A stretch of 62,896 nucleotides of DNA, counting the filler. It is 8 parts of 8 records of this genome, joined end to end, with 100 filler letters (N's around TTAATTAATTAA, not from the genome) between each part and the next. Parts side by side here need not be neighbours in the genome. Positions count along the whole stretch, not along the records: positions 15,493 to 23,811 come from SRR31156797_52484; 7 more parts are not named here. One strand, 5' to 3'. The translations under genes were made by a program, and so were the position numbers. The notes under the pieces are model-generated. The model did not search any database, was not told the origin of the DNA, and saw nothing but the letters and a program-made list of their open reading frames with translations. Shown here one piece after another: positions 1 to 62,896 of this stretch (its first letter is position 1; each line of letters opens with the position of its first letter).

Positions 1-129
1 AAGTCGGGTCTGGGTGAAACGCCAGTTAAAGGAAATATATAGGACAGCTCTGACCTGAATTATATTGTAACTTTTATATTTCATCTCCGTTATATCCCAT
101 TACAATATTATTACTAAACAAAACCTTCT

Positions 130-345
130 ATGAAACAACAAAACGACACCTTTAGAACACTTGAAAAAGCTGGTATACCTTCCTGGTTATTTATGCTTAT
201 GTCATTTATAATACCCATTTACGGATTTCTAACATACTTTGTGTTAAAAGATTCATACACAAGTAAAGCCAAAGTAGGTTTGTTTTTTGCCACTTTAGGA
301 ACTGCTTTGTGGTTTATGTTGAAATTATTTGTCTGGACGAGATAA
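130..345 (+). CDS. small hypothetical membrane protein (2 predicted TM segments)
   Basis: 71-aa ORF with two hydrophobic stretches; co-oriented with next ORF. Confidence 0.55.
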   Translation: MKQQNDTFRTLEKAGIPSWLFMLMSFIIPIYGFLTYFVLKDSYTSKAKVGLFFATLGTALWFMLKLFVWTR

Positions 346-411
346 ACTATTACACTGACTCTATCTAAAAAACAGAACAACAATATTTTTAAAACCTCTA
401 ATCTATTTATT

Positions 412-939
412 ATGAATAAAGCCAAACATTGTGAACTATGTGAAAATCAACAATATGATTTTACTGCAGGTACAAAATGTTCTTTAACTGATGCGAGGCC
501 AAGTTTTAAAGACAAATGCGGTCAAATTACTTTCGATACTAAATATCAGAAGAAGATTAAGGAAAATAACATTGCCTATGAAAAGGTTTTAAAAAATAAA
601 CACAAAGCCTTGGGGCAGTTTATTGTTTATATGAGCATTACCATTGTATTATTTTCAGTGGCTTTTTATCTGGGTTTTCTGGAATTATCAAATGGCATTA
701 TAGATAAAATACCATTTGTGATAGCTGGCGTAGGTCTTGTTACGCTTCCACGTGCTATAACTCCTTTGGTTTCGTTTAAACAGAACTTTAAAGTAGCTAA
801 GAAAAACAAGATGGAAATGGATACCATATTACTGCAATATAATGTTAGATACGAAATCGAAGTGCTTTTTAATACTGACAGACATGGACATACCGACATT
901 TCCACTAACCTAAACTTTTTACGAAAACATTATAGATAA
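412..939 (+). CDS. hypothetical membrane protein with N-terminal Cys cluster
   Basis: 175 aa; CxxC..C..C motif (HCELCEN..KCSLT..KC) followed by two TM segments. Confidence 0.7.
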   Translation: MNKAKHCELCENQQYDFTAGTKCSLTDARPSFKDKCGQITFDTKYQKKIKENNIAYEKVLKNKHKALGQFIVYMSITIVLFSVAFYLGFLELSNGIIDKIPFVIAGVGLVTLPRAITPLVSFKQNFKVAKKNKMEMDTILLQYNVRYEIEVLFNTDRHGHTDISTNLNFLRKHYR

Positions 940-967
940 AATAAAAGTTGAAGCTTAAAAAAGGCAT

Positions 968-1001
968 AAAAAAAGGGAGCAAAAAACAAATTTGCTCCCT
1001 T
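968..1001 (-). terminator. intrinsic terminator between convergent genes
   Basis: AAGGGAGCAAA (973-983) / TTTGCTCCCTT (991-1001) stem, with A-run giving a U-tail on the minus strand. Confidence 0.8.
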
Positions 1002-1022
1002 ATATATTTGATCTAATACTTA

Positions 1023-2336
1023 TTAAACTAAAACTGGTTCTTTTACAAATAACTTAGCCAGCACTCCTTCTACTTCTTGTAAAGAAGGGTTAATATCAAA
1101 AACGTGATCAGGCTTTAAATATAGAATCTCTTTTTCACCTTTAAAGTGTTCTTCTCCACCTCCGGTAATATTCAGCATGATACAGTCATCTTTACCAACA
1201 ATTCCTTCTTGAACTGCGTTTATTAATGTTGCTGTTGCTACAGCTGCTGCCGGATGAATATCATTTCCTTCCAATTCTAAAAACAAACGACCTGCTTCTT
1301 TAGCTTCTTCATTGGTAGCTAAAAGCACATCTCCGCCAGCTTGTTTCATTGCATCGAACAAACCTCCTGGGATTGAATAAGGAGGTTTACGATTAGATAA
1401 CACTTTAGCATCTATTTCTTCTACTTGCTTTCGAGCCACATCATCATCTAATGGTAACATCTCACGAGAATCAGCTTTCCATGCATCATGAATTGGCGTA
1501 AATGGTGTATTTTGAGAGACCATTAGTTTCATAAAGTTATCTCCAAAACGACCATCCTCAATCAAACGTAAGTTAGCTTCCCAAGCTGCAATGGCACCTG
1601 TTCCACTTCCTACTGCCTGAAAGTAATAATCCGGAATCTGTCCAATTGTCGTAACTGCAGATAAAGTTGTCGTTCCCATTCCATCTCTTCGAGCTACATT
1701 TTTTGCGCCACCTTCAGCCAGAAATCCATCTAATTCACAGGCCAGGTTAGATAAATGAATCGCATCAAAATAATCTGATCCCGATTTGGTAACCACTAAT
1801 TTTACATTGTCTTTAATCGGCTCATCAAACCATAAAGCACTAATATTATCCTCTGGCACACATAATAACAAAGGAATGTCATTATCGGAACAAACTCTGG
1901 CAAAAGCACGAGCCGTGTTTCCGGCTGAAGCGACAACCAAAACTGTACCATCAGCAGTACTTAGTCTACCTCCTACGGCATAAGCTTCAGTTTCTTTAAA
2001 TGAACAAGTTCTGAAATTAGCACCTTTCTCAGGCCAATAACCACTAAAAGTGATGTGTAAATTTGAAAGTCCTAAATGCTTTGCCAAACCTTCACTTTTA
2101 TAGGTAACCGGAGCAGAAGATCCTTCCATCATTTTGTGAACCGGTAGCCAATCGGCAAACCTGAATACACCAAATGAGGCATCTTTAACATCAATTTGTT
2201 TTTTATCGTATACTGCTCTGATTAACGAAGGCTCCTTGTCACAAGCATTATCAAGGGTCCAACCTTGTTCTTTCACACTCTTTCCTGTCCTTACTGACTC
2301 CAGTTGATATGGAGTGGGTTCTATTTTCTTCGCCAT
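1023..2336 (-). CDS. cysteate synthase (threonine-synthase-like PLP enzyme, methanogen-type)
   Basis: SGYWPEKGA..TCSFKETEA (PLP Lys), ASAGNTARAF, EGGAKNVARRDGMG, YFQAVGSGTG, LSNRKPPY, LNITGGG motifs. Confidence 0.85.
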   Translation of the reverse strand: MAKKIEPTPYQLESVRTGKSVKEQGWTLDNACDKEPSLIRAVYDKKQIDVKDASFGVFRFADWLPVHKMMEGSSAPVTYKSEGLAKHLGLSNLHITFSGYWPEKGANFRTCSFKETEAYAVGGRLSTADGTVLVVASAGNTARAFARVCSDNDIPLLLCVPEDNISALWFDEPIKDNVKLVVTKSGSDYFDAIHLSNLACELDGFLAEGGAKNVARRDGMGTTTLSAVTTIGQIPDYYFQAVGSGTGAIAAWEANLRLIEDGRFGDNFMKLMVSQNTPFTPIHDAWKADSREMLPLDDDVARKQVEEIDAKVLSNRKPPYSIPGGLFDAMKQAGGDVLLATNEEAKEAGRLFLELEGNDIHPAAAVATATLINAVQEGIVGKDDCIMLNITGGGEEHFKGEKEILYLKPDHVFDINPSLQEVEGVLAKLFVKEPVLV

Positions 2337-2505
2337 AAAGAATTGTTATTTGAGCAGCAAATGTAAAATTTTCCCTTTATTAATTGTATGAGTTTTATTA
2401 GAAATATGTAGATTATTATATAATTTATAATTGTTTTAAGATTTAAAAACATTTAATACAGACTACTTTGACTACATTCTTAATAAAAAGAATTCACTTA
2501 AAACG

Positions 2506-2528
2506 AAAAAAGCCGGAATAAATCCGGC
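2506..2528 (-). terminator. intrinsic terminator after acyl-CoA dehydrogenase
   Basis: GCCGGA/TCCGGC stem with adjacent A-run (U-tail on minus strand). Confidence 0.65.
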
Positions 2529-2553
2529 CTAGTGCTATTCTCATTTATTATAC

Positions 2554-4260
2554 TTAAACATGCTTGTAAGCTCCTAAATCATCTAAATTAAAACCATGAA
2601 TAAATTCTGCTCTAGCATGATTTTCAGCCTTACCCATTTTAATATAAATCTCAGTCGATGCTTTAAACTTATCGTCTCGTTGAGTATCCAGTAATAACAA
2701 ATACCCCATTACAATATGCCCTGCCATTTCTACTAATCGGCGTGCATGAAAGTCAAGATATTCATTATCCTTCACATCTGTCACTGTTTTAACAGCATGT
2801 ACATATTCCTCTGTCATACCAATTAAAGTACGTCTAAATCCATGCAATTCCGGACGTAACTCCATTGCTTCATATTCTCTGATGCGATCAAGATAACCTC
2901 CAGTTGTTACACCTCTTATGGCAGCCACTACCTGTAACTGAGTCGTTCCTTCATAAATTGAAGTAATACGAGCATCACGATAAATACGCTCAATCGGATA
3001 ATCCTTCATAAATCCGGAACCTCCATGAATTTGCAATGAATCGTAAGCCAACTGGTTACTATACTCACTACTCATTCCTTTTAAAAGAGGCGTAAAAAAA
3101 TCTGCCATTTTCTGATAACGCTTCATTTCTTTACGTTCCTCTGGCTCCAGCTTTCTTTCTTCACTTATATGCATGTATGTTTTATAGATATCTACAAAAC
3201 GAGCTGTTTCATAAAGCAAAGTTCTGGAAGCATCCAGTTTAGCTTTCATGGTAGAGAGCATCTCATAAACAGCCGGGAATTCAATAATGGATTTACCAAA
3301 TTGTTTACGCTCCTTAGCATATTCTAATCCTTCGCGATAGGCAGATTCTGAAACGCCAATAGACTGCGCTCCAATACCCAATCTGGCACCATTCATTAAT
3401 GCCATAACATATTTTATCAGTCCCATTTTACGAGACCCTACCAATTCTGCCGGTGCATTTTTAAATACAAGCTCACAAGTTGGTGAGCCTTTAATCCCCA
3501 TCTTATTCTCAATACGACGAATGGTAACCGCTTTACTATTTCTATCGTAAATATACATGGATAAACCACGACCATCCTGAGTGCCTTCTTCTGAACGTGC
3601 CAACACAAGAGAGATATGACCATCGCCATTCGTAATGAAACGCTTTACTCCATTCAAATACCATTTACCGTCAGATTCGTTATATGATGCTTTCAGTTGA
3701 ACAGCCTGCAAATCGGAACCTGCATCCGGCTCAGTTAGATCCATTGCTGCCGTTTCTCCATTGGAAATTCTGGGTAAGAATCTTGTTTTCTGATCCTCAT
3801 CAGCAAATTCATTGATGGTTTCGGCACAGTCCTGCAAGCCCCAAATATTGACAAAACCAGCATCTGCACGCGAAACAATATCTGCAGCCATAATGTACGG
3901 TACAATCGGAAAGTTTAGTCCTTCATACTTACGTGGAAGTGTTATTCCCATTAAACCTGCTTCAACTAAAGCATCCAGGTTTTCTTGTGTACCTTTGGCA
4001 TAAATTACTTCGTTATTTACAATTTTAGGACCTTCCTGATCCACACTTTCAGCATTCGGAGCTACAATATCTCCACAAATCTCCCCTACAATTTCCAATA
4101 CTTTATCATAGCTGTCCATGGCATCTTCAAAATCCATTGGAGCATAATCAAATTTGTCCTTATCGGCAAAATTACGCTCCTTTAATGCCACAATCTTTTC
4201 CATCAGCGGATGTTCCAGATGGAATTTTAAATCGGGGTTATCTATATAAAAATTAGCCAT
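2554..4260 (-). CDS. acyl-CoA dehydrogenase (Etf-associated)
   Basis: MDLTEPDAGSDL, LNGVKRFITNG, ENKMGIKGSPT, QIHGGSGF, IYEGTTQLQ motifs. Confidence 0.93.
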   Translation of the reverse strand: MANFYIDNPDLKFHLEHPLMEKIVALKERNFADKDKFDYAPMDFEDAMDSYDKVLEIVGEICGDIVAPNAESVDQEGPKIVNNEVIYAKGTQENLDALVEAGLMGITLPRKYEGLNFPIVPYIMAADIVSRADAGFVNIWGLQDCAETINEFADEDQKTRFLPRISNGETAAMDLTEPDAGSDLQAVQLKASYNESDGKWYLNGVKRFITNGDGHISLVLARSEEGTQDGRGLSMYIYDRNSKAVTIRRIENKMGIKGSPTCELVFKNAPAELVGSRKMGLIKYVMALMNGARLGIGAQSIGVSESAYREGLEYAKERKQFGKSIIEFPAVYEMLSTMKAKLDASRTLLYETARFVDIYKTYMHISEERKLEPEERKEMKRYQKMADFFTPLLKGMSSEYSNQLAYDSLQIHGGSGFMKDYPIERIYRDARITSIYEGTTQLQVVAAIRGVTTGGYLDRIREYEAMELRPELHGFRRTLIGMTEEYVHAVKTVTDVKDNEYLDFHARRLVEMAGHIVMGYLLLLDTQRDDKFKASTEIYIKMGKAENHARAEFIHGFNLDDLGAYKHV

Positions 4261-4356
4261 TATTATCGTTTTTAAATAATAGATTAATAAACTTCTGAAA
4301 CCAGATCAAGTGGAATAAATCCGAACTCTTACAATCTGCTATTTTTAGTATTAAAT

Positions 4357-5376
4357 CTATTTTGTGTTCTTTTTATAAAGTTTTATCAGTTTGGGTACGA
4401 TGTCATTTACATCGCCATTAATTGCATAATCAGCAAACTTATTAATAGGAGCATTTGAATCGTTATTAATGGCAATCACCATCGACGACTCTTCCATACC
4501 TGCAGTATGCTGAATTTGACCGGAGATTCCACATGCTATGTATAATTTTGGACGTACCGTTACTCCCGTTTGTCCAATCTGACGTTCATGTTCTGCATAA
4601 CCGGCATCCACAGCAGCACGAGAAGCACCCACTTCAGCGCCCAATACTTCAGCCAACTGGTATAACTGATCAAAACCTTCTTTAGAACCCATACCATAAC
4701 CACCTGCTACGATAATGGAAGAATTTTTAATGTTTACTTTGGATTTTTCCATATGACGTTCAATCACTTTCACTACCAGATCCTCTGGCTTTAGGATTTT
4801 TTCAACGTCAATTGGCTTAACTTTACCTTTAAAACCGGCCTCATAAATGGCTTGTTTCATTACACCCTCTCTAACCGTTGCCATCTGAGGACGACAATCC
4901 GGGTTTATAATGGTAGCTACAATATTTCCACCAAAAGCAGGACGAATCTGGTACAATAAATTCTTATAATCTTTACCTGCTTTTTTATCCGAGTGATCTC
5001 CAATTTCGAGTGCAGTACAATCGGCAGTTAATCCACTTTGTAGAGCTGAGGAAACCCGCGGTCCTAAATCCCGACCCAATGTAGAAGCTCCCAGCAAACA
5101 AATCTCTGGTTTTTCCTGCTTAAATAATTCAACAATAATGGAAGTATATGGAAGTGTAGTATATACTTTTAATCTTTTATCATCTCCAATATGTAATGTA
5201 TCAACACCATATGAAAATACCTGGTCTTCTATCCCTTTTAATTGATGCCCCAATGCAACCGCTTCGAGCTTGCATTTTAAATCATTAGCCAGCGACCGCC
5301 CCTTTGTAAGTAATTCCAAACTTACATCGGCCACTTTGCCTTCTTCTATTTCGAGAATTACAAAAACGTTATTCAT
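4357..5376 (-). CDS. etfA: electron transfer flavoprotein alpha subunit
   Basis: GLTADCT, RPAFGGN, GASRAAVDAG, QIGQTG, GISGQIQH motifs; start taken at second Met (MNNVF). Confidence 0.93.
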   Translation of the reverse strand: MNNVFVILEIEEGKVADVSLELLTKGRSLANDLKCKLEAVALGHQLKGIEDQVFSYGVDTLHIGDDKRLKVYTTLPYTSIIVELFKQEKPEICLLGASTLGRDLGPRVSSALQSGLTADCTALEIGDHSDKKAGKDYKNLLYQIRPAFGGNIVATIINPDCRPQMATVREGVMKQAIYEAGFKGKVKPIDVEKILKPEDLVVKVIERHMEKSKVNIKNSSIIVAGGYGMGSKEGFDQLYQLAEVLGAEVGASRAAVDAGYAEHERQIGQTGVTVRPKLYIACGISGQIQHTAGMEESSMVIAINNDSNAPINKFADYAINGDVNDIVPKLIKLYKKNTK

Positions 5377-5454
5377 TTTTTTCAGATTTGAATCCATAAA
5401 ACATAATACGTTTGTTCGATCTGTTTTATGAATAATTGATTTTACAAATACTTA

Positions 5455-6327
5455 TTAACCAATAGTATGATTTTCTATCAGTTCAACGATAAGTTCTTCC
5501 AACTCTTCATCATTATTTGAAATACGTTTTGATTCCTTTGCCTGGAAAACCACGTTCTCAATTTTTTTAACTTTGGTTGGCGAACCTGAAAGACCCAGCC
5601 AATTTAAATCCGTTTCAATGTCATTTACACTCCATTCTTCGATTTTTAAATAAGGCCTGTCATTTGTAAAATCTATATAATCTTCACTCTGATCCTGAGT
5701 TTCTGTAATGGTTTTAGCATGTTTGTACTTCATCACCCTTTTTGCATTTCTTGGGCGACAATTGGGTGCAGAAGCATTAACCGTAATAACGCATGGAAGT
5801 GGTGCTTCAACTGTTTCAACTCCTCTTTCTAATCTTCTTATTACAGATATTTTTCCTCCTTCTGCCGAATTTACATGTTCCGCATAGGTAATTTGAGGTA
5901 AATTCAATTTTTCAGCTACCTGAGGTCCAACCTGAGCCGTATCTCCATCAATAGCCTGACGACCTGCTACTATTATATCAAACTCTTTGATTTTTTTAAT
6001 CGCACAAGAAATGGCATACGAAGTAGCTAAAGTATCCGAACCGGCAAAAGCTCTGTCAGTAAGCAAGTAACCTTTATCGGCTCCCCGGTACAAACCTTCT
6101 CTAATTACATCGGCAGCACGACCTGGCCCCATGGTTAAAATGGTTACCTCCGATCCTTTATAGCGGTCTTTTAACCGCAAAGCCTGCTCCAAGGCATTTA
6201 AGTCTTCCGGATTGAAAATAGCCGGTAAAGCGGCACGGTTTACTGTTCCATCTGCCTTCATGGCATCCTTTCCCACATTACGTGTGTCAGGAACCTGTTT
6301 GGCAAGGACAATGATTTTTAATCCCAT
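5455..6327 (-). CDS. etfB: electron transfer flavoprotein beta subunit
   Basis: KQVPDT, NPEDLNALE, DRAFAGSDTLATS, GRQAIDGDTAQVG motifs. Confidence 0.93.
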   Translation of the reverse strand: MGLKIIVLAKQVPDTRNVGKDAMKADGTVNRAALPAIFNPEDLNALEQALRLKDRYKGSEVTILTMGPGRAADVIREGLYRGADKGYLLTDRAFAGSDTLATSYAISCAIKKIKEFDIIVAGRQAIDGDTAQVGPQVAEKLNLPQITYAEHVNSAEGGKISVIRRLERGVETVEAPLPCVITVNASAPNCRPRNAKRVMKYKHAKTITETQDQSEDYIDFTNDRPYLKIEEWSVNDIETDLNWLGLSGSPTKVKKIENVVFQAKESKRISNNDEELEELIVELIENHTIG

Positions 6328-6664
6328 ATTTAAACTGATTTTTAAGGGTGAGAAATTTTTCTTAGATGGCTAACAAATTTAAAAAAACAACTGAATTACG
6401 CAACATAATTTCGAAACAGCAAACAGCACATAACTACCTACTATATTGGCTGCTATTATAACATTAGTCTATCTTCCATCCCTTACCAATTCAGAATTAT
6501 AGAAAACTTTATGTATGATATCGAACTTGTAATTTGATTCAAAACATTAAATTAACCAAGCTCTATTTAGAAACATTCTACTTACAGCTTGCACCTTTTA
6601 AACAATTGATTGTTATTAGTGGTTATTTATTAAGAGATTATTATAAACATTAAACACAGACATT

Positions 6665-7105
6665 ATGAAATTATTAATGCTATGTTTAATTGTATTTACA
6701 TTTAATGCAATGAATGCACAGACTGAAAAATACAATGAACTAACTCCTGAAGAAAAAAGAGTTATTTTAAATAAAGGTACAGAAAGACCATTTACCGGAG
6801 AATATACCGAGAATAAAGCAAAGGGCACTTATTTGTGTAAACAATGTAATGCTCCACTTTACCTGTCGAAAGATAAGTTTGAATCGCATTGCGGATGGCC
6901 AAGCTTTGACGATGAAATTAAAGGAGCTGTACTAAGAATACCGGATGCAGATGGTTTAAGAACGGAAATTATATGTAACAATTGCAAAGGCCATTTAGGA
7001 CATATTTTTATTGGAGAGGGATTTACGCAAAAAAATGTACGTCATTGTGTTAATTCCATTTCACTTATTTTTGTTCCCGCCAGTGATTCTACCAAAGTCA
7101 AATAA
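6665..7105 (+). CDS. msrB: methionine-R-sulfoxide reductase with signal peptide
   Basis: [42 protein letters not shown] motifs. Confidence 0.93.
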
Positions 7106-7321
7106 CTACTTTTAAACATATAGATAGTTAGACAAAAGACATGAGATTTAGTAGCGTGATATTCAATATTAATATATTGTTTAAGCAAACTCTTTACTTA
7201 TAGTATTATCTCAATATGCGTCTATGTCAAAACTTTAATGAACTATTGTTTAAATCAATTATTATAAAAAATAATCTACTAGTATTCATTATCAACACAA
7301 AATTCCGATTATTTTTGCAGG

Positions 7322-8800
7322 ATGAATAAATTGAATTCTATTTGCTATTTATTGCTCGAATTCAAACACCTCAATAGTTCGAAATTGTTAACTACAATGA
7401 AGAAATCCTGTATGTTAAAAAAATATTGTATTTCAGCCTTAACAATAACGTTTATTTTTCTCTCTTTAAATTTGAATGCTCAGAATATAGATCGTCAAAT
7501 TGACCTTTATTTCTTTGATCATTCAAATGATATAGTGGAATTAAATGATAGTATTTTAAAAAGAACTGAGTATTGGACAAATCTTAAATTAGACCATAAG
7601 TTTTTTGTTGTTGATTCGGCTTCTTTTAATCGAAACCAGGTTTTAACATTAAATGCCAATTACCACAAATACATGGAACATACGATGTCTTTAAAGTTTT
7701 ATTCCTACAAAGACCTTCATGTTCGTTACAAACCAACTTTAGTAAAAAAACATCTACTTTATAGTTCCGACGGTTACTTGTATAGTATAAAATCAAAATC
7801 CGGGTATTCCAACAAAATAAGTTCTGCATATAACATCCGCAAAAAAAATGAGGAGTTTTTCATACAGCGTCCTTATTTAGTAAAGCATGTTTGGAAAACA
7901 ATTCCTGAACCACACCGACTAATTACTGATAGAAAGTACTTAACCAAACGTTCTGCTACGGAAGGACTGGCTAGTATACTCTCTGGTAAAATCGACTCAC
8001 CCGAAAAGCTGGATAAGCGTATAAAAAAGAAAGGTCCCTGGACTTATAGTGGTGTTGAAAATATTCAGTTATCTCAAACTTACCTTGAAAACTGGAGCAA
8101 AGGAGGTGAAAACTCAGTAACCTTGGGTAGTGACTTATTGTTGAAAGCAAATTATAAAAAGAACAAAACAGAGTGGGAAAACTTTGTACGACATAAAGTT
8201 GGTGTGGTAAGTACAGAAAGTTATGCAACACAAATTAATAACGATCAAATTTTAGCCAATAGTAAATATGGATTACGAGCTTCCAAAAAATGGTACTACA
8301 GTTTTGTATTTGATTTTAAATCCCAATTTTTTAATGGCTACAATAACAAAGAAAGGGAATCAATAATTTCAGGTTTTCTATCTCCTGCCTATTTCACGTT
8401 TGCACTGGGTATGGACTTTAAGAAAAGTAAAGACTTTACTTTACTTCTTTCTCCTCTTACCTCAAAGATTACTTATGTGATGGATACCGCAAAAGTGGAT
8501 CAAACCAGATACAAAGTGCCGGAAGAAAGAAAAGCAGCTTTTAACAACGGAGCATCATTAGTTAATAATATTAACTGGAAGATATCAACAGAGCTTAGTT
8601 TAAAATCGCAGCTTGATGCCTTCGTTGGTTACCTGAACAAAGATGCAATTACACAAATTGACTGGGAACTAATATTTGATATGCGTATTAACCGATTTCT
8701 CTCAACTCGTATCAATACTCAATTAAAATACTTTACCAACGAATCAGATAAAATTCAATTTAGAGAGTATTTTGCCATTAACTTTAATTATAAATTTTAA
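7322..8800 (+). CDS. DUF3078-like outer-membrane protein (start uncertain)
   Basis: SQ....NWSKGGEN, SKYG, F..QFF.GY, FLSPAY...GMD motifs; C-terminal aromatic residue (NYKF). Confidence 0.7.
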   Translation: MNKLNSICYLLLEFKHLNSSKLLTTMKKSCMLKKYCISALTITFIFLSLNLNAQNIDRQIDLYFFDHSNDIVELNDSILKRTEYWTNLKLDHKFFVVDSASFNRNQVLTLNANYHKYMEHTMSLKFYSYKDLHVRYKPTLVKKHLLYSSDGYLYSIKSKSGYSNKISSAYNIRKKNEEFFIQRPYLVKHVWKTIPEPHRLITDRKYLTKRSATEGLASILSGKIDSPEKLDKRIKKKGPWTYSGVENIQLSQTYLENWSKGGENSVTLGSDLLLKANYKKNKTEWENFVRHKVGVVSTESYATQINNDQILANSKYGLRASKKWYYSFVFDFKSQFFNGYNNKERESIISGFLSPAYFTFALGMDFKKSKDFTLLLSPLTSKITYVMDTAKVDQTRYKVPEERKAAFNNGASLVNNINWKISTELSLKSQLDAFVGYLNKDAITQIDWELIFDMRINRFLSTRINTQLKYFTNESDKIQFREYFAINFNYKF

Positions 8801-8981
8801 TCTCTAATGGCATTTCGGCACATTAATACTTTTTAACATTTTTTTAGTGTTAATTTTTTGTGAAGTTAAAATAGCAATGTATTTTTGTATTGAATTATTA
8901 AGATAACAACAGGATTTAAAATCCGAAAAGATATTTAAGAACTTAAATTTTCTCATAGTTTAGGGTTAGGTTTGGTTAAAG

Positions 8982-9081
8982 NNNNNNNNNNNNNNNNNNN
9001 NNNNNNNNNNNNNNNNNNNNNNNNNTTAATTAATTAANNNNNNNNNNNNNNNNNNNNNNNNNNNNNNNNNNNNNNNNNNNN
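8982..9081. other. artificial contig spacer
   Basis: 44 N + TTAATTAATTAA + 44 N. Confidence 0.98.
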
Positions 9082-9115
9082 CCGCCCCTACATGTTTGGA
9101 ATGACTATAATCGAT

Positions 9116-9148
9116 AACCACCGGCAGAGCCGGCGGTTTAACTTGTGA
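9116..9148 (-). repeat. hairpin resembling an IS200/IS605-family end (solo remnant)
   Basis: minus strand TCACAAGTTA-AACCGCCGGC-TCT-GCCGGTGGTT; no transposase on this contig. Confidence 0.4.
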
Positions 9149-9153
9149 ATTAG

Positions 9154-10800
9154 TTATTCCCATATTTCCGGGAAGCTTAGCAATTCAGGATCCACAATGG
9201 GGGCGGGACCGATTTCCGCCAGGGCAACCTCCTGGTAGGTTCTGAAAAACTCGTCGCAAAACTCGTCCCACCGTGCGGCTCTGGCCATCGTTTCCGCTGA
9301 AACGCCCAGAATAGGCGGATTTTTTACAAAATCCTCCAATTCGGCCGCAAAAGCCTCTACTTTGTCTTTTGGCGCACCGACCAGGACGGAAGCGGCGAAT
9401 TCTCTTGGGGGATGCCAATCGGCCACGCGCCCCAGGTCCCGTAGAACCTGGACCAGCAGGACATTACGCGGTCCTTCCCACAATTCGTTGACAGCCGCAT
9501 CCCGGTATAGCCTGGGCAGAGATGAGAAATCCTCAATTACACCGTGGCCGCCGAATATGGACATGGCTTTTCTGTTCACATCCACGCATTCGTAGGCCAG
9601 GCAAAGCTTCTGGATTATTATAAGTTCCCGCAGATTGAATCTCTGTTTCCTGATTTCCATTGATTCGCTCGAATCCAGGCCGGGTTGGAGGCGGCGACCA
9701 AGGCGAACGAACAGATCGTAAATCTTATAAGCGCCCGCGGTCGCCCGGCGCGATGCATCAACCAGATTCCGCACCTGGTGAGCCGCCAGGGGAAACTGGC
9801 ACATTTGTTGTCCAAATACATCACGGAATTCACTATACAACAATGCTTCCCGGGCGGATCTGGTCATACCGGCGGCCGCTGATATACCGACAGTGATGCG
9901 CGACAGGGTCAGGACAATGCCGACCACATTGGCCACACCGCGATCCGTGGGGCCGACGGCATAGGCTATTGCTCCGTCGTATTCCACTTCCGCGGTCGGG
10001 AGTTCCGAAGTACCCATTTTCCATTTTATCCGGTTGATCCGGCAGCCGTTCCTGATTTCCCTTTCCTTGTTTCCGGGCAGCCAGGCCGGAACGACAAAAG
10101 CTCCTACTTTTTCACTGCCCGAGACCTTGGCCGTGACCACGGCATAGTCGGCGTGCATGGCCGAGCAAAAGAATTTTGTTCCATAAAGCCTGTAGAAACC
10201 TTCATCGGGCACGGCTTCCAGAATATTTGACGGAATGTCCGAGCCTCCCTGTATTTCGCTCATGAACTGGGCGCCGATACCGAAATCGCCGTCAATGCCT
10301 TCCTTGCAATGCTCTAGAATTCTGTCAAGTTCCGGGCTTCCATGGTCCGGATACTGTTCTATCAGGGCAATAAGGCCTTCGGTGCAGGCAATGGGGCAGT
10401 TGACCCCGGCCTCGCCGATTTCATGAAGCAGGTATCTTTTAGTCAGACTTTCCCAAGGATTTGTCTTGTCGGAAAAAATAGCTTCATCAAACACTTCTTT
10501 TTCCAGTTCCAGGGTTTCGCCGGGACGAACGAGCCTGTCTACCCGACGGTTGCGGCCGTCATAATTCTCCAGGTAAGGCCTTTTGTCCGGCGTTGCAATC
10601 AGGTCGGCCAGCCTTTTCCAGCGATAGGATAGTTTTCGTGAAAAAGAAAGCATTTCGCCATTAACATACTGCCACTGGTCTTTTGAAAAATGGTGTAAGG
10701 TCTTTTTTAAAAATGGGTCGTGTTCATAAAAATCTAATTGATCCAGCTTATTGATGTATTCATCAAAAGAATAGGGGTTGTTGCGATCCGGATAGCTCAT
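9154..10800 (-). CDS. acyl-CoA dehydrogenase family protein (AidB-like)
   Basis: CPIACT, AQFMSEIQGGSD, LYGTKFFCSA, KWKMGTSELPTAEVE, FGGHGVIEDF, LWEGPRNV motifs. Confidence 0.88.
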   Translation of the reverse strand: MSYPDRNNPYSFDEYINKLDQLDFYEHDPFLKKTLHHFSKDQWQYVNGEMLSFSRKLSYRWKRLADLIATPDKRPYLENYDGRNRRVDRLVRPGETLELEKEVFDEAIFSDKTNPWESLTKRYLLHEIGEAGVNCPIACTEGLIALIEQYPDHGSPELDRILEHCKEGIDGDFGIGAQFMSEIQGGSDIPSNILEAVPDEGFYRLYGTKFFCSAMHADYAVVTAKVSGSEKVGAFVVPAWLPGNKEREIRNGCRINRIKWKMGTSELPTAEVEYDGAIAYAVGPTDRGVANVVGIVLTLSRITVGISAAAGMTRSAREALLYSEFRDVFGQQMCQFPLAAHQVRNLVDASRRATAGAYKIYDLFVRLGRRLQPGLDSSESMEIRKQRFNLRELIIIQKLCLAYECVDVNRKAMSIFGGHGVIEDFSSLPRLYRDAAVNELWEGPRNVLLVQVLRDLGRVADWHPPREFAASVLVGAPKDKVEAFAAELEDFVKNPPILGVSAETMARAARWDEFCDEFFRTYQEVALAEIGPAPIVDPELLSFPEIWE

Positions 10801-10942
10801 ATGGCGCCTCCATGTCCAAATTCATAAAGAAGAAATGCTAAAACATAGTTACACTAAACGTCGTTTTGCGTCAAGAACATGGTTTACCGTTGTTGACTCC
10901 ACAGATAAACCTGTAGCGCATAGAACTAATTCTATTGATAAA

Positions 10943-11989
10943 TCAGTATATTCCCCACGGCCTCGGCAAGAAAACCTTGTTATACAGTTCAAGGGCGTAT
11001 CGGTCGGTCATGCCGGCGACAAAATCGCAGGCAGACCTGGCCCGGTCGTCTTCCAGGAGGGGAACCGGGCCGATTTCAGTCAGGTAGATGTCGTCGTCGT
11101 TCATGAATACTTCGAATAGTTCCTGTATGACCTTGGCGCTTCTTATAAAATCAGCATGCACGTAATTAATGTCATAAACGCAGTCGTAAAGAAAATCTCT
11201 CAAGGTCAGCATGGCCTTTTCAACTTCGGGCGAGAAATGCAGTACCAGGTCGTCGTCCTTTTGAATCGAACTAGTCAGAATATCCCTGACCATGGTGTTG
11301 ATACGGGTGGAAGTTCTCACGCCCAGGGTTTGAAGGCATTCATCTGGTATGTCCTTTTCCGTTATCACCGAACCTCGAAGCGCATCATCCACGTCGTGGG
11401 CGATATAGGCAATGATGTCCGAAACCCGAACGATCCGCCCCTCAACGGTAATGGGAGCCCTGTTTTTTTCAGGGGATAAAATTGATCCCTTTCCTTTGGA
11501 ATGTTTCAGGATCCCGTCGCGGACCTCATTGGTCAGATTAAGACCCTCTCCGTCCTTTTCCAGTTTATCAACAACCCTAAGGCTTTGTTCATGATGGGTG
11601 AACCCTTTTGAGTATATCTGGTTGAGTACTTCTTCACCGGCATGGCCGAAAGGCGTGTGCCCCAGGTCGTGTCCCAGGCAGATGGCCTCGGTCAGATCTT
11701 CATTAAGTTTAAAAGCCCTGGCTAATGTCCGCGCGATTTGAGCAACTTCAAGGGTGTGGGTCAGGCGGGTCCGATAATGGTCTCCGGTGGGCGCCAAAAA
11801 GACCTGAGTTTTGTGTTTCAGTCGTCTGAACGATTTGGAATGGACGATCCGGTCCCTGTCTCTTTGAAAGGAGGATCTGAGATCGCACTCGGTTTCCGGC
11901 CTGAGGCGGCTGCTCCGGGCCGATAAAGCGGCAAAGGGGGCCAGTTCTTTTTCTTCCCTGGCTTCAACATCCAATCGAAGCAATATCAT
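10943..11989 (-). CDS. dgt: deoxyguanosinetriphosphate triphosphohydrolase (HD domain)
   Basis: FQRDRDRIVHSKSFRRLKHKTQVF, RTRLTHTLEV, GHDLGHTPFGHAGE, DFVAGMTDRYA motifs. Confidence 0.93.
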   Translation of the reverse strand: MILLRLDVEAREEKELAPFAALSARSSRLRPETECDLRSSFQRDRDRIVHSKSFRRLKHKTQVFLAPTGDHYRTRLTHTLEVAQIARTLARAFKLNEDLTEAICLGHDLGHTPFGHAGEEVLNQIYSKGFTHHEQSLRVVDKLEKDGEGLNLTNEVRDGILKHSKGKGSILSPEKNRAPITVEGRIVRVSDIIAYIAHDVDDALRGSVITEKDIPDECLQTLGVRTSTRINTMVRDILTSSIQKDDDLVLHFSPEVEKAMLTLRDFLYDCVYDINYVHADFIRSAKVIQELFEVFMNDDDIYLTEIGPVPLLEDDRARSACDFVAGMTDRYALELYNKVFLPRPWGIY

Positions 11990-12097
11990 CTTTTAATCCC
12001 CGGGATATTAAAGGTATAGGCCCCGCCAATACGGGGCCGTAAAAGGCTGGACAATGACTAAGGCGAGATTCGGCCGCAACGGCAGGCGCCAGGCGGA

Positions 12098-12466
12098 TTA
12101 ATCGGGAATTTCGGCCTCCAGGGCATTGGCTATCCTGGTTTTAAGTTCAGTCAGGTCGAAACTCTTAATAACATAGTGATCCGCGGCTATTGACTTCATA
12201 TCTTCCTTGAACGTGTCATACGCCGTGCAGAGTATAACCGGCAAGTCATAAAACTTGTTGCGAATATCCTGCAACAAGTCCAGCCCGTTATAATCCACCA
12301 TCTTAATATCCAGAACAACAAGGTTCGGCTTTTCCCTTTCAATGGTTTCAAGAAGTTGGAAACCGCTGTCAGCGGTAATCACTTCATACCCTTCATCAGC
12401 CAGTTCTTCGGAATATAGAAAACGGATATGCTCTTCGTCATCGACGATCAAAATCTTTTTCGGCAT
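12098..12466 (-). CDS. single-domain response regulator
   Basis: ILIVDDE, LDIKM, CTAY, K motif; GGAGGT RBS before ATG at 12466. Confidence 0.9.
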   Translation of the reverse strand: MPKKILIVDDEEHIRFLYSEELADEGYEVITADSGFQLLETIEREKPNLVVLDIKMVDYNGLDLLQDIRNKFYDLPVILCTAYDTFKEDMKSIAADHYVIKSFDLTELKTRIANALEAEIPD

Positions 12467-12488
12467 TAAGACAACCTCCCATTCCCAT

Positions 12489-13706
12489 TTATAAGGGCCA
12501 GCGTTCAATCAGGTAAGGTTTGGTCTCCTCAAACATAACAGCTTCATTTTCAATGAATTCTTCGGCTTGTTGTATGGACATGCGTTCCGTCTTTTTTACA
12601 AAAGACAGGGTTTTCCCATAATACAAAGGTATTAACGAATCCAGTAATGCACCGATATCGCCGCCGACCTTGTTTTTATATGCTATTGCCATATCGTAAA
12701 GGGTTTTAACCCACAAGACCGTGGGGAAGTCAAATTTATCCTGGTTCAAGTCTCTTATTTCCAGCAGCTTGTGCAGAACTTCCTCAGTAAACACTTCCTT
12801 CCACATGTCAAGATGAGTATCGAATCCATTGACCATTTTCTGGTATAAAGTGGCCTGGCTGACATTAACCGGCGGCGGCATTTCCACTTCGCCAAGACCG
12901 AATCCGTATATGGCCGTAGGTTTACTCCATTTGACTTTCTTCCAAAAAGGCGAGTACACGGTCATCATATCGAATATGGTGCCGACTACCTGCCTGAACA
13001 TGGGACCCAGAGCAGCTCCCGGATCCTTGGGCTTATGAATCTTGGGCCGGCCCATGAAAGCCTGACAGATGGGAATGTTGTTGTTCATGGCCAGGGTCGT
13101 CATCCAGATATCGATGCCGAACTGGGCTATGGAATCGTTCCAGGTATCGGACAGCGAATATATTTCAGCCAGGCTGCCTGAAAACCCAAAGTCTCCGCCA
13201 ATGGGCTGCCTGACCCGCCTTCCGTACAGGGCCCTGGTGATAGGGTAGGCAATGGAATTGGTTATGGTGCCGTCGTATTTATGCCGCACGTATAACGGTG
13301 CGACAAACCCGAAATCCGTATCCAGCGGTTCCCCAAGGTGCTTTATCCATTGGGGGGTGATGCTTTTCAGATCTGCATCCACAACTACGACGGACTCGGC
13401 GCGGAGTTCAATTACTTTTCTAAAAAGATTATTGAAATTATTGCCTTTACCTTTAACACCCGGTTCGGTCGACAAGTATATCTTCGGGACTTCCGTAGGC
13501 GTATTCAGAAAAGCTTCTTTTGTTCCATCGCTCGAGTTGTTATCGCAATTAATAATTACCGATTTTTTATCGCTGAAGTACTGAATCAATCCTTCCGCTG
13601 CCTTGGCCGTGGGAAAAGCAATGTTCTCCACTTCGTTGAAGGATGGTATACTGACAACGATTTCCGCTTCCGTAATATTGTCTGGATTGACTTCTCCGGT
13701 AAACAT
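12489..13706 (-). CDS. GT-A glycosyltransferase, glucosylglycerate/mannosylglycerate synthase-like
   Basis: IPSFNE, GKGNN, DADL, YVRHKYDGTITN, RQPIGGDFG, FGIDIWMT motifs. Confidence 0.7.
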   Translation of the reverse strand: MFTGEVNPDNITEAEIVVSIPSFNEVENIAFPTAKAAEGLIQYFSDKKSVIINCDNNSSDGTKEAFLNTPTEVPKIYLSTEPGVKGKGNNFNNLFRKVIELRAESVVVVDADLKSITPQWIKHLGEPLDTDFGFVAPLYVRHKYDGTITNSIAYPITRALYGRRVRQPIGGDFGFSGSLAEIYSLSDTWNDSIAQFGIDIWMTTLAMNNNIPICQAFMGRPKIHKPKDPGAALGPMFRQVVGTIFDMMTVYSPFWKKVKWSKPTAIYGFGLGEVEMPPPVNVSQATLYQKMVNGFDTHLDMWKEVFTEEVLHKLLEIRDLNQDKFDFPTVLWVKTLYDMAIAYKNKVGGDIGALLDSLIPLYYGKTLSFVKKTERMSIQQAEEFIENEAVMFEETKPYLIERWPL

Positions 13707-13937
13707 GAGTGGTCAGCTCCTTTTTAGAGCGTGAAGCTTGTACTTCCATTCATAGTCTATACCCAAAGATACAACATCAACATAACAAAGTTAATACAAT
13801 TATGCAAAAACAGTTTTTTAGGAAGGCAGGCGGGCAGGCTCGCCAGTCAATCAATGAAGATAAGCGGAGAATAAATTCGGGTTAAACCTGAATTCATTCC
13901 CTGCATGCTAATTTTGAGATCTTCGTTTGTTGGAATT

Positions 13938-15128
13938 CTAATCCGTTTTGGGGGATCCTTTGTCTGCTTTTTCCGGCAGCTTGAAAATAAAAGGCAACCC
14001 GGCCAATCCAATGCAGGCGCTGATAATGTAAGCCGCTTTCAGACTGAGAGCGTCTCCTATAAAGCCGACCGGAATTACAACCGCGGAACGAACCAGAAAG
14101 GAAGACATCATAAAAAAGCCATTGGCCGCCGACGGACTTTCCTTGGCGTTTTCCTGGACCAGGGCCAACATGACCGGAGTTGTTGAAAGAAGGGTCAAAC
14201 CCAGGAACGCTAGTATAATGAAACGAAAAATCCCGCTTGACGCCACAAACAGAAACATGAACAAGGGGGCTCCGGTGAGACTAACCAAAAGCATTTTCCG
14301 ACGGCCGAAACGGTCGCTTAAGGTTCCGGACATGAAAACTCCGGCCACCCCGGCGGCTTCGAGGACTGTCAGGCCCAGGCCGGCCAGCCACAGGTCGCCT
14401 GTTTCCAGTTTGAGAAAAGTCGGTAGAAACGTGACCATGGAGGCGTGCATGAAAGCCCTGGCTGTCAGAATGAATATTAACGGCAGCAAAACATACCGCA
14501 TGCTTCTCCAGGTTTGCCGCAGCGAGGCGGCGCCTTTTTTGTCACTCTGGACCGAAAGATCAGGGAGTTTGAAATACAGCCAAAATGAAGCGAAGATACC
14601 GACGATCATAACCGGGTAAAAACCGTCAAGTCCGAATATTGATACAGCCCCGACCGCGGCTATGGGCCCGACCGTTCGGGACAATTCACCGCCGGTCATG
14701 AAAAAGCTCATGCCTTTGCCAACCTGGGGGCCGGATAGCCTCGCCACCATGACCGGGGCGGGGACATGAAAAACAGCAGTGCTTATGCCGGCGATTATAA
14801 GAAGCATGAGCAGGACTCCGTAATTTGGGGCCAAACCTATAAGACTCATCGGCACGGCAGTGGTCACGGGCGCCAACACAACAAACCATCGGACATTGAC
14901 CCTGTCGGCGAGGCGTCCAATAAATGGGTTTAAAAGCGCAGGCAATTGCATGAAAGTGCTAAGAGCGCCGGCCTGGGTCAGGGACATGGACAGCTTTTCA
15001 ATCAATAACGGCAACAATGGGGAAAGAAAGGCGGAATACACATCATGGATGAAGTGGCAGGCGGATACGGCGGCCACTCCGCCGGTTTTAAATATTCCGG
15101 GTTCCTTTTCAGGACTTTTTTCGCTCAC
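13938..15128 (-). CDS. MFS transporter (Fsr-like)
   Basis: HFIHDVY, G.LADR, FH.PA, GTLSDRFGRR; about 12 hydrophobic segments; GTG start. Confidence 0.85.
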   Translation of the reverse strand: MSEKSPEKEPGIFKTGGVAAVSACHFIHDVYSAFLSPLLPLLIEKLSMSLTQAGALSTFMQLPALLNPFIGRLADRVNVRWFVVLAPVTTAVPMSLIGLAPNYGVLLMLLIIAGISTAVFHVPAPVMVARLSGPQVGKGMSFFMTGGELSRTVGPIAAVGAVSIFGLDGFYPVMIVGIFASFWLYFKLPDLSVQSDKKGAASLRQTWRSMRYVLLPLIFILTARAFMHASMVTFLPTFLKLETGDLWLAGLGLTVLEAAGVAGVFMSGTLSDRFGRRKMLLVSLTGAPLFMFLFVASSGIFRFIILAFLGLTLLSTTPVMLALVQENAKESPSAANGFFMMSSFLVRSAVVIPVGFIGDALSLKAAYIISACIGLAGLPFIFKLPEKADKGSPKTD

Positions 15129-15392
15129 GTTATATTCCTTTACAACACATGATCACTTTTAAAATATGAAAAGGCCGGCACGTTATTCTATATTTTGTGC
15201 TCGACCTGGCTTTGACTCTATTATCAACCCGAATCATCGGGCGCCCGTTCTGAAGCATCTGACAGTATACTTAATGATTAGAGGTGTCAAGCCAACCCGA
15301 AGCGCCAACTGAACCGTCAGACATTGCTGCATTATTAATTCATCCGTGCTAAAATATCCTACAAGCTGTCTCAAAAAAGCTATATGGCCCAA

Positions 15393-15492
15393 NNNNNNNN
15401 NNNNNNNNNNNNNNNNNNNNNNNNNNNNNNNNNNNNTTAATTAATTAANNNNNNNNNNNNNNNNNNNNNNNNNNNNNNNNNNNNNNNNNNNN
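15393..15492. other. artificial contig spacer
   Basis: N-run with TTAATTAATTAA. Confidence 0.98.
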
Positions 15493-16017
15493 CGCATCCA
15501 GGATAGTTTGGATATCATTCATGCGTCCCTGATGATCAGATATCAGCACTTCTATTTTACAATTGGGAATTTTAGTTCGTAGGGTCTTAATACATTTAGC
15601 CCAGTGCTCAGCACCACCGTCCGGTAGATCGTCGCGCGTTACACAGGTGATGACTGCATACTCCAGCTTCAGCAATGAGATTGCCTCAGCCAGGTTTTGC
15701 GGTTCCTCCGCGAGCGATAGGGTACTAGGGCGATAGGGCACCGGTTCTCCGTCGCCCCGCGCTATCGCGCTATTGCCCTCGCTCTCTATTGCTTCAATGT
15801 TGCAGAATCTGCAATTCCGGGTACAACGATCCCCAAGTACCATAAACGTGGCGGTCTTATTACTCCAGCACTCTTCTTTATTGGGGCATCTTGCTTCGTC
15901 GCAAACGGTGTGTAAACGATGGTGGCTTAGGACCGATTTAACGGTTCGGCATTCGGTGCCGCCGGGCAGCTTGATCTTCAGCCATTCAGGTTTGCGTACT
16001 TCCATCGTCTTTTTCAA
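15493..16017 (-). CDS. lipA: lipoyl synthase, N-terminal part (cut by contig end)
   Basis: RKPEWLK, CDEARCPNKEEC (CX4CX5C), CTRNCRFC (radical SAM), TRDDLPDGGA motifs. Confidence 0.92.
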
Positions 16018-16084
16018 TTGTTTGTTTTAAATACAATGTGAAATTTAAAGATGAATTGTGCCGTTTCAAATATAAATCGGATGA

Positions 16085-16468
16085 AAAGTAAGTGGTAAAT
16101 AGTTAGTAGTAAATGGAAGTAAACGGGCGAAAAGTGAACAGTTAAACTTCTAAACAAATCCGAAGGACGACTAAACCCTAAACAGAGCCACAGGCTCTTA
16201 AACGTGCACGCAGTGCACAAAGAGGGGTTTCAAATACTTTTCGATGAAATCGTAAGACGTAAAACGTAAAACGTGAGACGCAGATCGTTTTGAAATGATT
16301 TTTGCAAAATGTAGGGGCGACGCTGGAGTCGCCCGCATGCTTCAGCGTAGGATGGCAGCCTTGTGCGAAGGAGGACGACCAGTTAAACTTTAAACCCTTA
16401 AACAGCGAAGCGCTAAACTTCTAAACAGTCCAAAGGACGACTAAACTTCTAAACGGCCGGAACGGCTA
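16085..16468. repeat. cluster of short-period and dispersed repeats
   Basis: 7-mer runs (e.g. ACGTAAA/ACGTGAG at about 16250-16280); duplicated TAAACTTCTAAAC..TCC.AAGGACGACTAAAC at about 16143 and 16414. Confidence 0.7.
16311..16334 (+). repeat. GTAG-type REP-like hairpin
   Basis: GTAG-GGGCGAC-GCTGGA-GTCGCCC. Confidence 0.6.
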
Positions 16469-16565
16469 TCAATGTTGTATTTAAATAGAAGTGTGAATTA
16501 TATAACAGAGGCATTTGTGGTAGTATAATCATTAATACTGATTAGATTAATTGATCAAATTGTAA

Positions 16566-16598
16566 TAAACTCGCAAGAGAACCGGTCTTATATAGCGA
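16566..16598. other. 11-6-11 imperfect palindrome, dif-like recombination site or operator (copy 1)
   Basis: TAAAC-TCGCAAGAGAA-CCGGTC-TTATATAGCGA; matches copy at 18953-18985. Confidence 0.55.
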
Positions 16599-16704
16599 AA
16601 TATTCAGTCCATATTCTATTATTTGTAAAATTCATAAAATATTTTATCTTATTACAGTTAAGAGAATTCAATTTTCAATAAAAATCTTGGTGAGAGGTGA
16701 TATT

Positions 16705-16992
16705 ATGAGTGAATCAAACTATAACGTCTCTATTAAAGAAAGAATTAGTCCAGGGAATTATTGGACACATCCTATTAAAGTAAAGGATCTTCAGGATTTA
16801 ATGGAAAAATTAAAGAAGGAGAAAGTAACAAAAATCTCCCTGAAGCACAGTTCGCAATATGTCGATTATGAGATTGAACGAAAATTTAATATATCTATTA
16901 ATGAAATAAATGAAGAAGATTTTGAGTATTTAACTGAGGATAAACAAGGATATTTTATGTTCATATTTGTTGAGCATAAGAAAAAGGACTAA
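16705..16992 (+). CDS. hypothetical protein (first gene of 3-gene operon)
   Basis: GAGGTG RBS before ATG at 16705; stop 2 nt before next start. Confidence 0.7.
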   Translation: MSESNYNVSIKERISPGNYWTHPIKVKDLQDLMEKLKKEKVTKISLKHSSQYVDYEIERKFNISINEINEEDFEYLTEDKQGYFMFIFVEHKKKD

Positions 16993-16994
16993 TT

Positions 16995-17582
16995 ATGGCA
17001 AACATAAGAAACAGCAATTTCAAGGTTGGAACCTTTCATGGTACCTTAAACCCAGTAAAGGGGAGCAAAGAAGCTTCCTTAAGGAATGCTTTATATTTAA
17101 TTGGAATGATAAAATTACCTTATTCCAACGTTGACATACTCAAAATTAGATTATTCGCCTATGAAGTTCCCATTGGTATTAGAGGGAAGAGAATTGATTT
17201 GTTGGGATATGATGAGAATAAGAATCCATGGATAATTGAACTTAAAGCACATGATTCAGGTGAACATATTTCGAAAATTGTAGATCAAATAAATAACTAT
17301 GAAAAACAATTAAGAAATTTATTACCGCATATTGAATTGGAGTTTAAAGAAAGATTTTTAATTCCTATTGAATTTTCAAAAGAGGTAAAGAAAATGATTT
17401 TGGCTCCTAGAGAATTTTACTTAAAAGAAGATAAAACTAAATATCCCAAGAAAAAGGATATTCTTTTATGTTCTATAGCAAAGCTAAAAGAAGTTTATAA
17501 TAAAGATAATCGTATGGTACTTGATGAAAAATTTAGTGTTTTAGATCAAATAACAGTAAAAATTGAAAATAAAGACAGATGA
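16995..17582 (+). CDS. PD-(D/E)xK-fold nuclease-like protein
   Basis: YEVP..RIDLLGYD......IIELK motif and downstream Q...Y, typical of NucS/restriction-like endonucleases. Confidence 0.7.
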   Translation: MANIRNSNFKVGTFHGTLNPVKGSKEASLRNALYLIGMIKLPYSNVDILKIRLFAYEVPIGIRGKRIDLLGYDENKNPWIIELKAHDSGEHISKIVDQINNYEKQLRNLLPHIELEFKERFLIPIEFSKEVKKMILAPREFYLKEDKTKYPKKKDILLCSIAKLKEVYNKDNRMVLDEKFSVLDQITVKIENKDR

Positions 17583-18886
17583 GCTACAGAATCCACCGCG
17601 GAACTCAGGAAATTGGAGGTTCATGCGTTGAGCTATGGACCGCAGAGACACGAATCCTTATTGACTTTGGGATGCCCTTAGTTGAGAAGGACGGATCTGA
17701 GTTTAGCTTTAAGAAGTATGAGAAACTTGATTCCACAGAGTTGATCAACAGGGGAGTGTTGCCGAATATTAAAGGTCTCTATAAAAATGAAGATCCTGAA
17801 GTTGATGCTATTATCATTACCCATCCTCATGCTGATCATTATGGCTTCTTGGATTACATTCATAAAGACATCCCCGTTTATATGGGGGAAGCTACTCATA
17901 AACTGATTGAATTAAGCAATATCTTCCTGCCACAGTCAATCAATTTAAGAAATGTCAGCCATTATAAGAGAGATGTATCATTTAATATTGGTGATATTAA
18001 CATTATACCATATTGGATGGATCATTCAGCCTTTGATGCCTATGCCTTATTAATTGAAGCTGAAGGAAAGCGTTTGTTCTATAGTGGTGATTTCCGTTCA
18101 CATGGAAGAAAAGCAAGGGTATTTAAACGACTATTGAGCAATTCACCTAAGAATATTGACCATTTGCTTATGGAAGGTACAACGATTGGTCGAGGTAAGC
18201 AGATTTCAAAGACTGAAATTGATATAGAAAATGAAATGTATGAAAAATTCATTGAACCCGGAAAACTAAATCTTGTATATGCTTCCGGACAAAATATTGA
18301 CCGAATTGTATCAATCTATAAGGCATGCAAAAGAGCAAAAAGGACATTTGTCCTGGATGTATATGTAGCCAACATCATGAAGACTTTGTCAGAATATGCA
18401 GCTTTACCATATCCTTCAAGTGGATTTAAAGATATTAAAGTATGTTTCCCTTATTATACAGGTAAAAGGTTACAAAGGCAGAATAGAGAAGATCTTATGT
18501 ATAAATTCAAGACTTATAAGGTTACACGTCAGGAGATTGATCAATATTCAGGTAAATATGTAATGATCGTAAGAGGATCAATGCAAAAAGAATTGGATCT
18601 GATGGAAAACATTGATAGTGGTAATTTTATCTATTCTATGTGGGAAGGTTATCTAAAGAAGAAGAACACGAAGAAATTTGTGGAGCACCTGGAAAATGAT
18701 AAAGCTTTTAAGACATCAATAATCCATACAAGTGGTCATGCAGACATCCAGGCACTTCAAGACCTAGCTGAAGCTATAGATCCTAAATTCATTGTACCGA
18801 TACATACATTTGATGGAGATAAATACAAAGATATCTTCAAAGGACAAATCTTAGAGCTAAAAGATGGGGAAGAGGTAAGCTTGTAG
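17579..18886 (+). CDS. metallo-beta-lactamase/beta-CASP ribonuclease (RNase J-like)
   Basis: EIGGSC, THPHADH, DHS, YSGDFR, MEGT, HTSGHA, PIHT motifs; ATGA overlap with upstream gene. Confidence 0.88.
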   Translation: MSYRIHRGTQEIGGSCVELWTAETRILIDFGMPLVEKDGSEFSFKKYEKLDSTELINRGVLPNIKGLYKNEDPEVDAIIITHPHADHYGFLDYIHKDIPVYMGEATHKLIELSNIFLPQSINLRNVSHYKRDVSFNIGDINIIPYWMDHSAFDAYALLIEAEGKRLFYSGDFRSHGRKARVFKRLLSNSPKNIDHLLMEGTTIGRGKQISKTEIDIENEMYEKFIEPGKLNLVYASGQNIDRIVSIYKACKRAKRTFVLDVYVANIMKTLSEYAALPYPSSGFKDIKVCFPYYTGKRLQRQNREDLMYKFKTYKVTRQEIDQYSGKYVMIVRGSMQKELDLMENIDSGNFIYSMWEGYLKKKNTKKFVEHLENDKAFKTSIIHTSGHADIQALQDLAEAIDPKFIVPIHTFDGDKYKDIFKGQILELKDGEEVSL

Positions 18887-18952
18887 TATTAAAGTCCCCT
18901 GTACTAGCATCATTTCGTATTCTATTCGCAATATTACCAACAAGAATTGCGT

Positions 18953-18985
18953 TAAACTCGCAATATAATATGCCTTATATAGCTA
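18953..18985. other. 11-6-11 imperfect palindrome, dif-like recombination site or operator (copy 2)
   Basis: TAAAC-TCGCAATATAA-TATGCC-TTATATAGCTA. Confidence 0.55.
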
Positions 18986-19151
18986 GAGGTCCTTGAGTGC
19001 TTAATAACCCCTTGTAAATTAATAGAAGATTAACTAAATTAGGTCATAGTTAAATAATATTATGTTGATGGAAATTGGAGACAGGGAAGTAATCAATTTT
19101 CGAATAGTCAAATTAATTCTTTAGTATCTGAATATTAAAAAGGAGTTTGTG

Positions 19152-20378
19152 ATGAAATTTAGAACTATTTTCTATTTAACAATTTGTTTACTAGTACTGA
19201 CATCGTGTTTTTCAACTACAAATCAGTTTTTGGAAGCTGTAAGTGATAATGATGTACAAAAAGTAAAAAATCTTATTGATAAGGGTGTAGATATAACTAC
19301 AGCTGATGAATTTGGTCAAGATGCTATGTTTAGAGCTGCATATCGAGGGCATGAAGATATTGTTAAAATTCTAATTGATAATGGTATTGATGTTAATAAA
19401 AAATCGAAAGGAATTCAGCCAATATATTTAGCTGCTCAGGAAGGTCACATCAATATTATTAAAACCCTTGTTGAATCTGGAGCGGATGTTGATGCTGCCA
19501 CACATTTCGGATATACTGCCTTATATACAGCTTCTCGTCACATACATTATGATATTGTTAAATACCTGATTCAAAATAATGCAAATACAGAACTAAAGTG
19601 TAATAATGGCCTCACACCACTAATGGGTATTTTTAATTATGATCCTGAAATATTTTTAATGAGACATGAAAGTGTTGAAATAGTTGATGGAAAGCAAGTG
19701 TTTAACTTGGGAAATATATATGATGATATTCATGATCTTGCAGAAATGCTTATAAAAAATGGTGCGGATGTAAACAGTGCAAGTGATGCTGGTATTACAC
19801 CAATTCATCTAGCATCTTTTTATCCAACGGATGTGACAAGTTTCATAAAACTATTATATGAAAATGGAGCAGATATAAATGTGAAAAACAATTATGGAGA
19901 TACGCCACTTCTAATATCAGCTAAAAAAGGTTTTATTAAGAATTTTAATTTCTTTTTGGAAAATGGAGCAAATATAAACGAATATACTAAAGATAACGAG
20001 TCATTATTATTTCTTGCTGTTTATAGTGATGAAATTGAAATGGTTAAAAACGTTTTACAATTAAAAAAGATAGATATTAATCATCAAACCAATGAGGGTA
20101 AAACAGCATTAATGTTAGCCGTAGAAAATGATAATTATGAAATAGTAAAAAGGATTATTGAAAGCGGGGCTGATGTTAATATCAGAACTAGTGATTCAGG
20201 TTATACAGCTCTAATGTTTGCAGCAGAAAAAGCGAAGCGAGCAATTGCAAGACTTCTTGTAGAAAATGGAGCTGAACTTGATATTGTGAACAATCAAAAA
20301 TATACAGCTTTAAAACTTGCTCGTCGCAACATGAATGTAGATGTCGTTAAATATTTGGAATCTTTGAATAAAAAATAA
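19152..20378 (+). CDS. ankyrin-repeat lipoprotein
   Basis: lipobox LTSC; many G.TPL..A / GADVN ankyrin repeats. Confidence 0.9.
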   Translation: MKFRTIFYLTICLLVLTSCFSTTNQFLEAVSDNDVQKVKNLIDKGVDITTADEFGQDAMFRAAYRGHEDIVKILIDNGIDVNKKSKGIQPIYLAAQEGHINIIKTLVESGADVDAATHFGYTALYTASRHIHYDIVKYLIQNNANTELKCNNGLTPLMGIFNYDPEIFLMRHESVEIVDGKQVFNLGNIYDDIHDLAEMLIKNGADVNSASDAGITPIHLASFYPTDVTSFIKLLYENGADINVKNNYGDTPLLISAKKGFIKNFNFFLENGANINEYTKDNESLLFLAVYSDEIEMVKNVLQLKKIDINHQTNEGKTALMLAVENDNYEIVKRIIESGADVNIRTSDSGYTALMFAAEKAKRAIARLLVENGAELDIVNNQKYTALKLARRNMNVDVVKYLESLNKK

Positions 20379-20410
20379 TTTATCTATTAGAGAAATATAA
20401 TTCTAGTGAG

Positions 20411-20446
20411 AGAAAGAGCCGTCAATTAGTGGCTCTTTCTTGTTGT
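20411..20446 (+). terminator. terminator-like hairpin between convergent genes
   Basis: AGAAAGAGCC / GGCTCTTTCT perfect 10-bp stem. Confidence 0.7.
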
Positions 20447-20465
20447 TCATGTTGATAAGAAAGGG

Positions 20466-23400
20466 TCACTTCATTAAGATCATCTTCTTCGTAACAATAA
20501 AATCTCCGGCCTGCAATCTAAAGAAATAGATACCCGAACTGAAGTCCGATGCATCCCAGTTGAGTTCATAATAACCGGCTGGTTTATTATCATTAATCAG
20601 AGTCGCAACTTTTTTTCCACGCATATCATAAATGGAGAACTCAACATCGCTGACTGCCGACAGTTGGAAGCTTATAGTTGTTATTGGATTAAACGGATTA
20701 GGATAATTAGCGTCGAGCGCAAATTCTTGTGGTATATCATTCTCTGGTATAACGACAGTTACTGCCTTGTCAGTATACTTTGTCTCTTCATTGGCATAGC
20801 TTACATCGGCCAATATATAAGTATAACTTGCACCAGGAATAACTGAATTATCAACATAAGAATAACTACGAGGTTCGCTTGTTGTACCGGCACCTTCTAT
20901 AGAAATATATGCTTCATCATTTCTGTAGATTACAAAACGTGAATTGTTTGTTTCAGATGCCGTTTGCCATTTCAATTTCACATGACCTTTAGAATATATG
21001 GCAGTAAATTCACCTAAAAATATTGGAAGTGCTGTTTCACTGAATTGATCAGAAATTATGAAATCACTAAATCCATCAAGATTATTAACAGTAATAACAT
21101 TATTTAGCTGATCTAATGTGTCCGGTATATAGGGACCGAACCATTCACCACCACTTAATCTCCATATTTTTAAGCTGTCTTCAGATATTTCATTTAATTC
21201 GCTGTCTTCATAACTTAGTTTTAAATTGTAATTGCTAATATTTCCATCAGATATTATCCTATACCACCTATTTACTGAATTTAATATCCCTGATTTATTT
21301 TCACTAGGATATACAGTAATATCTATCGAAGAAGTATCATCTAAGTTGTTAATATGTATTTGCGCCTTAGTCTTTCCGCCAAAATAATAATCACCACTTT
21401 CAGTTATAGTTTGGCATACCCTATTTCCCGAATATTCAAATACACCTATATCATTTTCCCAACCAAAGACTCCAGAATCATCTGCTATTAAATAATTATT
21501 AGATCCTTTGTCAATACATGGTGATGAGTATTTTAATTGAAAATTTAAAGAGGCTGTGTCCTCCAATTCAGGATTTTCTGAGATATTATTATAAAGATCT
21601 AAAACTGCTTCAATATTTGGATGATGCTCGCTATTGCCAAAAAGGCAGTTATTATAAAAATATGTTTCACTTGCAATATTATTATTCCAAATCCCAACAT
21701 CATTAAAACAAATAATATTTGATCTTACAGTGAACCAACTTCCAGCTGCCTCGTATGGCTCATCAATTCCTATTTCATTATTTATTATACAATTATTTTC
21801 AATAAGGGGGCCTTTATAAGAAATTGCTATAGCTGTTTTGTTATTGTAAAAGGTATTTCTACTAATATTCCAACTATTAGTACCATTTCCGTAATATGAA
21901 TAGACGCCTCTGAAGCAATCATGAAAAACATTATGGTGCAAATTAATTTTAGCTGTTGAACGGTTAAAAATAGAGACTCCATAGTCTTCAGCTTCAAATT
22001 CACATCCCGTAATTTCACATTTCCCATCAGGTTCAATCCCAATAGCACTTCCAGTAACATTAAATTGACAATCTTTAATTAAAATATTAATATTTTTTAC
22101 AGTAATAGACCCATTCCCAAAAAACTTACAATTTTCAATTATTAGAGAGTCAACTTTGTCTGGTCCTTTAATATAAAGCCAATCGTAAAAAGTCGAATTT
22201 GTAATTTCTTGTTTTTTTGTGTCAAATAAGCGAATTTCACCATCAACAAAAGAAATATTATCGATTTTTTTAAATGAATAAAAAAAGCACCAATTTGCAC
22301 TAATATTTATACTATCGCCAACCTGCCCCACTAATGTAATATATTTATCTATGGTAAGTGTATCAGCAGAGTAATTCCCCTCAAAAACAGTGACTGTAGT
22401 ACTGTCTAATGAAGCTTCTAAAGCTTCTTGGATGCTATTAAAAGGATGATCAAATGACCCATCTTCGAAATCATTATTTTGAAGATCAACATATATGTTT
22501 GGATTTACAGTAAAAGTCCATGAAAATATATTTAAATTAAAATTATAAAGAGAATTATTAATTGTTGACTTAATGCTATCGCTCAAAGTAACTGTTATTT
22601 TTTCGGAATTTTGATATTCGTTGTCTGGAATAAACTTTATTGTTTTGCTTGAACTATTATAATTATAAGAACCAGTGTAAAGCCCCCTTCTTGATCCTAC
22701 TATTCGAAATGTATTCGTATCAATTGAAGATAAATCCATATCTTGACTAAATTGTACAATAACGGTATCATCATTCAATACGTATGTGTTACTATCAGGT
22801 AAAAATGACACAATATCTGGATGCACGGAATCAGCTTTTCCAAAGTTTGGGTCTATCAAGTCACCTTTAAAATCAAATCGATTATTTTTATTTCTATCAA
22901 TAATTAAATCATATAATTTTAAAGAGGTGCAATTTTTCCAAATATAGCTTCCTTTTGAAAGACCACCACTTGTATTAGCGAAAATTAATTCTTCTGTATT
23001 TTGGGCAATATTCTCTAATGTATCACCATCATTCCATTGAGTTTTATGGGGAACTACAAAAAGATCATATTTCCTATTGGGAATCATCCCTTCGTTTAAA
23101 TATCCGTATATGGTATCGTTTTCAGAAAACTCTGATTTATAAATACCTTGTGTATCAGCAGTAATATTTACAACTGGAGAATAATGGTCAATATTAAATG
23201 AAGAATTAATTGTACGGCCTGTAACTATTTTCACCTGAGAACCTATTGGTTCACCTTCAGGTAGTGGTTCTCCTACTGTTAAAATTATTGTAATAGATGT
23301 ATCAACAAGTTGCGAGTTTTTTATATAAATTGGTAATTGAGATGAATTATAAATTGTATCTGCTAAAACAATGCTATCTGGGTTTAATGAAATCCAAATA

Positions 23401-23594
23401 CTATTTTCATACTCATTAACATAACTTCCAATATTCGCTGTAAAATATTCACCACCATTTCCAATATTTGTTATTCCAAATGTCCAAATGGTTGTGGTAG
23501 TGTCTCCCCAATCTACATCTTTTGTTGTTGATCCTGTAACCCCCAAACCATATAAAGCATTTATAAGAAAGAACAATAGAAGTATTTTTTTCAT
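20466..23594 (-). CDS. large secreted protein: Ig-like domain, parallel beta-helix, C-terminal Por/T9SS-type (FlgD-Ig) sorting domain
   Basis: signal peptide MKKILLLFF; VQFSQDMD Ig-like motif; GSFDHPFNSIQEAL and N-rich beta-helix repeats; YPNPFNP..IYDMRG..WDAS..SGIYF tail. Confidence 0.82.
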   Translation of the reverse strand: MKKILLLFFLINALYGLGVTGSTTKDVDWGDTTTTIWTFGITNIGNGGEYFTANIGSYVNEYENSIWISLNPDSIVLADTIYNSSQLPIYIKNSQLVDTSITIILTVGEPLPEGEPIGSQVKIVTGRTINSSFNIDHYSPVVNITADTQGIYKSEFSENDTIYGYLNEGMIPNRKYDLFVVPHKTQWNDGDTLENIAQNTEELIFANTSGGLSKGSYIWKNCTSLKLYDLIIDRNKNNRFDFKGDLIDPNFGKADSVHPDIVSFLPDSNTYVLNDDTVIVQFSQDMDLSSIDTNTFRIVGSRRGLYTGSYNYNSSSKTIKFIPDNEYQNSEKITVTLSDSIKSTINNSLYNFNLNIFSWTFTVNPNIYVDLQNNDFEDGSFDHPFNSIQEALEASLDSTTVTVFEGNYSADTLTIDKYITLVGQVGDSINISANWCFFYSFKKIDNISFVDGEIRLFDTKKQEITNSTFYDWLYIKGPDKVDSLIIENCKFFGNGSITVKNINILIKDCQFNVTGSAIGIEPDGKCEITGCEFEAEDYGVSIFNRSTAKINLHHNVFHDCFRGVYSYYGNGTNSWNISRNTFYNNKTAIAISYKGPLIENNCIINNEIGIDEPYEAAGSWFTVRSNIICFNDVGIWNNNIASETYFYNNCLFGNSEHHPNIEAVLDLYNNISENPELEDTASLNFQLKYSSPCIDKGSNNYLIADDSGVFGWENDIGVFEYSGNRVCQTITESGDYYFGGKTKAQIHINNLDDTSSIDITVYPSENKSGILNSVNRWYRIISDGNISNYNLKLSYEDSELNEISEDSLKIWRLSGGEWFGPYIPDTLDQLNNVITVNNLDGFSDFIISDQFSETALPIFLGEFTAIYSKGHVKLKWQTASETNNSRFVIYRNDEAYISIEGAGTTSEPRSYSYVDNSVIPGASYTYILADVSYANEETKYTDKAVTVVIPENDIPQEFALDANYPNPFNPITTISFQLSAVSDVEFSIYDMRGKKVATLINDNKPAGYYELNWDASDFSSGIYFFRLQAGDFIVTKKMILMK

Positions 23595-23811
23595 ATTTAG
23601 CCTCATTAACAGAAATACTGATTTTATAAACAATATCTTTAACTTTACTATTATCAATTTAAAATAGATTTATTTTACAGTTTTATAATATTTTATGCAA
23701 GATGTTATTAATTATTGGTGACCATTGCCGATTGCTCCCAAAACCCGCATCATTACTACTCAAAACCCCCAAAAACACAATCTTCACCGCAGTGGACACA
23801 TCTTGGTGTAC

Positions 23812-23911
23812 NNNNNNNNNNNNNNNNNNNNNNNNNNNNNNNNNNNNNNNNNNNNTTAATTAATTAANNNNNNNNNNNNNNNNNNNNNNNNNNNNNNNNN
23901 NNNNNNNNNNN
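23812..23911. other. artificial contig spacer
   Basis: N-run with TTAATTAATTAA. Confidence 0.98.
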
Positions 23912-24059
23912 TCGACTCTGCCGCGGAACCGTCCCGGGATATAACCGTCTCCAAGGCCCGGCTCAGCTGCTGGTGGGACAGTTTTCCCATTTCCAGAACA
24001 CTTGCTTTGAGTAACGCCAGCTCCTCATCATAGGATCGCACAATATGTTGGCTGCTCAT
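23912..24059 (-). CDS. phoU: phosphate signalling protein PhoU, N-terminal fragment
   Basis: HIVRSYDEEL..L...VLEMG motif; directly after pstB. Confidence 0.85.
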
Positions 24060-24095
24060 GTATGGCTCCTTTCATTTAAGCCCTTATATGAATCA

Positions 24096-24965
24096 TCAAC
24101 CGAACCGGCCGGTGATGTAATCTTCAGTAAGCTGATGCAGGGGGTTGGTGAATATCTGTTCGGTGGGTCCGATTTCAATGAGATCCCCCAGGTGAAAATA
24201 GGCGGTTCGCTGGGATACCCGGCTGGCCTGCTGCATGGAGTGGGTGACGATGGCGATGGCGTATTGGCTTCGAAGCTCATCAATGAGGTCCTCAATGATG
24301 GCGGTGGCAATGGGGTCCAGGGCGGAACAGGGTTCGTCCATGAGGATCACTTCGGGACTCACCGCAATGGTTCTGGCGATGCAGAGGCGCTGCTGTTGCC
24401 CGCCGGAGAGCCCCGTACCCGGTTGATCCAGTCGGTCTTTCGCTTCTTCCCACAGGCCCGCTTTTTTAAGGGATGTCTCAACCAGTTCGTCGGTTTCGTT
24501 CTTGCTTTGAACCAGACCGTGAATGCGGGGTCCGTAGGCGATATTGTCATAGATGGATTTCGGGAAAGGGTTCGGCTTTTGGAAGACCATGCCCACCTGG
24601 GCCCTGAGCTGCACCACATCCACCCTGGGTTCATAGACATTATGATCGTCCAGCAGAATCTCGCCCGTTACCCGGCATATTTCAATGGTATCGTTCATGC
24701 GGTTCAGGCATCTTAAAAAGGTTGACTTTCCGCATCCCGAAGGCCCGATCATGGCGATGACTTCATTGCGTCCGATATCGAGGGAAACATCGTGAATGGC
24801 ATGTTTGTCGCCGTAATAGACATTGACATTGCGGCACACCATCCGTGGGTTACGGGCGAGGGGTTCGCCCACGGTGGACCGGTTTTCGCGGTTCACCAGC
24901 TGTCGGCCCCGTTTTCCGGGCTCATGGCTGCCGTCCCGTGAATCTACTGCTGTGCTGGTGGCCAA
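24096..24965 (-). CDS. pstB: phosphate ABC transporter ATPase
   Basis: [58 protein letters not shown] start with AAGGAGG RBS. Confidence 0.95.
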
Positions 24966-24984
24966 AGGTCATTCCTCCTTTATC

Positions 24985-25046
24985 AGCGATTGGCTTTTAG
25001 CTGTTAGCTTGAACCACCAATTGCTAACAGCTAATCGCTAACAGCC
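24985..25046. repeat. heptamer-based palindromic intergenic element
   Basis: TTAGCTGTTAGC (24997-25008) / GCTAACAGCTAA (25023-25034) plus extra 7-mer units. Confidence 0.7.
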
Positions 25047-25057
25047 ATACTTTCTGG

Positions 25058-26125
25058 TTATTTCAAATCATCACAGGAAAGGCTCGTCAGGTTTTTGACG
25101 GCGGTTCTGTAAAAATCCCGCTCTTTTTCCGGCATGGGAATCATCCCCTTATCGGTCAAATAGCCGTCAGGTCCCCAGGCTTTTTCGCTGGTAAATTCCG
25201 CCAGATACTCCTTTGTGCCCGGAATCACCTGAATATGGGCCTTTTTTACATAAAAATAGAGCGGTCTGGAGAGGGGGTAACTGCCGTCCGCAATACTCTC
25301 AAAGGTCGGCCCCACACCATCAATGAATGACCCCTGGATCTTGTCGGTGTTCTGGTCCAGAAAACTGAAGCCGAAAATGCCCAAAGCATCGGGGTTGGCG
25401 TTCAATTTCTGCACGATCAGGTTGTCATTTTCCCCGGCTTCCACGTAGGCGCCGTCCTCCCGAACCGTATGACAGATGGCTTTATATTTTTTCTTGTCTT
25501 TTTTCTTGATGGCTTTGATCCATTTGAAACTTTTACCACCGGGCTCCATGCCCAGTTCCACGAAGGCATCCCGGGTGCCGGATGTGGGGGGCGGTCCCAG
25601 AACTTCAATTTTGGTGGCGGGAAGGGCGGAATTCACATCTTTCCAGGTTTTATAGGGGTTGGGAACCAGTTTCTCAGCCCCATTGGGATCGGGAACATCC
25701 TTGGCAAGGGCCAGGAAGATGTCTTTCTGGGTCAGTTTAAAAGGTGCCTTCTTTTTGGAGTTGGCCATAACAATGCCATCGTAACCGATTTTAACTTCGA
25801 TGATATCTTCCACACCATTCTTTTGACACATGACACACTCGCTCACCTTGATGCGGCGTGAGGCATTGGTGATGTCGGGATGTTCGACGCCCACGCCGGC
25901 ACAGAAGAGTTTGAGTCCGCCGCCGGAACCGGTGGATTCAATTTTGGGGGTGTTGAACTTGCTGGTTTTTCCAAACTGCTCGGCCACCACCGTGGCAAAG
26001 GGATAAACCGTGGAAGAGCCCACAATGGCCACCGTATCACGGGCAGCCGCGCCAATGGCAGTGAAATGGGCGGCGCTCAGAACAAAAGAAAGCACCAAAA
26101 CCGATACAAAAAAACGTTTCATCAT
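25058..26125 (-). CDS. pstS: phosphate ABC transporter substrate-binding protein
   Basis: signal peptide; GSSTVYPF, ESTGSGGG, NASRRIK, PPPTSGTRDAF, YPLSRPLYFYVK motifs. Confidence 0.93.
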   Translation of the reverse strand: MMKRFFVSVLVLSFVLSAAHFTAIGAAARDTVAIVGSSTVYPFATVVAEQFGKTSKFNTPKIESTGSGGGLKLFCAGVGVEHPDITNASRRIKVSECVMCQKNGVEDIIEVKIGYDGIVMANSKKKAPFKLTQKDIFLALAKDVPDPNGAEKLVPNPYKTWKDVNSALPATKIEVLGPPPTSGTRDAFVELGMEPGGKSFKWIKAIKKKDKKKYKAICHTVREDGAYVEAGENDNLIVQKLNANPDALGIFGFSFLDQNTDKIQGSFIDGVGPTFESIADGSYPLSRPLYFYVKKAHIQVIPGTKEYLAEFTSEKAWGPDGYLTDKGMIPMPEKERDFYRTAVKNLTSLSCDDLK

Positions 26126-26282
26126 CTTCTTCCTCCTTGACCGGGCGAATGATCATTTCGCCCTTCTTTTTGTTTTGGCCGCCGGCACATGCCGACGGCA
26201 CGCGAAACAGCTTTATATGGAAACAGTGTTCAAGAATTTTATAAAGGCGTCTTTTTTGTGTTGCCTTTATTGAACACTGGTA

Positions 26283-27551
26283 TCACCACCTTCGTTCAAA
26301 CTTCTTCCTGAGAAGAACCGCTACGCTGTTCATAAAGATGAGAAAAGCGAGCAACACCATAATGGCGGCCGATGTGAGTGCGGTAAAAGCCCGCTCCGGA
26401 CTGTCCGCCCACAAATAGATCTGAACGGGCAAAACCGTGGCGGGGTCGGTAAAGCCATGGGGGACATCCACGATGAAAGCCACCATGCCGATCATCAAAA
26501 GGGGCGCCGTCTCCCCCAACGCCTGGGCCATGCCGATGATGGTACCCGTCAGCATGCCGGGAAGGGCCAGCGGCAGCACGTGGTGCGATACCATCTGGGT
26601 TTTGGAAGCGCCGATCCCCAGGGCCGCATCCCGGATGGACGGGGGTACGGACTTGAGGGATGCACGACTGGCGATGATAATGGTGGGAAGGGTCATGAGG
26701 GTCAGCACCAGCCCCCCCACCAGGGGGGTGGAGCGCGGAAGGCCGAAAAAATTGAGAAAGACCGCCAGGCCCAGTAACCCAAAGACAATGGACGGGACGG
26801 CCGCCAGATTATTGATATTGACTTCAATGAGATCGGTCCATTTGTTCTTGGGAGCAAATTCTTCCAGGTAGACCGCAGCGGAAACACCGATGGGAAAAGA
26901 GAGGAGCAGGGTCACCACAAGGGTGTACATGGATCCCATGACCGCCCCCCAGATCCCGGCCAGTTCCGGTTCCCGGGAATCGCCCCCAGTGAAAAAGGCC
27001 GTATTGAACCGTTTTTCAATGCGGTCTTCGCCCATAAGCGCATCGATCCAGGCCAGCTGTTTGTCCGTCAGGCGACGCTCCGACTGAGGCACATCCCGTT
27101 TCATCTGCCCCTTCATGAGCATGTCCACATCATCGTTGGCGGGAACCCACAGGGGAAGGGTTTTTCCGATGACCCGGGGGTCTTCCATGGCGGTTCGCCT
27201 AATCTGAAACGCCGCTCCGGAACTGACCAGGCCGTACAGCGCCCGTTTGTCCCGGCGGCCCGAAACATCCGGAAAAAGATTGCGCAACGATTTTTTGACC
27301 AGCCCGGCGTAGTTGGCCGTGGAAAGGGTTTCCTTTGAAACGGTTTCCGGATCAAAGGTAATATCCAGTTTGATAAGGGTCCTGAAAAAAGCGGAATAGC
27401 CGGTCCCGATAATGCTCGTAAACAGGAGCACCAGAAAGACCATACTCATTAAAATCGCACCCAATCCATAAAGCTGAAAGCGTTTTTCAGCCCGGTAGCG
27501 CTTGCCCAGGCCCCTGTTGACAATATGGATGGTTCTTCGGCTCTCTTCCAT
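26283..27551 (-). CDS. pstA: phosphate ABC transporter permease
   Basis: DSREPELAG, YLEEFAP, NLAAVPSIVFGLLG, GETAPLL motifs. Confidence 0.93.
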   Translation of the reverse strand: MEESRRTIHIVNRGLGKRYRAEKRFQLYGLGAILMSMVFLVLLFTSIIGTGYSAFFRTLIKLDITFDPETVSKETLSTANYAGLVKKSLRNLFPDVSGRRDKRALYGLVSSGAAFQIRRTAMEDPRVIGKTLPLWVPANDDVDMLMKGQMKRDVPQSERRLTDKQLAWIDALMGEDRIEKRFNTAFFTGGDSREPELAGIWGAVMGSMYTLVVTLLLSFPIGVSAAVYLEEFAPKNKWTDLIEVNINNLAAVPSIVFGLLGLAVFLNFFGLPRSTPLVGGLVLTLMTLPTIIIASRASLKSVPPSIRDAALGIGASKTQMVSHHVLPLALPGMLTGTIIGMAQALGETAPLLMIGMVAFIVDVPHGFTDPATVLPVQIYLWADSPERAFTALTSAAIMVLLAFLIFMNSVAVLLRKKFERRW

Positions 27552-27575
27552 AAAAATCCCTGTTTTAAAGGTATC

Positions 27576-28964
27576 CTATTCGTATTGTTCCCGATATTTC
27601 CGCACCACATAGAGGGCAATGACATTCAACACAAGGGTAATTAGAAAAAGCACAAGCCCCAGTGCAAATGCGGCCAGTGTCTTGGGACTGTCAAATTCCT
27701 GGTCCCCCACCAGAAGTGTCACGATCTGAACCGTTACGGTGGTCACCGCCTGAAAGGGGTTTACCGTGAGATTGGCGGCAAGTCCCGCCGCCATGACCAC
27801 AATCATGGTCTCCCCAATGGCGCGGGATACCGCCAGAAGGACACCCCCCACGATACCGGGCAACGCCGCCGGAAGAACCACCTGCTTGATGGTCTCGGAG
27901 TGGGTTGCCCCCAGGCCGTAGGCCCCGTCCCGCAACGATTGGGGCACGGCATTGATCACATCGTCGGAAAGCGATGATACAAAGGGGATAATCATCACGC
28001 CCATGACCAGCCCGGCGGCCAGGGCACTCTCGGAAGAGACGTCCAAGCCCACGGAGCCCCCGAAACCGCGGATGATGGGCGCAACGGTCAACGCTGCAAA
28101 GAATCCATAGACCACCGTTGGAACACCTGCCAGAATCTCCAGGGCCGGTTTTGCAAAGGCCCGGAATCTTTTGCCCGCATACTCGGAGAGGTAGATGGCA
28201 CTCATGAGCCCGATGGGCACCGCCACCACCATGGCGATGAAGGAGATCAGGCCCGTTCCCAGAAAAACCGGAATGGCGCCGAAGGCCCCGGAAGACCCTA
28301 CCTGGTCTTCCCGAATGGCCATCTGGGGGCTCCAATCGAGACCAAACAGAAAGTCCGTGACGGGAATGATTCGAAAAAAGCGGATGGCCTCGAAAAGGAC
28401 CGACAACACGATGCCGATGGTGGTAAATATGGCGATGGTGGAACATCCGATTAAAAGCCATTGAATCAGACGTTCCACCTGATTTCTGGCCCGTAACTGG
28501 GGTGAGATGCGGCGCTCAATGAGCAGCATTGCCGCAACCGCTATTGCAAGGGCGACCACCGCAAGGGCGCCATGCCCGATTCCCGTCAGTCGGTGGTACT
28601 GATCAGCCGCGGCTGTCAGCATGGGGCTTTTTTCACCTGAAATGATGTTACCGCTCACGAGATTATGAATGTTATTGACCACCAGATTGAGCCGATCTTC
28701 AGGCAGGTCCCGGATTTCCGGGGGAAGACTTTCCACCACCAGGTCCATCACCACACTGGGCCCCACAGCCAGCCAGATCCCCACGATGATGAGTGCGGGA
28801 ATACCGCACCAAAGGCCCGTCAATGCACCGTAATAAACCGGTTTTGAGTGCATGTTTCGAACGCCCTGTGCTCTCTTGCCCACCAGAAGGGCCTTGCGGC
28901 GGCCCAGGAAAAAGCCACCGACGGAAAGGAGCAAAATGACAATAAAAAGAACGGTTGGGTTCAT
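27576..28964 (-). CDS. pstC: phosphate ABC transporter permease
   Basis: AIYLSEYA, EILAGVPTVVYGFF, SRAIGETMIV motifs; start taken at MNPTV. Confidence 0.92.
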   Translation of the reverse strand: MNPTVLFIVILLLSVGGFFLGRRKALLVGKRAQGVRNMHSKPVYYGALTGLWCGIPALIIVGIWLAVGPSVVMDLVVESLPPEIRDLPEDRLNLVVNNIHNLVSGNIISGEKSPMLTAAADQYHRLTGIGHGALAVVALAIAVAAMLLIERRISPQLRARNQVERLIQWLLIGCSTIAIFTTIGIVLSVLFEAIRFFRIIPVTDFLFGLDWSPQMAIREDQVGSSGAFGAIPVFLGTGLISFIAMVVAVPIGLMSAIYLSEYAGKRFRAFAKPALEILAGVPTVVYGFFAALTVAPIIRGFGGSVGLDVSSESALAAGLVMGVMIIPFVSSLSDDVINAVPQSLRDGAYGLGATHSETIKQVVLPAALPGIVGGVLLAVSRAIGETMIVVMAAGLAANLTVNPFQAVTTVTVQIVTLLVGDQEFDSPKTLAAFALGLVLFLITLVLNVIALYVVRKYREQYE

Positions 28965-29041
28965 GACAAAGGTTCCTTGAAAAAAAGTGCGACCGGCCAT
29001 ATGGATCGTCTCTCCAGGAAACCTACAGGTCCAGTATTCAT

Positions 29042-29074
29042 TTGAAGTTAGAGATTTGTGAAATTTATGTTAAG
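29042..29074 (-). promoter_or_regulatory. Pho box (three 11-bp-spaced units)
   Basis: minus strand cTTAACAtaaa tTTCACAaatc tCTAACTtcaa, upstream of pstC. Confidence 0.65.
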
Positions 29075-29242
29075 GAAAAAAAGGGTTTTATGGATCACAG
29101 GCAGGTTTTTTATTTGCCTTTACTTACCCCCACCGGGGGTTTGGTGTTGGGGGAAGGTTGATTTTTATGATTATTTGGATTTTCCCATGGCTTCGTGTTA
29201 ATAAGCATCCAGTTCACGAAAATCATCCTTGGGAGGAATCGC

Positions 29243-29630
29243 ATGGCCGGAAAATATTTATTGTCTAAATCGATCGTCTTTCCATTTCTCTTCTTTATGG
29301 TATCTACCCTGTTGCCCACAACGTTAATGGCTCAAGAGGGAACACAGAAATGGGAATTTGAAACCGGAGATGCGGTGGATGCATCTCCCGCCGTAGGATC
29401 TGATGGAACCGTATACATCGGTTCCCGGGATTGGAATCTCTATGCCGTAAGCCCCGACGGCGACCGCTTATGGGCGTTTGAAACCGGTGGCGGCGTCTAT
29501 TCATCCCCCGCCATCGGAAATGACGGCACTGTTTTTGTGGGGTCAGAGGATGGCAATCTGTACGCCCTTAATCCTGACGGAACCCAAAAATGGGTTTTCC
29601 AGACCAACGACTGGATCGATTCATCTCCCG
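29243..29630 (+). CDS. PQQ-like beta-propeller repeat protein, secreted (cut by contig end)
   Basis: GGAGG RBS; signal peptide; repeats W.FETG..V.SSPA.G.DGTV..GS.D.NLYA. Confidence 0.85.
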
Positions 29631-29730
29631 NNNNNNNNNNNNNNNNNNNNNNNNNNNNNNNNNNNNNNNNNNNNTTAATTAATTAANNNNNNNNNNNNNN
29701 NNNNNNNNNNNNNNNNNNNNNNNNNNNNNN
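29631..29730. other. artificial contig spacer
   Basis: N-run with TTAATTAATTAA. Confidence 0.98.
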
Positions 29731-30173
29731 CGGAACCGTCCCTGATCGGCGCCCACCCGTTCCAACGGGCCGAGGTGCGGCGTCTGGTTGCCTGGTTCGA
29801 TCAGAAGTTCAATCGCGAGGTCTCGGTCAACCTGGTCGGCGAAAAGATCACCAAGCGTTTCCTCGGTCTGGGCGAACCCGATTCGGCGGCAATCCGGGCC
29901 GGTCACGCCAACATCCATACCCATCTCGACTACATCGCCTATCTGATCGCGCACCGCAAATGGCTCGCCGGCGACGAGTTTTCCCTGGCCGACATCGCCG
30001 CAGCGGCGCACCTGTCGACGGTCGATTATCTCGGCGACGTGCCCTGGGACGATCACGAGGAAGCCAAGGACTGGTACGCCCGCATCAAGTCTCGGCCAAG
30101 TTTCCGTCCGATCCTGGCCGATCACATTCCGGGCGCGCCGCCGCCCAAGCATTACGCCGATCTGGATTTCTGA
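29731..30173 (+). CDS. fzlA: glutathione S-transferase family protein, FzlA-like (5' truncated)
   Basis: RRLVAWFD.KF, SLADIAAAAHLS..DYLGDVPW, KSRPSFRP, HYADLDF C-terminus. Confidence 0.75.
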
Positions 30174-30190
30174 AGCACTGGCGGCCCGGA

Positions 30191-31231
30191 TCAGTCGACG
30201 GCCGTTGCCAGCAGCCCGTATTTGCGCAGGCGATTGCGCAGCTGATCGTAGGAAAGGCCGAGCCGTTTGGCGGCCATGCGCTGGTTGAAGCGACTCGCTT
30301 CCATGGCCTCGGTGAGAAGTTGTATCTCGAAAGCCGAGATTTCCTCGCGAAGATCGACCAGTCCCGATGCCGGTGCTATGTCGATTTTTCCGGCGGCGGT
30401 GGTTTCGGGGACGGTTTGAGATATTGCCGCAGTCGCAACCGGCCGGAAGGGCGAATCAAACGGATCGAAGCGGATATCGTCGATCGGTTCGGTTTCGTCG
30501 GGCCAGGCGTATACGGCGCGTTCGACCGTGTTTTTGATCTCGCGCACGTTGCCCGGCCAGGGGTGGTCTAGCAGGTCGTCGTTTGCCGCCGGTGCAAAAC
30601 CGGGAAAGGTCTCCCAACCCAGTTCGAGCGCCATGGCGCGGGCGAACTGTTCGGCCAGCACCGGGATATCCTCCGGCCGAGCCCGCAGGGGCGGCACGGT
30701 CAGGACCTCGAAGGCGAGCCGATCGAGCAAGTCATGCCGGAAGCGCCCGGCGATGGCCTCGCTGGGCAGATCGACATTGGTGGCGGCGATGATGCGCACA
30801 TCGACGGTCAGGGTGGCGCTGCTGCCGACCCGTTCCAACTCGCCGTATTCGACGACGCGCAGGATCTTCTCCTGGACCGCCATGCTGGCGCTGGCGATCT
30901 CGTCTAAAAAAAGCGATCCGCCATCGGCCCGTTCGAACCGGCCGAGCCTGCGGCGGGCGGCACCGGTGAAGGCGCCGGCTTCGTGGCCGAACAATTCGGT
31001 TTCAAGCAGGGATTCCGGCAGTGCCGCGCAATTGACCTTGACCAACGGCCGGTCCCACCGGCCGGACAGGAAATGCAGCCTTGAGGCGATCAGTTCCTTG
31101 CCGGTGCCGCGCTCGCCGATGACGAGGACCGGTCGTTCCAGCGGCGCCACCTGGGATACCCGTTCGAGGATATCCTGGAAGGTCGGCGATTGGCCGATGA
31201 GGTGCGGCAGTTCTGTTGATGTAGCAGACAT
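30191..31231 (-). CDS. pspF: phage shock protein operon sigma54 activator
   Basis: GERGTGKE, GAFTGA, WPGNVRE, C-terminal HTH (LSYDQLR); no receiver domain; divergent from pspA. Confidence 0.92.
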   Translation of the reverse strand: MSATSTELPHLIGQSPTFQDILERVSQVAPLERPVLVIGERGTGKELIASRLHFLSGRWDRPLVKVNCAALPESLLETELFGHEAGAFTGAARRRLGRFERADGGSLFLDEIASASMAVQEKILRVVEYGELERVGSSATLTVDVRIIAATNVDLPSEAIAGRFRHDLLDRLAFEVLTVPPLRARPEDIPVLAEQFARAMALELGWETFPGFAPAANDDLLDHPWPGNVREIKNTVERAVYAWPDETEPIDDIRFDPFDSPFRPVATAAISQTVPETTAAGKIDIAPASGLVDLREEISAFEIQLLTEAMEASRFNQRMAAKRLGLSYDQLRNRLRKYGLLATAVD

Positions 31232-31322
31232 TCCAAAATTATACCGATTATTAGTGAAAAAAACCAATTATTCGCAATAGTGACTCACGAAAGAAATGAG
31301 GTATACCGGAATAATCATTTAT

Positions 31323-31335
31323 TATCAATTGGTTA
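31323..31335 (+). promoter_or_regulatory. IHF binding site
   Basis: TATCAA-TTGG-TTA matches WATCAANNNNTTR; lies between pspF and the sigma54 promoter. Confidence 0.65.
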
Positions 31336-31351
31336 GAATAAATTCGGCATC

Positions 31352-31367
31352 TGGCACGATATCTGCT
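31352..31367 (+). promoter_or_regulatory. sigma54 -24/-12 promoter of pspA
   Basis: TGGCACG-ATAT-CTGCT with GG-N10-GC spacing. Confidence 0.85.
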
Positions 31368-31448
31368 CCTAGAGAGGCAAGAAAGCCGATGCGCTAAAAA
31401 CGGTGCCGCGGTCCAGACAACTCTCAGCCCGACGAGAAAGGCAAGATC

Positions 31449-32126
31449 ATGGGTATTTTCTCCCGCCTGACCGATATCGTGAATTCCAACGTCAACTCGA
31501 TCCTGGATCGCGCCGAAGATCCCGAAAAGATCATTCGGCTCGTCATCCAGGAGATGGAGGAAACCTTGGTCGAAGTGCGCGCCACTGCCGCCCAGACCAT
31601 CGCCGAGAAGAAGGAAATCGCGCGCAATCTTCATCGCTACGAGGAAGCGCAGGCCGAATGGGAACGCAAGGCCGAAGTCGCCTTGACCAAGGGCCGCGAA
31701 GACCTGTCAAAGGCGGCGCTGGTTGAAAAGTCGAAACTGAACGAAACGGCGGCGGCATTGAAAGATGAACTCGCCGCCCTTGATCAATCGCTGGCCGGCA
31801 ACGAAACGGACGTTGTCAAACTGCAGGGCAAGCTGAAGGAAGCCAAGGCTAAGCAGAAATCCATCCGGGCCCGGCATGAAACCGCGACATCGCGCCTGAA
31901 GGTGCGCCGGCGTCTTTATGACGGAAAGATCGAGGACGCCTTCGCTCGTTTCACGCAGATGGAAAAGCGGCTTGACGAAAAGGAAGGCGAGGTCGAGTCT
32001 TTCGATCTTGGCCGGACCAAGTCATTGAAGGACGAAATCGCCGAGTTGGAGGCCGAAAGCGCCGTCGAGCAGGAGCTCGCCGCACTCAAGGCAAAGCTGG
32101 CCAAACGCAAGGGTGCGAAAGGCTAG
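31449..32126 (+). CDS. pspA: phage shock protein A
   Basis: MGIFSRLTDIVNSN..LDRAEDPEK.IRL.IQEMEETLVEVR; coiled coil. Confidence 0.95.
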   Translation: MGIFSRLTDIVNSNVNSILDRAEDPEKIIRLVIQEMEETLVEVRATAAQTIAEKKEIARNLHRYEEAQAEWERKAEVALTKGREDLSKAALVEKSKLNETAAALKDELAALDQSLAGNETDVVKLQGKLKEAKAKQKSIRARHETATSRLKVRRRLYDGKIEDAFARFTQMEKRLDEKEGEVESFDLGRTKSLKDEIAELEAESAVEQELAALKAKLAKRKGAKG

Positions 32127-32237
32127 GCGGACCGTGATGACCAGGCGGAACGTGATGAGATGCCGTTCTTCGATATCCTGCCCGAGGTCATGTACCTGTA
32201 CGGGTATATGTACCTCTACGTGATACGGGAGACCGTA

Positions 32238-32471
32238 ATGCCGTTTTTTGAGTTCCTGCAAGTGCCCCTGATCATTTTCATGGCCGTGGTCGCGCCGCTT
32301 TGGATCCTGACCCACTACGTCATGCGCTGGCGCGCCACCAAATCGCTTTCGACCGAAGACGAAAAGATGTTGTCCGAACTGTGGGAAAGCGTGCCGCGCA
32401 TGGAAAACCGGATCAAGAACCTGGAACGCATTCTCGATGCCGAGGTTCCGAATTGGAGGGAGCAATTATGA
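32238..32471 (+). CDS. pspB: phage shock protein B
   Basis: IIFMAVVAPLWILTHY..LS..D..RI..LERILDAE.PNWR; GGGAG RBS. Confidence 0.9.
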   Translation: MPFFEFLQVPLIIFMAVVAPLWILTHYVMRWRATKSLSTEDEKMLSELWESVPRMENRIKNLERILDAEVPNWREQL

Positions 32472-32704
32472 CCCGCTACGATTTCCATGGAACCGTGCGT
32501 GGCGTTCATGCCATGCGCCGCTGGCCGGACGCCTTGGTCCTTGGCGTCTGTGCCGCCCTGGCGATGCGTTTCGGGATCAGTCCCTGGTGGTTTCGCGCCG
32601 CCGCCATCGCCGGTGTTTTCTCGGCACCGCTGACGACCATGATCCTTTACGTTCTGGCGGCCATCCTGCTGGCCCGCAATCCGGCTTGGAGGTGGCCGTC
32701 ATGA
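32468..32704 (+). CDS. short PspC-domain membrane protein
   Basis: LGVCAALA.RFGI...WFR motif; ATGA overlaps with both neighbours. Confidence 0.7.
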   Translation: MTRYDFHGTVRGVHAMRRWPDALVLGVCAALAMRFGISPWWFRAAAIAGVFSAPLTTMILYVLAAILLARNPAWRWPS

Positions 32705-33159
32705 GGTGCCGCATGAATTTCGAGATGATGGGTAGAATGCGACGCCGCAACAAAGGCCTTTGGGGCGACGACCCCGATAACCGTCGGCCAAGCCCGAACC
32801 GGCTCTATCGGAACATGGACAACGCGATGATTCGCGGCGTCTGTTCCGGCATCGCCGATTTCTTCGGCATCGATGCGATGTTGGTCCGCCTGGCTGCCGT
32901 CGCCTGCCTGTTCGCCTTTACCATTCCTTCGATCATTATCTATTTCGTTCTTTCGAAGGTGGTTCCGCCCCGGCCCGAAGGGCTTTTCAAGGAACCCGGC
33001 GAGGAAGCCTTCTGGACCCGCGTCCGGGTCGAGCCGACGGGAACCTTTTCGTCGCTGCGCCATCGTTTCCGAGAACTGGACAAGCGCCTGCAGGACCTGG
33101 AGACCTTTGTCACTTCCCGCGAGTTCCGGTTGGATCGCGAGATCAACGGCCTCAAATAG
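32701..33159 (+). CDS. pspC: phage shock protein C
   Basis: RLYRN....IRGVCSGIADFFG; C-terminal RLQDLETFVTSREFRLDREI. Confidence 0.88.
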   Translation: MRCRMNFEMMGRMRRRNKGLWGDDPDNRRPSPNRLYRNMDNAMIRGVCSGIADFFGIDAMLVRLAAVACLFAFTIPSIIIYFVLSKVVPPRPEGLFKEPGEEAFWTRVRVEPTGTFSSLRHRFRELDKRLQDLETFVTSREFRLDREINGLK

Positions 33160-33180
33160 CGGTAGTTTTCGTATGCGACG

Positions 33181-33645
33181 TTAAATCCCGCCGCCGAAGA
33201 CATCGAACCGCCAATCTTCGACAATCCTGCCGATGCTGTGAACGCGAAGCCGGCGCACCAGTCCGGTTTCCACGTTCACGAAGGATACGAACTCGTGAAG
33301 CTTGGTTCTTTCGCGGACGGCCAGGAACAGGCCTTTCGGGGTTTCGACCAGGACTCCGGGTTCCGGGTGATTGTCAGCGGAAGTACGGTCTACGCCGATT
33401 GTCCCCGGAACGAAAAGGACCGGGACGCCGAAATCGGCAAGCGGTTCCTCGGGATCGACGAATTCAAGGTCCATCTCGGGCTCGGCGGCGGGGTTCAGCC
33501 GAACGACATAATCCTGAACGTAGTTCTTGGCCTTGCGTTGAACCTTCAGGCAAAGGACGTCGCCGGCGATGGTTCTCAGAAATACGGCGTTGCCAGCCGG
33601 GATCTCGTGAGCCGGTCTTTCGACAAGGGCCAGAGTATCGATCAT
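33181..33645 (-). CDS. hypothetical protein
   Basis: 154-aa ORF with ATGA overlap to the TPR gene. Confidence 0.65.
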   Translation of the reverse strand: MIDTLALVERPAHEIPAGNAVFLRTIAGDVLCLKVQRKAKNYVQDYVVRLNPAAEPEMDLEFVDPEEPLADFGVPVLFVPGTIGVDRTSADNHPEPGVLVETPKGLFLAVRERTKLHEFVSFVNVETGLVRRLRVHSIGRIVEDWRFDVFGGGI

Positions 33646-34442
33646 GGTGACGATTTCTGCTCGGGCTGGTCCGATCCTCCTGGCGAACCATTGCCAGGGT
33701 CGGCGCCCGAATCCATGATTTGCAGATTGGCCTGGGCGGTTGCCGCCGTTCGGGTTCCGGGCGCCATGTCAATGACCAGCAACCAGTCCTGGCGGGCACC
33801 GTCATCGTCGCCCGTAAGCCGCCGGATCATGCCGCGTTCGAGCACGGCGAATGCGTTGTCCGGGTCGATCAGCAGGGCCTGTTCGGCATCGGCCAGGGCG
33901 TCTTCGAGTTTGTCCAGATAGCGCCGTGCCGCCGCCCGGAAGGCGAATGCCTCGGCCCGGCGGCCGTCAATTCCGATGGCCACCGTAAAATCGTTCTCTG
34001 CCGCCTGATAGCGATGGGTTTCGGCCCGCGCCAGCCCGCGGTCGACCAGAAGCTCGACATTCATCGGCGACAGTTCCAGCGCCGCCGTCAGCACGTCTTC
34101 GGCGCGTTCGGGGTTGCCGTCCAGCATCCAGCCCTGGGCGGCATGTCCGAACAGGGCGGCCTTGAATTCCGGCTCGGCCTTGATGCGCTGCGCCAATTCC
34201 TCGAAGCGTTGTGCGGCTTCGGCATGCTGCCCCAAGAACAACAGCGCCTTCGCCATGCAGTGGTCGGCGGCATCGCCGCCGCCCATACCGCGCCAGGCCA
34301 AGGCGGCGTCGAAGGCATCATCGGGTTCGCGGTCGGCCAGGGCCATGCAGGTTTCGTACTGACGGGCGTGGTCGATTTCCTCGGCAACGGCGCCGGCGAC
34401 AGCCAACAAACCGATTGCCGTAATCCGCATAGCTTTCAACAT
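33642..34442 (-). CDS. secreted tetratricopeptide-repeat protein
   Basis: signal peptide; A..D...A...DP....A..ERG TPR pattern. Confidence 0.82.
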   Translation of the reverse strand: MLKAMRITAIGLLAVAGAVAEEIDHARQYETCMALADREPDDAFDAALAWRGMGGGDAADHCMAKALLFLGQHAEAAQRFEELAQRIKAEPEFKAALFGHAAQGWMLDGNPERAEDVLTAALELSPMNVELLVDRGLARAETHRYQAAENDFTVAIGIDGRRAEAFAFRAAARRYLDKLEDALADAEQALLIDPDNAFAVLERGMIRRLTGDDDGARQDWLLVIDMAPGTRTAATAQANLQIMDSGADPGNGSPGGSDQPEQKSSP

Positions 34443-34528
34443 GGTCTTGTTTCCTGACGACCCGGGCCGATAGACTTCCGATTTTCGACCGGCAAATCAA
34501 GCCCGTCCGTTGTTCCCGTGGAGTTTAA

Positions 34529-35419
34529 ATGCCCGAAATGCCGCGAAAGCTGTTCTGTTTCGGCCTTGGCTACAGCGCCCTGGCGCTGGTGCGGCGCCTG
34601 CAAAGCGAGGGCAGATGGTCGATCGCCGGCACCGTTCGCGACGAAGCCGCCATGGCTAGTCTGGCCGATCTTGAGATCGAGGCGTACCGGTTCGACGGCA
34701 ATGGGCCGATGGACGAATTCGCCGCCGCGATCGAGGGCACGACCCATCTTCTTATTACCGTTCCGCCGGGGCCGGGCGGCGATCCGGTCCTGGTGCATCA
34801 TGCCAATGGCATCGCCGGGACCGGGTCCATCGAATGGGCGGGGTACCTGTCGACCACCGGCGTTTATGGCGATACCGGCGGCGCGGTTGTCGACGAAACG
34901 GCAGCGTTGAATCCGACCTCGGACCGAAGCCGTCGGCGCGCCGAGGCCGAATCGGCCTGGTTGGCGCTGCACACGGAAACGGCCCTGCCGGTCCACCTTT
35001 TCCGCCTGGCCGGAATTTACGGACCGGGGCGCAGTACCGTCGGCCGCGTGCGGGCCGGCACCGTGCAGCGCATAACCAAGCCCAACCACGCCTTCAGCCG
35101 TATCCATGTTGAAGACATCGCGACCGTTCTGATGGCCTCCATGGCCCGGCCCGATCCGGGGGCTGTCTACAATGTTTGCGATGACGAAGCCGCCGCCCCG
35201 GCCGACGTTGCCGAGTATGCCTGCTCTCTTCTGGGGGTCGAGCCGCCGCCCGAAATATCCTTCGAAGCGGCCGCCAAGACCCTGTCGCCGATGGCGCTTT
35301 CCTTCTGGCGCGACAATAGGCGTATCGACAATCGCAAAATCAAACGCGAATTGGGCGTCGAGATCGCCTATCCGACCTATCGCGAAGGCCTGCGCGCCAT
35401 CCTCGCCGCCGAGGATTGA
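34529..35419 (+). CDS. NAD-dependent epimerase/extended SDR (YeeZ-like)
   Basis: FCFGLGYSA, YLSTTGVYGD, RLAGIYGPGR, SRIHVEDIA, YNVCDD, YPTYREGL motifs. Confidence 0.88.
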   Translation: MPEMPRKLFCFGLGYSALALVRRLQSEGRWSIAGTVRDEAAMASLADLEIEAYRFDGNGPMDEFAAAIEGTTHLLITVPPGPGGDPVLVHHANGIAGTGSIEWAGYLSTTGVYGDTGGAVVDETAALNPTSDRSRRRAEAESAWLALHTETALPVHLFRLAGIYGPGRSTVGRVRAGTVQRITKPNHAFSRIHVEDIATVLMASMARPDPGAVYNVCDDEAAAPADVAEYACSLLGVEPPPEISFEAAAKTLSPMALSFWRDNRRIDNRKIKRELGVEIAYPTYREGLRAILAAED

Positions 35420-35442
35420 GCCGGTCCCGGTTCGACGGCGAC

Positions 35443-35943
35443 TTATTTGGCGTCGTATGCCTTCGACAGCGGTTCGTCCTCGGCCGCATCGACGATCTGA
35501 TCGAGAAGCGGCAGGAAGCCCATTTCCTCCTTCTGGATGTGGAAGGTTTCCCGTTCGATCAGTTCCAGACCGAGATCGTAGAACGCGGCCCAGCTTTCGG
35601 CCGTAAAGCCGGATTGACGGGCGCCTTTTTCGGCCTCGGTCACCCGCAGGGCGAGCGGTCGGATGATGTCGTGTTCGTCCTGGAGGATGGTCAGCATGGG
35701 CGTATCGCCGAGCGCCCGGATGCGCGAAAACAGATGTTCCTCTTCGAAGCCGAAATGAGTTGAGATCTCGTTCTGCATGGCGGCCGAGAGATCGGCGAGC
35801 AGGCCGGCCAGATCGGAATCGCCGGTATCGGGCGGCGCTTTCAGCCCGATGCGCGACAGCGTTTCTTCCAGCCGTTCAAGAAGCTGGATCGTCGCCATGT
35901 GATCGTCGTGCAGGCGGTTACAGATCTGAAGCGCGTATTTCAT
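35443..35943 (-). CDS. hemerythrin-domain protein
   Basis: HDDH, HFGFEEEHLF, EHDIIR, HIQKEEMGFLP iron-ligand motifs. Confidence 0.85.
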   Translation of the reverse strand: MKYALQICNRLHDDHMATIQLLERLEETLSRIGLKAPPDTGDSDLAGLLADLSAAMQNEISTHFGFEEEHLFSRIRALGDTPMLTILQDEHDIIRPLALRVTEAEKGARQSGFTAESWAAFYDLGLELIERETFHIQKEEMGFLPLLDQIVDAAEDEPLSKAYDAK

Positions 35944-35953
35944 GATTGCTCCG

Positions 35954-37297
35954 TCAGGGTTTGCCGGTTTTCGCGGCTTCGGCGTGGTAGGCGGCCAGAT
36001 GCCGGGCCACGGAGAGCGAGAACCATAAAAAGAAAAGGGCGCCTAGCGTGCCGGCGGTTCCGCCGGCCAGAACCAGGGTTTCCGAATCGACCGCGATGCC
36101 GGCGCCGACCATAACAAGAGCGACGGCATGGCAGATCGCATGGCCGCGCAGGGTCAGTCGCGGCCGGCCCATTTCGGTCAGCCGGGGCGGGCGTTGGCGC
36201 AGATTGTGGGCGTGCATGGAGGCCAGGAAGGGCAGGATGTTCTGCAGGATGCCGATCAGGAAGGTCAGCAGCCAGCCGAACAAAAGCAGGAAACCGGCCA
36301 GTCCGGCCATGTTGAAATCCCATTCCGCGACCGCGGCCAGGGCGGCGAGGACTAGGCTCAGCGGCAGAATTGCCCAGGCAGCGCGGACCATCACGAAAGA
36401 AAGTCCAAGCCTTTTTTTCATGCCGTCGCGCAAAGACGTAACCATCAGCCACATGTGAAAGCCGATCCCGGCCAACCCCAGGCAGGCGGCGACGATGAGC
36501 AACGCTTCGCTGCCGCCGAGGGCACCGACGGTGCCGATGACGAGCCCGGCGACGACGAGGCCGTGCGACATCAAAACCGCCTGCCTGTCAGGCGCGCCGG
36601 AAAGCGCGAACATCGGCACCAGAACGTAGGAAAAGCCGAGGGCCAGTAGCCCCATGAACCCGAAGCCGCCGAGAATGGCATGCGCAATGCCGGTGCCGGC
36701 ATGATCGGGCCAGAACCCTTCACCGAGAAAGCCGAACTCGAAATCGAAAACCAGGGCCAGCCCGGCCGCCATCAGCAGGAAAAGGCAAAACAACGCGGTC
36801 CAGCCGTGAGCGATGACGTGTTTCAGCGATTGCGAACGGCGGAAGATGTCGGCCAGGATCCAGGAAAACAGGAGCAGGCCGCCGACCACCAGAATGCCGC
36901 CGATGGCCATTGCCAGGGAATCGCTCATGGCCATGCCGGCAATCAGAACGGCGGTTCCCGGGATCACCGCCCAGGTGGAGATTTCGACCGGCCACAGAGC
37001 GTTCAGGGCGACGCCGGTGGCCACCGTCAGCAGCTGCAGCGACGCCCCCATGGCGGTGATGACCAGCACGCCCAACGTCAAAGCGTGGATGGCGGCCAGG
37101 GCGAAGCCGGGACCGCCGACGAACCAGGTCACTTCTTCAAAGCCGATCGCCAGCAGGACCCAGGCGGCAACGTGGAAAAAGGCTGCCGCGACGAAAAAGC
37201 GCATCGGCACCTTGTAGGGAAGCAGGCGGCTTTGCGCCCCCATCAGGATGGTGCCGGGAAAGTTATCGACGTCGTTTACGGGTGGAAGGCCGGTCAT
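35954..37297 (-). CDS. polytopic membrane protein (about 12 TM, His-containing helices, NnrS/HCO-like repeats)
   Basis: IHALTLG, AHAILGGFGF..LVPMFAL, ILPFL motifs; ATGA overlap with DUF2249 gene. Confidence 0.75.
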   Translation of the reverse strand: MTGLPPVNDVDNFPGTILMGAQSRLLPYKVPMRFFVAAAFFHVAAWVLLAIGFEEVTWFVGGPGFALAAIHALTLGVLVITAMGASLQLLTVATGVALNALWPVEISTWAVIPGTAVLIAGMAMSDSLAMAIGGILVVGGLLLFSWILADIFRRSQSLKHVIAHGWTALFCLFLLMAAGLALVFDFEFGFLGEGFWPDHAGTGIAHAILGGFGFMGLLALGFSYVLVPMFALSGAPDRQAVLMSHGLVVAGLVIGTVGALGGSEALLIVAACLGLAGIGFHMWLMVTSLRDGMKKRLGLSFVMVRAAWAILPLSLVLAALAAVAEWDFNMAGLAGFLLLFGWLLTFLIGILQNILPFLASMHAHNLRQRPPRLTEMGRPRLTLRGHAICHAVALVMVGAGIAVDSETLVLAGGTAGTLGALFFLWFSLSVARHLAAYHAEAAKTGKP

Positions 37298-37572
37298 GGT
37301 TTCGATTCCGCACTCAGGATCAATGTACAAGGCGCAGCGGAGGGTGGCGATCCGGCGCCGCCGCTACCGCTGCCGACGACTTTCCAGGTCCAGTTGCGCT
37401 CAATCAGTTCCTTGAACAGGAAGATCGGTTCGCGGTCCAGGTGCACGGTCAGCGGGCCTTCATGGCCGCCGTCGATTTCGCGCAGGATGGTGACCGCCGG
37501 CTGCGGTGCTTCGAGCCCGCGCAGGTCCAGATGAACGCCGTCACTATCAAGCCATTGTTCGGTCATCGCCAT
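37294..37572 (-). CDS. DUF2249-domain (SirA/TusA-like) protein
   Basis: LDLRGLEAPQP..IL..HLDREPIFLF.EL.ER.W motif. Confidence 0.75.
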   Translation of the reverse strand: MAMTEQWLDSDGVHLDLRGLEAPQPAVTILREIDGGHEGPLTVHLDREPIFLFKELIERNWTWKVVGSGSGGAGSPPSAAPCTLILSAESKP

Positions 37573-37626
37573 TGCCGCTGGTGTCTTAACGAGACGCCAT
37601 AATCGGCTACTGGCGTGGCGCCGTCC

Positions 37627-37640
37627 TTGACGGCAATCAA
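37627..37640. promoter_or_regulatory. FNR/FixK/DNR-family box
   Basis: TTGAC-GGCA-ATCAA versus consensus TTGAT-N4-ATCAA; about 55 bp upstream of the DUF2249 gene. Confidence 0.7.
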
Positions 37641-38060
37641 ACGAAACAGGAAATCCGTACAGCGGGACGGATCTGAAGGGCGGTTAAAGCCGTTTGCACC
37701 CCGTCGAAGCCTCGTTGACCCCCATCCGAATCGGCCCAACTCCTTGATAAGATTAAATATATGGAGTCATTGCGAACGAAAATGTCGTCATCTGTCGGCT
37801 TATGTCGGCTTTCCGGTGCCGCCGCCGGCGGGCCGAGAGAAAAGCATATTTACCTTTTCAAAGAGCTTATAACGAAAATATGCCTATATAGCTGAGTCGT
37901 CAATCCCTACGGCTTCAGTTTTCCGCCTCGGTTAGGAGAGTTGGTCCAGCAAAGCGGCCAGCGTGTGGCCGAGGTGGTTGAGATCTTTCCGACAGGCCAT
38001 CCAATAGAAGTCCGCGTATACCGGAGTTTAGCCGTCAGGTATTCGGACAGCGGTTTTTTC

Positions 38061-38996
38061 TCAAGGGCATTCGTCGCCCAGTTCGCGGCCCTGTCTATGT
38101 GAAATTACGAAATCACGGATGTCAGTGTGACCTCCCTGTTCCGCAAGCTGTTTTGCGGCCCATCCATCGATTACGTCGATGCCCGCAAGCCAGTCGGCGC
38201 CCAAACCAATAAAAAGGCGAACCATGTCAAGCCGACCGGCCGCGACGGCCTGCAGAAGCGGCGTGTAATAACGGTTGTCAGGCCGAACTTCCAAGTCAAT
38301 CTCAGGCGCCGCCGTACTTACAAAACACCAACTGACCGGCGTTCCACCAACCGCGATCGCCCCCGCGGCAGTGGCAGGGTGTCTGAAGCCATGCGCCGCT
38401 TTGATACGGTAGTTGATGTCAAAATCATTCTTTTTTGATAGGGCGTCGAGCATCAACAGGACGGAAATCTTGTAGCCGTCGGCCGATGGCCCAGACGTTT
38501 CGATTTGGGATCCCTTTCCAAGTAGATAAAGCAAGTCTGTCGTTTGCCTTTGCCCAATTTCCCGCCAGGAGTAGCGCGGGTCCGAAACAATAACCATGAT
38601 AGTGTCCTGACATGCGTTTTGGTAGCGCAAGTCGGCTTCTTGTAGTGCTTTGATAAGCCGTTCGGTCGCGAGCTGGACAGGCGTCAGCGTTGCCGGGTAC
38701 GCGTTGATGTCGAGATTCGGTTCGCGGGCAAGGAGAGCAACGACCTGGGGTGCGGAACATGCGGCTGCAAAATAGCCAAGCTTAATGACGGGATTGATCG
38801 TCGCTAACGGTTCTGATTCAGTAGGATTGAATTGTTCCGTAGGATTGAATTGTTCCGCGCCTGCGCTTGTTGCGGGTGTAGAGACCGCGAACAGGACCAC
38901 GGCAAAGGTAGTGATCCAAGCCACAGTTTGAATGCCGGCGATGCGAGAAATGATCGTCGAGACGGTGATGCCAGGGTATTCGGTGACTTCGGCCAT
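38061..38996 (-). CDS. hypothetical exported protein with C-terminal ankyrin-like repeats
   Basis: hydrophobic N-terminus; YTPLLQAVAAGRLDMVRLFIGLGAD and A..GGHTDI. Confidence 0.6.
   Translation of the reverse strand: MAEVTEYPGITVSTIISRIAGIQTVAWITTFAVVLFAVSTPATSAGAEQFNPTEQFNPTESEPLATINPVIKLGYFAAACSAPQVVALLAREPNLDINAYPATLTPVQLATERLIKALQEADLRYQNACQDTIMVIVSDPRYSWREIGQRQTTDLLYLLGKGSQIETSGPSADGYKISVLLMLDALSKKNDFDINYRIKAAHGFRHPATAAGAIAVGGTPVSWCFVSTAAPEIDLEVRPDNRYYTPLLQAVAAGRLDMVRLFIGLGADWLAGIDVIDGWAAKQLAEQGGHTDIRDFVISHRQGRELGDECP
38821..38856. repeat. perfect 18-bp tandem duplication in coding sequence
   Basis: GTAGGATTGAATTGTTCC x2, encoding EQFNPT x2. Confidence 0.9.
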
Positions 38997-39394
38997 GCGA
39001 TAGTCTTCCTTTTAGGGAGAGAGAAATTACTATTCAAAATCAATGAGATAGAAAAAATATATAAAAATAACGAAGCCGATGGAGCATCTGAAACTAGTTT
39101 ACAGGATAAGATCTGAAGACACCAAGTAGGGTATCCAAATCCTCGGCTCGCGCTTTTTTTGAGTGCGTGGTGTTCTGCTCCATCATCCTGTAACCGACTT
39201 GAGAAGCGAGAACCGGCGCGTGCTGTTGTCGTCGAAGCCGTGATGGCCGGCCGGATAGACCGCTTCCTTCGTGCTTTTGTCCAGTTTCCTGGTGTGTTTG
39301 CCCATCTCCACGCAGAGCTTGGTCGGGGTCAACACGGCCTTCTCTCCGAACCAGTGCGGATTGCGAGGTACCAGGGATATTGTCGGGAAAGCTT

Positions 39395-40180
39395 TCAGGC
39401 GGCTGGCGCCACCCCATAGAGCAGGGCGTCCAGCGTCCGACCGAGCCGGGCCAGGTCGGTTTCTTCCGACAGGCGATGATCGCCCGATTTGACGAACTGG
39501 ATCTCGACGTCGTCGCTTTCCAGCATTTCGGAGATGCGAAGCGCGGTCTGCCAGGGCACGTCCGGGTCCCGCATGCCGTGGACAATGCGGACCGGGCAGG
39601 TCAGCGGGATTTTCCGGCGCAGCAGCAGGTTTTCGCGGCCGTCCTCGACCAGCGCCCGGGTAAACGGCGTCGGGTCGGGTCCGTATTCGCTTTCGACATA
39701 AACGATGCCGTCGCGCTGCATGGTCTTTTTCTGGTCAGGCAGAAGCTGGGTTTCGAGTAGGTCTTCGGTAAAGTCGGGCGCCGGGGCGAGGCCGATCAGA
39801 CCGGCAATGCGTTCGGGCCGGGCCAGGGCGGTGAGCAGCATGATCCAGCCGCCCATGGAAGACCCGACCAAAATCTGCGGACCTTCGGTCAATTCGTCGA
39901 GGGCGAATATGGCATCAGCCGCCCATTGGCCGATGGTGCCGTCGGTGAAGACGCCCGAGGATTGGCCGTGGCCCGTATAATCGAAACGCAGGAAGGCCTG
40001 GCCGCGGGCCTTGCACCAGTCTTCGGTGAACAGGACCTTGCTGCCGGTCATGTCGGACATATAGCCGGACAAAAAGACGATGCCGGGAGACTTGCCCGCC
40101 GTCTTGTGGTAAGCGATTGCCGCGCCGTCGGCGCGTGTTAGTATCTGGGGATCGGGGGGCGCGCTGGTCGCGTCGTTCAT
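39395..40180 (-). CDS. alpha/beta hydrolase
   Basis: SDMTGSK, RFDYTGHGQS, GSSMGG, HGMRDPDVPW, GDHRLS motifs. Confidence 0.9.
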   Translation of the reverse strand: MNDATSAPPDPQILTRADGAAIAYHKTAGKSPGIVFLSGYMSDMTGSKVLFTEDWCKARGQAFLRFDYTGHGQSSGVFTDGTIGQWAADAIFALDELTEGPQILVGSSMGGWIMLLTALARPERIAGLIGLAPAPDFTEDLLETQLLPDQKKTMQRDGIVYVESEYGPDPTPFTRALVEDGRENLLLRRKIPLTCPVRIVHGMRDPDVPWQTALRISEMLESDDVEIQFVKSGDHRLSEETDLARLGRTLDALLYGVAPAA

Positions 40181-40212
40181 GGCGTAACCGTACCGGCTTT
40201 CAATGATCGTTG

Positions 40213-41433
40213 ATGAGCGAAGAATCGCAGCATAACACCCAAGACGCGCCTGGGGAACTTGGGCCGGAGCTCGATGCATCCGGAAAAAACCGCGCGACCG
40301 TCTTGCAGATCCTGCCGGCGCTGGGCGCCGGCGGCGGCGTCGAACGCGGCACGGTGGAGATCGCACGGGCCATATCGGAAGCCGGCGGACGGTCACTGGT
40401 GGCATCGGCCGGCGGCGCCATGCTCCACGAAATCGCCCGGGCCAAGGCCGAACATTTCACCCTGCCGGTCGACAGCAAGAACCCCTTTGTCATGCGGTCC
40501 AACGTCGGCCGTCTGGAACGCCTGATTGCCGAGGAAGACGTCGACATCGTGCATGTGCGGTCCCGGGCGCCGGCCTGGAGCGCCTGGGCGGCGGCCAGGC
40601 GGGCCGGGAAACCGCTGGTGACCACCTTTCACGGCACCTATTCGGCGGGCAATCCGCTGAAACGCAAATACAATTCGGTGATGACATACGGCGCTCGCGT
40701 CATCGCCATATCGAATTTCATCGCCGGGCATATCCGCCAGGTTTACGGGGTGCCGGCATCGAAGATCCGGGTGATACCGCGCGGCGTCGATCTCGATCGG
40801 TTCGACCCGGCCCTGGTTTCGGCCGAACGGGTGGCGATCCTGGCCAACCAGTGGCGCCTCGGCGACGGCAATCCGGTGATCATGCTTCCCGGAAGGCTGA
40901 CGCGGTGGAAGGGCCAGACCGTCTTTCTCGAAGCGATTGCCCGGTTGGGCCGCAAGGACATCCGCTGCGTATTGGTTGGGTCGGACCAGGGCCGCGCCGA
41001 CTACCGCCAGGAACTGGAAGATGTGATCGCCCGGCACGACCTCGGCGGCGTGGTCCGGATCGTCGATCACTGCAAGGACATGCCGGCCGCCTACATGCTG
41101 ACCGATCTTGTGATTTCGGCCTCGACCGACCCGGAGGCCTTCGGCCGCGTCGTGCCCGAGGCCCAGGCCCTGGGCCGTCCGGTCATCGCCAGCGACCACG
41201 GCGGCGCCCGGGAAACCGTGGTGCCCGGCGAAACCGGCTGGCTGACGCCGCCGGGGGACGCTTCGGAACTGTCCGAAGCGATCGCACGGGTGCTGGCGCT
41301 GGACGAACAGGCCCGGCATAAACTGGCCGAACGGGCGATTGCCAACGTGCGCCAAAACTTTTCTAAAGAGGCCATGTGCGCGCGCACGCTGGATGTCTAT
41401 AACGAGGTCCTGCACCTCAAGGAATCGGCGTAG
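40213..41433 (+). CDS. glycosyltransferase family 4
   Basis: GGVERGT, HVRSRAPAW, PGRLTRWKGQ, PEAFGRV..EAQALG motifs. Confidence 0.9.
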   Translation: MSEESQHNTQDAPGELGPELDASGKNRATVLQILPALGAGGGVERGTVEIARAISEAGGRSLVASAGGAMLHEIARAKAEHFTLPVDSKNPFVMRSNVGRLERLIAEEDVDIVHVRSRAPAWSAWAAARRAGKPLVTTFHGTYSAGNPLKRKYNSVMTYGARVIAISNFIAGHIRQVYGVPASKIRVIPRGVDLDRFDPALVSAERVAILANQWRLGDGNPVIMLPGRLTRWKGQTVFLEAIARLGRKDIRCVLVGSDQGRADYRQELEDVIARHDLGGVVRIVDHCKDMPAAYMLTDLVISASTDPEAFGRVVPEAQALGRPVIASDHGGARETVVPGETGWLTPPGDASELSEAIARVLALDEQARHKLAERAIANVRQNFSKEAMCARTLDVYNEVLHLKESA

Positions 41434-41438
41434 GGGCG

Positions 41439-42368
41439 ATGCCCGGGATTGAGTCCCGAATCCTCGTGATCAAGCTGGGGGCGCTCGGCGATTTCGTGCA
41501 GGCCCTGGGTCCCTTCGCGGCGATTCGCCGGCATCACGCCGGCGCCCATATCACGCTGTTGACGACCGGCGTTTACGCCGAATTTGCCCGGCAAAGCGGT
41601 TATTTCGACGATGTCCATGTCGATTCGCGTCCGCGCGTGCTGGAACTTGGGAAATGGATGGATCTTCGCCGGTTCCTGAAAGGCGGCGCCTTCGGGCGGG
41701 TTTACGATTTGCAGACGTCGGACCGCAGTTCCTTCTATTTCCGGCTGTTCCGGCCCGGCCCCAAACCCGAATGGTCGGGAATCGCGCGCGGCTGTTCGCA
41801 CCCGCACGGCAATCCCGGGCGCGATGCCATGCATACGATCGAACGCCAGGCCGAACAGCTTCGCATGGCCGGAATAACCGACATATCGCCGCCCGATCTT
41901 TCCTGGGTGATGGCCGATACCGACCGGTTCGGGTTGCCGGAACAGTTCGCGCTGCTGGCGCCAGGCGGCGCTGCCCACCGTCCGGCCAAGCGCTGGCCGG
42001 CGGAAAGCTTCGCCGCCTTGGCCCGAATACTGTCCGATCGCGGGATTCGACCCGTATTGCTGGGAGGCGAACCGGAACGGGATGTCGCGCAAGCGATATG
42101 CGGGCTTTGCCCCGATGCCGTTTCGCTGGCCGGGCAGACGGAATTCGCCGACCTGGTGGCGCTGTCTCGCCGCGCCGTCGCTGCCGTCGGCAACGATACC
42201 GGACCGATGCACCTGATGGCGGCGGCGGGGTGCCGGTGTGTGGTTCTGTATTCGGCCGAATCCGACCCGGCGCTGTGCGGGCAGTGCGGAAAGGATGTGC
42301 GAATCCTGCGCCGGGAGGACGTTTCCGCCGTCACGCCCGATGACGTGATGGGCGAACTCGGGCTTTGA
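41439..42368 (+). CDS. glycosyltransferase family 9 (heptosyltransferase-like)
   Basis: KLGALGD, AKRWP, GNDTGPMHL motifs. Confidence 0.9.
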   Translation: MPGIESRILVIKLGALGDFVQALGPFAAIRRHHAGAHITLLTTGVYAEFARQSGYFDDVHVDSRPRVLELGKWMDLRRFLKGGAFGRVYDLQTSDRSSFYFRLFRPGPKPEWSGIARGCSHPHGNPGRDAMHTIERQAEQLRMAGITDISPPDLSWVMADTDRFGLPEQFALLAPGGAAHRPAKRWPAESFAALARILSDRGIRPVLLGGEPERDVAQAICGLCPDAVSLAGQTEFADLVALSRRAVAAVGNDTGPMHLMAAAGCRCVVLYSAESDPALCGQCGKDVRILRREDVSAVTPDDVMGELGL

Positions 42369-42490
42369 TCCGCAGGATACCGGCATCGACGAAACTTGAC
42401 ATTTCCGGTGGAATGTCCGAGATATCTTGGACGAAACTGGGTTCTGCCCGGAGTATTGTGTTGCGGATTTTGAGAGAGATTTAGGCGTCG

Positions 42491-42550
42491 ATGATCGTCA
42501 GGTTGGCCACTGTGACTACGACCACCACCACGACCCCCGGGGGGCCGTGA
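42491..42550 (+). CDS. Thr-rich attenuator leader peptide MIVRLATVTTTTTTTPGGP
   Basis: 19-codon ORF with 8 Thr codons (7 consecutive), upstream of thrS; not in ORF track. Confidence 0.82.
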   Translation: MIVRLATVTTTTTTTPGGP

Positions 42551-42582
42551 CGATCGCGGTTGCGCTTAATCGCAGTTGTCCG

Positions 42583-42613
42583 AACCCTCCGACCCCGGTC
42601 AGGAGGGTTTTTT
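42583..42613 (+). terminator. attenuator terminator in thrS leader
   Basis: AACCCTCC-GACCCCGGTCA-GGAGGGTT followed by T-run. Confidence 0.85.
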
Positions 42614-42727
42614 GTTAGTCAATGGATGAAATAAAAAGGCGCCTCATTCAGGAATCCGAACGGTCCGGTCGCGGGCCAGGATATCGAGCCCCGGAAATCG
42701 GGCTATCGAGGCGAAACGGTTAAATCG

Positions 42728-44604
42728 ATGGAAAACGCAGTGAAAGAAGAAGTGCCGGTCCGAATCACACTTCCCGACGGCAGCGAACTGAAATTCGATC
42801 ATGCGGTTTCGGGTGCTGAAATCGCCGCCGGCATCGGCCCCGGCCTGGCCAAGGCGGCCCTGGCCGCAAGGGTCAACGGCCAGTTGTGGGACTTGTCCCG
42901 GGAAATCGAACAGGACGCCGAAGTGTCGTTGGTGACGGCCAAGGACGACGAGGCGCTGGAGCTTTTGCGCCACGACGCCGCCCATGTCATGGCGCAGGCC
43001 GTGCAGGAGCTGTTTCCCGGCACCCAGGTGACCATCGGCCCGGCCATCGAAAACGGCTTTTATTACGATTTCGCCCGCGAAACCCCGTTCACGCCCGACG
43101 ATCTGGAAAAGATCGAGGCCCGCATGGCCGAGATCGTCGATCGCGACCTGCCGCTGGAACGCGAGGTCTGGGACCGCGACGAGGCGATCAAAATGTTCGA
43201 GGGCCTGGGCGAACAGTACAAGGCCGAGATCATCCAGGACCTGCCGGCCGAAGAGGTCGTCACGGTTTATCGGCAAGGTGATTGGTTCGATCTGTGCCGC
43301 GGCCCGCACTTGCCGAGCACCGGCCGCGTTGGCAAGGCCTTCAAGCTGATGAAGCTGGCCGGCGCCTATTGGCGCGGGGATTCCCGCAACGAGATGCTGC
43401 AGCGCATCTACGGCACCGCCTGGAAGGACGCCAAGCAGCTTCGTTCCTATCTGACCATGATCGAGGAGGCGGAAAAACGCGACCACCGCCGTCTGGGCCG
43501 CGAGATGGACCTGTTCCATCTGCAGGAGGAAGCCCAGGGATCAGCATTCTGGCATCCCAATGGCTGGACCCTTTATCGCACCTTGCAGGATTACGTCCGC
43601 CGGCGCCTCGAGGAAGCCGACTATGTCGAGGTCAACACGCCGCAACTGGTCGACCGCAGCCTGTGGGAGAAGTCCGGCCACTGGGAAAAGTTCGGCGAGC
43701 ACATGTTCGTCTCCGAGGCCGAGGACAAGACATTGGCCATCAAGCCGATGAATTGTCCCTGCCACGTGCAGATCTTCAACCAGGGCATCAAGAGCTACCG
43801 CGACCTGCCGTTGCGCATGGCCGAGTTCGGATCGTGTCACCGCAACGAGCCGTCCGGCGCCCTGCACGGCCTGATGCGGGTCCGTGCCTTCGTTCAGGAC
43901 GACGCCCATATTTTCTGCACCGAGGATCAGATCACCAGCGAGACCGAGAGCTTCTGCGATTTGTTGCTGTCGATTTACAAGGACCTGGGATTCGAGGACG
44001 TGCGGGTGAAGTTCTCGGACCGGCCGCCGGTGCGCGCCGGGTCCGACGAGACCTGGGACAAGGCCGAAACGGCGCTCAGGGAAGCGACCGAAGCGGCCGG
44101 CCTGGAATGGACGCTCAATCCCGGCGAGGGCGCCTTCTACGGGCCGAAGCTTGAGTTCGTGCTGCGCGATGCCATCGGGCGGGACTGGCAGTGCGGCACC
44201 CTGCAGGTCGATTTCGTACTACCCGAGCGCCTGGGCGCGGAATATGTCGGTGTCGACGGCGAAAAACACCGGCCCGTCATGCTGCATCGGGCGATTCTGG
44301 GTTCGTTCGAACGCTTCATCGGCATCCTGATCGAGAACTACGCCGGTAAGTTCCCGATGTGGCTGGCGCCGGTGAAAGCCGTCGTCGCGGCGATCACCAA
44401 CGATGTCGACGACTATGCCCGCGAGGTCGCTGCGGCCTTCAAGGCGGCGGGGATTCGCTGCGAACTGGATTTGCGCAACGAAAAAATCAACTACAAGATC
44501 CGCGAACACAGCGTCGCCAAGATACCGGTGATTGCCGTTGTCGGTGCCCGTGAAGCCGAGGAAGGTACCGTCGCCCTGCGCCGTCTCGGCGGCAAAGCCC
44601 AAGA
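42728..44604 (+). CDS. thrS: threonine--tRNA ligase (3' truncated)
   Basis: TGS domain, [45 protein letters not shown] motifs. Confidence 0.97.
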
Positions 44605-44704
44605 NNNNNNNNNNNNNNNNNNNNNNNNNNNNNNNNNNNNNNNNNNNNTTAATTAATTAANNNNNNNNNNNNNNNNNNNNNNNNNNNNNNNNNNNNNNNN
44701 NNNN
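44605..44704. other. artificial contig spacer
   Basis: N-run with TTAATTAATTAA. Confidence 0.98.
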
Positions 44705-44910
44705 AAATACCAAGTAGCCGTTTTTGAATAAAATTCAATTGTCCGATTCAAGTTTATTGTGCAAAATGAGAGCCTCGATTAAATCCGGCAAGCGAGTTGT
44801 TCTTTAGGAGGTAAAAGTTTAGGAACGAATCGAGTAAGTCTGTGGCTGGCGTTATGATCAGGTCCGGAATCGGGCCTGGTCATAACGTCGGAATTCTCTT
44901 GCAACTTTAT

Positions 44911-45750
44911 TTACTTGCCCTGTCCGTATCGGGTGGTGAACTCGTGGAATAGTTTTGCCAGTTTCTGGGTCTGTTTGTCGGGTTTGCCGTTGCCGATGGT
45001 GACACAGTCAATTTCTGTTACCGGGACGATCTCCTTGTTGGAGGCGGAGAGGAACGCTTCGTCCATGAGGCGGATCTCATCTTTTTTGATGTCCCGCATT
45101 TCTACATCAAACTCGCTTTCGGCAAGTTCTAGGATCACCTTGCGGGTAATGCCGGGGAGCATGCCCGTGGCCGGGGTGACCAGCTTGTCATCTATGAACG
45201 CGTAAAAATTGGTTGTGGTGCCCTCGAGGAGGTTGCCGTGGCGGTCCACATAGATGGACTCGATGGCGTTCTGCTTTTTGGCGTTTTCCAGGGCCATGAT
45301 GCCGGGGATATAGTTGGTGGTCTTGGCGTCCGGGATGAAGCGCTCCAGGTGGGAGGTGATCACCTTGACGCCTTCGGTATACCATTCCTGGGGCAGGGCG
45401 TGCAGGGGGGTGACCATGACGAGCAGGCTGGGGTGTCCCTGGGGGGTGATGGAGTCCGGGCTGACGCCGCCGGTGATCACGATGCGCACATTGGATTCCT
45501 CGTGGTTGTTTCGTTTGAGGGTTTCCATGGTGATGTCGATGATCTCCTGTTTTGACCAGGGCACGGTCAGGCCGATGAGGGTGGCTGACCGGAGAAGTCT
45601 TTTCACATGGGCGTCCAGGTAAAAGGGTTTTCCGCCATAGGTTCGCATGAAGTCAAATACACCGTAACCTCGCAGCAGTGCCATGTCGTTTACTGTGATT
45701 GTTGATTCTTCCGCTGTTACAAATTTTCCGTCGATATAATAGATATCCAT
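44911..45750 (-). CDS. class IV PLP aminotransferase (D-amino-acid transaminase-like)
   Basis: RGYGVFDFMR, H..RL..SA, AKTTNY, EGTTTN, LPGITR motifs. Confidence 0.85.
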   Translation of the reverse strand: MDIYYIDGKFVTAEESTITVNDMALLRGYGVFDFMRTYGGKPFYLDAHVKRLLRSATLIGLTVPWSKQEIIDITMETLKRNNHEESNVRIVITGGVSPDSITPQGHPSLLVMVTPLHALPQEWYTEGVKVITSHLERFIPDAKTTNYIPGIMALENAKKQNAIESIYVDRHGNLLEGTTTNFYAFIDDKLVTPATGMLPGITRKVILELAESEFDVEMRDIKKDEIRLMDEAFLSASNKEIVPVTEIDCVTIGNGKPDKQTQKLAKLFHEFTTRYGQGK

Positions 45751-45875
45751 GTTTTTATCCCTTCTGATTGTCCAATGGGTTTATATTCAACCGTTGTATT
45801 TGTTTATGATTTCGTTGGGCCCCTTGCGCCTCCGGGTTCTTACCTGTGGTTTCATGCGGTGCGCTGGTGATCGCT

Positions 45876-46613
45876 TTACTCCTTTTCCATGGTGATGGCG
45901 GCCAGTTTTTTGGCCAGCTCCAGGGAAATTACTGAATCGGAATGGATGCAGACGGTATCTGCCTCCATGGGGGCGGATTCGTAGGACACGGTGTTGTCCT
46001 CATTTTCCACTACCAAATCGATCCGGTTGTTTTTGATGATATTCAGGGTTTGCGCCACGGCCTGGTCACAGTCATGGATGCAGGCGTAATCCTTGGTGCG
46101 GCTTACGAGCTGGGGCGAGTCGGCTCCGGGGGGACGGGTGTATCTTCGTTCCGCAAAGGCTTCGGCCACCACCTGGATATTTGCGTCCCTGCAATGTCGG
46201 GCCAGTTCTGATCCGGCCGGTGTGATGATGCGGGTGATTTCGTTTGCCTGGAGCCAGGAGGTCAAGGTTTGGGCCAGGGCCGGGTCCGTGCATGAATCAT
46301 TGTACAGGGCACCATGGAATTTGACCATTTTGTCTTCGGGCATCAGGCTGTACTGGCTATCCAGGGAGAATAAGAGCTGGTCCCGGGAGATCTCCATGGT
46401 GCGCCTGCCGAAATTCTCCCGGTCAGGGTAGGAAAGGTGGGCCGCCAGCTGGATATTGTTTTTTCTTGCCAGGTCCATGAATACGGCCACGCTCTCCGGG
46501 TCTCCGGCATGGCCGCCGCAGGCAATATTGGCGATATGGATATCGTTCATGAGCTCCAGGTCCACAGGATGACGGGGGCCCCGTTCGCCAATGTCACAAT
46601 TGATTTTAATCAT
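45876..46613 (-). CDS. pxpA: 5-oxoprolinase subunit A (LamB/YcsF family)
   Basis: INCDIGE, ANIACGGHAGD, AHLSYPDRENFGR, KFHGALYN, EAFAERRY, TVCIHSD motifs. Confidence 0.88.
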   Translation of the reverse strand: MIKINCDIGERGPRHPVDLELMNDIHIANIACGGHAGDPESVAVFMDLARKNNIQLAAHLSYPDRENFGRRTMEISRDQLLFSLDSQYSLMPEDKMVKFHGALYNDSCTDPALAQTLTSWLQANEITRIITPAGSELARHCRDANIQVVAEAFAERRYTRPPGADSPQLVSRTKDYACIHDCDQAVAQTLNIIKNNRIDLVVENEDNTVSYESAPMEADTVCIHSDSVISLELAKKLAAITMEKE

Positions 46614-47547
46614 CGGTTGGATCTCCTTGATTGGGGGAATACGGTGTTGGGGGGACGTGCAGCCTCCGGGAGGTTCCGGTCTCCGGGGAGGTGTTGGTTT
46701 GGGAGAGTTCGTGCATCATGAAAAAGATGTTGTGCTCCCATTCCTCGTCCAGGCCGTCCACGGAGGGGGTGTTTTTGCCGGTTACGCCGTCCACGGCCCC
46801 GGCTTCGGTGATGGCGTCCAGAAGTTTTGCAAGTTCCGGGGGGCTGGGCAGCAGGTTTTGGCTGGCCATGATGGAAAGCAGGGCCGCCATGCCGTATCCG
46901 CCCCAGTTGCTGACCCCGGCGCAAATGCAAAAGTCCGCGGCGGTCTGGCAGCTGAAGGGCCGGTTGTCGGGCATGTGGGAATCCACATTGGCGGACACCT
47001 TGCCGAGGCCGAGTTCGTTGCCGCCGTCCCCGATGCCGATGGTCATGATGTTCCGGGATCGGGCGTGGACAAAAAGATCATCGAGGGGGGCGATGTGGGG
47101 GGAAAGATCATATCCCCTGAAATTGTAGTAGCAGCCGTCCGCTGCCTGGCCGGGGCGTTCCAGGGCGATGAAGTGGGTGGTGTCCGGGGTGAAGAGCTCA
47201 TCGGCCGATATCTTTTTGTCTCCGTGGATTTCCACGATCCGTACCGGGGAGCCGATGGCATCCATGCCCCGCCGGATGATGGGAGCGTCGCTGCCGTCGA
47301 TCAGGAGAGTCACCTTTTTACCCATGCGCCGCAGGGCATCGGCGAGGATGATGGCCCCGGGGGGGCCGTCGGTCTCGATGACCCCGGCGCTCAGGATGTA
47401 AAACCCGGTGGTGATGATGATGTGATCTCCCTGGGCCAGGGACTGGGTGGCCGGGAGGAGTTCCTTCTGGATCGCCCAGTTGTTGAGGCCTCTGTTGCCC
47501 GGATCCTGCTGGATCGACCGTTCGATATGGGCCGCAATGGTTTTCAT
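46606..47547 (-). CDS. DUF4392 / D-glutamate cyclase C-terminal-domain protein (start uncertain)
   Basis: TTGF..ETDGPPGA, LERPG, IGIGDGGNELG, GVSNWGGY, VDGV motifs. Confidence 0.8.
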   Translation of the reverse strand: MKTIAAHIERSIQQDPGNRGLNNWAIQKELLPATQSLAQGDHIIITTGFYILSAGVIETDGPPGAIILADALRRMGKKVTLLIDGSDAPIIRRGMDAIGSPVRIVEIHGDKKISADELFTPDTTHFIALERPGQAADGCYYNFRGYDLSPHIAPLDDLFVHARSRNIMTIGIGDGGNELGLGKVSANVDSHMPDNRPFSCQTAADFCICAGVSNWGGYGMAALLSIMASQNLLPSPPELAKLLDAITEAGAVDGVTGKNTPSVDGLDEEWEHNIFFMMHELSQTNTSPETGTSRRLHVPPTPYSPNQGDPTDD

Positions 47548-47688
47548 GTTGGTTTCTTCTGCTTTTGCTTGGTTCATAAAAAAGCCGGCATCCTTTATAG
47601 ACATTTCTTTATCGTGGGTGTAACCCGATCCTGACTGCTGACGCACCTGTCCTGTTCCACCGGAAACAGTCGGCGTTAGCTTTGTCCC

Positions 47689-48468
47689 TTACAGTTTGAA
47701 CTCATGATCTTTTTTGTCGCCAATGAACATATGGCCGGGAGCGTGGGTGATCATCAGTGGCGGTCTCGCCACCATGGCGGCCATTTGCGGGGTGACGCCG
47801 CAGGCCCAGAATACCGGGATTTCGCCCTCCTTGACCGTGACGGGATCGCCAAAGTCCGGGGCGGAGAGATCCGTTATTCCGATATCCGCGGGATTGCCAA
47901 TATGAACGGGACTGCCGTGGACATAGGGGTAATCCCGGGTGATCTCAACGGCCTTGATGGCGTCCCTGGCCTTGAAGGGCCGCATGCTTACCACCATGGG
48001 GGTCTCCTGGAATTTTCCCGCGGCGTGGCACATGATGCTGGTTTTATACATGGGCACGTTCACGTTTTCTTCCATGTGCCGGATCTTGAGGCCGGCCTTG
48101 ATAAGGGCGTCCTCAAAGGAAAAACTGCATCCAAGGAGGAAATAGACGAAATCCGTCTGCCACAACCCTGCGATATCGGTCATCTCTTCGGTCATCTCGC
48201 CGTTTCTGTAAATTCGGTATTTGGGGATGTCCGTGCAGATGTCCGCTTTGTCGGCGCAGAACCGGGTGAAGTGATTGCCCGGGTCGCCGGCCTCGATAAT
48301 GGGGCAGGGCTTGGGATTGCGCTGGGCAAAGAGTAAAAAATCAAATGCCCAGTCCCGGGGAAGGATGGCGAGATTCGCCTGAACATATCCCGGGGCCATT
48401 CCGCTTGTGGGACCGGTGATGAGGCCCTGCCTGATCCGGGAACGTACCGCTTTACCTGTTTGAGTCAT
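47689..48468 (-). CDS. DUF1445 / YcsI D-glutamate cyclase-family protein
   Basis: TSGMAPGYVQANL, NPKPCP, GCSFSFE, VVSMRP, FWACGVTPQ, ITHAPGHMF motifs. Confidence 0.88.
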   Translation of the reverse strand: MTQTGKAVRSRIRQGLITGPTSGMAPGYVQANLAILPRDWAFDFLLFAQRNPKPCPIIEAGDPGNHFTRFCADKADICTDIPKYRIYRNGEMTEEMTDIAGLWQTDFVYFLLGCSFSFEDALIKAGLKIRHMEENVNVPMYKTSIMCHAAGKFQETPMVVSMRPFKARDAIKAVEITRDYPYVHGSPVHIGNPADIGITDLSAPDFGDPVTVKEGEIPVFWACGVTPQMAAMVARPPLMITHAPGHMFIGDKKDHEFKL

Positions 48469-49126
48469 GGCTTTGTCCTTTGGTTTGAATTTGGGTTTCA
48501 ATCTCTTTTAAATATCGATAGATGGTGTTCCTGCTGACCCCCAGCTCTTCTGAGATGATGGTCACCACCCCGCGCTTGTTCAAATGGCCCTCGTTATGGA
48601 GGAAAACGATCAGCTCTTTTTTTTGGGTTTTATTCAGGGGCTTGCCCAGCAGACCTTTTTCCATCAGGAACTGCTGGCAGGCGGACTTGATCTCCTCCCG
48701 GGGCGTGAACAGGTAAAACTGCTCTTTTTTCGGGGTGTAGGTGTTTGATTGGGTCGAAATGAACTGTTCGATGAACTTGCCGAATTGATCGAAATAGGAA
48801 ACCTGGAGATTCAGGCTGAAGGAGCCGAGTAGATCGCCCTTTGAATTACGGATGGCCAGGGTGGAGGATTTGAGCTTCTCCCCGGTGGGGCTCTGGTTGG
48901 CATAGCTGACGATCTTGTCGGGCACCTCACCCTTGAGTCTCAGGATGCCGAGGTCGGAGGTGCCGTCCCCCACGGTTCGTCCCGTAATATGGCCGTTGAT
49001 GATGGCGATGATGGAATGCTCCGGCTTTCTCAGGTCATGGACGATCACTTCCAGGATCGGTCCGAACATCTCTCCGAGAATTTCGGCCACATTGATGTAG
49101 TGTTTGAATATGTCTTCGTCTGTCAT
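48452..49126 (-). CDS. YheO/DauR-like PAS-HTH transcriptional regulator
   Basis: EVIVHDL..SIIAI.NGHITGR.VG, KSST, LGVSRNTIYRYL motifs. Confidence 0.85.
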   Translation of the reverse strand: MTDEDIFKHYINVAEILGEMFGPILEVIVHDLRKPEHSIIAIINGHITGRTVGDGTSDLGILRLKGEVPDKIVSYANQSPTGEKLKSSTLAIRNSKGDLLGSFSLNLQVSYFDQFGKFIEQFISTQSNTYTPKKEQFYLFTPREEIKSACQQFLMEKGLLGKPLNKTQKKELIVFLHNEGHLNKRGVVTIISEELGVSRNTIYRYLKEIETQIQTKGQSHDSNR

Positions 49127-49231
49127 GGCAGCTCCCATTTGACCCCATAGGGGGTGGCAAAGTGTGTCAAATGAGATTTTATGTATCATTTTTTTGGTGA
49201 GGTCAATCTTTTTTTGTCAAATTGTTGCAGT

Positions 49232-49248
49232 TGTGACAAAGTGTCACA
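49232..49248. promoter_or_regulatory. candidate operator palindrome
   Basis: TGTGACA-AAG-TGTCACA; related TGGCAAAGTGTGTCA at about 49155-49169. Confidence 0.55.
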
Positions 49249-49341
49249 TCGAGCGGAGCCCTTGCCAGTCCCATGGGGCCGGAAAGAACCGGAGCCGTCA
49301 TTCAGGGACAGCTCCGGCCCGACCGGATGGCTTCGGGGTGA

Positions 49342-50335
49342 TCAGCTTTTCAATTTTGCCTCTTTTGTGAGTTTGACAATCACGGGGGCAAGGGCGATGA
49401 GAGCGATCAGGTTGGGAATGGCCATGAGCCCGTTAAAGGTATCGGACAGGTTCCATACGATGGCGATTTTAAGGGTGGCGCCAACAAAGACAAACAGGAC
49501 CCAGAGCCATTTGTAAATGGTCACCGCTTGTACGCCGGCAATGTATTCAAGACATTTGGATCCGTAATAAAACCATCCCAGAATGGTTGAAAATGCAAAA
49601 AAGATGAGACCAACCGACACGATATATTTGCCCAGCCCCGGCAGGGAGGCCTCAAATGCCTTCGAGGTCAGGGCCGCGCCGTTGAGACCGTCCGTGATGG
49701 TCATCATTCCGTCGGGACCCAGGGTCACAAGCCCGGATACAAGAATGACAAGGGCTGTCATGGTACAAATAACCAGGGTGTCGATAAAGGGGGAGAGAGA
49801 GGCGATCAGTCCCTGGGTATACGGGTTGTTGTTTGAAGAGGCGGCATGGGCGATGGGGGCGCTGCCAAGCCCGGCCTCATTGGAAAAGACACCCCGGGCC
49901 ACTCCCATTCTGATCACGGTGCCTATGAGTCCGCCACCGACCGCCGTGCCTGAAAACGCGTTTGAGAAAATCATCTGAAATGCGCTGGGAATCAATTCCG
50001 CTTTTCCGAAAAGAACCACCAGGGAACCTGCGACAAAGAAGAATGCCATGACAGGAACGATCTTGGAGGTGACCTTTGCGATGGATTTTATACCGCCGAT
50101 GATGACCAGTGCGGTTAAAACGGCGATAATGAACCCCGACACATAGGGGGGGATGTTGAAGCTTGACTCCATGGCCGCGGCGACGGAATTGGACTGAACC
50201 ATATTGCCGATACCAAATGATGCAATCACGCCAAAGAAGGCAAAGGCCGAGCCAAGGGCTTTCCATAATATGTTGGGACCAAATTTGTCCTTCATTCCGT
50301 TTTCTATATAGTACATGGGGCCGCCGGACTGCTCC
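49342..50335 (-). CDS. alanine/glycine:cation symporter family (5' truncated)
   Basis: GGPMYYI, GNMVQSNS, RGVFSNEAGLGSAPIAHA, FIDTLVICTMT, MAIPNLI motifs. Confidence 0.92.
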
Positions 50336-50435
50336 NNNNNNNNNNNNNNNNNNNNNNNNNNNNNNNNNNNNNNNNNNNNTTAATTAATTAANNNNNNNNN
50401 NNNNNNNNNNNNNNNNNNNNNNNNNNNNNNNNNNN
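50336..50435. other. artificial contig spacer
   Basis: N-run with TTAATTAATTAA. Confidence 0.98.
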
Positions 50436-50680
50436 TGCCGAAGATACAAGGCAGCAAGCGCGCAGCCGTATAACATACTGCAAGCGATTGATAACGAAGT
50501 AGATTCGGTAAAAGAGGCGCTCCCGAAGGGTTCAACTTTTTGAATAATGCAGGTTCAATTCCTGACAGTATTTCGGTGTCACACAATAGTTGCCATAGGT
50601 TGAACAATAATCAAATTATCCGCCCGCCCCGGACGTGGGGCGTCAAAACAAGGGCAAACGCTCCTTAATAATCTGGTTTT

Positions 50681-52330
50681 CTATTTGAAAGTCAGACTTT
50701 GAACCATTGATTCGAGTTTATCATGATGTTTCCATGCGCGAGCGTCAATAAATATGCATTTCCCATCTTTATACGCCGATACAAGATAGGTCGTTATCGG
50801 CAGGCTGTTGTTCCATCGCCATGTAATTTCCGTTCTGTATGCTTCCGCCCCGCACGCAAGTAAGATTTTGCTGTTGCCGACAACCCTGACATTTGAAGAT
50901 TTTTCTAGAAAGTTATTTCGCGCATAAAAAACCGGACCAAATTCTTCAAGCTCAATCCCATCAGGGATGTCGACAACAGAGGCGGAAAATCCGTCCACGT
51001 CGAAGTACATTCGCATGACCTGATTTTCATTGTTTATTTCGGCCTTATGGCTCATAACAGGATACTCAAACTGGAATGTGGGCGAGGATATGTGCTTAAA
51101 CATTCCATCGTGAGCAAATCCTTCGTCTTCTGAATTCCATATTTGGGCCATCGATTGCGCTGCATCCTTTATTCGAGCATTAAGCCTGTCCTGTTCTTTT
51201 GGGTTTGAAGGCAACGTTTTACGCGAGGACGCAGCAGGTACGATATATCTGTGAATCAATTTGTTAATAATGAGAAGTGCGCGCTTTTCTTTCATGTTGC
51301 TCGTAATTACGACGACAATCTTCTTTTCCGGCAACACATAGATGCATTGCCCATTGGAACCAACGGCTATAAAATATTCGGAAGAATTGAACCACCAGAA
51401 TCCTGTAGAATCGACCCACCAATGATACCCATACCGTTTAAATATGTTGGCATCAATATGTCCCCGAGTAGAAACCTCCACCCATTTTGACGGTATAATC
51501 TGCTTGTTGCCCCATACCCCCTTATTTAAATAAAGCTGTCCGAATTTCGCTAAGTCGTGGGGTGTCAACCACATTCCATCATAACCGTTTTCGATGCCTT
51601 TCGGGCTTGTTTCCCAATGGATGTCGACAATATCAAGCGGGTCGAATAAATATTTTCGGGCAAATTCCAGGGTCGTCATGTTTGTTGTGTTTTGAATAAT
51701 CGCAGAAAGAAGATGTGAGTTTCCGTTGCAGTACTCAAATTCTTTTCCCGGAGGGCCCGCCATGGGCAGGTCAAGAACATGTTTTGTCCAATCTCTGCTC
51801 TTTCTCATTTCGACCAATCCCGCCCATTGATAAAGGTAGGAATCTCTGCATTCCAGGCCTGATGTCATGGTCAACAAATTTTCGAGCGTAATGGATTCCT
51901 TGAGGCCGTCCATGTTGGCAATTTCTCTGTCCTCAAAAAAATCAGTGATGGGTTGGGTCACGCTCTTAATGCAGCCTTTGCCGACAGCTATCCCGATCAA
52001 AGCCGACATGACGCTTTTGGTGCATGAAAACATGTTGTGCGTCCTGTCGCCGGTAAAAGGATGAAAGTTCGCATCCAAGACCATTTGGCCGTTACGTACA
52101 ATTGAAATGCTGTCTATGTTGAGATTTTCCTCTTTAATGTGCGCCATCATGTGGGCAAGTTTTTTAGAGTCCATGCCTTGCGCTTCGGGGGAGGAAGTTT
52201 GCCAGCCATTTGTTGGCGAGTCGGCAACGGATGCCGTTGCGAGAGAGTGGAACTGAGGAAGGAATAATGTAATCAAAACAGTAAAAAGAAAACGACGGAC
52301 AATGCACTTCCTCTTTTGGGATGATTTCAT
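50681..52330 (-). CDS. exported serine hydrolase (beta-lactamase class C-like fold) with C-terminal extension
   Basis: SCTKS (SxxK), LLTMTSG, FEYCN, DLAKFGQLYL, YGYHWW motifs; AGGAG RBS. Confidence 0.85.
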   Translation of the reverse strand: MKSSQKRKCIVRRFLFTVLITLFLPQFHSLATASVADSPTNGWQTSSPEAQGMDSKKLAHMMAHIKEENLNIDSISIVRNGQMVLDANFHPFTGDRTHNMFSCTKSVMSALIGIAVGKGCIKSVTQPITDFFEDREIANMDGLKESITLENLLTMTSGLECRDSYLYQWAGLVEMRKSRDWTKHVLDLPMAGPPGKEFEYCNGNSHLLSAIIQNTTNMTTLEFARKYLFDPLDIVDIHWETSPKGIENGYDGMWLTPHDLAKFGQLYLNKGVWGNKQIIPSKWVEVSTRGHIDANIFKRYGYHWWVDSTGFWWFNSSEYFIAVGSNGQCIYVLPEKKIVVVITSNMKEKRALLIINKLIHRYIVPAASSRKTLPSNPKEQDRLNARIKDAAQSMAQIWNSEDEGFAHDGMFKHISSPTFQFEYPVMSHKAEINNENQVMRMYFDVDGFSASVVDIPDGIELEEFGPVFYARNNFLEKSSNVRVVGNSKILLACGAEAYRTEITWRWNNSLPITTYLVSAYKDGKCIFIDARAWKHHDKLESMVQSLTFK

Positions 52331-52352
52331 GGTTTCTCCTTCCATGCCCATA

Positions 52353-54752
52353 TCATTTTCGAGAAACGATTCCACGATTCCCGTCCACCAGGATTTCCCG
52401 GCCTTCTTTCAAGGTGCGGGTTATGCCGGGAATCGCCATTACGGCGGGTATTCCATATTCACGGGCCACAATGGCCGCATGGGATGCAAGCCCGCCCGTT
52501 TCGGCGACTACCGCCGCAGCCGTGGAAAAGAGCGGTGTCCAGGCCGGGTTCGTGTACGGACAGACCAACACTTCGCCGGGCAAAAGTCTGCCGAATTCAT
52601 GCTCCCCTCGGATGATTCTGACTTTGCCTCTGGTGATGCCGGGGCTTACGGCGATTCCCTTGAGTCTATTTCCACGGACGGATAAGCCGGCCCTTTCCGC
52701 CTGCCAGTTCCCATTCACCAGCCGGTAGGTGGCGCGACGGCGCGCCAGCAATTCGCGAACATCATCCATTTCAGGAGGCCTGTGGCAGAGCCACTCCCGG
52801 ACTTCTTCGTAAGTCAGGCAGCCCATATCGTCTTCACGTTCAAGAACGCCTCTGCCGTATAACCTGCGCCCCCATTCACGGGCAATTTCTTGGAGCGCAT
52901 CGAGCGGTCGGGTAAGGTCGTAGTGGCTTTTCTCCCGAAAAGCGTTCAATCGGTACAGATGGCGCCACAACCAGCGGAAAGCATGCCGTAGGCCCGGAAT
53001 ATACCGCAACCGTTTTTCAACAAGGGTGAGCGCCGCCCGGTGTTGGGCCCTGGCTTGTTCAGGATTTCCGGTTTTATTCTCGGCATCCACCAGACTCGAA
53101 AGGAGACGCCATACTTGTTTTGGGTCCTGTCTCCAGGTGGGGGTTGTCAGGTACCAGCAGGAACCTTCCCGATGCCCATGCTTAAGAATGAAAGATTCAA
53201 AAGATTCAAGAAATTGCCGACCCTCAACCGTTTCTTTCAGACGATGGGGCGCTATGTCGTGCACGGCAGCCAGCACTTCAGGGTTGCTGCGTGCGAGACG
53301 GGAAAGCTGCCAGAGTTCTTCGTTGAGACCCATGGTAGGGGTGTCAATGCCGGCCATGAGATTCGACATGACTTGACTTCTTTTCTTAAATCCCACAGCC
53401 AGCACGACCAAAAACCTGAGGAATGATTCCGCATGAATGCCGCCGGCGGCGCTCATCCGTTTGTACAAATGTTTTTCCCAGACGGCAAGAATCGTCTCTG
53501 CTCGGGTAAAAAGCGCCTCATCTTCCATGGTCGAAAGATTCAACGATTCCGAGGCGGTTAGTAATTCATTGCTTGGGCCGTTTTCCCACCAGCTCAACCA
53601 ATCCGTTTTCAACTTTCGGCAGAGAAGAGGCATGCCGCGAAAATACATCAACCAAAACCGATGGATGGGCGGCATCCGGTATGCCAGTCGCCAGAACTGG
53701 GCCATGACCTTCTCCTCATCCTCTTTTCTGACTACTGCGCCGCCTTCCTTAATGGAATAGAGGTGCCCGCCGAGCAGGCGTTTGACAACAACGTTGTCCA
53801 GTGGGCGGGGCGCTGATACATACCGCTCATCCGCAAACGGTTTTATCATCTTGTCAAGGAAGGAAGGTTTGCCGAGCGGCTCGATCGGTTCAACGGATGA
53901 TTCCTCAAGGGCGGTCATGGGGCGGGACTGAAGGATGTGAACTTTTTCTTCCGCTATGGCAAACTCAATGTCCTGCGGCCTGCCGAAATGTTCCTCAATG
54001 CTTAGAGCCATACCGCTCAGCTCTTTTAAAAGTTCGGCATCCAGGAGTCCCGAACCGTTCTTTTTGCCGGTTTGGGCGAGAGTGCTGCGGTCAACCCGGT
54101 AGACATCTCCGGCCATATGCCCGGAAACAAGGGCTTCACCCAGGCCGGGCACGATTTCGATCCGCATGTGCTTTTGATCCTGCATCAACGGGTCTTGGGT
54201 GAAAAGCACGCCTGCTGCGTCGGCAGGGACCATTTCTTGTATGATGACGGCCATTTGCGCCGAGAGTTGATCCATGCCCCGTCGATGGCGGTAAACAAGG
54301 GCCCGGCGACTCCAAAGCGAAGCCCAGCATTTCCGAAGGGCCAGGAGCAGGGCCTCATTTCCTTCTATATTGAGATAGGTTTCATACTGGCCGGCCGAGG
54401 ATGCTTCTTCCTGATCCTCGCAGGTTGCGGAGGAGCGGACTGCCACGGCCGGGTTTTTCATCCGGCTGTATCGATCCAATAGCTTATCGGATAAATCTTC
54501 ATCCAGGGGGGTATTTTTAAGAATGTCATGGGCGATTCGCTCAACTCCGGTCCAGTCCTGTTCTTTGATCAACGGGATTATCTTCTCATTGAGACCGCAT
54601 TGTATTGCCTGTTCCTCATAGGCCGAGGTTGTGACGACCATCGCATCCGGGACAACCATCCCCAGTTGCATTAATTGGATAAGACTTGCGCATTTGCCCC
54701 CGACCGCTGCATTATCAGAATGGGTTTCGCTATTGATAGGAAGTATTTTCAT
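52353..54752 (-). CDS. PEP/pyruvate-binding plus His-swivel enzyme (rifampicin phosphotransferase/PigC-like architecture)
   Basis: VGGK, AVRSSATCED..AGQYET, DIEFAI..LQSRP; C-terminal TNPAWTPLF..GGLASHAAIVAREYGIPAV. Confidence 0.85.
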   Translation of the reverse strand: MKILPINSETHSDNAAVGGKCASLIQLMQLGMVVPDAMVVTTSAYEEQAIQCGLNEKIIPLIKEQDWTGVERIAHDILKNTPLDEDLSDKLLDRYSRMKNPAVAVRSSATCEDQEEASSAGQYETYLNIEGNEALLLALRKCWASLWSRRALVYRHRRGMDQLSAQMAVIIQEMVPADAAGVLFTQDPLMQDQKHMRIEIVPGLGEALVSGHMAGDVYRVDRSTLAQTGKKNGSGLLDAELLKELSGMALSIEEHFGRPQDIEFAIAEEKVHILQSRPMTALEESSVEPIEPLGKPSFLDKMIKPFADERYVSAPRPLDNVVVKRLLGGHLYSIKEGGAVVRKEDEEKVMAQFWRLAYRMPPIHRFWLMYFRGMPLLCRKLKTDWLSWWENGPSNELLTASESLNLSTMEDEALFTRAETILAVWEKHLYKRMSAAGGIHAESFLRFLVVLAVGFKKRSQVMSNLMAGIDTPTMGLNEELWQLSRLARSNPEVLAAVHDIAPHRLKETVEGRQFLESFESFILKHGHREGSCWYLTTPTWRQDPKQVWRLLSSLVDAENKTGNPEQARAQHRAALTLVEKRLRYIPGLRHAFRWLWRHLYRLNAFREKSHYDLTRPLDALQEIAREWGRRLYGRGVLEREDDMGCLTYEEVREWLCHRPPEMDDVRELLARRRATYRLVNGNWQAERAGLSVRGNRLKGIAVSPGITRGKVRIIRGEHEFGRLLPGEVLVCPYTNPAWTPLFSTAAAVVAETGGLASHAAIVAREYGIPAVMAIPGITRTLKEGREILVDGNRGIVSRK

Positions 54753-55338
54753 TTTTCACCCCCCTTAGAATAAACTGCCAGACGGAATGGAGCAGATATT
54801 CGCTGCTGCCCATGCCTGTCACGATGGCAAGGACGACTCCCTGATATAGGAAAAAGATGTGTAGCGCCAGCTCCTCGGCGGGTATGTCCCGGCGGATCTG
54901 TTTTTGCTGCTGCGCTAGGGCCACGAGCCCGGTGAGTATTTCCCGCAAACGTCTGCGGGCCGGTGTCGGATCCGTTAAGTAGGTCGGGTCAAGCATGCTA
55001 TGGGTACAGATGAGTCTCACCTCTTCGATATTTTCCTCGGCCTCGCGTACCATCACGTTTATCATCTGCCGGATTAGGTCCAGAGGCGGGACCGGCGGAT
55101 CCGTCCGGTCCAGGAGCGCTTCCACGAGGCTCTGAAGTCTTTGTCCGTAATGCCGGAGAACACCCTGTTTGGCCCCGAAGTGATTGAAGAAGGTGGCACG
55201 GCTGTATCCGGCCCTCTCGGCTATTTCGTCCACCGAGGTCTCATTAAAGCCCTTTTGCCGAAACAGCTCCATGGCGGCATCGTAAAGGGCCTGCTTCACC
55301 TGCGCATTTTTCTTCTGTCGTAATCCCTGGGTTGCCAT
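54730..55338 (-). CDS. TetR-family regulator
   Basis: LF.QKGF.ETSVDEIAERAGYSRATFFNHF..K. Confidence 0.92.
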   Translation of the reverse strand: MATQGLRQKKNAQVKQALYDAAMELFRQKGFNETSVDEIAERAGYSRATFFNHFGAKQGVLRHYGQRLQSLVEALLDRTDPPVPPLDLIRQMINVMVREAEENIEEVRLICTHSMLDPTYLTDPTPARRRLREILTGLVALAQQQKQIRRDIPAEELALHIFFLYQGVVLAIVTGMGSSEYLLHSVWQFILRGVKNENTSYQ

Positions 55339-55375
55339 TTTTTCTCCTTATGGTTTTTTAGACGCAGGTATATTG

Positions 55376-55391
55376 TTATACTTGAGTATAA
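55376..55391. promoter_or_regulatory. candidate TetR operator
   Basis: perfect TTATACT-TG-AGTATAA palindrome next to minus-strand TTGACT; degenerate copy TTAGAC..GTATAT at 55358-55373. Confidence 0.65.
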
Positions 55392-55488
55392 AATAAGTCA
55401 ATGGGAAAATCTGCCTAATATCTCTTTATTTTGTTTTTTTCTATGGTATGCTGTAAGAAAATGAAATTTCAAAATGAGGGAGGGAGGC

Positions 55489-55917
55489 ATGAAAATCGTT
55501 TTTCATGAGGCTTTTTATGCTGTTTATGCCGGTGATCCCGCGGCCGACCATGGCCGGATGGAATCCATTATGAGGGTCATTGAGCCGTCCGTGGAGACGG
55601 TTCAGGCCATTCCGGCCACGGCGGATCAGATCAGGGCGGTTCATAGGGATTCTCATCTTGAAAGGGTAAGGGCCGAGAGGGTCTACGACGCGGCTGTCCT
55701 GGCGGCGGGCGGTGCCGTTCAGGCGGCAATGATCGGGCTTGAGGAACCATGCATGGGCGTCATCCGGCCGCCGGGCCATCATGCTTCCGCCGGTTCCGCC
55801 TGGGGCTTTTGCTATTTCAACAACATGGCCGTCGCGCTGCAATATTTGATGGATCAAGGAAAAATTAAGACGGCCTATGTCCTGGACATTGATCTTCATT
55901 TCGGCGACGGCACCGTC
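55489..55917 (+). CDS. histone-deacetylase-family protein (3' truncated)
   Basis: RPPGHHA, GFCYFNN.A, DIDLHFGDGT motifs. Confidence 0.9.
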
Positions 55918-56017
55918 NNNNNNNNNNNNNNNNNNNNNNNNNNNNNNNNNNNNNNNNNNNNTTAATTAATTAANNNNNNNNNNNNNNNNNNNNNNNNNNN
56001 NNNNNNNNNNNNNNNNN
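55918..56017. other. artificial contig spacer
   Basis: N-run with TTAATTAATTAA. Confidence 0.98.
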
Positions 56018-56953
56018 GGGCATGAAGCTCCTGGGCCAGGTGGGGGTGTACTTCACATAGGGGCGCATGTAGGGGATTTTCTTTTCGCTGGCAAAGCCAA
56101 CGGCATGGCCGATGCCTGAATCCGGGATGCCCGCCACAAAGTCGGCTGTTTCCGTTTCGTTCCGGGCCAGGGCCGCGCCGCAGTTGTACCGGACAAGCTC
56201 AGTGTTGATGCCCTCATAGGTGGAGGCGGGGTAGCCGTAGTAGACCCAGAGGAACGAACAGACCTGCATCTTTTCGCCGGGGGCCTGTACCGTTTTCCAG
56301 CCTTCGGGGGTGATGAAGGCGATCTCGGCGGGTCCCATGCAGTGGTCCACCTCATACCCCAGGTTGGAGAAGGAGCAGGATTCGCTGCTGGCCGCATAGG
56401 AGTCCTTGCCCTTGGCGATGGTGATGGGGGTTCGTCCCAGCCGGTCCCTTGCGGCGTAGAGGCCGTCTTCCGTGAGGACCAGCATGGAGCAGGAGCCTTT
56501 GATCTTCTCCTGGGCGTTCTTGATCCCGTCCTTGAACGACCCGGCCTGGCAGATGAGCATGGCCACGAGCTCGGTGGGGTTGATTCCGCCGCTGCTGGTC
56601 TCCGCGAAGTGGATGTTCTGTGAAAAGGCTTCGGCGGCAAGTTCCTCGAGGTTCGCGATCTTTCCCACCGTGACCACGGCAAACCGCCCCAGGTGGGAGT
56701 GGAGAATGATCGGCTGGGAGTCGGTGTCGCTGATCACGCCCACGCCAATGTTTCCGGTCAGCTTGTCCAGGTCGGATTCGAATTTCGATCTGAAATAGGC
56801 ATTCTCAAGGTTGTGAATGGTGCGTTGAAAGCCATCCTTCCCAGCCGTGGCAAGCCCGCCCCGCTTGGTTCCAAGATGGGACTGGTAATCGGTTCCGTAA
56901 AAAAGTTCCTTATTGCACGCTTCCTTTGAAGCGCATCCAAAAAATCCACCCAT
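56018..56953 (-). CDS. purF: amidophosphoribosyltransferase family (MGGFFG type; 3' truncated)
   Basis: YAARDRLGRTP, ASSESC, CSFLWVYYGYP, GIPDSG, KYTPTWPRSFMP motifs. Confidence 0.85.
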
Positions 56954-57072
56954 GTTTATCTTCCATGTTAAGTTAACAGAAAAATACCTCACAAATATCA
57001 AGCCCCATGAAATAATCGTTATCCTCTTTGATGTCAAATAAATAAAGTAATTTCTGCGAAATGCGAAAAACC

Positions 57073-57111
57073 TTGACGATTGATCCGATAACTGGTATGA
57101 CCTCTTACCAG
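57073..57111 (+). promoter_or_regulatory. sigma70 promoter overlapped by a FadR-like operator
   Basis: TTGACG-N17-TATGAC with TG extension; AACTGGTATGACCTCTT resembles the FadR box AACTGGTCnGACCAGTT; CTGGTA/TACCAG palindrome. Confidence 0.6.
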
Positions 57112-57136
57112 AAGCCTAAATAATCAAGGAGACCCC

Positions 57137-57835
57137 ATGAATAAACCCTTGCGTCCCGCAGAACATGCCGAGCGCCTGCTCCTGGAAGCGATTTTGAACC
57201 ATGAATATGCCCCCGGCAGCGCCCTTCCGGCAGAACGAGCCCTCGCAACCACCCTGGGGGTCACCCGGCCCACCCTGAGGGAAACCCTCCAGCGCCTTTC
57301 CTCCAAGGGATGGATCACCATCAGCCAGGGCAAGCCCACCCGGGTCAACGATTATCTCAACAACGGCGGGCTCGCCCTCCTGGGCTCCATGGTCGGGTAC
57401 GGCAAGGGAATCTCCGCTTCAATGGTGGAGCATCTCCTCCAGGTCCGGTCGGTCATGCTGCCGGGCATCGCCCGCATGGCCGCCGTCAATGATTCCCCAT
57501 CGCTTTCCGGTTATTTAAAGGATGCCCCCGGGGTTGACGAAAAGCCCAGGGGCTTTGCCGAGTACGACTGGGAGTTACAGCTCCTCATGGTGACCCTCAG
57601 CGACAATCCCGTGTTCCGGTTCATGTTCAACGACTTCACAGCCATCTACCATGGGTTTGGCGAACTCTATTTTCAAGAACAACTGGCGCGGCAGAGCTCC
57701 CTTGCCTTTTACCAGGAACTGGCCCTCTCCCTGACTCGGGGCGAAGCGCTGGTGGAACAATGTGTCAGGAACGCCATGGATACAAGCATTACCATCTGGA
57801 ACTCAAGGAGGAATGATCATGTTGAACAACATTGA
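57137..57835 (+). CDS. fadR: fatty-acyl-CoA-responsive GntR regulator FadR
   Basis: AE......I....Y.PG..LPAER.L...LGVTR.TLRE.LQRL...GW.TI..GKPT.VN, closely like enterobacterial FadR. Confidence 0.85.
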   Translation: MNKPLRPAEHAERLLLEAILNHEYAPGSALPAERALATTLGVTRPTLRETLQRLSSKGWITISQGKPTRVNDYLNNGGLALLGSMVGYGKGISASMVEHLLQVRSVMLPGIARMAAVNDSPSLSGYLKDAPGVDEKPRGFAEYDWELQLLMVTLSDNPVFRFMFNDFTAIYHGFGELYFQEQLARQSSLAFYQELALSLTRGEALVEQCVRNAMDTSITIWNSRRNDHVEQH

Positions 57836-59363
57836 CACCCGTTATGACATGGTGGTCATCGGCGGCGGCATCACCGGCGCCGGCATCTTTTTACGTGCGG
57901 CGGCCATGGGTGTGTCGGTCCTGCTCCTGGAGCAGAACGATTTTGCCTGGGGTACATCCAGCCGGTCGTCCAAGATGGTCCACGGCGGCCTGCGCTACCT
58001 GAAGGAGGGCAGGCTCCTTTTGACCCGGGATTCGGTCAAGGAGCGCCAGCGCCTGCTCTCCATTTTTCCCGGCCTCGTGGAGCCCCTTGAGTTCATCATG
58101 CCGGTTTACAAGGGCCACGGTCCTTCCAAGCCGGTCATGGGGCTCGGCCTCTCCCTCTATTCCCTCCTGGCCTGGGAGAAGCAGCACAAGGGATTGAACC
58201 GGACCCAGACAGAGGCGGCGATTCCCTTCGTCAACACCCATAACCTCACCGGCGGCTTTATCTTCGGCGATGCCCAGGTGGACGACGCCCGGCTCGTGCT
58301 GCGGCTTCTCTCCCAGGGCAGGGATCTCGGGGGCACCGCCCTCAACTATACCAAGGTCTGCGCGGTGAACAGGGACAACAATAAAAAGGTAACCGGGGTT
58401 ACGGCCGAGGACACGGATACGGGCGAGACCGTGGAGATCTCAGCCCCCGTGGTGATCAACGCCACCGGCGCCTTTGCCGAAGAGCTCCACCCGTCACCGG
58501 AGAAAGGCCTTCATATCAGGCCCCTCAGGGGAAGCCACCTGGTCTTTCCCGGCCAGGCCATCCCCGACCGGCGGGTGATCAGCTTTGTCCATCCCCAGGA
58601 TCAGCGGCCCGTGTTTGTCTTCTCCTGGGAGGGGTGCCTTGTGCTTGGCACCACCGATGTGGATCATAAGCAGGGACTTTCCTCCGAGCCCGTGATTCAG
58701 CCCTATGAGGCGGCATATCTCATGGAAGGGGCGGCCTTTGCCATGCCCGGGCTGAAGCTGGACCCGAACACCTGCATCGCCTCCATGGCCGGGGTGAGGC
58801 CGGTCCTGAGCCACGGCGGCACCCAGGCCAGCAAGGAGTCCAGGGATCATGTGGTGTGGGGGGACAAGGGGCTTGTGACCGTCACAGGCGGCAAGCTCAC
58901 CACCTTCAACCTCATTGCCAGGGATGCCCTTAAAGCGGCAAAGCCCTACCTGCCGTCCGGTTCCGAGAACGTCGACCCCCTGGCGGACCCGGAGATGCTC
59001 GCCCTGGAGTCCACGGCAGATGCGTCCCTCACGCCCACGGACCGCCGCAGGCTCTATGGACGGTACGGCAACAGGGCCACCGACATCATCGCCTCCGGTC
59101 ACGATCTCTCCCATCTCGGCACCACCGCCACCCTATGGGCCGAGCTCGCCTATGCCGCCGAGCACGAACAGGTGCGCCACCTGTCCGACCTGCTGCTTCG
59201 GCGGACCCGGCTGGGCATTCTCCTGCCCCAGGGCGCAAAGGAGTATCTCGAGGCCGTGGAGGCCATTTGCAAACCCCTGCTTCCCTGGGACGACCAGCGC
59301 TGGGAGCAGGAGATTCAGCAGTATCTGACCCATTGGAGCCGTTATTACTCGTCACCGTTTTAA
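57819..59363 (+). CDS. FAD-dependent glycerol-3-phosphate dehydrogenase/oxidase family
   Basis: IGGGITGAG, GTSSRSSKMVHGGLRYL, DDARL, GTTD, AGVRP, GGKLTT, LLRRTRLG motifs. Confidence 0.92.
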   Translation: MLNNIDTRYDMVVIGGGITGAGIFLRAAAMGVSVLLLEQNDFAWGTSSRSSKMVHGGLRYLKEGRLLLTRDSVKERQRLLSIFPGLVEPLEFIMPVYKGHGPSKPVMGLGLSLYSLLAWEKQHKGLNRTQTEAAIPFVNTHNLTGGFIFGDAQVDDARLVLRLLSQGRDLGGTALNYTKVCAVNRDNNKKVTGVTAEDTDTGETVEISAPVVINATGAFAEELHPSPEKGLHIRPLRGSHLVFPGQAIPDRRVISFVHPQDQRPVFVFSWEGCLVLGTTDVDHKQGLSSEPVIQPYEAAYLMEGAAFAMPGLKLDPNTCIASMAGVRPVLSHGGTQASKESRDHVVWGDKGLVTVTGGKLTTFNLIARDALKAAKPYLPSGSENVDPLADPEMLALESTADASLTPTDRRRLYGRYGNRATDIIASGHDLSHLGTTATLWAELAYAAEHEQVRHLSDLLLRRTRLGILLPQGAKEYLEAVEAICKPLLPWDDQRWEQEIQQYLTHWSRYYSSPF

Positions 59364-59380
59364 CCCTTTGGAGGATTCAT

Positions 59381-60931
59381 ATGGCAGACCGGACGTTGCT
59401 GGCAATAGACTGCGGTACCCAGAGCCTCAGGGCGCTCCTGTTTTCAGACAAGGGCATTCTTTTGGGACGCTCCCAGATCGAGTACACCCCCTATGTATCT
59501 CCCCAGCCGGGCTGGGCCGAGCAGGATCCCGAGATTTACTGGAACAGCCTCAGCCTCGCCTGCAAGGAGCTCAAGGAGCGCTATCCCGCCCCTTTTAAGT
59601 CCATTGCCGGGGTAGGGGTGACTTCCCAGCGCAGCACCATGATCAATGTGGACGCAAAGGGCAACCCCCTTCGTCCGGCCATCGTCTGGCTCGACCAGCG
59701 CCGGGCCGAGCCCCCCTTCGGCGGCAAGGGCCTCCTCAACCTGGGGCTCAAGCTCGCAAGGATGGACGGCCTTGTCACGGGGATCCAGTCCCAGGGCAAG
59801 TGCAACTGGATCATGCAGAACCAGCCCCACCTCTGGAACAAGACCCGGTGTTATCTCCAGGTGTCCGGCTTTATCAACCACCGGCTCACGGGCCGGTTCC
59901 TCGATTCCGTGGCCTCCCAGATCGGCCATCTGCCGTTTAATTACAAGACCATGGACTGGGCTTCCAGGTTTGATCTGCCGTCCCTGTTCTTCCCCATCCC
60001 ACGGGAGAAGCTGCCCGGGCTGGTCAAGCCCGGCGACACCATCGGCACCATCACCCCCGACGCCGCAAAGGCCACGGGCCTCACCCAGGGAATCAAGGTG
60101 ATCGCCTGCGGCTCGGACAAGGGTTGCGAGACCCTGGGCGCAGGCGTCGTGGACACTTCCATGGTGAGCCTGAGCTTCGGCACCACGGCCACGGTCCAGA
60201 CCACCACGGAGAAATACTTTGAGTCCATCCGGTTCATGCCGCCCTATCCGGCCCCCATCCCCGCCCGGTACAACCCCGAGGTGGAGATCTTCCGGGGCTT
60301 CTGGATGATCACCTGGTTCAAGAACGAGTTCGCCCACAAGGAGGTGGCCGAGGCCAAAAAACTCGGCATCGCCGCCGAAGAGGTGCTGAACCGGCACCTG
60401 GCCACCACCGACCCCGGCGCCATGGGCCTCGTGGTCCAGCCCTACTGGGGACCGGGCCTGGAGCACCCCTGTGCCAAGGGCGCCATGATCGGGTTCGGCG
60501 ACATCCACACCAAGGCCCACATCTACCGGGCCGTGATCGAGGGCCTGGGCTTCGCCCTCAAGGACGGCCTCGAGACCATGGAGAGAAGAGGCAACTTCTC
60601 AGCCGAACGGGCCGCCGTATCCGGCGGCGCCTCCCAGAGCGACGAGATCTGCAAGATCACCGCAGACATCTTCAACCTCCCCATGGTCAAGGGCAGAACC
60701 CATGAGACCTCCGGCCTCGGCGCCGCCATCATCACGGCCACCGGCCTCGGGATCTTCCCGTCCACTGAAAAGGCCATCGACGCCATGGTCCACGAGGAGA
60801 CCGTGTTCACCCCCGATCCGGCCAACGTCGAGATTTACAACAACCTTTATTCCAGGGTCTACCAGCGCATCTTCCGGGCCCTTGAACCCCTTTACACCGA
60901 AATCCAGGACATCACCGGATACCCTGAATAG
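59381..60931 (+). CDS. FGGY-family carbohydrate kinase
   Basis: IDCGTQS, EQDP, WLDQR, SFGTT, RAVIEG, SGGASQS motifs; GGAGG RBS. Confidence 0.92.
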   Translation: MADRTLLAIDCGTQSLRALLFSDKGILLGRSQIEYTPYVSPQPGWAEQDPEIYWNSLSLACKELKERYPAPFKSIAGVGVTSQRSTMINVDAKGNPLRPAIVWLDQRRAEPPFGGKGLLNLGLKLARMDGLVTGIQSQGKCNWIMQNQPHLWNKTRCYLQVSGFINHRLTGRFLDSVASQIGHLPFNYKTMDWASRFDLPSLFFPIPREKLPGLVKPGDTIGTITPDAAKATGLTQGIKVIACGSDKGCETLGAGVVDTSMVSLSFGTTATVQTTTEKYFESIRFMPPYPAPIPARYNPEVEIFRGFWMITWFKNEFAHKEVAEAKKLGIAAEEVLNRHLATTDPGAMGLVVQPYWGPGLEHPCAKGAMIGFGDIHTKAHIYRAVIEGLGFALKDGLETMERRGNFSAERAAVSGGASQSDEICKITADIFNLPMVKGRTHETSGLGAAIITATGLGIFPSTEKAIDAMVHEETVFTPDPANVEIYNNLYSRVYQRIFRALEPLYTEIQDITGYPE

Positions 60932-60943
60932 AAAGGAGAGACC

Positions 60944-62629
60944 ATGGGCAAGACATTCATCCCGAACTTTGAGGCAAGACCACCCAAACCCGGCACCTTC
61001 CGCTCCATTTTTAAATGGGGCAAGCCCGACCAGTTCAAGCACCCCAGCCAGGGCTTCTTTTCTGTAATCAAAGAGACCCTTGAGCTCCCGGACAGCCATT
61101 TCGCCAAAAAAAGAGCCACCGGGGACCAGCCCGTAGAGGCAACCGTCCCCTCCAACCTCACCCAGGAAGACCTCGCCGCACTGACTAAAATCGTCGGCAA
61201 GGAGAACATCGACCAGTCCACCTATGCCCGGCTCTTCCATGCCACCGGCAAATCCATGGAGGATATCCTCAGGCTCAGGCACAACGTCATCGAACATCTC
61301 CCGGACATCGTGGTCCACCCCAGATCCAAAGCCGATGTCCGGAAGATCGTCGACCACTGCAACAGCAACAGCATCCCCGTCCACGTCTACGGCGGCGGCA
61401 GCTCGGTCACCCAGGGCCTTGAGTGCAGGAAAGGCGGCGTCACCCTGGTCATGGGCACCCACATGAACAAGGTGATCGAGTTCAACGAGACCAACCAGAC
61501 CATCACGGTGGAACCGGGCATGATGGGCCCGGACTACGAGGACGCCCTCAACAACGCCCCAAAGCGCTTCAAAGCGGCCCACGCCTACACCGGCGGCCAC
61601 TTCCCCCAGTCCTTTGAGCACTCCTCCGTGGGCGGATGGATCGTCACCCTCGGCGCCGGCCAGGCCTCCTCCTACTACGGCGACGCCTATGACCTTGTGA
61701 TCTGCCAGGAGTATGTCACCCCCATCGGCACCTTCAAGACCAAAGAGTACCCCGGCACCGCCACCGGCCCCAAAATCAACGATATCATGAAGGGCAGCGA
61801 AGGCTGTTTCGGCATACTCGTCTCCGTCACCCTCAAGGTCTTTCGCCATTTCCCCAAAAGCACCCGGTCCTTCGCCTTCATTTTCCCCACCTGGGAAGAC
61901 GCCGTCACCGCCTCCCGGGAAATCTGCCAGGGCGAGTTCGGCATGCCCTCGGTACTCCGCATCTCAGACCCCGAAGAGACCGACGTGGCCATGAAGATGT
62001 ACGGCATCCACGACAGCATCCTTGACCGCTTCATGAAGCTCAAATCCTTCAAGCCCCATGAAAGATGCCTCCTCATGGGCCAAACCGACGGCAACCACCG
62101 CTTCACAGCCATGGTCAAGGCCAACATCAAAAAGGTCTGCAAGCAAAACAAAGGCATGTATCTCACGGGCTATCCCATGAGCAAATGGAGCCACGGCAGG
62201 TTCTCAGATCCTTACATGAGGGACGCCCTCAACGACTATGACGTGCTCATCGACACCCTGGAGTGCTCGGTCACCTGGGAGAACCTCCACTCCCTTCACA
62301 CCGCGGTCAGGAACCACATCAAGCAGAATCCCCGCACCATCTGCATGACCCACGCTTCCCACTTCTATGCCCAGGGCACCAACCTCTACTTCATTTTCAT
62401 CACGAGGAGCAAGGACCTCAACGAGTTCAGGCTGTTCCAGCAGGGCATCATCCAGCAAATCAACGCCAACAAAGGCTCCCTGAGTCACCATCACGGGGTA
62501 GGGCGGCTCATGGCCCCGTTCATGGAGAACCATCTGGGGAAAGAGCAGATGGCCGTTCTAAAGGCCCTCAAGCGCCACTTCGATCCCAACGCCATCATGA
62601 ACCCCGGCGGCACCCTGGGGCTCGACTGA
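60944..62629 (+). CDS. FAD-linked oxidase, alkyl-dihydroxyacetone-phosphate synthase-like
   Basis: YGGGSSV, GHFPQSFEHSSVGGW, GSEG.FG, H.SHFY, SHHHGVG, DPNAIMNPG motifs. Confidence 0.85.
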   Translation: MGKTFIPNFEARPPKPGTFRSIFKWGKPDQFKHPSQGFFSVIKETLELPDSHFAKKRATGDQPVEATVPSNLTQEDLAALTKIVGKENIDQSTYARLFHATGKSMEDILRLRHNVIEHLPDIVVHPRSKADVRKIVDHCNSNSIPVHVYGGGSSVTQGLECRKGGVTLVMGTHMNKVIEFNETNQTITVEPGMMGPDYEDALNNAPKRFKAAHAYTGGHFPQSFEHSSVGGWIVTLGAGQASSYYGDAYDLVICQEYVTPIGTFKTKEYPGTATGPKINDIMKGSEGCFGILVSVTLKVFRHFPKSTRSFAFIFPTWEDAVTASREICQGEFGMPSVLRISDPEETDVAMKMYGIHDSILDRFMKLKSFKPHERCLLMGQTDGNHRFTAMVKANIKKVCKQNKGMYLTGYPMSKWSHGRFSDPYMRDALNDYDVLIDTLECSVTWENLHSLHTAVRNHIKQNPRTICMTHASHFYAQGTNLYFIFITRSKDLNEFRLFQQGIIQQINANKGSLSHHHGVGRLMAPFMENHLGKEQMAVLKALKRHFDPNAIMNPGGTLGLD

Positions 62630-62653
62630 CACACCTGAAACCCTGAAGACAAG

Positions 62654-62748
62654 GCAAAAACAGGTGGATTACTCTATAAAAGGTTTTTGTTGTTGATTTT
62701 ATGAAAACCCCTTTATATAACAATAATCAATGTTTCCACCTGTTTTGC
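62654..62748. repeat. long imperfect inverted repeat between convergent genes
   Basis: AAAACAGGTGGA/TCCACCTGTTTT outer arms and TATAAAAGGTTTT/AAAACCCCTTTATA inner arms. Confidence 0.65.
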
Positions 62749-62808
62749 TTTTTCTCCATTTGCGAGAATGTAAATGGAAGGGCGGAGCTATTCATTCACT
62801 CCACTATT

Positions 62809-62896
62809 TTATAAGTCAAGCGGGCTTTTGGCTTCCTTCAAGGTTTTGGATTTCACAGTGTGGGTATAGATCATGGTCGTTCTGATATCACTGTGA
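62809..62896 (-). CDS. intI: tyrosine recombinase C-terminus, integron-integrase type (cut by window end)
   Basis: minus-strand frame from 62895 reads HSDIRTTMIYTHTVKSKTLKEAKSPLDL*, with box II H..Y and SPLD tail; not in ORF track. Confidence 0.78.
   Translation of the reverse strand, partial: HSDIRTTMIYTHTVKSKTLKEAKSPLDL

Follow-up and report, generated by a model that had tools for sequence, protein, structure and literature searches.

A conserved unit of about 105 bp at the borders of variable gene blocks in Marinimicrobia-type bacteria, a possible recombination site

Two direct copies of a conserved unit of ~105 nt enclose a three-gene nuclease module on a single contig, and comparison with similar units in metagenome contigs and in genomes of a Marinimicrobia-type phylum supports their reading as cassette boundaries. 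The unit marks the edges of swappable gene blocks, and thus probably serves an enzyme that cuts and joins DNA. Judged from sequence comparison, the chances are about even that it is a double-stranded recombination unit of ~105 bp, which a Marinimicrobia-type lineage uses to insert, exchange or delete cassettes. The window, that is, the whole stretch of 62,896 nucleotides analysed, consists of eight contigs joined by linkers of the form N44-TTAATTAATTAA-N44, and the contig with the two sites extends from 15493 to 23811 (8319 bp). Its features are listed in Table 1.

Table 1. Features of the contig with the two sites (positions in the window).
Feature	Position	Strand	Remarks
lipA fragment	15493..16017	-	cut by contig end; left chromosomal neighbour; used for host-lineage placement
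Unit 1	16498..16601	+	diverged left flank and core; 60.6 bits
Unit 1 core	left arm CTCGCAAGAGAA 16570-16581; spacer CCGGTC 16582-16587; right arm TTATATAGCGA 16588-16598	+	
ORF1	16705..16992	+	95 aa from ATG (101 aa from TTG at 16687); no family match
ORF2	16995..17582	+	195 aa; PD-(D/E)xK-like nuclease candidate; D..ELK motif read in translation
ORF3	17579..18886	+	435 aa; metallo-beta-lactamase / beta-CASP (RNase J-like) nuclease; Pfam Lactamase_B_2 and RMMBL
Unit 2	18886..18987	+	typical left flank and core; 65.5 bits; starts at ORF3 stop codon
Unit 2 core	left arm CTCGCAATATAA 18957-18968; spacer TATGCC 18969-18974; right arm TTATATAGCTA 18975-18985	+	
Ankyrin-repeat protein gene	19149..20378	+	downstream of unit 2, outside the bracketed module
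Type IX secretion cargo protein gene	20466..23657	-	convergent; Por_Secre_tail match

The preliminary description of this DNA reported the pattern TAAACTCGCAA-N10-CTTATATAGC at 16566-16596 and 18953-18983, and exact copies are indeed found there, both on the + strand, bracketing ORF1, ORF2 and ORF3 and nothing else. Read directly, each site is an imperfect inverted repeat with 11-bp arms and a 6-bp spacer, which is the geometry of dif, and the arm complementarity is as described, namely 8/11 for TCGCAAGAGAA, CCGGTC and TTATATAGCGA, and 9/11 for TCGCAATATAA, TATGCC and TTATATAGCTA. The similarity between the two sites extends beyond these 31 nt, to 39 nt at 77% identity in a repeat search. Since the window holds only two copies and AT-rich DNA yields many short repeats, a chance match or a functionless remnant of local duplication could be suspected. 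However, a window search at no more than three mismatches gives these two matches whereas none of 100 dinucleotide-preserving shuffles gives any, and the unit is conserved at 35 distinct places in other assemblies. Consequently, we rejected this explanation, whose probability is negligible.

The window sites are the cores of a longer unit of ~105 nt, which is composed of a 75-nt left flank, the left arm CTCGCAAGAGAA, a variable 6-nt spacer and the right arm TTATATAGCGA, and the family consensus of the core is TCGCAAGAGAA-N6-TTATATAGCGA. The family sequence model recovers only unit 1 and unit 2 in the window. The blocks of the left flank occur at fixed spacing across units, and an extra left-arm-like block, CTCRCAAnnATACC, is located exactly 18 nt upstream of the 11-6-11 core; in unit 2, a TTACCAACA block is found 18 nt before the core. 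Among the 35 distinct units, the arms carry ~1.7 bits per position and the spacer 0.28 bits, figures that are inflated and partly circular because most units were found by a pattern with fixed arms; the copies are ~70-85% alike. RNAalifold predicted 0 pairs for 17 units, and therefore the unit would act as duplex DNA. The curated covariance models of Rfam gave no match at E<=0.1 on three loci (L133, L001 and L002), and one tRNA only on four others (L250, L255, L259 and L251). With no predicted fold and no Rfam match for the unit, an attC-like or RNA reading was dropped.

The bracketed module is compact, the start of ORF3 overlapping the stop of ORF2. The only homologue of ORF1 was found at L001 (79% amino acid identity), where ORF2 is 95% identical as well. 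ORF2 matches no Pfam family and gives only weak matches elsewhere, to the NucS endonuclease (E=0.001) and to PADLOC PDC-S18 (E=4.6e-6). ORF3 scores 69 bits against TIGR00649, far below the cut-off, and 5932 of the 8000 candidates scored are related to it at E<=1e-10; relatives of ORF3 were placed at 26 loci from many phyla.

The 35 distinct units come from metagenome contigs and from 10 of the 401 genomes of the Marinimicrobia-type phylum. The metagenome pattern gave 28 matches, nine of which are without the left flank (L136, L138, L139, L141, L149, L155, L157, L158 and L163); these were treated as chance and excluded from all counts. The distribution is patchy, with 1-4 copies per genome, and in G421, G354, G330 and G402 the units lie at 2-4 places on different contigs, next to core genes such as trmD/tRNA-Phe, glnA, rpsA, rsmB and rnf. 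A core identical to that of unit 1, spacer included, is present in G374:C61. Over 62 genomes of the family of G001, the R1 model found G001 itself and one weak match (62 candidates per genome scored), and pattern matches at 3 mismatches in this family were set aside as noise, being about equal in number to those of a reversed-pattern control. The loose pattern AAACTCGCAA-N-A-N-AA-N6-TT hits at least 106 loci in viral contigs, none with the right arm, and was also judged noise. Neither 12-mer arm was found in the literature searched, and the best-ranked integron and attC literature makes no mention of Marinimicrobia.

Then, do the sites border exchangeable gene blocks, as the preliminary description supposed? 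The comparison with L001 agrees with this. The module is 89% identical to L001 at the nucleotide level, and the homology begins at 16567, exactly at site 1, and ends at 18879, so that the right junction coincides with the ORF3 stop and with the left-flank start of unit 2. L002 and L140, whose spacers are GCTGAC and CCACAT, are 99% identical from the right arm on and unrelated to the left of the core; this breakpoint lies inside a common arm of 12 nt, which is too short for homologous recombination. Among related CRISPR arrays, that of L153 is followed by one unit, while in L148 a cassette between two units comes after the array. L153 and L154 have related right flanks, with the CRISPR array on the left in the former and type I restriction-modification genes in the latter. 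In the relatives scanned for units, too, the sites sit at the edges of variable gene blocks.

At E<=1e-4, the units are on the same strand in all eight multi-unit loci (the window, L152/L253, L161, L148/L162, L168, L251, L259 and L250); of two weaker pairs, one is direct and the other, in G402, inverted. The pairs bracket one to nine variable genes, which can face both orientations and often belong to anti-phage systems, the cargo including restriction-modification genes, a DUF3883 gene and surface proteins. The spacer CCGGTC is common to three units that differ in their flanks (window unit 1, L162 and L249) and TAGATA in two (L146 and L257), whereas only ~0.15 coincident pairs would be expected among 595 for uniform spacers. 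Some units are truncated right after the left arm (L148 s' and the second unit of L161), and in L160, L249 and L255 the left flank directly adjoins IS3-family transposase genes. Other junctions fall in the left flank, at about -30 rather than in the core for L133 versus L151, and at the CTCAC block for L150 versus L168. A type IX secretion cargo gene is the usual right-hand neighbour of units (L142, L143, L159, L251 and L260). A recurrent 75-nt element of the right flank has weak local similarity to the T-arm of tRNA-Ser.

It could also be supposed that the unit has no dedicated recombinase and is a conserved element of regulation or of transcript ends. It might be an insulator, the operator of a dimeric regulator, or a Rho-loading and terminator region rich in C and poor in G, and cassettes would then be shuffled when dispersed copies occasionally recombine, by homologous or illegitimate events. 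A palindrome with a free centre suits a dimeric DNA-binding regulator as well. The window copies are located 107 and ~165 nt upstream of + strand genes, and in G002:C90 each unit lies ~30 nt upstream of a repeated leader containing TTGACA. Units mostly follow the stop of a co-directional gene, often with flanking terminator hairpins, and the junctions at -30 and at the left-flank start suit homologous exchange. The downstream ORF is on the same strand at 15 of the 35 units, convergent at 13 and absent at seven; that 13 of 28 downstream ORFs are convergent, several of them directly behind a terminator, argues against a promoter or operator. The distances to the downstream ORF range from 49 to 322 nt, and the downstream genes are unrelated, with no common function. 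Consequently, the promoter or operator at a fixed distance from core-gene starts, which the preliminary description offered as the alternative, is not upheld. Moreover, the L002/L140 breakpoint, the similarity of copies of only ~70-85%, the truncations exactly after the left arm and the spacers common to unrelated flanks speak against such an element, and we consider it unlikely, though deserving of some weight.

Alternatively, the unit (~105-130 bp) might itself be mobile, as a small non-autonomous element with insertion behind genes, in which case the operon would be bracketed only incidentally. It is discrete, homology can end at its left edge (window/L001 at 18879-18886; L150/L168), a TTATAAC-like block at that edge resembles the right arm TTATATAGC, and its occurrence in 10 of 401 genomes is low and patchy. 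However, direct reading of the units revealed neither terminal inverted repeats nor target duplications, there are just 1-4 copies per genome, and the breakpoints in the core, the half units and the uniform direct orientation around cargo would be left unexplained. Such an element is therefore very improbable.

For the cassette-boundary reading, empty or excised forms would be of interest. The assemblies of the two runs that contain the region show none, and they have no joint at the sites; a weak one, from 16489 to 19163 with a 21-nt side, lies away from them. The lipA neighbours in G412, G330 and G394 show no unit within the DNA examined, and thus no empty-site allele of the window locus was found. 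Nor does the ankyrin gene appear to be a second cassette, as had been suggested, since the family profile scan of the window gives no third unit after it; a terminator-like hairpin follows this gene at 20410-20441.

The likeness to Xer/dif sites seen at first is not enough to establish identity. A dif site is recognised by its agreement with the conserved bacterial dif, especially in the XerD arm, and the units do not show this agreement. Canonical dif-like cores (ATAAT-N4-ATTATGTAAACT) are present elsewhere in G001, G421 and G330, and each unit arm agrees with them only over its inner 4-5 positions. A dif site consists of two 11-bp arms in imperfect inverted repetition with a 6-bp spacer between them (PMC2958812), and each replicon has a single site, at the terminus of replication (PMC2958812, PMC3091885), whereas the units are dispersed. 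Dispersed copies and canonical dif-like sites elsewhere indicate that the unit is not the chromosomal dif; furthermore, the two window spacers differ, and the alternating orientation of pdif sites is not seen. The sites could still be Xer substrates of dif-like, IMEX or pdif type that are recombined by the host XerC/XerD, and the 11-6-11 geometry is in line with this. The inner arms GATAA / TTATA resemble the dif-like core of G001 (...GATAA-TATATA-TTATG...), this genome has XerC-like and XerD-like genes that score just below the NCBIfam cut-offs, and most units are without an adjacent recombinase, as expected for a host-encoded enzyme. The one-sided accessory flank, too, recalls cer and psi (10.64898/2026.02.23.706985). 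However, the outer arm positions differ from those of the canonical dif-like sites in all three genomes, the units are spread over different contigs and core-gene contexts in direct rather than alternating orientation, and the site occurs in only 1 of 201 genomes of the phylum of G001, although Xer genes are present there. We regard Xer substrates of this kind as improbable.

If the unit is a recombination site, a tyrosine-type recombinase would bind its two arms, with strand exchange at the 6-bp spacer. A cassette in circular form, with one unit, would integrate at a resident unit, and the product would be the cassette between two directly repeated units, hybrid at the joints. The ORF1-ORF3 module may be such a cassette; its left joint would fall in unit 1, at the spacer or the right arm, and unit 2 would now be formed by the left flank and left arm that came with the module. 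Spacers differ within every unit pair examined, and a homology-dependent tyrosine recombinase would therefore not recombine them; with CCGGTC in one window unit and TATGCC in the other, the cassette is probably locked in place now.

In agreement with the preliminary description, the ORFs of at least 100 aa in 15493-23811 include no recombinase gene, and Phage_integrase matches none of the 115 proteins within ~5 kb of units in 15 genome regions. The candidate recombinases would be the host XerC/XerD-like pair and an integrase family that occurs on tRNA-Ser islands beside unit-like blocks. For the tyrosine integrases of the L162 type, the order is tRNA-Ser, integrase and a unit-like block pointing at the integrase in all three loci, and G402 has a Vsr/Dcm/BpuJI restriction-modification block with a diverged unit on one side and the integrase-side unit-like block on the other. 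This integrase scores 84 bits against the integron-integrase model (cut-off 265), and its close homologues occur in one of the nine unit-bearing genomes searched.

How do the units compare with known systems? The sites of pdif modules alternate (inverted) in orientation, and attI carries accessory integrase-binding repeats. The units are direct in eight of eight loci, chromosomal, provided with a conserved 75-nt flank on one side and unlike the canonical dif-like sites of their host genomes in the arms, and they differ in this from pdif. They resemble it in the 11-6-11 geometry, the conserved arms, the variable 6-bp centre and the discrete accessory modules with no recombinase gene inside, as in Acinetobacter plasmids, where XerC/D sites flank shuffled accessory-gene modules (PMC6449649, PMC13141974, PMC12907356). 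Insertion sequences also target pdif sites, according to one report (PMC10132070), comparable to the IS3-family genes that abut units in three loci. As in integrons, variable and mostly unrelated genes are separated by a recurring site in one orientation, and the additional left-arm-like direct repeat that precedes the core is reminiscent of the accessory repeats in attI. However, the 115 proteins within ~5 kb of units include no integron-type integrase, and unit cassettes hold up to nine genes in both orientations. An attC site is recognised as a folded single strand with conserved structure and little sequence conservation (PMC2727003), while the units are conserved in sequence and have 0 predicted pairs.

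Like IMEXs, which have no recombinase of their own and carry two imperfect direct dif-like repeats (CTX-phi, TLC-phi and Bacteroidetes microvirus proviruses; PMC3091885, PMC9226527), the module is a recombinase-less element between two imperfect direct repeats; however, IMEXs reside at the single chromosomal dif, whereas units are found at several loci in a genome and differ from the dif-like site. The cer and psi sites join a core site to one-sided accessory sequence and are active only on direct repeats (10.64898/2026.02.23.706985), and the unit likewise has accessory sequence on one side of its core; in contrast, they resolve plasmid multimers, bound no variable cargo, and have longer accessory regions that bind PepA, ArgR or ArcA. 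Genomic islands integrated at a tRNA with a tyrosine integrase have a parallel in L162 and, twice, in G402. There, an integrase beside tRNA-Ser precedes unit-like sequence and genes or arrays for defence, the cargo being a DUF3883 gene, a CRISPR array and a restriction-modification system, but the repeated unit is not a tRNA 3' end and also occurs far from any integrase or tRNA.

Tentatively, and at a probability clearly short of even, we propose an undescribed integron-like cassette system in Marinimicrobia-type bacteria, which would act at a sequence-conserved, double-stranded 11-6-11 core with a one-sided accessory arm that carries an extra half-site. Whole anti-phage systems would be among the blocks, a CRISPR array would abut the unit in some loci, sites with the same spacer would form compatibility groups, and recombination would be catalysed either by the tRNA-Ser-island integrase in trans or by the host Xer pair. 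With the unit model, cassette borders and new cargo genes can already be located in metagenomes, and the cargo so found includes the uncharacterised module of ORF1, the PD-(D/E)xK candidate and the beta-CASP nuclease. Even as a regulatory or transcript-end element, the unit would be an unusually conserved non-coding one, tied to structural variation at strain level. If the unit does prove to be a recombination site, a compact site of ~100 bp with candidate recombinases would be directly testable in vitro, and an abundant uncultured phylum of ocean and sediment would have a new way to assemble its variable genome, with restriction-modification systems, nuclease modules and surface proteins as cargo and with units also beside CRISPR arrays.

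Two exact copies of the gapped motif are present in the window, as claimed in the preliminary description, at 16566-16596 (site 1) and 18953-18983 (site 2), both on the + strand, and none of 100 shuffles contained a match with up to three mismatches allowed. The claimed arm pairing of 8/11 and 9/11 was also recovered when re-read from the sequence, and the similarity between the copies spans 39 nt with 77% identity. The operon of ORF1, ORF2 and ORF3, the last two of which overlap in an operon-like manner, is indeed the sole content between the sites. Both are located on a contig of 8319 bp (15493-23811, 33% GC), whose other genes are a cut lipA, a gene with ankyrin repeats and a convergently oriented gene whose product is a type IX secretion cargo protein. 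The window consists of eight contigs joined by N44-TTAATTAATTAA-N44 linkers. The GC content of these contigs varies between 33% and 61%, which makes a mixed bin probable.

Between lipA and the first site, TAAAC-rich 28-nt direct repeats and CGTAAAA heptamers are found. The heptamer run also occurs in G412, with a toxin-antitoxin-like pair located between it and lipA. What lies upstream of lipA varies among relatives: this pair in G412, a type I methylase together with a transposase-like gene in G394 (names in both genomes read from translations), and the nuclease cassette in the window. In the probable source run, the lipA unitigs (15493-16324) have a depth of 43-75 and the single 7.5-kb island unitig (16295-23811) a depth of 13, so either the island-bearing strain is a minority or lipA is common to other strains. 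The last 75 nt of the contig (23737-23811) match contigs of G421 (96% and 86% identity), and the depth over this stretch is high in both runs, so the contig ends in a repeat.

A search pattern anchored in the arm positions that the sites have in common matched 28 metagenome loci. In 19 of these, conservation continues for about 75 nt leftward of the core; the remaining nine, without this extension, were dropped as chance matches. From 5' to 3', the resulting unit is composed of a TTATAAC-like block, a ATTTGTGGCA-like block, CTCRCAAnnATACC (a repeat of the left-arm start), exactly 18 A-rich nt, the left arm CTCGCAAGAGAA, a 6-nt spacer and the right arm TTATATAGCGA. By R1, a sequence-only model of the unit, both window sites are full units (60.6 and 65.5 bits) and the window holds no third copy. 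Consequently, no pair of units brackets the ankyrin gene, once suggested as a second cassette; its end is marked by a terminator-like hairpin. The proposed scan of relatives extended the unit family well beyond the window, to 35 distinct units pooled from metagenome loci and genomes. The arm positions of these units carry about 1.7 bits of information each, a figure inflated because most units were found with the arm-fixed pattern, versus 0.28 for those of the spacer. RNAalifold predicted no pairs in 17 units, on which ground attC was rejected, and Rfam gave no match to the unit, which is accordingly taken to act as duplex DNA and neither as RNA nor as a folded attC.

Two further elements recur beside units, both without an Rfam match. 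A promoter-like leader, GAAAACGCCTTGACAAyAyC..TTAATAAATA, conserved over about 150 nt, is repeated directly after units and before cassette genes. An element of about 75 nt, ..CCTCTCTCCTCGATCCCGGTACC..TTTTTCCACTATACCCCGGGTTTAAAGGTACCC, directly follows the right arm, and its likeness to the tRNA-Ser T-arm is weak and local only.

As for the host, the pattern was found in one of 201 genomes in the phylum of G001, the Cloacimonadota-labelled genome to which L001 belongs, namely G001 itself, and in two of 43 in the family of G002, one being a one-mismatch, chance-like match. The LipA fragment of the window has 74-78% identity to genomes in the phylum of G276 (Neomarinimicrobiota-labelled) versus about 52% to the phylum of G001, and TrmD of locus L142 has 83% identity to Marinimicrobia proteins. 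In the phylum of G276, the pattern at no more than one mismatch occurs in 10 of 401 genomes (1-4 per genome), at 22 places versus one for the reversed-pattern control, and G374 has a core identical to that of window unit 1, including the spacer.

Divergence between near-identical strains falls within the unit. L002/L147 and L140 are 99% identical over a right flank that starts at the right arm and reaches into a glutamine-amidotransferase gene; to the left, their DNA is unrelated, and they differ in left-flank type and in spacer. L001, with 89% nucleotide identity to window 16567-18879, is homologous from the first base of site 1 to the ORF3 stop codon; its site copy is left of the operon, and that of L002 is right of its four-gene version. 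In L153, a CRISPR array precedes a single unit, after which come a terminator and a convergent secretion-cargo gene. In L154, a unit and right flank related to those of L153 are preceded by the C-terminal portion of a type I restriction subunit with its DUF45-type partner. In L148/L162, a related CRISPR array is followed by a half unit, then by a DUF3883-type gene and a full unit (L154 and L148/L162 gene names read from translations). The second L161 unit, fused to a terminator, and one in L148 (s'), fused to a leader, end directly after the left arm.

The arrays have 36-nt repeats (GTTGTGGCTTGATGCAAAAAATGGACTAATAACAAC and a variant) and end about 100 nt before a unit, and no cas genes were found in the DNA examined around them. 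At three loci, IS3-family transposase genes adjoin the left flank of the unit in the same relative orientation, and this insertion sequence may target the unit.

Positions of features in the window and of units, repeats and genes at related loci
Feature	Locus	Position	Strand	Remarks
ORF1	window	16705-16992	+	between sites
ORF2	window	16995-17582	+	between sites
ORF3	window	17579-18886	+	between sites
Linkers	window	8982-9081, 15393-15492, 23812-23911, 29631-29730, 44605-44704, 50336-50435, 55918-56017
28-nt repeats	window	16130-16468
Heptamers	window	16247-16288
DNA upstream of lipA	window; L270 (G412); L272 (G394)	16018-16500 (window)
Promoter-like leader	L168 (G002:C90)	217-271, 877-931, 7739-7793
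Promoter-like leader	L148	about 335-480		unit orientation
Right-flank element	L255	9965-10040
Right-flank element	L258, L250 (two places), L259, L256, L146, L148/L162
CRISPR array	L153	1-810
CRISPR array	L148	1-255		unit orientation
IS3-family transposase	L160	167-1695
IS3-family transposase	L249	14827-15647
IS3-family transposase	L255	8214-9580
Fourth small gene	L001	4708-5109
Fourth small gene	L002	2407-2755		frameshifted
Multi-unit locus	window			3 genes
Multi-unit locus	L152/L253			one DUF6804 gene
Multi-unit locus	L161			2 genes
Multi-unit locus	L148/L162
Multi-unit locus	L168			9 genes, both orientations
Multi-unit locus	L251			TonB-type outer membrane protein gene, opposite strand
Multi-unit locus	L259			secretion-cargo gene, opposite strand
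Multi-unit locus	L250			three units

The alternative of a shared operator or promoter is not borne out. The nearest downstream ORF (at least 90 aa, within 450 nt) is co-directional for 15 of the 35 units, convergent for 13 and absent for seven, and directly behind several units come a terminator hairpin and the stop codon of a convergently oriented gene. Moreover, the downstream genes have no common function and lie at distances of 49 to 322 nt, so the fixed spacing to core genes expected of a promoter is not seen.

The units are located on different contigs beside different core genes, and canonical dif-like cores occur elsewhere in G001 (ACGTGTGATAA-TATATA-TTATGTAAACT), G421 and G330, with which the unit has only the inner four or five positions per arm in common. 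Chromosomal dif was rejected on these grounds. A pdif-like nature was rejected because all eight loci with at least two units (E<=1e-4) carry them on one strand; the weaker matches in G402 comprise one direct and one inverted pair. The original reading is supported in that the units behave as edges of exchangeable blocks, the evidence being the divergence within units, the exchanged flanks, the uniform strand, the shared spacers and the truncated units. Its assignment to Xer/dif is not supported. G001 encodes XerC-like and XerD-like proteins, just under the NCBIfam cut-offs, so Xer could act on the unit, with nothing pointing to it specifically, and the unit may work in an Xer-like way. We found no published description of the unit, both arm 12-mers being without a match in the literature searched, and the top-ranked integron and attC literature does not mention the phylum (Marinimicrobia).

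Of the 115 proteins encoded up to about 5 kb from units, across 15 genome regions, none matched Phage_integrase (E<=1e-5). In L162, a tyrosine recombinase of 354 aa, a candidate for the enzyme acting on the unit, lies 225 nt past the unit and convergent with it, followed by tRNA-Ser. Among 16 genomes searched, only G402 has close homologues (76% and 63% identity), both arranged as tRNA-Ser, integrase and a block like the left flank pointing at the integrase (CTCGCAAGCATACCA and CTCACAAGCAAATCA); at the first copy, a Vsr, C5-methylase and BpuJI-type restriction block lies between this block and a diverged unit. The end of the left-flank-like block coincides with junctions between related loci at about -30 (L133 versus L151, L150 versus L168), so a second crossover may take place at the left-flank half-site. 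The evidence here is suggestive and falls short of proof; the three integrase loci are mutually homologous, and most unit-bearing genomes are without this integrase.

Spacer CCGGTC is shared by three units (window unit 1, L162 and L249) with three different left and three different right flanks, and TAGATA by two units with different flanks (L146 and L257). Four coincident spacer pairs were observed versus about 0.15 expected among 595 pairs if spacers are uniform, and sharing by descent is possible. Spacers differ within every unit pair; an enzyme that depends on homology is therefore unlikely to recombine the two window units today. No recombination product and no joint at the sites appeared in the assemblies that cover the region, from the probable source run and one L001-like run. 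Junction positions between related loci are not uniform either, which counts against recombination, and a non-recombinational role of the unit with occasional homologous exchange is conceivable, if rather improbable. Our preferred reading, which we consider about as likely as not, is that the units are a family of double-stranded sites for site-specific recombination, delimiting gene cassettes in a lineage of Marinimicrobia type. The window nuclease module would then be a cassette with its left joint at unit 1, whose own left flank and left arm would now form unit 2.

ORF3 is a metallo-beta-lactamase/beta-CASP nuclease of the RNase J kind that scores far under the RNase J cut-offs; its family is very large (5932 proteins at E<=1e-10 among 8000 candidates scored), and its relatives occupy 26 loci, for the most part on short contigs, in many phyla. 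For ORF2, the PD-(D/E)xK-type matches are all weak, ORF1 has no family match, and homologues of both were found in L001 only. Behind the beta-CASP gene, L001 and L002 carry a fourth small gene that is absent from the window, where the unit adjoins the ORF3 stop. PADLOC matched no system to the module, and a defence role may be suggested from the nuclease pair and the company kept by the units. The unit family extends well past the window, and the window module would be one cassette among those it bounds.
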